From Porpidia crustulata (lineage: Eukaryota), in contig CAXUWE010000010.1 in the NCBI GenBank assembly GCA_964255105.1, forward strand, positions 1 through 34,155: a stretch of DNA of 34,155 nt, read 5' to 3'. Below are positions 1 to 34,155 of this stretch, one piece after another (position 1 is the stretch's first letter; every line of letters starts with the position of its first letter). A program made the translations under genes and the position numbers. The notes beneath the pieces are model-generated. The model was not told the DNA's origin, did not search any database, and saw only the letters and a list, made by a program, of their open reading frames with translations.

Positions 1-35
1 TATTTCTTCGTTGATTTACCCCCATAGCTAGGTAG

Positions 36-1406
36 TTAGGAGGCCCCTAACAGTCGTCGATATTTGTGAATAACTAGGGCCGTGAATGTGCTACCCAAGA
101 AAAGTCTTGCAGAAAGGGCAATGATAACGGCCTTTCTCAACAGACCGAAATAGTCATCAAGTGGAGTTTCCCCAGCGATAAGGCGCAATCGATTAGACGA
201 CTGACTGAGTGACGTAGAGTATGCTTTAGAGTCTATCCCGCCAATTTCGGTTTCCCGAGAGGCGGTATCAATCGGTGTAGTCCCCATAGAATTGCAATTA
301 GTCTCAAGAATACTTTGTAGCCTGAGACTGTAAGTCATAGCTTTGATAATGCACCTGATATCCAAAGGAGATAGTGTGGGCCAAGCCCAAAGTCCCGAAG
401 TATCCTCGGCAGAGATATGTTTAAGAAAGTCTGCAGTGATACCGAGCGTCAAGCCCCATAGTAGCAAAGGTTTTCTTGAGACATTTGATTTATATCCATG
501 ACCAAGCCACCACGACCGAATACGATCACGCAAGTTTTTCATCATGGATTTGTGAACTTCCGGTAAGAAATCAGGAACAGAGCTGCAATACAAGCTCTCT
601 GCTGGCATCAGCTCTACGGCATTGAAAAGCATTTGGCCAAGAATGGCCCGAAGCACAATTCTTGATATTTGATGACCTGGCCTGGTCAAACGGTCAGCTA
701 CGTCACAGCATTGGTAAGTCTTGAGCGCTGGTGACAGTAGCGCGCGGATAGGAACCCAATGCACAGAGCTGACTTCCGCAGGTTGCAAAGTCAATGGCAA
801 GAGGTCATAGCGCATCGCAAGGTAGATGTAAGAACAGAGAACCATAAGCCTACTAACGTTAACGAAGAATCCCTAGCATACCCCTTACCTAAGTACATAC
901 GGCGTCTTCCCCCAGAAAGCGGTTACTACGCGTTCCGCGAGCTTACCTACACGTAGGAAGTGGTCTTCGTCGAGATCTAAACCAATTTCCTCCTTAGTTT
1001 CCCGCACACTTGTCGATTGATCATCCAATTCATCCGGCTCCCTCTTACCACCAGGCAAAGCAATTTGGCCCGTCCATCTATCACCTTTCCTAGTAGCACG
1101 CTTGATAAACAACACTTCAGGATCCCCCTGCTGAACCCAGTCTTGCAGAAAGAAATTCTCCAAGCGCTTGTAAATAGAGCCTACGCCTCTTCCGTGCTTC
1201 TCTGGCCTGTAAGCCGCTTGATGAGGGAATACAGGCCGAATCCGAACAACGAGAGCAACAGAGGCTCTTTTGTGGCACCCTCCTGGGTTAGGTATGTGTG
1301 GACAAGGGCTGTCGTGAATGTCGTATAAGGCAGTTTGAAGCTTTCTAATGAGGTTCGCTGGAAGCTGAGTCTCTTCAGCACTGCCTTCGTTGAGCGCGGA
1401 CTCCAT
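36..1406 (-). CDS. Nudix hydrolase, CoA-pyrophosphatase-like subfamily, with a C-terminal hydrophobic segment (439 aa; exons 1406-901, 849-36)
   Basis: Nudix box GGKREPDELDDQSTSVRETKEEIGL preceded by RWTGQIALPGG. Intron 900-850 (GTATGT...TAG) joins ORF 885..1436 to ORF 36..845 in frame (WGKTP-LMVLCS). First ATG is at 1406. Confidence 0.88.
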
Positions 1407-1601
1407 GTAGACAAAGCGAACAAGATATGATACCAAGCATCTCGGATAGATAGGAAGTCGTGGGAGAATAAGCGATGCGCTTGGCGGCTATGAAGCTCGG
1501 TCCTGCGCGCCTCAATCCGTCAACGATACGGAGTGTTTATTGCAGCCTCGAGACAGACAGGCTAATCTCTTTCGGGCTCTGGTAATCACCGAGTACCTGA
1601 T

Positions 1602-4091
1602 ATGCGGTTTGAAAAGACACTCAAAGCCTCCATCTACGAGCCGTGGAAGTCTCATTACATCGACTACACAAAGCTCAAGTGTATGCTACGGGAAGATGAC
1701 GCCCGGGGAGACGTCAAAAACTACTCGAAGCCGTCATGGACTGAAGACGATGAGAGTGCATTTGTTGAGCAGCTAGTCAACGTTCAGTTGGAGAGTGTCA
1801 ATGCATTCCAAGTCGAAACCTATAAGCGGCTTCAAGGACGAACATCTCGATGTGAAACAGAATTAGAGGACTTCATTAGGGTTGGAAGTCGTGATGAAAA
1901 GATTTACAATTCCACTGGAGCTAACCAGCAGAAGACGCCTGAGGTGCTGAGCCAAGTGCTCAGTGAACTTGATAGCATTACCACGGAGATTAATGAGTTG
2001 GAAAAGTTCAGCCGCTTGAACTTCACTGGATTTCTCAAGGCTGCGAAGAAGCATGATAGACGTCGAGGCTTGAGATATAAAGTCCTGCCATTATTACAAG
2101 TACGATTAGCAGCGCTTCCTTTCAATGCCGAAAATTACTCGCCGTTGCTTTACCGGTCAGTTTGCTGGTGCTGATAAAACGGTTATCAGATTCTTTCTAA
2201 TTCAGAGTAGGCTCTCAGCCATGTATTCTTTTGTGAGACACAACTCGCAAGGAAGTCAGGCTGGAGTAGCGCCTGTGTCTGAGACAAAGATTGGTGGGGA
2301 TAAATACAAATCATACAAATGTCTGCGAGCCACACAGATTTACCTAGGGTCATGCTAAGTCATTGCAGTTTGGGTGCATCCAGAAAATATATTGGAGGTT
2401 AAGACCTACATTCTTCGCCGGTTACCAGTGCTAGTCTTCAACCCACAGACCTCTAAAATTGCTGATAGCTGTCAATCGGATCCCACGATAACCTCCTTGT
2501 ATTTCGATAACCCTCAATTCTCTTTGTATAATCACAAGGTCTCCAACTTTGCCAAAGCATCCTCTTTACGCCTAAGATGGTTTGGTCGTTTAGGTGATAC
2601 ACCAGAAATCTTGTTGGAGAGGAAGATTACTGGAGAGAATGGTGATAGTGAAGAGGCTCGTTTTCCCATCAAAAAGAGATACGTACAACCATATATTTTG
2701 GGAGAGTACAAACTAGAGAAAAGAATAGCAAAGCTTCGAGAGCGACAGGGGAGTGACGCCAATGACGTTATCCAGCTAGAGCAGAACGTCGAAGACATTC
2801 AAAATTTTATCGAGGAGAATGCGCTCCAGCCTGTACTGAGAGCCAATTATACTCGTACGGCTTTTCAAATTCCAGGCGACGACAGAGTCCGAATATCGCT
2901 TGACACTGAATTAGCTTTCATTAGGGAGGACGCTCTTGATATTGATCGGCCATGTCGCAGTCCTGACCAATGGCATCGTGCCGAAATTGACGTGGCAGGC
3001 ATGGGATTTCCATTTTCGGGTATTCGTCAAAGGGAAATTTCGCTATTCCCTTACGCTATCTTAGAAATTAAGGTCCGTAATGGTGCTGCTAGGAGAACCC
3101 AGGAATGGATCGATGAATTAATGTCCTCCCATCTTGTCAAAAGTGCACCACGGTTCTCAAAATTTGTGCACGGCATTGCTCAACTGTTTGAGGATCAAGT
3201 CAACAGTTTTCCCTTCTGGTTAAAAGATTCGGAGATCGATATTAGGAGGGACCCTGGCACTGCATTTCAAGAGGAGCAGGAGGAGAAAGCAAAACAGACA
3301 GAAAACGAATCAGCTGCAGGCAGCCTACTCGGGAACAAATCTGTTTCATCATTCAGAGTAGGCGTCGGTTCTCCTGTGAGCAGACCTGCAACTGCAACCA
3401 ACATGATGGGACCGAAACTTGGAATAGACGATTTTGCCGAGGAGGCTGACTCAGAGGATGAAGCGGAGCAGACAAGTTTTCCAGCTCCATCAACCATCCC
3501 ACGCGTTCGGTCCTTCCTACCTCCATTTTCAAGTTCGAAGTATGCGCGTGCCCATCGAAGTGGACCAGTGCAGCTCCCACCAGGACTTAGCGAACCTGGC
3601 CAGCTGATTAAGGACTCTGGACCCGTGCGTGTGGAGCCTAAGGTTTGGCTTGCCAACCAAAGGACGTTCATTAAATGGCAGCATATTTCTGTTCTGTTGG
3701 CGTCGTTATCGTTAGGGCTCTACAACGCAGCGGGAGTTTCAAACAGTACAGCACGTGCCTTGGCTGTGGTTTATACATTGATAGCTGCTTTTGCTGGAAT
3801 CTGGGGTTGGTGGATGTACCAAGTTCGCAGTCAGATGATACAACAGCGGAGCGGAAAGGATTTCGATGCAGTCTTCGGTCCGATACTGATTTGCATTGGC
3901 CTCATCATTGCGCTAATGATCAACTTTGTAATGAAGGTAAGTACTTAATCTGGTTTTTTTTGGCTCATACTGATACTGTGTAGTATCGCACAGTCGATAT
4001 GATGGTCTACGAAGGGCAAAGCTATAACGAAGCTCTCAAACGTATCGGTAGAGTTCAAGATGATCTCAAGGTTCCTGGGTGGATCAATTAA
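1602..4091 (+). CDS. VTC2: Vacuolar transporter chaperone subunit, Vtc2/Vtc3-type (SPX + VTC tunnel domain + 3-TM DUF202; 779 aa; exons 1602-2155, 2211-2320, 2369-3936, 3984-4091)
   Basis: SPX motifs MRFEKTL..YIDYTKLK and NFTGFLKAAKKHDR. VTC motifs SYKFWVHPENILEVKTYILRRLP, ITSLYFDN, LRLRW, YTRTAFQIPGDDRVRISLD. TM-region motif VEPKVWLANQRTFIKW. Three GT-AG introns restore one frame. Confidence 0.9.
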
Positions 4092-4103
4092 CAGTGAAAA
4101 CGT

Positions 4104-4643
4104 TCAATCAAGGACTTCGCCAATCTTCAATATTCTGTCTAAGGATGTGACTATCCACATGACATGATCCGTCAAAAAGCTGTAGGTGCGAGTCCAGAAA
4201 TCGAGAAGGCTGCTTTGGATCGAGGGTCCCCGACTCGCTATAGAACATACCGGCAAGTGCTGCTTCCCTTACAACAATGCTATAATCAAGAATTGAGATC
4301 CGTATTTTCTCAGATTGAAGGCCAAATGTAGATCCTTGCGAGAGTAGATGTCATGGAATATCTGTTAACGCAAGTCGATCAGGATCAGCACGATCATGCC
4401 TATAGATTTCATGACCTCTTGGTCTTAGTCACTCCTCATACTTAAGGTACCCTGCCTGGTATTCCTTTATCGTTTATTGGGGGGAGCCTCAACGCTGGCA
4501 CAATGATCGAGGGCCAGATCCCCTTCTCCCTCTTCCTCACTATGCTAGTCGAAAATCGCAATCGAAGCACTTCCTTGCATCAAGTTTTCATAAACCCTGT
4601 TCCGCACGTTCAGAGCCCTTCGCACGATCAACACGAGATCTGA
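4104..4643 (-). pseudogene. Possible decayed coding relic of unknown family
   Basis: One minus-strand frame reads protein-like for about 180 codons (HSEEEGEGDLALDH, QIFHDIYSRKDLHLAFNLRKYG) but contains five TAA/TAG stops. An intron-like GTATGG..CTAAT..AG lies just upstream. No family recognised. Confidence 0.25.
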
Positions 4644-5352
4644 CTTATGCAAAATGATTAGTTGGGATTTCATTTGGAACCATACGGAATTTCGATATAG
4701 AGCGCGAAAAGACACAGGCTATGTGCTATTCGGAATACATCTACCATAGAGTGTAGAAGATAATATCCTCGGATCACCATTCTGACACCAAGAGCGCTCA
4801 CTGATGGCTCAACCTATCTGAATAAAAGAAATGGAAAGGTTGCAAAATTAGCTAGCAAGTCTGCATTTGATATTCATATATCAAAAGAAATGGAAACAAC
4901 ACTCAACACTTGCCAATCCTATCCCTGGCTTAAACCCCATGACTTACTTGAGATTAACCTCGTCTTTGTTCACCTCGCTACAATCAATCTATTTGTTTTC
5001 TACACACAGTGACACTGATCTAAATCACGAAACTGGGATGATAGTGATGGCTGGGCAACATAGCTCTGAGGTACTCGAACGCGGCGAATTGGGTATGCTG
5101 AAGCTAGGCTGATTTTCACCTTAGTCTGATCGCAATGATGATCCATCGCCGTATCAGGAGCGTCGCCTCTTCAGAGCTCTCCGCCGCATTCCGTTAAATT
5201 CCCTGCATCAATCAAAGGATCACCAAATCGCAGAGCACTGCGAATTCGCGGCTCGCACCCATTCGCCTGTTTCCCGTGATACTTACCTCACAAAAGTCGA
5301 TGAGTGTGTTTGCTACAATGGTGTTTTCGGTAGTATACTCAGTAGACCAGTC

Positions 5353-7545
5353 ATGCAGCAGCCGAAATGGCCACCAGAGGGTGTTGATATCCGCTTTAAA
5401 CTAAGTCTCGAAGACGCCGAAACACTCATTGGCGAAGGCGCTGCATTTTTCCAAGGTTTCGCTTTCCAGACTTTGAATGTGCCATTCCGTCATTATCGAT
5501 TCTATGCCTTCGCTGGCATAAGAGACGGCCAACAGAGTCTGGAGGCTTTACTCAAGCCATTTCCGCTGTCAAGAACTATGTCGCTCGTGTTGGGCCAAGA
5601 ATCCGAGAGCCCGATGCCATGGGAGACATTAGAGCAACCGAGTAAGACCATGTGCTTCGGATCCTCGCCAGGGACGATCACAATGAATTATTGGGTTGGC
5701 TTAGCTATGCGCCGCTTGCCGCCATCGGAAACAGTCTCGAACATTCTCGTCAGACCTTTGGAGCTCGTGACGATCCTAGATCGCTTGGAATTTCTGGAGG
5801 GTGGCTTAGACCAACATGTGAGCTCCCCATGCTTTCATTTAGAATTACATCCATTGGGCTGACATCATTTTATACTAGGCCGAAGCTAGGGAGGATTTTC
5901 TGTACTCGCATTTGACTTATGATCCCGATATGTCTGCAATCGGCGAAAATGATATGTTCAAACAGATAGCTGTGCTCATAGCTGTCTTGGACACCCCACA
6001 CTGGATAGACTTCAGCAATCCCAAATTCCAGGTTATTGCAGCCAGCTACGATAGCACAGAGCCAGAAACGATCCAGCGATTCTTCCACCAGCTGCTACTG
6101 AGCATCGAACTTCATCTTCGAATTGAATCTATCGATTTCAACGATGTCGAGAAACAGCAATGTTTGGTATCGCTACCTGATCGAGTTGCTTGGACCGTTG
6201 CGCTTGCCAAGATCTGGCTGTCACACGTGACCATCAAGGAGGTGGATCATACTCGGTCTGAAGACTCCTGGGCACTCTTGCCATCCTTCCATGTTACTCC
6301 TTACGATAAGCTCACACGAATGAAGCACGTAGAGGAACTGGGATGGGCACTTAAATGGCCAAATATGGAGCAGGTGTGCAAGGTCCTTGAACAAGAGATC
6401 GAAGGACAAACAACCCTTGAATCCAGCAGCGTTGACGCGAAATCTTTCTTCTCTGGGGTAATTTTGCCTGGCGCTTCAGTGTCCTGGCTTGCCATGAGTT
6501 GCCTCATCGCTTGTGACGCAAAAATCGGACGTAAACTTCAGGGTCTTAGCTCTATGCACCCGCAGTCTGGATTTCAATACCGTAATGCCACATACTGGTA
6601 CTGGACCAGTATTGTTGGCAAAGTTCTTGGTGCCTCGAAAGGCGTGAATCAAAATGCCGGCTGGATAGGGCCATGTCTTTACACTTCCGACCTTGAGCGG
6701 TACATTCCAGGAAGTCCCAAACCAGAGCGAGTACATTGTGTCGTTGTAAATCCCGATCCTGTGCCGACACGATTGACCAAACACAAGATCAAGAGTATGT
6801 CAGCACGAAGTAACCCTTTCGGACCTCCTGACGAGATTATCCCCGTGGATGAATTCGAAGTCGTACATCCAGCGTACCACATTGTAGATACTATTCGAAT
6901 CGAGAAGCTGGCTTGCCCCTTCGAAGGCGATGCCAAGTATACTGCAAGCGACGAACCGTCAACCTTCATGGTTGCCATCCAAATCGCCGTTCGAGGGGCC
7001 ACTTTTAATATAAGGCTTCGCCATGATACCTCATATATTAAAGCTGTTCCTTGCAAAGGCACCCATGTACTCTTCTGGGACTACGCTTACAAATCTATCC
7101 CCGTCGATGGCCTTCTCTACCAGACATGTTGGGGCGGGGTTGACGCAACTTTACCCCTAACAGCGACTTCCTTCGAGCTTGTCGGCGAACCAGGCTCCAG
7201 TAATCCACGTAAGAAATCTGACGTTTACGATGATGAAGCAGTCTTAGTTGTCGAAGCTTTCGGGGTAGCTGACAATGAAGTCTTTGCTCGTGCATGGTAA
7301 GTCGTATCTGTATCGAGGCATTAATTTTGCCAGCCGCTGATTCATATAGGTGTGCTTACATGGGCCTCTCAGCCATTATCGCCAACATCGATGAGACTTG
7401 CATGGCTTGCGCTATACGAGAAGCGTATGCCGCTGCTATCACCGTTGTGATTTTGACAAGTGGATTAAAGAACGAGAATATCGAAGCGGTCGAACGTTCG
7501 CCTCCCCGCCCTAAGAAGACTCGAGCTCGCATACCCACCGTTTAA
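5353..7545 (+). CDS. Uncharacterised fungal protein with a C-terminal Cys motif (692 aa; exons 5353-5817, 5879-7296, 7350-7545)
   Basis: Introns 5818-5878 (GTGAGC..GCTGAC..TAG) and 7297-7349 (GTAAGT..GCTGAT..TAG) join three ORFs in frame. C-terminus VLVVEAFGVADNEVFARAWCAYMG...TCMACAIREA. Confidence 0.85.
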
Positions 7546-8575
7546 ATGGACTTGGGGCGGGCTTCATCGATATTGGCTCGCGTTTTGGTAAGAAGTGAAC
7601 AAGACCCACCATAGATTGGTGTCTTTCACGTATCGAGCAGCAATACAATATAATTGTTTGATGTGTCTTAATGGATGACTAGGTTGGAGTCACAATTGCT
7701 GACGTTGAAGCTCTTCTACACGGCATACTCGGCTTTTCGGACCTTTTCTTATCATGAAGGAAGTGCATGACTTACGATCACTTCAGAATATTGCGTACCT
7801 GCCGGGATTACGTACTATGGACTGCTCGGTTTTCGTCATCTACTAATCCTGACGATTAATGCACGCGCCCCGTCAGGAACGGCATTGGAACACTTTGGTA
7901 TCTCATCAATTGGAAATGCGCGCATAGATTCTGGTACAGTCATGCAGGGAGAAGATTCTTTTTGTTTCGAAGGTAATGATAAGATGCAACGCTGTGTGAA
8001 GTTACACGGGTCACGGCCAAGTTTGCGCATTCCGGCGTGACATCTGTACTGCGTATATCTACGTACACTTGTATGCTATTGTTCTCAATGCTCAGTAGGA
8101 AGGCATGTTGGGAAATTGCGTCGGCATTTACTAGTATAGACGTCTCAGCTCTCGGTAAAATGCTAAACTCATTTCCACAAGCTGCGAATAGCAGTCGTTC
8201 TTACATGATGTCTGGTTCTCGTTGGGGTATTCTCCAATTTGCGCCTAGCAAATCGTAGATTTCTGATGTTCTCGGGACCCGGCTATCAAATACCCATTCC
8301 CCGAATGGCAAGGATAGTGTGCCATCATTTTGGCATTTCGTTCCTCATATATTGCGATCATAGCATATGTATTCTTGGTTCAAGCCCTTCGTGGAGTACT
8401 TGCTCAACCAATGGGATAGGATACTGGAATCTACGCCTAGTAATAATGAGAATGGTTGCTGATTGACGCCTGCGCTCGTGTCAATGCTAGGCTCTTTGGT
8501 GACCAGACTGGCGAGACTGGAGGTCGGCGGAGCTATACGGTGCATGGAAGCTATCGGAAATTGGAAGATTCTGGA

Positions 8576-9709
8576 TTATCCATCGGTCTCATCTTTGACA
8601 GCCTTCACTTGCTCTGCTTTTGAGGAGTCACTTTCGTCCAGACTACTGCTCTTCTCACTGATCGGGCTTCCTTCGATCATAAAACCTTCACTTCTCTCTA
8701 CAAGGCTTCGATAGTAATCCACGAGTACCTCAGGTTTCGGCACGATCCTCCACTCGACCCTCCAAAGGAACTCTAATTCCAGTAGCGCTAGCTCTTTGAG
8801 ACTGACTCCTCCAACTCTAGCATAGGTATTGTTTGTCCAAAACGAATCACTAAGCCCTTTACTTGCGACAGTCGCGCTGGTGATTAAGAAACGATGGACA
8901 GTGAGGGAGGATATGGTGAATGCAGGATACAGAGCACAAAGCCGGTCAATGTAGTACACCATACTGAGCAAGATAGGCGGCGAAAGGGTTGCATGCGTCG
9001 TTAACCGCTGAAGATAGTCCTTGACGCTAATTCCAGGCGGAGCTCGAGAATGAAACCTGGTTAAGCGGCCATCTTTCAAGGGAATATCATCGTTGAAACG
9101 CACAAGCTCCATAAGCATATTACTTATAAGCAGGACGAGATCTTTGACATCACATGTCTCATATTGCGCAGGCATGTATTTGGCTGCAGATTTGGGCGGG
9201 CGGGCTCGTTTGGGAGATGACCCTTGACTAGATGAAGAAGCCGATTTGGCAAGCGTCGTCGAGGATACTGTGGCTGCTTGAGAGATTGATGACGACACGT
9301 TCGTGCGTTTGGATGACATTTGCGGTGCCAGAGTAGGCTCTTTGGGAATTTCCGGTGACTGCGATAAACTTCTCCGTTTTCCCAAAGAGTCCTGGGGCTT
9401 CGTCATTGATGGTACGCCTGCGAGAGGCGGGGAGTACTGAGTGCTCGCATCCACCGTTTGGTTGGTCGAAGGATACGTTGACTGGCTTGACCTAGATGTT
9501 GGACGCTTATGGGGGTTCGGGGCGGTGGATTTAGCCTGAGGGGGTTTCCGTGGAAATGCACCTGGTGAAGGAGGCTTAATGTAAGGACGTGGAGACGGAT
9601 TAGAAGGGAAGTGGTATAATCCATGATGGGAGTTATGGTGGAAACCCGCTCTGGGGGAGACTGAAGCAGTACTGGCGTGGAGCGTTGGTGATGGAGATGA
9701 TGTTATCAT
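8576..9709 (-). CDS. preg: PHO80/PREG-type Pho85 cyclin, negative regulator of the phosphate regulon (377 aa from ATG 9709; the ORF stays open upstream to ATG 10000)
   Basis: Cyclin box LTRFHSRAPPGISVKDYLQRL..LLSMVYYIDRL..SSLTVHRFLIT..VASKGLSDSFWTNNTYARVGGV..ELALLELEFL after a Ser/Pro-rich N-terminus. The start choice is inferred. Confidence 0.9.
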   Translation of the reverse strand: MITSSPSPTLHASTASVSPRAGFHHNSHHGLYHFPSNPSPRPYIKPPSPGAFPRKPPQAKSTAPNPHKRPTSRSSQSTYPSTNQTVDASTQYSPPLAGVPSMTKPQDSLGKRRSLSQSPEIPKEPTLAPQMSSKRTNVSSSISQAATVSSTTLAKSASSSSQGSSPKRARPPKSAAKYMPAQYETCDVKDLVLLISNMLMELVRFNDDIPLKDGRLTRFHSRAPPGISVKDYLQRLTTHATLSPPILLSMVYYIDRLCALYPAFTISSLTVHRFLITSATVASKGLSDSFWTNNTYARVGGVSLKELALLELEFLWRVEWRIVPKPEVLVDYYRSLVERSEGFMIEGSPISEKSSSLDESDSSKAEQVKAVKDETDG

Positions 9710-11463
9710 CTCAAAATTCTCGTCGGAAACACTGTAGGCAGTGTTGCTGCCGCCACTAGATGTGGAAAACGGGCTTGTTTGCAGAGCACTACCGTTTGTC
9801 TGGGCAAACAAGGCAAGAGCATACTTGTAAAGGCGAGAGATAATTGTGCGTTCGTCGTAGCTGCATGGGACAAAGTCGGAATAGCGGGACTCTCGTAAGG
9901 ATGAAGTTCGCCAAGCCCCATCTGCGTAATAGTGTCTTTGCGCCTGCCGTTGTCTTTCGTACGGCAACCTCTCCGCATAAGGACGCGGTCGCTTGGGCAT
10001 ATCTATTTATATATTATCACTATCTCACCTCACATTTGACGGCAGAGCAGCAATACACTACAATAATTGTAGTAAGTACCGGATTGGCTGCAGGAAATTG
10101 ACAATGAGATCTGAGTTTCTTACGATCAAAATAAGCTTTACTCGGGTTCCTTCCCGTACAGGAATTCTGTAGGTATATATATATGTGCGTGTAGATTGAT
10201 GTATGTACTACAGGATGTACATCACTCTCCTTGCGCTCTCCATTGTGGAACTAGTGACGCCGTTTCCCCCGGATTCTTCCCCGCAAAGATCTCTTCGGAA
10301 GCGCAAGCACAGGCATTGTTTTGACTGCCGACTGCCGCACCGATTTCCCTTCCTGCAATTTGCACAGCAATGTTGCAAAGTACAGATGTCGTTGGAAAAG
10401 CGCAACAGATGCATCGTGTAAACACGTTTCAAAGTCGTTGCTGTTTCCGCGATTGCAGTTGGGAAGATGGATATGCGCCATGGCTTTGGTCTCTGACCGC
10501 AGCCGCTGCATAGGATGAGCGTCGCGTATCCGGAAACCCTGGCGAGCCTGATCAGATGAACTCAGATAATCTCATAAGGTACTAAAAAGAGTTCCACACT
10601 GAATTCGAGACTGAAGAGAACGGATGCCATGTGGTGAAATAAATTAGGGGTAGTAAAATAGAATGGAGTTGTAAGTCGTTCATCGAACTTGTGCGTTTGA
10701 AGGCACCAACATTATGCTCCATAGCCCGAGAAGTAGTGGAAATAAGGAATTGACTTGATGATTATAACGCTTTGCCTTTCAGCTTTTTGTTAGTATGTTG
10801 TTCGGTTCATTGGATAAAGTACGAAATTGGCAAATGTAAACATGATCAAAATCCTATTGACATGGCATCTGGGCCAACTTGAAAGTAGATATTGAGGTAT
10901 GACAAGAACTACATACAGCGGTGACACTTGTTACTCGGTACTGCATCGATGCTGACCTTGAAGAATTGATTCTACATTGCAATATCTCGTGACAAAGCGT
11001 CGGAGTGATGATGAAGCATCGAAAGGTCGGCGCGGAGGAAGTACAGTAGGTACTTTGTCCGACTTCCCGACAACACGTCAACCACACATGAGGTAGTGTG
11101 GCAGTATAGCCAACGGAGTGCACAGACATCTACCTTACTTTACATTGCTACCCAGTATCCAATTCTGACGCTGGAGAATTGAAAGAAAGGTCCATACTCG
11201 GTGTGAGTCGTAGCAATAGTCAGTGTATGCTATCTGGCAATCTAGCTCACAGTCCTTCAGCATCAATTGCTTATCGAGAGACAAGTCAACAAATACAACT
11301 CGAATTGCTGGAACAGTTCTTCAGAGCTTTGCCTAGCAGTAGCTGCAACTCCATAAACAGGCTCCATATACTGACCGATTGCTGCTCATCTGCCTCATCC
11401 AGCTACTCATGACCAAGCAGAACGATAGCCGCAAACAGAGACTACGCTGTCTTCGATAAGACC

Positions 11464-14400
11464 ATGACACGACCATCAACACCTCAGATCCTGGCGGAAC
11501 TCCGAAGTCCCTCATCTTCCGCAAGTCAAGTTGCTGCACTGAGGGCCCTCAAGAATGAGATTGTTGGTCATGACCAGAAAAAGGAGATGTGGGTTGCTCT
11601 GGGGGTGTTGGCGCCTATAAAACGTATCTTGAACTCGCACAAGGGAGTTGGGAAGAGAAGACATCGCGATAGCAATGGAGATTCATGCCAAGTAAAGCGA
11701 AAAGGGTGTCGTACTGAGGAAGAGGAAGCTCGTCTCCAAGCCATCATAGTTGTTGGTAGTTTGGCGTACGGTCAGTCAGACTAGCCCCGCTTCCTCACGA
11801 TGACTTTGAAATTTCAGTCTGATTCTGAATCTCTGCCATAATTTTAGGAGGTCCTGCCTACATCAACCCTCTCAATGCTGGCGGCGTTATTGGTCCGTTA
11901 CTGGATGTGCTCTCGCCACTCGAGACATCTCCATCAGCTGTCCTCGCTTCGCTCAGAACCCTTAATACTGTGGCAGGTTCGCTCTTATTAGAGTTGACAA
12001 GAAGAGATGCAAGCCCTGATGGATTGATTGGTTTACTATACACAGATACACATCTCAGGAGTTTGACTCAACTGCTTTCACAGGATTCTACCTCTTTAGT
12101 GGTCCAGCAACAAATTGCCCTGACGGCTACATTGATAACAAAAACATGCCAGAATGAGATTCAGCGTGCAATTATTGCCCGAAGCGGCGTACTTGAAGCT
12201 TTAGCGAGCAAACTTGCTTCATTTGTCGTTGCTACAGGATGTTCTTTGACAACATCCACTGCCGAGCATGATAACCCTCATTCCGCAATCGCGAGGTCTA
12301 GATTAGCACCAATCCTAGAAGCAGTAGGCGGCATCATACAGAATTCGAACCTTCGTGCTGATCAATTTTTAAATGCACCTGCTTTGGCTGCTGTATTTCC
12401 CAAGGTCGAACTTGACGCAAAATCCCAGCAGAGGAGCGCGGCCATGTGGGCATCCTACAACTCCACTTCTGTTGGGGCTTGTCGATGGTCAGCTAACCAA
12501 ATGGAAAGTCTTCTGCCGCAGCTACCAAATCTGCATCAACGGGCTTCGCCTGCGTCGGCATCGAATTATCCGCCCCTCGGAGCTATTGGAACCTTCGGGA
12601 AATATCCGCCGGCTCTACATAACAACAGTCCAGCTCACGAAAACCCAGATATGATTGACGATAACGAAAGCCCCCTGGTTGCCTGGCTTATCTATATCGT
12701 ACGAGGAGAGAAGGGTATGACAAGGCTTATGGCTGCATGGCTCCTCGCAATATTATACCGTTCTGGATTTGCCAACAGGCGAAGAGAAACAAGCTTCGCT
12801 TTTTTACTAGTACCATTACTTGTCCGTATGCTTGATAGGGATTTGGAGACCGCCCCTGGACCCTTTGATCGATGTGATACTAGCGTTCTTACTACCCCTG
12901 ATTGGGCACTCAAGGAACAAGCCCCTGCTGTCCTAGCTATGCTAGCTGTAGACAGCAATGAATTACAACGCGCTGCCGTCGATGCTGGGGCTATTAAGAA
13001 GCTCTCCCAATTGTTAAAGGAATCGTACGATCCACTGCCGCCGTGTTCTTCGACATCGTTGTGGGCGCCAGACGGGAATTTCGTGGAAACGATGGAACCA
13101 AAGGGCGACGAGTCAAAGTTGGGAGCCGGTGGGCTCTCGGCCGCGTCTTTTCATGTCACCAAGTTGAGGGAAGTAGTCCTTATAGCACTAGCAGCACTGG
13201 CGTCGCTGAAAGATGAATATAGGAAATTAATTATAGATAATGGGGTGGTACCTTTTGTGATCGAATCCTTGAAGCCCCATAGTATAATACCAATGTCGTC
13301 TGCCAACGCATCCTCAACCGCGGATCAGTTCTCGCAAGATAAAAAGGTCATGAATCCAAGGCACGTGATACTAGCGGCTTGTGGAACGGCAAGGGGGCTT
13401 TCTAGGTCTGTCAGCACTCTCAGAACGGATCTCATGGACGCCGGTCTAGCTGCTCCTCTCTTCGTTCTTCTGAGGCATTCAGATATTGACGTTCAAGTTT
13501 CGGCCACTGCTGTCATTTGTAACCTAGTCCTGGAATTTAGCCCAATGCGAGAGGTGAGTCTATCCTTGGTTGTAGCTCAGTCGCTCTGCCGACTCATTAA
13601 ATCGATGCAGGCAATACTTCAAGCCGATATTCTGAAGGTTCTGTGTGAACACGCGCACTCCATGATTGCAGAACTGCGACTGAACTCCGTATGGGCACTA
13701 AAGCATCTTGTCCTTGGGGCGCCTAATTCCCTCAAAATCAAATGTCTTGAGGAACTTGGACCAGGCTGGTTGAAGCAGATTATTTCGAATGATACGGATG
13801 ACTTTGCGATACTCTCCGGACCCCGAGGAGATCAAGACACGGATTCAAGAACCCCTGTAACGATGGGTACTCCGAATGCGGCGGGAGAACAAGTCGATCT
13901 ACTCAATGCTGTAGAGAATAGTTCGAGGGAGTCCAGCCAGGCTTTTGATGATGACGGCGATGAAGATTTCAAAATGGTAGACAGTATCGGAGCTTTGAGT
14001 CGACCTCACTATGAACACATATCCAACCTACTCCTTAGCGATCAGCATGACTCTCATGTGAACGAGGCAGGAATAATCAAAAGACACGATATAGAGCATC
14101 AGGGCCTTGATCTACTTCGGAATATTCTTGCTGGTCAAGGGGCAGCTGATATGATTGATTATATTCTCCGTGAATTTGGACAGGACACGCTATTCGAGCT
14201 CCTTGCCAATAAACTCCGGCCTAGGTTTCTTAATACTTTTACCCGTGAAAGAAAATCGGTCGAAAATGGGGTCAGGCAAGTACAGCCGCCGACCACTATC
14301 ATTATCCCCGTATTATACATAATCGTACATATTGCGGCCGGCCTTCCCAGACATCGGCAATTGCTCGTCTCCCAATCAGAACTTCTGAAGTTGGTTGTCC

Positions 14401-14633
14401 CGCTCTTTACCCACACGGATCCAGAAGTCCGATGTCCCTGTGCATGGATCGTCATCAACGCAAGCTGGCATGATAATTCTGCGGACTTACCCAACAGCAG
14501 ATCACGGGCCCGGGAATTAGTAAAGCTCGGTTTCTACGAGCAGCTCGAAGCGATCGAGACTGATCAATCACTCGATGTAAGAGAACGGACAAGGACTGCA
14601 CTTACCCAAATGGCCACTTTACTTAGGTCATAG
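11464..14633 (+). CDS. Armadillo-repeat protein, ARMC8/Vid28 (Gid5)-like GID E3 complex subunit (about 1011 aa; exons 11464-11770, 11848-13553, 13611-14633)
   Basis: N-terminal ALRALKNEIVGHDQKK; ARM motifs ARGLSRSVSTLRT, ATAVICNLVLEFSPMRE, LRLNSVWALKHL; C-terminal SLDVRER. Introns 11771-11847 and 13554-13610. Confidence 0.85.
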
Positions 14634-15103
14634 AGGATCTCTCGGAGAGATCTTTGTACATGAATGAGCCAATGCGTGGATCAAAAACCTTTCGTCGGTC
14701 TTAGCAGCATACTAGTTATTCTTTGGACATGAGAAATTGGCTTTGGCGTATCGTGCACTTCGGTTCTTCTCGAAGGGCTTATTCAACTGCGATGGGTAGG
14801 TAGCTTTCAATTGGGCCGAATGCTGTTCATCTCCTTGCGGACATTCCCCATTCCCATGTTTACTCAAAGTTAGCGCGGGAGTATCATAAGTCTGATGGCG
14901 TCGTATTCTCGTCAAGGTATATAAACTGTAAAAATTGAAACTTGACCAACGAAAAACAATTGCTGAGAAGTATCATGACGTAGGCTGGCAGCATCTACTG
15001 CAGCAAGCTGATTGCGAACGTGTTCAATTTTGGCCACCATGATTTCTTGGTGGATGAAAGTTGACCTCGATAATTTCAGCTCATTATAGAATGTTCTTCG
15101 AAG

Positions 15104-16147
15104 ATGAGACTGGATCCCGCCATCATTCGTGCCCTATCTCTTGATGAGTCTATTACTTCCGTTGCTAAGTATGGGGGCTCCGGCTTCACAGCCACGGCCA
15201 AGATCAGCACAAAATTCGATGATGGTACTGATCAGCATTACTTTCTCAAGATTGGCCGAGGAAAAGAGTCAGAGATAATGTTCAAAGGTGAGCATGCTTC
15301 GCTAAATGCCATCAACAGCGCAGTGCCATCCTTATGCCCTGCGTCGCTAGCCACTTCCGTACTTGATGATCTAAGCGGTGCGTTTCTTGTTACACAATTC
15401 TTAAATTTCAATTTGCTTTCTTCACCAGTATCTACCGGGAAAATCTCTGGTCTCTCGCTAGCTGCAAAGCTCGCCAAGCTTACACAAATCGCGCACCAAT
15501 ACCGGAGGGGTTCTCCAGAGCGGTGTTTGGCTTTCCCGTGACTACGTGTTGCGGTAATACGGCGCAGTCGAATGGCTATCGAGAGAGCTGGGCTGATTTC
15601 TACGCGGAAAATCGACTTCTTGCGATTCTTGAGAAAGTTGAACGGACTAATGGTAAATACACCGGACTTCGAGTTTTGGTCGAAGACATCGCCACCCATA
15701 TTGTGCCAAAGCTTCTTGAAGAAAAGCATTTGAATCATGGCAAAGGCATTATCCCTGTGGTAGTCCATGGAGATCTATGGTTGGGGAATACAGGGAAAGG
15801 AAGTATAGGCGGAGAGGAAGCACTAGAAGACGTCATTTTCGACCCTAGTTCATGTTACGCTCACTCCGAATATGAACTAGGGATCATGAAGATGTTCGGT
15901 GGGTTTGAGGGGCCTTTCATCAATGAATTCCACCGGCTCTGTCCAAAGACTGAGCCGGTGGAGGAGTACGATGATAGGGTCAGCTTATATGAGCTGTAGG
16001 TTGTGGATTCGATGCTTTTGGAAGTATGCTGACACGCCCCTCAGATACCACTGTCTGAATCATTATGCTATTTTCGGAGGCGGCTACAAGTCGAGCGCGG
16101 TCTCTATCATGATAGATCTCTCTAGTAAATACGGCGCGGAGGGCTAA
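15104..16147 (+). pseudogene. Fructosamine/ketosamine-3-kinase family gene with a 1-nt frameshift (pseudogene or sequence error)
   Basis: Motifs GGSGF, MFKGEHASLNAI, FGFPVTTCCG, VVHGDLWLGN, FDPSSCYAHSEYELGIMKMFGGF. Intron 15996-16044. Spliced length is 995 nt, and one base is missing near 15481. Confidence 0.8.
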
Positions 16148-16926
16148 GTAGTAGCTAGTGGTCTCACATCGCTACATGTTTCCTTCGGGGAAATTATGGG
16201 CCAATAAGGAATATCTATCTGCGCGAACCTTTCGTAAGCGGAGGCAATGTCATAGAAATTCTGATGCAGAGTACATTCAATACTAAGCTTTTTGACAATG
16301 CGCGATCCTGGCTCGCAATTATCGAGAATGAGGATCATCGATTCATCTGATTTATGAAGTTGTGAAGGAATTAGTTGGATCCGTGGAACGCTAGCCTGTA
16401 GTCGAATTGTTGATAGGGCACCGCTGTCAATTGTGAGTTGTGTGAGGAATTTGGATCCAGTATGCACTCCAAAAAAGTGAATCAATCTCACCAGTTGTTG
16501 TAACAGAGCAGCTCACAAATGCCTGAACTTCAACGCCTGGTAGTGTTGAGACCAGCCCGTGCCCTTTGAACCAACTTCGGATGCTGATGTCTTGATAGCC
16601 ATAAGGGGTCATAAACAAAGTCTGGCTAGGACAGAAGCACAAAAATAGATGCTCACCGACTTCGAGGTTGAAGTGACGAGTGTTGGTAAATCACGTACCT
16701 GCTTACCGTCGCAGCTAAGGTATCATATCAGCAGCGCGCTTAAACAAGCCGCGTCAAGTACCTTGCGACCGCCAAGTCTTTTGGAATACCCTACGGCCGA
16801 CTCTGATGCTATCCCTGAACTCGTGGCGAACATCATTGATCACGATAGATCCTGCGTAGGACTATGGTCCGAAAAGGCTCGGAATGTTCGATCAAGAATT
16901 GCACTGTGGACTCATAACTCGCTTTG

Positions 16927-17777
16927 ATGGCTCTCCGTTGTCGGGCAATAGATGATGCTCAGCTCACCAAGAGGCAGAAATCTTCTGCGGGCTTCTTGAG
17001 TATTCCACCAGAACTACGGCTCAAAATCTATGGCCTTGTTCTCACTGGTTCGAGCTACCACATTCTATCAGATAAACCTCTATCAAATGATAGGGTGATA
17101 CGAAAGTCTGTTCGCTGCTTTATGCCTCCTGGCGCAGGGGCTAGCCAGCACGCATACTGCTTTGATGCTACAGAGCCTATCAATCTCTGCTTGCTAATGA
17201 CATGTCGAATCGTTTATAAGGAAGCCTCGCTTATGCCTTATGCAGGCAATACCTTCAAGTTCATACAAGGACCTGAAGCCTACAGACTGTTCGTTGCAAA
17301 TAGGACGTTGCAGCAACTACAACAGATTCGGTCAATGGAAATCGTCAGCGAAGGGCCACGTTATGGGGAGAAAAAGCGTGAAGATATCTGGCTTAATATG
17401 TGCACCACAATGGAGTCAATGACGAATCTAAAGCACCTAAGGCTTGCGCTGTGGATGGTATAGTCCCTAAATCTACTGTCTTGGCCTTATCTACATCTGT
17501 TGATATGCCTGCTGAATGCCCCCACCAGGATCCCTTCGAAGCTTCCGGCATCAATGCTTGGCAATGGGGCTCGCGCCTCTACGATTCTTCAATCTCGCCA
17601 TTTTCGCTTTCAGATCACTGGGTATCATTATTACTACGTATCCGAGGACTGGAGACCTTTGAGCTCACCTACTACTGTGGGATGAGTATGCCAGGGAAGT
17701 CAGAGTGGATTATCCCATTCATCAAATTAATTAAATTTGCGATGCTAAACGGGACGAAGGAGATTCGTGAGAGATAA
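16927..17777 (+). CDS. F-box-like fungal protein (about 259 aa; exons 16927-17457, 17529-17777)
   Basis: FLSIPPELRLKIYGLVL and LLMTCRIVYKEASLMPYAGNTFKF are typical of fungal F-box-like orphan families. Predicted phase-0 intron 17458-17528 (GTATAG...CAG). Confidence 0.65.
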
Positions 17778-18242
17778 GCAACATATAAATAATTCAAAGA
17801 GCGGTCAATCGTGCAAGCGTATTCAAGTGGCGTTTTGGTCAGCTACCATTGTCCATTTCCTCATTCTTGAAATTACTCTACAATCATTTAGAAAGTCCTG
17901 TTTCGACGTAGGTCCTCATTATTAAGATCTTCTAACGAACAAAGCAAGTCAGTCACTCCCGGAGACCAACGACAGACGTGGCAGCGTGGTCAGTTCGTAT
18001 GGATCCTCTTTGATATATTAAAGAAACATTTTCGCGACAAGAATTATCAAAGAGCGCCTCGCATATAGCGCAATTAGTCATTGATCAATAGCATCCTCAT
18101 GATCAATTGTATAGTGTTCAAGTGTTTGGAGTCCAGATCCTTTGTGTCCGCCGACTATTTGCCTCCTGTATCTCGATTCTATTGTGATGGCAGAAATACA
18201 CTCTTTTACATAGAATTCCCTTTCTTGCACCCTGAATATCCG

Positions 18243-18854
18243 CTACGGCTCAGCAGCCTGCTCTATTGGCTCAGGGATAATCATGAAATCATCACTCGTG
18301 TGATAAAGAGCAAACATTGCTATGGCAACCTCATCTTCATGGGCATAATCAAGGGCTTCGTACTTTCGGTACGAAACCACAACGTTAGGCGGCGGGTTGC
18401 TCTTGCCAAAGACCGCGCAAAGCGAATCATCAGCAGGCGGCTGACCCTCATGTCGGAAGATGCCTTGAACATGACTAATAGCGACCGGACAGTTTCGAAA
18501 TTGGCATCGTGGAGGAACCCATCCCACAGGGTAAGCTTCGGGGTTGGCTTCCATGATTGCTGCAATGGCGCGTCCTCGCTCCTCTGCGCGGATACAATTT
18601 CGAGCAGCGAAGGACGCCCAAGGATCTGTATCGAGAACACTGTTCAAGAGGATGCTGCGTTCAGATAGCTCCATGCGAGGTAGAAGAAGCGTTTTCTGAT
18701 TTTCCGGTGCCCGAATAACACTGCCCAATCTTCGTGTAGATGCAATCTGCGCTCTCGAGGGAATGGCGATCTGCGGAGAGGCTACGAAAGATCGTCGTGG
18801 CATGTGCAATATACTACGCTCCTCCGCTTGGATTCGACGACGGGGATCCGTCAT
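18243..18854 (-). CDS. Orphan protein (203 aa)
   Basis: ATG-started ORF with protein-like composition and a C-x4-C-x5-H motif (PPRCQFRNCPVAISH). No family recognised. Confidence 0.45.
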   Translation of the reverse strand: MTDPRRRIQAEERSILHMPRRSFVASPQIAIPSRAQIASTRRLGSVIRAPENQKTLLLPRMELSERSILLNSVLDTDPWASFAARNCIRAEERGRAIAAIMEANPEAYPVGWVPPRCQFRNCPVAISHVQGIFRHEGQPPADDSLCAVFGKSNPPPNVVVSYRKYEALDYAHEDEVAIAMFALYHTSDDFMIIPEPIEQAAEP

Positions 18855-21772
18855 GTTGAAGCTACTGGAGAAGCTGGCAATTGTAGATGACTCGAGGCTA
18901 GATTCTTGAAAGAAGAAGAATTCAAGAGCTGACCAGCAGACTTCTCCAAGTTGACTTATTAGCGATTCATTGATTTCGTTGAGAACAAAGAGAAATCATG
19001 ACAATGCTCCAAGGACAATGTTCAAGAAAACTATGATCTAGCAGCTTTCGATTTTCTTTCATGCTTCATTGATTGCTTTGCAATGCTCATAATGGCTGAT
19101 GCTATAAGCACGAGAGATACTGACCTAGAGTGAGTGATAATTGAAGGAGAAATCTTAATGGCCTTGTGAAACTATCAGGTCGACTCTGGATATGCATCAT
19201 CGGTGCAACTTCATGCGAAAGCCTTAAAATGTACGCTATTCATGATGCGAAATGGGATACTGCATCTCCAAAAAAAAATCTGCAATCGTGTAAAACCACA
19301 TTTCTTTTAGACAAGGCATCCCTACAGCTAGACACCTCGAAGTATGGACTTAAAACCATTTCCATTCTCAGCTTCATCGCCAGAACGGATCTTACTGGCC
19401 GCAGTGCAAAGGCGACCGATCAAATTCAAGTGGTTTCACTGTATTTCTTTTCATTTTCGGCAATCGTGCGCACTTATGACAAGACTGAATACTAATCAGG
19501 GCAACAATTTCTCATTGTAGGAACATATCTAGTCGGTCTAAGGTTTGGATTGGTTTTTTCTATGCCCCTACGTTAATAAAGCCGCCCAGAGTTCGCTCAT
19601 GCCTGGTCATTCCCTCCAACCCCTTAGCAGGCTTGATTTATGGTATGAGCCCTTGACTCTCATTTCAATCACCCATACACAAATCTAGGGAATTGTGCGA
19701 TCTTTATATTTGTAGCGCAGGTCCATAAACTTCAGTAAGTAAGACATAGTCAGAAGCGCTCTTTTCCATATATACCTGGCGGTAGCAGTCTAAGTGTTAT
19801 CCTCACGAAGATTCGCTACCTTTATAGACAGTGGTGCCACATCACTGTTGCTCAAATGGCCGACAGCGCTTGGGAGCTCAGCACAAATTCCTTTTTGTGC
19901 TAATTGAGTATTGTTGCCTTAGACGAGTCTGAGTTAATCTGTGTGCAGGGAGAGATTGAGCCGTCAGAAATGAATATACGGACGACAAATTGGATAAAAG
20001 GCGATGCGTTCGCCTCAGGCGCTTTGCAAACGAGAAAACCTACCTTTTTAGCAGCTCTTCCATCTTCTTCAAATAGATCATCAGAAGGCCTTTCTGGAAA
20101 AATCCAAGAAAACAGAGGGACGATCTTCTTCTCTTGAAGATTTGAAGAAAGCAGATGTGATCTTGCAGGCGGAAAGCAAAGCAAAAGGTAAATCGACAGC
20201 TGTGTCACGACCACACGACTACACGACCACAGTGACCCTTCCAAACCATACCAATTTCGAGAGACCAGCAAGCTAGACACCTTTGATGGCGATGGCGAAA
20301 ACCATCAATGGGGAAGGTAACACAACTGAATCAATTACGCATACCAGCGGTGAACAATTTTTAGCTCCATCGAGCTCTGACAGATGGTATTGCGGACAAA
20401 GGTCAACGTAGGCTTATTATGATGGAAGATTTATGCACGGAGCTGATTTCTGTAGTCTTCGAAGAGCACTTGCTTGATTCTGAGTGGCAACTTGGATTGT
20501 ACCAGGACGAGGGGGTCAATATATGGAGTACTTATGGCATGGAAAGTAATCACGCGTCAATCAGATGGCCCAGACAAATCAAGCACTCCCTGGAGCGTCC
20601 CTACAAAGTAGCCGAGGTTGTTTCACTGCTTTGGTCTGATATTCTGCACCTACGGACGACTGAGAAGATGGAATCCTTTACTTTGAACGCCCGCGCTTTG
20701 CAGAAGCATCGTAGCGTTGGACATAAATACATAACGACAACGAACATTCTGCAAGGCCATTGGTCTCTAGAGACGAGTCCGGATGGGAATTTTCTGCAGG
20801 GCATTACTGCAGGGCAGTCCAGAGTATGGGAAGAGCGAGTTATGCTTATCAGTCAGAAGCTCGGGAGTTGCTATATTAGTGGGTTTCTTATTTGTAAGAT
20901 CTCCGCATAGATTGACGATAGGGCCATAGTACTTCTTCTGTGAGACCCATTACCAATGGCAGCAGACGAGATGACTGGAACTGCAGCGGCTCTGCGAAAA
21001 CACAACGCCTAACGGGCCGTAGAACCTGGTGCCTTCGGATATAGATTGCATGGCTCCTGACGTATGTTATCGTGGCATTCCTACTGAGGCTCTATCTTCC
21101 CAGGCGCCTTCAACATCGAATAAATACCAATGCTCTTCCGAAGCCTCGTACTGGGCGATCCCACAGTCTTTTACTATCCTCCAGTCGCTCTACCATAAGA
21201 GGCTGATCAGTAGCGTTTAAATGTATTCCAGCCACAATTGTACTATTAGAAAATACCCACATGTGATATATTACTCTTCGGGGGCACTCGGTTCGTTCTA
21301 CAGTTGGCTTGGCTCAGGATTACCTCTGTGTTCCCCGAATTCTACCTGGGGTTCTGGGTTTGTCTCTCAGAAAAGAAAGGTTCAGATGTGTGATATTGTC
21401 ATCACTCATAAGCTCGTATTTCAACTTCGATCTCGATACAAGAGTCCGGTTAACCGGCATCACTTCCATTTCTTTTGTTCGAATCGTTCTATCAAGCTAT
21501 GCCTTCATTAACTATCAGCTCTTTTGTTTGGCAGGATCGGGAATCTGACAAAAGATGGGAGATGAGAGACTAGCACGATGGTAGAAATTGTTGAGGGCTT
21601 CATTAGAATATTTACAGATACGCGAATATGTCTCATATGCTAAACTCTGCCCGCGACTAAGACATCCTACAAGCGAGCACTGTAATGCATCGCAGATGCC
21701 ATACCAAAATTATCGGCCAGCTCCTCTTCTCCTCTCGGGACTGTGTGATTGAAACCCTTCGCACTTAGTTCC

Positions 21773-24720
21773 TCAGGCACTCACTCGTTGGTAGAAGAGC
21801 AAGTAAGCGACCTTATTGTCCTTCACCGAGGAGCGTCCAATAGGGGTGATTTTTCCAGATGAAAGAGCTGGTGTAGCAATTCCATTCACGACACCGGACC
21901 ACTGTTTTTTCGCTGCTGACCCTGAAGCCACGCCATTGACTTGGTTCCACCCTTTCCCCGACCAAGCTTGCTCCTCACCCTCGGAGGTAAATCCATCATA
22001 AAAGTTGTCGCTTGAACTTTGATCGTTCTTGTGCTGTTCTAGAGCAGCGGCAAGAACTTTTGGGTCTTCCTCGCTACCTCCTTCAGCAACGTCTTCATTT
22101 CGAACGCGGCGAATAATTGTATCATCAAGCCTAATCCATTCTCGGCCATCTTGACGTCGAACGTCAACGGTATAGTGGCCTCCACTTGCGGTCTTGCCAT
22201 GATGATAGACGACTCCAATCAGACGATATTTCGGCAGGCCTCCATGAGCTATCAAGCCACCTCTCTTGTGTTGAGGGAATACTTCTTTGGGTATTTCAAG
22301 CTCAAGCGGATAGCCAACCTTCTTCCAGATCTTTTGCGTGCCTCCAGTATTGTCATACTGGAAGCGCTTGAGATGAAGGATCAGGACCGGTGGAAGAGTC
22401 TCAATAGTCACCTGCTTCGTTGCTAGAGCACCTGGCCCTCGAGGAGAGTGGAAGTCTCCATGTAAAGTCTCAGGTCTAGTCAGACCTTTCAACGCGTCAA
22501 CGATATTGTTGACCTGAGGTGCACCAATATCAAGTTGGAGAGGCTGATAAGGCTCTAGTGTCACCGAATTCTTCATGCCTGGCACCCTCAACTCGGACCG
22601 AAGCTTTCCGCCAAAAATCTTAGTAATTGGTGATTCTGTAATGATTGCACCTGATGACCGAGTGATTGCTGATTTCTGCTTCGGCCCTACTTCAAGCCAG
22701 CCGCCATCACCTGCCGTAGTGGACTCAGTAGAATTGCTGACCGGAGACACAACACCGTTCGTTGGGGTCGAAGCGCCAGATGAAGTTTTGCTATTTGCTG
22801 ATTTCATAGCTCTACTACACTCATCGTGCATTTCCTCTAAAAGAAATCCAAGAAACTCCTCCGCATCCTGTTGGTGTCCACGCTAGCAGAACTTCGAATT
22901 AGCAAAGATTATCCAAGATTGGGAATGGCTTACCCTCATGGAGGAGAACCGTGGTAAGCGTCTAATGACCTCGTAGACAAACTCGGGAGTGAAGGCCTCG
23001 CCATATTGCTCGAGCTCATTGTCTCTCAACCGCATCCGTAACTGCTCGACAGATACTGCAGAATCAATTACGGAAAATTCGCGCATGAACATTATCCTAG
23101 GAACAACAAAATTTAGTATGAGACACGACTGACTGCGCTGCTGCGCGCTTACATTGCATCAACCAATGGAGTATCACTTTTGAAGCTGTGCACTGCTCGC
23201 CTCCCGATCTTCTCAAGACAATCGTAGAATGGAATGCAAAAAACTAGTATTTGTAGGACCTGAATTGGGGGTTAACGATGGAGATGATTTGTAGGAAAGT
23301 AAAGACTGCTGCACAGTGACTTACGGAATTCATATAGCACATATTCCCGGTATTGATGAGTCCTCTTGGCTCCAAGAAGGAGATTTTGGAGTCACCATTA
23401 CCGCCGTTCATCGAGAACGAGCTTAGTACATTAGCCAAAGATCCGGACTTTGAAGAAGTAAAACCGTTGGCTTGCGTATCCCCACCATGAAGGACCTTGC
23501 CTGGGTTGACTGCTGCAGGAGTCTTAACAAGGTCTGCCCATCTTCTTGGTGCGGCTTTCCCCGGCGGAGATACGAAGCGGGTCGTGGGATCTGATACTAC
23601 CAGCGAGGCTTGGCCGTTAGCAGTATCAATTGCTGCTATGGCATGTGCCGTCTGGGCTGTGGCTGTTGGCAAGGATTGCGCAATCCCTTTTGAATCCGAG
23701 GCAATGCTGACGGAAACTCGTTTAGTGGGCCGCGCAGCTATGGGGACATTGAGGACAACGGGGACGATTGGGATAATAGGAAACGCTGCTCGAGTCAATG
23801 ATTTAGTATTTTGAGCTTGGTTTCCCGAGGGCGCTGGTATGACAACAGAGGATGGTGTAGTTGGTTGCGTGGAGTCTGATTCTGAGGGTGCATGTGATGT
23901 TTGGGGGGTTTCGAGGTATTGTTGCACGGGTATGTTATTTTGCGGCTGATCCGTCAGGAGATCTTCGGGGGGGTCTGCCGTCATGTTTTCTTGTAGGGGT
24001 TCCGATGTAAGATCATTATCTGATTCTGCCTTGATACCTTCTGTAGCCTTGATGGCTGGAACAGACCCATCTCTCGTCGGCAATTCAACGGCTATGCTAG
24101 AAGACTGTGGAGCTCGCCGTTGTCGGCGTCGGCGTGGTATTCTTGGGGGTAAAGAGCCTTCAGCAAAGGAATACCAGGGCAACTGCTTTTCATTAGCGCC
24201 TTTACTGGTGGATTGCTCCCAATAGTAGACCTACGGGAGGATAATATGGCATCCGCCGAGAGGGCGGCGAAGGGGGTGTTGTCGAAACTAGGTGTGGGTT
24301 CGGTGTACTTGGCGGCGGTATAGATGGCACATGTAGCGATGTTGTTGAAGATGAAGGAGAAAGCATGTCTTGATGGGAGTGAATTGAAGACGAAGAGGGC
24401 GCGTGGTATGGTGGATGTGGATGGTGCTGTACAGGCGGTTGATGTTGTTGTTGCACCTGGTATGGGGCATTTACCATCGGCGAATAGTGCGGATATGGCC
24501 TTGCCATTGGATGTTGGTATTGGTACCATTGCGGTGGAGGCTGCTGCTGGAAGTGCTGTGGAGGAGGGCCGTGGGAGTATTGGGGCTGCTGATAGCCGTG
24601 GTAGAACTGCGGATGGTGCGAAGACGATGGAGGGGTGTATGCCAGCTCGTGCGGTCTTCGGCCATTATAGAGAGGTATAGCTGGCTGAACATGAGATATT
24701 GGCGGAAGATGACTGTTCAT
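21773..24720 (-). CDS. UBP3: Ubiquitin-specific protease UBP3/USP10 (907 aa; exons 24720-24235, 24182-23325, 23259-23153, 23096-22934, 22882-21773)
   Basis: Cys box EPRGLINTGNMCYMNSVLQIL, GHQQDAEEFLGF, LPPVLILHLKRF, His box VVYHHGKTASGGHYTVDV, AYLLFYQR. Pro/His/Gln-rich N-terminus with LPWYS and WADLV motifs. Four GT-AG introns. Confidence 0.93.
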
Positions 24721-25235
24721 CACGGTTGAGGAAGCCGTGACAGGCTTCCAGCTGGCCGACTGTCAGCCCCGATGAGTTCTGCCAGTACTTCTCTGCGTGC
24801 TGATGAATTTTCAAATGCTCCGCTGATATGCATTGACTTCGGAATAAGTAGGTCTCAACCCTCAAGTAGTAATATCCTATGATGGGTGAACTGATCGCGT
24901 CACGAACGTTATTATCATTCAGTTGCAGCGTTTTTAGTATGGAGATGATAATATGAATCCACCGACAGACCAGAATTCACAAGATCCCGCGACAGGGGAC
25001 TCGACTTTAGATACAAGCAAATTCGTTTACGGGCAGAGTTGGAAAGGCTGAAGTAGATTCAGAAAGCACATTGTTATTACTACGTTATTATGATGACAAC
25101 GGGGTGAGTTTGACTGATCAATTGTGCCCATACGGAGCGCCTAGTTGTCCGCAGTCGCAGAAAGACACTGTTTACTTGTGGGGAGGCTGTAGGTGGTCAC
25201 CTAGAAAATATCCTAGGCAGGTTAGTAGCTGGCTT

Positions 25236-25347
25236 ACTCGTTCTCACCCCTCAACGGACCACCTAACCAAGCTAACCTAGGCACGTAGGGTTAGGGTTAC
25301 ATATACCAGCGCTGGTTAGGGTGGTCCGTTGAGGGGTGAGAAAGAGT
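25236..25347. repeat. About 35-bp imperfect inverted repeat (arms 25236-25269 and 25313-25347) around a 43-nt spacer with TTAGGG-type motifs
   Basis: Left arm ACTCGTTCTCACCCCTCAACGGACCACCTAACCA versus right arm TGGTTAGGGTGGTCCGTTGAGGGGTGAGAAAGAGT: 1 mismatch and 1 indel. The spacer contains TAGGGTTAGGGTTA (25286-25299). Confidence 0.92.
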
Positions 25348-25358
25348 CAAGACAGTCG

Positions 25359-25370
25359 TCACGTCACGTG
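25359..25370. promoter_or_regulatory. Overlapping CRE-like (ACGTCA) and GTCACGTG E-box (Cbf1-type bHLH) motifs in the UBP3/MAG2 divergent promoter
   Basis: The sequence is TCACGTCACGTG, about 205 nt upstream of the MAG2 ATG. Motif match only. Confidence 0.4.
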
Positions 25371-25574
25371 CCTTTGATGTGGCTCGCAATGACTCCCGTC
25401 CATCCCCCTCAGTATGGTGTACACTACTATTCCAGTCCCACCCCCTCGGGGAACGACGAACTCACAAAGCATAAGATCCTTGCAGCTTATCCGTAGGATT
25501 TCGGATTCCTGTCATACATAGAAAGTGGATAGATCCGCTTCGAGATATACTATTCCTTCCTCGGGATTTGCAGG

Positions 25575-27985
25575 ATGTCCAATTCAGTGCCTTCGGTGGT
25601 CATATCGAAGAACTCGAATCCACCCTCTCAATTACTATCCCCCTCACAGCCTCAGAACAGCTCTTTGTTTTCTTTCGAGACTCATGCCCAGCGCCGGAGT
25701 GGCGGATCTGGTAGCTACGGTGCTGGTTCAACCTCTCGTACTACATCATTCACAGCCAGAAGTAACCAACAGCTCCGGAAACAGCACAAGGGCCAACGAC
25801 GGCTAAAGCTCGCGGATGAGGATGCTGCTGCTGAGTCCGTGAGCAAGCCTTCCGGGCCTCCGTCCTACGTGCGGCTGTCGTGTGACTGACGACATGCATA
25901 GGCGGCGATGCAGTCGACCAACAGCCGTAAGGGGCGTACTTCGATAACCCATCTTATGAACTTCACTCTTCCGCCTCGCCCTCAAAGCCATCAGCACTCC
26001 TATCTAGGGCAGCAGACGCGACGAAACCGGACGTGGGGTTTGGGGTCAGGGCATCATGCCGTAGACAAAGCAAGGCTAGTTACGAGCTACTGCTCAAATT
26101 CCACCAGGTACTAATATTGCTCAGATACATTCACGCCAACTATCGGTTCATTGTAGATCCGAGGGGGAATTATCAAGCTCAGGCTGCGGACGCAGACGTA
26201 CATTTAGACTGGAACGTGGTGCTCCAAATTCTTGTCTCCGCGCAATCGCAATCGACAAACTGCCCTATTTGCCTCTCGACCCCTGTTGCCCCGAGAATGG
26301 GTAAATGTGGGCACATTTTTTGCCTCCCTTGCCTGATTCGATACATGCACTCTACTGATGACTCGAACCCAATGCCGGAGAAAAAGGCCAGATGGAAGAA
26401 ATGTCCAATCTGCTGGGACACCGTTTACATATCCGAGACGCGACCGGTCCGTTGGTTCCAGGGCCAGGAGGGGGAAGCTCCTCAAGAGGGTGGCGACGTC
26501 GTTTTGAGACTAATCACCCGACAGCCAGGAAGTACCCTTGCTCTTCCCCGAGATGGCACAGAGTCTCTTGAGAAGGTGGAAGATATCCCGTGGTATTTTG
26601 CTGCAGAGGTCATGGACTACGCACGTGTTATGAAGGGGAGCGAGGATTATATGGTAGACCAATATGAAGGAGAAATTGCGGACCTTCAAACACATGAGAA
26701 AGAAGACGAATTGATGTTTGGGGAAGAAACTCAGTGGACGAAGAGAGCGGTCTTGGCCATTCAAGAAGCAAAAGAAAAGGTGAGAGGCCTCGGGAATGCT
26801 CCGAGTCCGCCTCAACAACCATTGGAGAAAAAAGCAAAGCGTCCACTCATAAAGTTCCACCAGGACAACGAGGATATCCCTGAATTTTATTTTATGCAGC
26901 ACGCTACGAAATTAGGACAGTCATCGATTGGAGGATGTGCCGTCCGGCAAAGCCAGAGTTCAGAGCTATCTCCTGCTAGAACAATGGACAGACCAACATT
27001 GGGATTTAAAGGCAGCCTGGCAACCGATTTGAATGATGCATCGGCGAACCATCCTATCCCACAACTGCTGAATGGTTCACACATATCCTCGACCCATCCA
27101 CAAGCAAAACCCAGTACCGCAAATCAACATTCACACAACGATACCCCCTTTTTCTTTTACGAGGCATTGCTGCATTACTATCTATCTCCGCTCGATATAC
27201 GTATCCTGAAGACTGCATTCGGTGATTTCGCCAGCTTTCCAACTACCATTCTTCCCCGTGTGGAGCGAGTTTCCACGGGACATATTGTCGACGACGAACT
27301 ACGGCGGCGAGCAAAGTATCTTTCGCACCTTCCTCATGGCTGCGAAGTTGGTTTTCTGGAGTGCAATTGGACGGATGTTGTTGCTCCGGAAATTCTTCAA
27401 GAATTTTCGGATGACATTCAGCGGCGGCGCACTAAGAATCGAGAGAAGGAAGTACGAGAAGAGAAAGAGCGGATCAGGGCTGAGAAGGAAGAAGACGATA
27501 AGCGCTGGCCCAACGCACGGCGGAAACGACCTGATTCCGGTCGTGGGTCGATACTTAGCGCTGATTCTAAGCCAGTGCCATGCCTGGAGGAGAGATTTGA
27601 GGTTTCGCAGTTCATCGGTCTGGAATCTGACTCGTCGTCACCACCATGGACATCTTCACGGGGGCAAAATGGATCAGCTTTTGCTTCGCTGGCATCGCCA
27701 TCTACAAGTCCCAATACTCCGAGAACCGTTTGGGGGACTACTGCGATTATTCCAACATCGCCTACCTTGCCTGCAGTCTCTCAGGAGCATGACCCTTCTG
27801 ATAATGACGGCTGGCTCCAAGGCTGGGAACGGGATCTCCTACACGACGATGCCTTAGTCGCGCAAGTAAATGCAATTTCATTGGCTGAAGCCGATCCCAA
27901 GGCTGTCATAGCTGGTGTTGGCAGCAAGAAGAGAAAGGGTAAGAAGATCACCCTGATGACTACAAATGCACGCAGGGGCGCATGA
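25575..27985 (+). CDS. MAG2: C3HC4 RING E3 ligase of the MAG2/RNF10 family (765 aa; exons 25575-25838, 25902-26074, 26125-27985)
   Basis: SITHLMNFTLPPRP; DKARYIHANYRFIV; RING CPICL..RMGKCGHIFCLPCL..KKCPICWD; YYLSPLDIRILK; DELRRRAKYLSHLP; C-terminal KKRKGKKITLM. Intron 2 has a GC donor. Confidence 0.9.
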
Positions 27986-28345
27986 GTGGCAACGGGCAGC
28001 GATTCCTCATGCTAAACCTTTTGGGACGGAAGCTGTACGTCCTTCTAGTATATCTATCCTTACTAGCAACTGCCATAGGGCTCCGTAGAACCTGAACTTA
28101 GGCTTGATCGTTTGTAAAGATGATACAACTGTCAAGGACCAAGGTTTTCAGATCTGCGCATTGATTCGGTGACGGTAAAGTGAGTCGCAACTAACGTGGC
28201 TAGCTCCCGGCGCTACCTGGCGTAAGCCGATTTAACCTTTTTTACGCGTACCTTAATGACGTGTTGCGACTCTTCATTCGTCAGAAGAAAAATACACTAT
28301 CTAAAAGGAGAACAATATTAAATATTTTCGCTGCAATTTTATCGG

Positions 28346-28352
28346 TATACGA
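28346..28352 (-). promoter_or_regulatory. Candidate sterol regulatory element (TCGTATA) upstream of ERG4
   Basis: TATACGA on the + strand, about 105 nt upstream of the ATG, matches the yeast Upc2/Ecm22 site. A single 7-mer. Confidence 0.3.
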
Positions 28353-28457
28353 GGAAGGTGCGCGAACATCAATCATGAATATCTAGCATTCAACGTAATT
28401 TCTCAGTTGCTTCAGTGTGACAGTCTAATTTCCTTGCAATCATTTTTCTGCCCTTCA

Positions 28458-30431
28458 ATGACCTTGACTCGAAGCCAGACGGGGAGAACCCCAAAGTATG
28501 GTTATTTTTACTCAATTGTCCAATGCCTTTCACTCCATGTTCCACAGTCAAGTTTCAGGATAGTTAGGATTTGCGAAATGCTAATGTGTCTCTAGAAAGA
28601 GGGCGGATCCAAATTACGTCGATATATCAACGCGCTGGTCGCGCTGTCGTCAATCGGAAATCCCCGATATCAGCAGCGAGGAGTCTGAGGCGCAAGATAA
28701 GAAGATTAATGGGCAACCTTCTGCTAGGAGCAAGCCAATTAGCAGGACAGCTAAACCGAACGGTGTTACTAGTCGCATAGTCAACACCACAGTCAATGGT
28801 GCAGCCAAAGGTGCAGCGAACGGTGCAACGAACGGTACAGCGAACGGTACAGCCAATGGTACAGCCAATGGCACAGCCAACGGTATAGCTAACGGACTCA
28901 CTGAGAGAAACAAAAAGCTCATTGGTAAAGCTGGAGCGGGCAAAGACCATCGAATCGACTATACTGGACACTTTGAGTTTGGCGGAGCATGGGGTGTCAG
29001 TGCCATGATGATCGGATTCCCCTTGCTTATGTGGTACATGTGGATCGGCGCAACGTACTATAACGGTCATCTCCCGTTACCGGCTGATGGAGAAAATGTG
29101 TCCGAATTCGTGCGTCACATGGGTTCTTTGGTATTCGAAGGTGCTTTCCCGACAATCAAGGCTTGGATTATTTATTGGAGCTTCTTTGTGTTCGAGATGA
29201 TCTGTTACCTATACTTGCCCGGTATCACAACTAAGGGAAAGCCTTTGGCACATGCAGGAGGCAGGCGACTGACCTACTACTGCTCTGGAACGTGGTCTCT
29301 TTACACCACTATTGTCATGGCAGCCATCCTCCATGTGACGGGCGTATTCAAACTGTATACACTCATTGATGAGTTTGGACCCCTGATGTCGGTTGCGATT
29401 ATCACTGGCTACTTCGTTTCATTTATTGCATACGTCTCTGCCCTGTACAGAGGTGCAGAGCATCGCATGTCTGGCTCTCCTGTGTACGACTTCTTCATGG
29501 GCGCAGAATTAAATCCGAGGATGTTCGGAATCTTAGACTTCAAGATGTTTTTTGAGGTTAGGTTACCATGGTACATTCTTTTTTTGCTCTCGTCTGCGGC
29601 AGCAGCACGTCAGTACGAACAGTTTGGCTGGGTCTCAGGCGAAGTTGGGTTCCTAGTCATGGCCCATTTCCTTTACGCAAATGCGTGTTCTAAGGGCGAG
29701 GAACTAATCGTAACCACCTGGTAAGCAAAAATTCGTTGATACTTGAAATCTTGCTTATGCAACGCCTAGGGACATGTATTATGAAAAATGGGGATTCATG
29801 CTCATTTTTTGGAATCTCGCTGGCGTACCACTCAGTTACTGCCATTGTACAATATTCTTGGCAAACCATGCACCATCTGTTTATCGGTGGAACCGCTTTG
29901 GATTGGCTGTATTCTACATCGCTTACCTCTTCGTCTATTGGGTTTGGGATACTGCCAATAGCCAGAAGAACTGTTTCAGACACGAGGAGCGAGGCACGCT
30001 CACGAACCGGAAAGCATTTCCCCAACTGCCATGGCAAAGAGTCAAGAACCCGAAGACCATTGAGACCGAGGCCGGGGATTCCTTATTGGTAGATGGGTGG
30101 TGTAAGTTTTGTTTCAAGACAGAATTGCTTCGCAGCCGGCTGACGCAACGGCAGACGGGTATGCCAGGAAGATCAATTACACCTGCGACTTGTATTTCGC
30201 GTTATCGTGGGGCCTCATCACGGGTTTCAGAAGCCCATTCCCGTGGTTTTACCCTCTATTCTTTGCGGTTATGATAGCGCATAGAGCACTCCGCGATATC
30301 CAAAAGTGCCAGACAAAATACGGCGAGGCTTGGGACGAGTATACCCGACGGGTTCCATACTTATTTATACCGGTAAATGACTCCTCTAGTTTCGCTATTC
30401 CTCAACTAACAACCCTTAGTATGTATTGTGA
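28458..30431 (+). CDS. ERG4: Delta24(24(1))-sterol reductase (574 aa; exons 28458-28495, 28596-29720, 29770-30101, 30155-30372, 30420-30431)
   Basis: [107 protein letters not shown]. Four GT-AG introns. Confidence 0.95.
28795..28896 (+). repeat. Coding minisatellite, 12-bp unit x 8.5 (consensus AAYGGTRCAGCC), encoding (NGAA/NGTA)n
   Basis: AATGGTGCAGCC AAAGGTGCAGCG AACGGTGCAACG AACGGTACAGCG AACGGTACAGCC AATGGTACAGCC AATGGCACAGCC AACGGTATAGCT AACGGA. Confidence 0.95.
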
Positions 30432-30661
30432 GAGTCTGCGACCATTGGGGGGTGTACATACTGTATATATATACTGTCATAATACCAATCATAATTCAAT
30501 TGGGATAACTGTTCCTGCTTTAGTGAATTTTTGTTTGAAAACCTTCCTCGTTAAGAAATCGAATGGTTGCCGACCTGCGCTTAAGTCGTCACCTACGACG
30601 TGGGGTCGGGTAAGGTTTAAAGCTTCATAGATGCTCTCTAAACCGACACCGAAGCGACAAA

Positions 30662-31757
30662 ATGCATATCAATGAATCCTTCAAAGATGTGCCAACCAAG
30701 GCGGACGGTAACGGGACCATGCGTAAGGGTTTGGGGGGCGATCTAAAGCATATTAAATTGTTGACTATGATGGGGTAGGTATTTTCATATTCCATCCCAC
30801 CATACCAAATTACCCGAAAGCGCGATATCCCGGAGTGGTCGTCTTCAGCGAGATATACCAAGGCATGGCATGGAAACAAGTCTAAAACGCCATGGATGAG
30901 TCGATTGACGTCGCCGCATAGTCACCGGACCTGTTCAGCGTTTCGCGAGGCAAATAGCAGGCCATGGCTACATAGTTGCGGCACCGTCGTCGTACCATGA
31001 ATTCACTAGCCCAGAGCCGCTTAGCTATGACGTGGCAGGAACAGACAATGGAAATGAGTGGAAGATTCAAAAGGCTCATCTTACCTGTCATGAGTACTTG
31101 TAAAATAGTTAGTTAACTCCATGACTAGAAAATTTCCGCCTACGATGAAGATGCTTCTCTCTCGGTCTCAACCCTCATGTCCCTTCCCACATGCAACGGG
31201 CGAATAGGTTCAACTGGCATGTGTCTCGGCGGTCACCTGGCATACCGATGTGCGCTCGATCAAAGAGTCGCTGCTGCAGTATGTTATTTCGCCACTGACA
31301 TACATAGCCATTCTTTGGGGCAAGGCAGGAACGACGACAGTTTAGAAAGGACGGGCGATATTAAAGGGGAGCTGATCATGGTACGTTGGGGGTTAGAACG
31401 TACCCACAGAAGCGCTAGATAAACTCATGATTGCCTAGATCTTTGGCAAGAAGGACAATCACGTCCCGTCTCAGGGGCGAGACCTGATCAGGAAGACTTT
31501 GCATGAGAAGGGAATATGCTTTAGCTTCTACGAGGTTGCACACGCGCAACGTGGGTGTCTCTGATTCTACTTGATTACTATTTCATGCTGATGGATAAGC
31601 AGATGCCTTCATCAGGGATGAACTCAGCAAAGGCAGGTACGATCCGGCTATTTCGAAAATTTGTTTCGAAATGCTTCTGGAAGTGTTCTCAAGAACGCTG
31701 AAATCAGATTTGGGCCCGAGGGATGGAGTTGAGGCGGCAGTGGAGAATGTTTGCTGA
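30662..31757 (+). CDS. Dienelactone hydrolase family protein (271 aa; exons 30662-30722, 30779-30862, 30922-31073, 31129-31380, 31439-31550, 31603-31757)
   Basis: FSEIYQVTGPV; nucleophile elbow GMCLGG; KKDNHVP; AQHAFIRDELSKGRYDP (Cys-Asp-His triad). Five introns, two of which need GC donors. The spliced length of 816 nt is in frame. Confidence 0.9.
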
Positions 31758-34155
31758 GACTATACTACCATTGAGTAAGAGTTTGCCAATTCCGACTTGT
31801 CTGAGCCATCACGCTGTGTAACACGGACCTTTCTCCATAGGCGGCCGCTTCTAGCACGGTCTTACTCCAAAGCATCCACGCCTGACCGAGTCCGACTCAC
31901 TTAAGATCAGCTCCTTTCTTCCCACGAAGGCCGACTGCCTCTCCCTATCACCTTTCTTTTTGTCTTTATTTTGTCTATACACGCAACAGACATAGATTAC
32001 CCAGCAGTCTTCATGCTAAATTGTTGATCGTCTTGCAGTACTAGAATCCTACGAAAGAAAGACCTGAGCTACGGTAATAAGCCAGTAATAGACAATTGTG
32101 CTGACCTCTACTGGGCCAATGGAAAGTCTCATGTAGTTATAGTTCTCAAATGTCTCGTTCCTCAAAGCATTACAGTCCCGGCCGCTATGGCGCAAAGCCC
32201 AGTTTAGGAATATCACGCTCACAGTCGCCAGCAACATTCTTGAAGACAAAATGATCCATTCATTTACCTGTATGTATATCGACTGAAGATTGGTGACACA
32301 TTTCATAAGAATTAGGCGAATCGTTTGTGTCTACTTTGATTGTCATGACTTTGGCTACCAATCCTAAATCTATCGTGGTTTCTTTATATAATATTCTCAT
32401 CATAGCTACTTTTTCAAGTCGATTACTTCAAAGCTGAGCTTCTCGCATTCAATCGTTTCTTTGACAGGCGTTCCGTACACTTTCTTGTTTTGTCTGCGTC
32501 GATGGCGTATGTAATAGTCACACACGGACCTGTTACCTTCCCAGCAGATCAATGACCTCCAAAGCCGGTAGCAAATCGACTGCAACCATCTGGACAACAT
32601 CCTCGAAGGCTTCTCGCTGGAAGACTCTCGGCACCTCAGCATATCTCCAAAATTGGACAGCATACTACATGCCAGGATGCGCCATCACAAAAGCTTTAGA
32701 TCTTGCATATTGTTTCCAGAAACACGCACAAGAATCGGCCCTCAGCTAAAATTGCGGCACCGTTGCTATTAGTGAATAAGCAATACTGTCGGATCTCAAT
32801 GCTAGTGGATCATACGTCCCACCAGCTGACTGCATCGTCGTATAGAACATGTACGTATGTGAGTGTGGGTGCAGCAGCCCTGCCCAGGACTGCAAGAACG
32901 GCAAAGGTAGAGGAGAGTCTACTTATATGACGACCCCATCCAAGCAGACACCGCCGCAGCCGCCTTGACTGCGCAGGACTGTGTCAGCAACTTGGCCCAG
33001 TCGTTCAATCCCGAGTATTGTTTGACCTGATTGAAAATTACTCGACGAATATAGGCCAGCATCCTAGCTGACAATAACGGCAACGCCACCCACTTCATCG
33101 CCTTGGCCACAACCGGCGCCTCTCTGCAGCGAGTCTTTAGCTGAGATCCAGACTAGTATTCCGCGAGATCCCGCAGTTCTTGACCAAAACTGCCGGTTCC
33201 CAAGCTCTCCTCCGCCAGGGCAGCTATATCGCCTCTGAGAACGACGCCGGCCATCATCAATCCGCAAGGTGTAACGCCGCAATTAAACTTGATAAGACAG
33301 GCATCTAGAGCCTCTTCCCTATCTCGATATACCGAGCGACATGGCCTGCTCTATGCTATGAATTTTCGCGCAACGGCGAGGCGAGAAGCGGGATCTGCAC
33401 GCTCCTTTTTGTTGAAAGTTGATATTTGTAGTGGATTAGCAAATGGACAGGTGCGGTCGCATTTTGTTCAACACTTTTACCGGTAGCTTGGTCACAAGAG
33501 GCTCGCACATATCTTGAATCAGACTGTAGATATCCTACCATGGTAACGCATCGTGATCCAATTACACCATAAACCGCCAGGGCACCTACCGCGCCTTCAC
33601 CATCTACCCGTCGCGATGAGGTTTCTTTGGCGCGGGGATATTGGAGCAGTGACGGTGGATATATAAGTTTTTGCAGAATGGGGAAATGCCACGGATCGCG
33701 CGTCCCATTTGTCTACGGCGTTTGCTGTGGTTGAGTATGAGTTTTATACGCCTTTTTGTGTATGTGGGAAGTAAAGGGGTTGGATTGATCGTACCAAAGC
33801 ACATTCTTAATTCTTGCCACATATTCGATGTCACAAGTGTTATCTCCTGAGCTCTCCGCGCTTTGAACCCGAGTCGAAATGGTGTGTTGTCACGGCGATG
33901 AATCTTTCATGAGTTGAGGTAGGACATACATTCGCTCGTGTTTTGCAAAAGGTCGATTACTTCTTTGTATAATATCCAGTAAGATCCCTGCCATGATTCT
34001 TTCTCGTCCTGGTCCGTCATCTTCATCCTTCAAAGCAAGTTCCTGCATTCAAGTTTTCTAATGGCTCAATATAATCCTTTTCACGTTCCCTCCAACCTCT
34101 TCCCTCTTCAACACCTTCCCCCTCCTCCCCTATCCATCCTCCCGTCCTCCACTCC

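Follow-up and report, generated by a model that had tools for sequence, protein, structure and literature searches.

UBP3/USP10- and MAG2/RNF10-family genes form a head-to-head pair retained across several classes of filamentous ascomycetes

Why do the gene for a ribosomal ubiquitin ligase and the gene for a protease that reverses its mark lie head to head in the fungus Porpidia crustulata? Published passages describe RNF10/Mag2 as acting on uS3 and uS5, report that USP10 loss raises those marks, and term Mag2 the RNF10 ortholog; they bear out the writer/eraser relation on which the original prediction for this locus was built (PMC10878831, PMC12700985). Ubp3 also acts on many other substrates; eS7 is mentioned in this literature and ribophagy is named in a title. 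Passages on the opposing activities of Mag2/RNF10 and Ubp3/USP10 also occur in PMC12008924, PMC11604940, and bioRxiv 10.1101/2021.04.20.440649. Filamentous ascomycetes seldom show conserved linkage of non-paralogous genes, and their chromosomes reportedly shuffle gene order (PMC3219968). A ligase and its reversing protease kept head to head over several classes would offer independent evolutionary support for one 40S quality-control unit. It would also provide a testable idea, that transcription sets the ligase/protease stoichiometry, with clades that have broken the pair as natural controls and a TGACTC element as the candidate regulatory input.

The window analyzed is a 34,155-bp stretch of contig CAXUWE010000010.1 (positions 1–34,155, forward strand, assembly GCA_964255105.1), and its features are listed in Table 1. 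In the ORF listing, the divergent start codons (24720, minus strand; 25575, plus strand) are 854 bp apart, and the stop codons fall at 21773 (minus strand) and 27985 (plus strand), as noted previously. Within 24721–25574, the ORF listing of the window contains no ORF of at least 80 aa, no tRNA was detected, and no Rfam family reached its gathering score, the only hits being sub-threshold hairpin matches to plant miRNA models. These scans confirmed the predicted gene-free gap between the two starts; divergent orientation over a short intergenic region of this kind is a feature of bidirectional-promoter pairs. The spliced models (907-aa USP and 765-aa RING) aligned over their whole length to complete NCBI proteins from lichen fungi at 61–67% identity, with all exon junctions spanned. 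Both start codons are backed by tblastn alignments to the nearest related loci that begin at residue 1.

Table 1. Positions of genes and sequence elements in the Porpidia crustulata window.
Feature	Position	Strand	Basis or remark
UBP3/USP10-type ubiquitin-specific protease, 907 aa, 5 exons	21773..24720	-	ORFs, Pfam UCH, splicing model, relatives' names
Protease exons	24720-24235, 24182-23325, 23259-23153, 23096-22934, 22882-21773	-	Splicing model
Shared upstream region, both starts	24721..25574		854 bp, gene-free
Inverted repeat, 37-nt arms, 86% complementary, 38-nt loop	25236..25347		Within ~200-bp lineage-specific insertion
TGACTC, second copy, other strand	25344-25349	-	Sequence
CACGTG E-box	25365..25370		Alignment; conserved in nearest relatives
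TGACTC element, 185 bp before RNF10 ATG, RNF10 orientation	25390..25395	+	Lineage motif count
Mag2/RNF10-family RING (C3HC4) E3 ligase, 765 aa, 3 exons	25575..27985	+	ORFs, splicing model, family alignment, relatives' names
RING gene exons	25575-25838, 25902-26074, 26125-27985	+	Splicing model
ERG4/ERG24-family sterol reductase, downstream neighbour of RNF10	28585..30630	+	Pfam PF01222, three exon pieces

To assess breadth, the RING gene served as the anchor in metagenome loci, taken as the 80 best of 318 matches that a lecanoromycete query gave. Among these 80, UBP3 lies upstream of RNF10 on the opposite strand in 45 and is missing despite at least 3 kb upstream of RNF10 in 7; the remaining 28 have too little flank. 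The comparative data say that the adjacency goes beyond chance: among the best 80 of 318, 52 loci have enough upstream sequence, and 45 of these carry the pair. Collapsed at 90% identity, the 80 loci represent 43 lineages, 26 with the pair, 5 without it, and 12 uninformative. RNF10 identity falls to about 51% among the same loci. By tree placement with named proteins, the pair is found in Lecanoromycetes, Leotiomycetes, Eurotiomycetes, and Dothideomycetes (Pleosporomycetidae), and thus reaches beyond close relatives to at least four classes in a sample that leans towards the query's relatives and has Sordariomycetes, Pezizomycetes, Orbiliomycetes, Saccharomycotina, and Basidiomycota outside it. 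This conserved arrangement hints that the two genes may be regulated together. Of the informative lineages, all four that are Dothideomycetidae-like lack the pair, as does one lecanoromycete (L042). Consecutive NCBI locus tags were found in seven named genomes (Candelaria, Candelina, Sarea, Chaenotheca, two Xylographa species, and Lambiella), and the tags are not adjacent in Xylographa opegraphella. The ATG-to-ATG distance is 451–1,522 bp (median, 890 bp) in the 15 lineages with both starts placeable (14 related lineages and the window), and the intergenic region reaches about 2 kb in a few lineages. No mention of genomic linkage of the two genes was found in literature searches; the pair is a real, old, and apparently undescribed linkage of a known writer and eraser.

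How much of this retention is owed to the surrounding block? The sterol reductase gene (ERG24) is the immediate downstream neighbour of RNF10 in 13 of 32 lineages from the best 80 of 318 matches. In five other lineages, it lies beyond the UBP3 3′ end, adjoining in four Leotiomycete lineages and about 5 kb off in L065; inversion of the pair as one unit relative to ERG24 would give this pattern. An ORF-family census of 22 long loci found UBP3 in 19, ERG24 in 13, and the next best family in 6. ERG24, retained in four of five clade groups, ranks second in the block for retention. Because it has no known link to ribosome quality control and is retained as well, part of the conservation signal is block-level conservatism. 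The ERG24 linkage and a fructosamine kinase that recurs within 10 kb in three clade groups speak for passive retention, under which an old and real pair was kept because a short divergent gap has few harmless breakpoints or because the block rearranges slowly, its functional relation being a coincidence picked out while scanning very many windows. This explanation is a serious one, on balance not the one that we favour. On one RNF10 tree, the divergent UBP3-RNF10 junction (26/31 yes) changed twice and the adjoining tandem RNF10-ERG24 junction (13/32 yes) eight times, so the pair is better kept than its neighbouring junction against a background control of one junction and one census, which is narrower than a genome-wide distribution. 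The pair also stayed joined while ERG24 switched sides, and in filamentous ascomycetes the order and orientation of genes are reported to become scrambled within chromosomes (PMC3219968); both points count against passive retention. At least two losses of the pair, neither showing compensation, are nevertheless in keeping with such retention. If retention is passive, the locus would still help to gauge the extent to which microsynteny by itself misleads.

Yeasts differ in their bearing on this question. In Saccharomyces cerevisiae, the genes (YLR427W and YER151C) are on different chromosomes and unlinked, whereas the Porpidia pair shares an upstream region. In Schizosaccharomyces pombe systematic names, the absence of a "c" suffix marks the strand, so two genes that both lack it share a strand. 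The systematic name of S. pombe ubp3 is SPBP8B7.21 (PMC3032702). It and the RING gene SPBP8B7.23 belong to the same two families and are two systematic numbers apart on one cosmid. By their names, they would share a strand and be separated by space for a single gene, an arrangement of proximity and not of a shared divergent promoter. Because the S. pombe genes are only two numbers apart, this near-linkage suggests that the association may predate Pezizomycotina. It is estimated as an approximately 1-in-1,000 coincidence for two given genes among roughly 5,000, a further point against passive retention.

The argument depends on the identities of the two proteins. The protease model has a P/Q-rich N-terminal region of ~480 aa followed by the USP domain. 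A long disordered N-terminus and then a C-terminal USP domain is the typical Ubp3/USP10 layout. Pfam UCH (PF00443) matched the last protease exon at 2.8e-27, and the Cys box starts on exon 2. In the model, neither the Cys box (NTGNMCYMNS) nor the His box (GGHYTVDV) is disrupted, and both are conserved in the family alignment. Ubp3/USP10 proteins bind an NTF2-like cofactor (Bre5/G3BP) through an N-terminal motif. In the N-terminal region of the model, a block from residue 163 onward (LPWYSF...) is kept across classes. Relatives that match the catalytic exon at 65–81% identity bear the names "mRNA-binding ubiquitin-specific protease UBP3" and "ubiquitin carboxyl-terminal hydrolase 3" or "10." In a one-directional search, wherever one of the 120 best long proteins had a specific name, it was UBP3, hydrolase 3, processing protease 3, or hydrolase 10; names with a different USP number did not occur. 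On the strength of these names, the predicted protease is assigned to Ubp3/USP10 at the family level.

In the RING protein, ligands C46, C49, C61, H63, C66, C69, C93, and C96 are invariant in a 38-sequence family alignment of the full exon. RING Pfam models fell below curated cut-offs on the RING-gene ORF, which begins inside the RING, and PF00097 is precomputed on relatives. There are 1,772 representatives at E ≤ 1e-3. Blocks outside the RING (N-terminal SITHLMNF and C-terminal LSPLDIRILK) are present in the family consensus, and distant representatives (31–35% identity) align in two stretches, residues 1–220 and about 330–540. Relatives carry the database name "RING finger protein P8B7.23" (S. 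pombe), which we take to be the S. pombe RNF10 ortholog. One neighbour cluster in the Atlas is named "Alkylbase DNA N-glycosylase," presumably the legacy name of MAG2. From its relatives' names, the predicted RING protein belongs at the family level to Mag2/RNF10. MAG2 (YLR427W) is entered as an RNF10 homologue in Table 2 of PMC2198940, and this listing and the relatives' names uphold both of the originally predicted identities at the family level. By database names and domain content, yeast Mag2/Ubp3(-Bre5) and human RNF10/USP10(-G3BP) represent the same two families; in both organisms the ligase places monoubiquitin on uS3/uS5 of small subunits that are stalled or defective, and the protease takes it off. 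The second intron of the RING gene (26075–26124) is GC-AG.

Mistaken orthology would make the protease another fungal USP paralogue, or the RING protein something other than the Mag2/RNF10 ortholog, and would leave no writer/eraser relation. We consider it very improbable. PDB sequence searches gave generic RING and USP domains only, with no Ubp3/USP10 or RNF10 entry, and the N-terminal protease exon had no PDB match even at E ≤ 10, solved Ubp3 peptides included; these results allow for such an error. Several independent annotations naming the closest relatives UBP3, hydrolase 3, hydrolase 10, and P8B7.23 oppose it, as do the Ubp3/USP10-like protein layout and RNF10-family homology running well beyond the RING in two stretches down to 31% identity. 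That the genes are unconstrained chance neighbours, made to look conserved by a sample of many near-duplicates biased towards the query's relatives, is hardly credible and already largely refuted, since the pair persists in 26 of the 31 lineages that are informative after collapsing, in four classes anchored by named proteins and with RNF10 identity down to about 51%.

The reading that we favour, with modest confidence, is that of an ancient, selectively retained divergent pair whose shared upstream region would co-regulate ligase and protease. The pair is transcribed outward from a compact intergenic region of about 0.45–1.5 kb, in which the two promoters would share one nucleosome-free region and chromatin context, so that the antagonists would be switched on and off together. 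Such co-switching would buffer the ligase:DUB ratio, which may decide between rescue and degradation of a marked 40S subunit, and rearrangements that split the pair would mostly be selected against. The family-level identities, the arrangement, its phylogenetic breadth, and its retention above neighbouring junctions are observed; a shared promoter, co-expression, ratio control, and selection acting on function are inferred. Conserved divergent fungal pairs of related function include histone H2A-H2B and H3-H4, GAL1-GAL10, and niiA-niaD, for which co-regulation is documented. UBP3-RNF10 resembles these pairs in its head-to-head orientation, sub-kb to kb spacing, related function, and long retention. 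The known pairs, however, code for partners or for consecutive steps that the cell requires jointly, whereas UBP3 and RNF10 are antagonists that would be co-regulated.

The intergenic region offers a single deeply conserved motif, TGACTC, about 150–350 bp before the RNF10 start. A forward copy is present at −400 to −100 of RNF10 in 19 of the 25 pair-bearing lineages, versus a mean of 1.92 and a maximum of 7 in random 300-bp windows from the same loci (2,000 draws), and TGACTC is the commonest 6-mer in this interval. It may be a Gcn4/CpcA-type site. In two of the five lineages that lost UBP3, it is still upstream of RNF10, at −179 and −218. Its position near RNF10 and its persistence where UBP3 is gone argue for a putative RNF10-specific element and not a shared one, and a motif that follows RNF10 alone is also as passive retention would have it. 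The proposal that the 854 bp act as one bidirectional promoter fixing the ligase:DUB ratio is so far unsupported, given that TGACTC is RNF10-proximal and kept in two of five UBP3-less lineages. Promoter-driven linkage is also weakened by the ancient linkage of the unrelated ERG4/ERG24 gene, the breakage of the pair at least twice, and its unlinked state in S. cerevisiae.

A bolder form of co-regulation is conceivable, and we hold it doubtful. The pair would be a writer/eraser cassette for a 40S "degrade-me" mark, inherited from an early ascomycete ancestor because near-linkage survives in fission yeast. One stress-responsive bidirectional promoter with the Gcn4/CpcA-type TGACTC would raise both enzymes under translation stress, and their ratio, not their level, would set the fate of stalled subunits. 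If so, this would be the first conserved pair of eukaryotic genes whose products are ubiquitin enzymes acting antagonistically on one substrate, and lineages with a split pair (Dothideomycetidae and budding yeast) would be natural experiments.

Other elements in the region are less widespread. CACGTG lies in the 700 bp before RNF10 in 10 of 25 lineages and is not clearly enriched, and PAC-like GATGAG, found in 11 of 15, is not clearly above background. A 5′ leader hairpin as a general UBP3 feature was rejected, as the 80 nt before the ATG in the window fold like shuffled sequences (z, −0.08). The inverted repeat is absent from all 80 related loci (best 80 of 318); it is unique in the window and aligns to a gap in L001, L002, L004, and L006.

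The window is of fungal origin, and its introns are short and spliceosomal. Its USP deubiquitinase gene (UBP3) and RING E3 gene (RNF10) diverge from start codons at 24720 (-) and 25575 (+), and the original prediction was correct in both coordinates and description. The two ATGs are separated by 854 bp (24721–25574), within which no ORFs of at least 80 aa, no tRNA and no Rfam families at gathering score were found. The spliced models (see table) are unbroken over every junction when compared with full-length NCBI proteins of lichen-forming fungi, at 61–67% identity. The second intron of RNF10 has a GC-AG border, and this junction was confirmed by alignment with three full-length NCBI proteins.

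The minus-strand gene encodes a UCH/USP domain, and the plus-strand gene matches RING models (Pfam). The predicted Ubp3/USP10 and Mag2/RNF10 identities are supported by the names of relatives, which are one-directional best-hit evidence. Among the 120 best long proteins matching the protease, all specific names were UBP3, hydrolase 3, processing protease 3 or hydrolase 10, the fullest being "mRNA-binding ubiquitin-specific protease UBP3" and "ubiquitin carboxyl-terminal hydrolase 3"; identity to these relatives is 63–81% over the catalytic exon. The RING protein has its nearest named relatives in the Lecanoromycetes Pycnora, Pseudocyphellaria, and Lasallia (63–66% identity), which assigns the contig to a lichen-type lecanoromycete. 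A profile of its relatives from other classes retrieved proteins named "RING finger protein P8B7.23" (Alternaria, Lachnellula), a reference to the S. pombe protein SPBP8B7.23. Homology reaches far beyond the RING (1,772 representatives at E≤1e-3, the distant ones matching two stretches), and family-specific blocks flank the RING on either side. Table 2 of PMC2198940 pairs human RNF10 with yeast MAG2 (YLR427W) as its homologue. Neither family was represented in a PDB sequence search.

Rps3 monoubiquitin is reportedly acted on by Ubp3, going by the title of Jung et al. 2017. Antagonism between RNF10/Mag2 as writer and Ubp3/USP10 as eraser, on which the prediction was built, is supported by the accessible portions of PMC10878831 and PMC12700985. 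In the former, uS3 and uS5 are ubiquitination targets of RNF10/Mag2, both marks increase on loss of USP10, and 40S is lost when RNF10 acts constitutively. The same portion gives eS7 as another Ubp3 target, so Ubp3 is not specific to the uS3/uS5 pathway. In the latter, yeast uS3/uS5 ubiquitination requires Mag2, which is termed the RNF10 ortholog.

Scanning JGI metagenome contigs with a 38-sequence RNF10-family alignment yielded 318 confirmed matches, of which the best 80, each with flanks of up to 10 kb on both sides, were searched by tblastn using the window's proteins and then 228 full-length named proteins. UBP3 is upstream of RNF10 on the opposite strand in 45 of these 80 loci and nowhere in the locus in 7 that have at least 3 kb upstream; the other 28 have at most 1.7 kb upstream and are uninformative. 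At 90% protein identity the 80 loci collapse to 43 lineages (26 with the pair, 5 without, 12 uninformative), a sample biased to relatives of the lecanoromycete query and without Sordariomycetes, Pezizomycetes, Orbiliomycetes, and Basidiomycota. Lineages were placed using trees with named NCBI proteins, best matches of the linked UBP3, and taxonomy. With class labels of metagenome loci denoting gene-tree placement, the pair-bearing lineages include Lecanoromycetes, Leotiomycetes (placed with Lachnellula, Hyaloscypha, and Phialocephala), Dothideomycetes-Pleosporomycetidae (with Paraphoma, Alternaria, and Lophium), and Eurotiomycetes. In the last class, UBP3 is 86% identical to Lithohypha in metagenome locus L031 and 93% identical to Exophiala in L052, and the L080 N-terminus matches an Aspergillus protein at 80% identity.

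The pair is missing from lecanoromycete L042 and from 4/4 informative lineages of the Aureobasidium/Neodothiora clade (Dothideomycetidae), and these five serve as natural controls. A dienelactone-hydrolase gene fills the divergent slot in three of the four Dothideomycetidae-like lineages, which suggests a single old rearrangement. A ribosomal protein eS4 gene is found ~2 kb upstream in one of these, L066. Separately from the metagenome loci, the NCBI locus tags of RNF10 and UBP3 follow one another, on equally long contigs, in 7 genomes (Candelaria pacifica, Candelina submexicana, Sarea resinae, Chaenotheca gracillima, Xylographa trunciseda, X. soralifera, and Lambiella insularis), which is evidence of adjacency and not of orientation. 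The tags are 11 apart in X. opegraphella, on contigs of unequal size.

Neighboring junctions provided a background within the same loci, which is not a genome-wide null. On a FastTree of RNF10 proteins, UBP3 adjacency (26/31 informative lineages, counting the window and leaving out L001, whose match is only 22 aa) takes 2 parsimony changes, and tandem adjacency of RNF10 to the sterol reductase gene ERG24 (13/32) takes 8. The predicted linkage held in both breadth and comparison with its neighbors. An all-against-all census of ORFs of at least 120 aa in the 21 longest lineage representatives and the window found UBP3 in 19 of 22 loci, ERG24 in 13, one more family in 6, and fructosamine kinase in 4; the remaining families were limited to one or two clade groups. 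ERG24 switches sides: most Lecanoromycetes and Eurotiomycetes have it downstream of RNF10, and most Leotiomycetes have it past the UBP3 3′ end (directly so in four lineages); in lecanoromycete L065 it is ~5 kb off on the UBP3 3′ side. Inversion of a two-gene unit would give this pattern. In the available text of PMC3219968, filamentous ascomycetes keep chromosome content while order and orientation are shuffled.

The pair is clearly better kept than its surroundings, and selective retention for co-regulation is, on balance, slightly favored. Passive retention is the less probable explanation, though a serious one: the whole block is conservative, as the deep linkage of the unrelated sterol reductase shows. 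For co-regulation, one bidirectional promoter would plausibly fix the ligase:DUB ratio; start sites, co-expression, and this proposed ratio control are inferences. ATG-to-ATG distances are 451–1,522 bp (median 890) in the 15 lineages where both starts could be placed and ~1.6–2.0 kb in L040, L047, L048, and L049.

A k-mer screen of the intergenic regions picked out TGACTC, the commonest 6-mer 100–400 bp before the RNF10 ATG. It occurs there in RNF10 orientation in 19 of the 25 lineages that have the pair; for random windows from these loci the mean was 1.92 and the maximum 7 (2,000 draws). TGACTC is the core of Gcn4/CpcA sites, and a putative site of this kind would link the locus to the response to amino-acid and translation stress. 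TGACTC persists at −179 and −218 in two of the five lineages without UBP3. The element is thus RNF10's own and provides no evidence of a shared promoter; as the one conserved motif, it speaks weakly against a fully shared one. In the window it overlaps the ATG of a candidate upstream ORF, read by eye, that ends 78 bp before the RNF10 start. ATGACTC is present here in several lecanoromycete loci too, and GTGACTC in other classes. The accessible part of PMC1964767 lists yeast MAG2 with a conserved 6-codon uORF at −71.

The window's intergenic region is ~250 bp longer than those of its nearest relatives because of a lineage-specific insertion carrying an inverted repeat. This repeat is single copy in the window, was not found in the 80 related loci (best 80 of 318), and matches MITE-like plant miRNA models below threshold. 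Possibly it is a small foldback element inserted into the promoter region. A shorter inverted repeat adjoins the UBP3 start and is invariant in an alignment of the window with its four nearest loci. Pleosporomycetidae loci have in common a very stable hairpin of ~60 nt (GUUGCCUCACA...UGUGAAGGCAAC), 15–40 nt before the UBP3 start, with z of −2.8 to −4.2 and 0–1 of 200 shuffles folding equally well. Its sequence is conserved (7 sequences, no compensatory pairs), and it could be a 5′-leader structure or a palindromic binding site. No such significant fold precedes the UBP3 ATG of the window (z −0.08).

Features of the window and of related metagenome loci (L-numbers)
Feature	Location	Strand	Description
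USP protease (UBP3)	24720–21773	-	five exons, 907 aa, spliced model read from sequence
RING protein (RNF10)	25575–27985	+	three exons, 765 aa, spliced model read from sequence
RNF10 intron 2	26075–26124	+	GC-AG border, donor GCTAGT
ERG24	28585–30630; L011, L013, L017, L041, L065		side-switch noted
Dienelactone-hydrolase-family gene	L066:7920–8552, L054:3680–4207, L063:2494–3021	-	divergent from RNF10, in UBP3's usual place
TGACTC element	25390–25395	+	RNF10 orientation
Candidate upstream ORF	25389–25496		35 codons
Inverted repeat, hairpin-forming	25236–25347		112 bp, 37-nt arms, 86% complementary, within ~200-bp insertion
Short inverted repeat	24721–24739		CACGG...CCGTG
UBP3-leader hairpin	L026:8705–8765, L036:3655–3715, L055, L073, L044, L059	-	just upstream of UBP3 ATG
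NUDIX, SPX-VTC, Pho80-type cyclin genes	36–3948 and 8576–10006

By the S. pombe naming convention, ubp3 and the RNF10-family gene would be two positions apart on one cosmid and on the same strand, unlike the head-to-head pair of the window. S. pombe ubp3 is SPBP8B7.21 in the available part of PMC3032702, and the RNF10-family protein is P8B7.23 by the names of its relatives. We estimate the odds of such near-linkage by coincidence at about 1 in 1000 for any two genes out of ~5,000, and it suggests an old linkage and not a shared divergent promoter there. In S. cerevisiae, the two genes (YER151C and YLR427W) are on different chromosomes, unlike the pair in the window. No mention of genomic linkage of UBP3 and RNF10 was found in the literature searched, whose coverage left out most subscription journals. 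The linkage is apparently undescribed so far. Elsewhere in the window, a NUDIX gene (-) and an SPX-VTC polyphosphate-synthesis gene (+) diverge, their open frames <100 bp apart. Another 5 kb on is a Pho80-type cyclin gene, placing two phosphate-related genes near each other.
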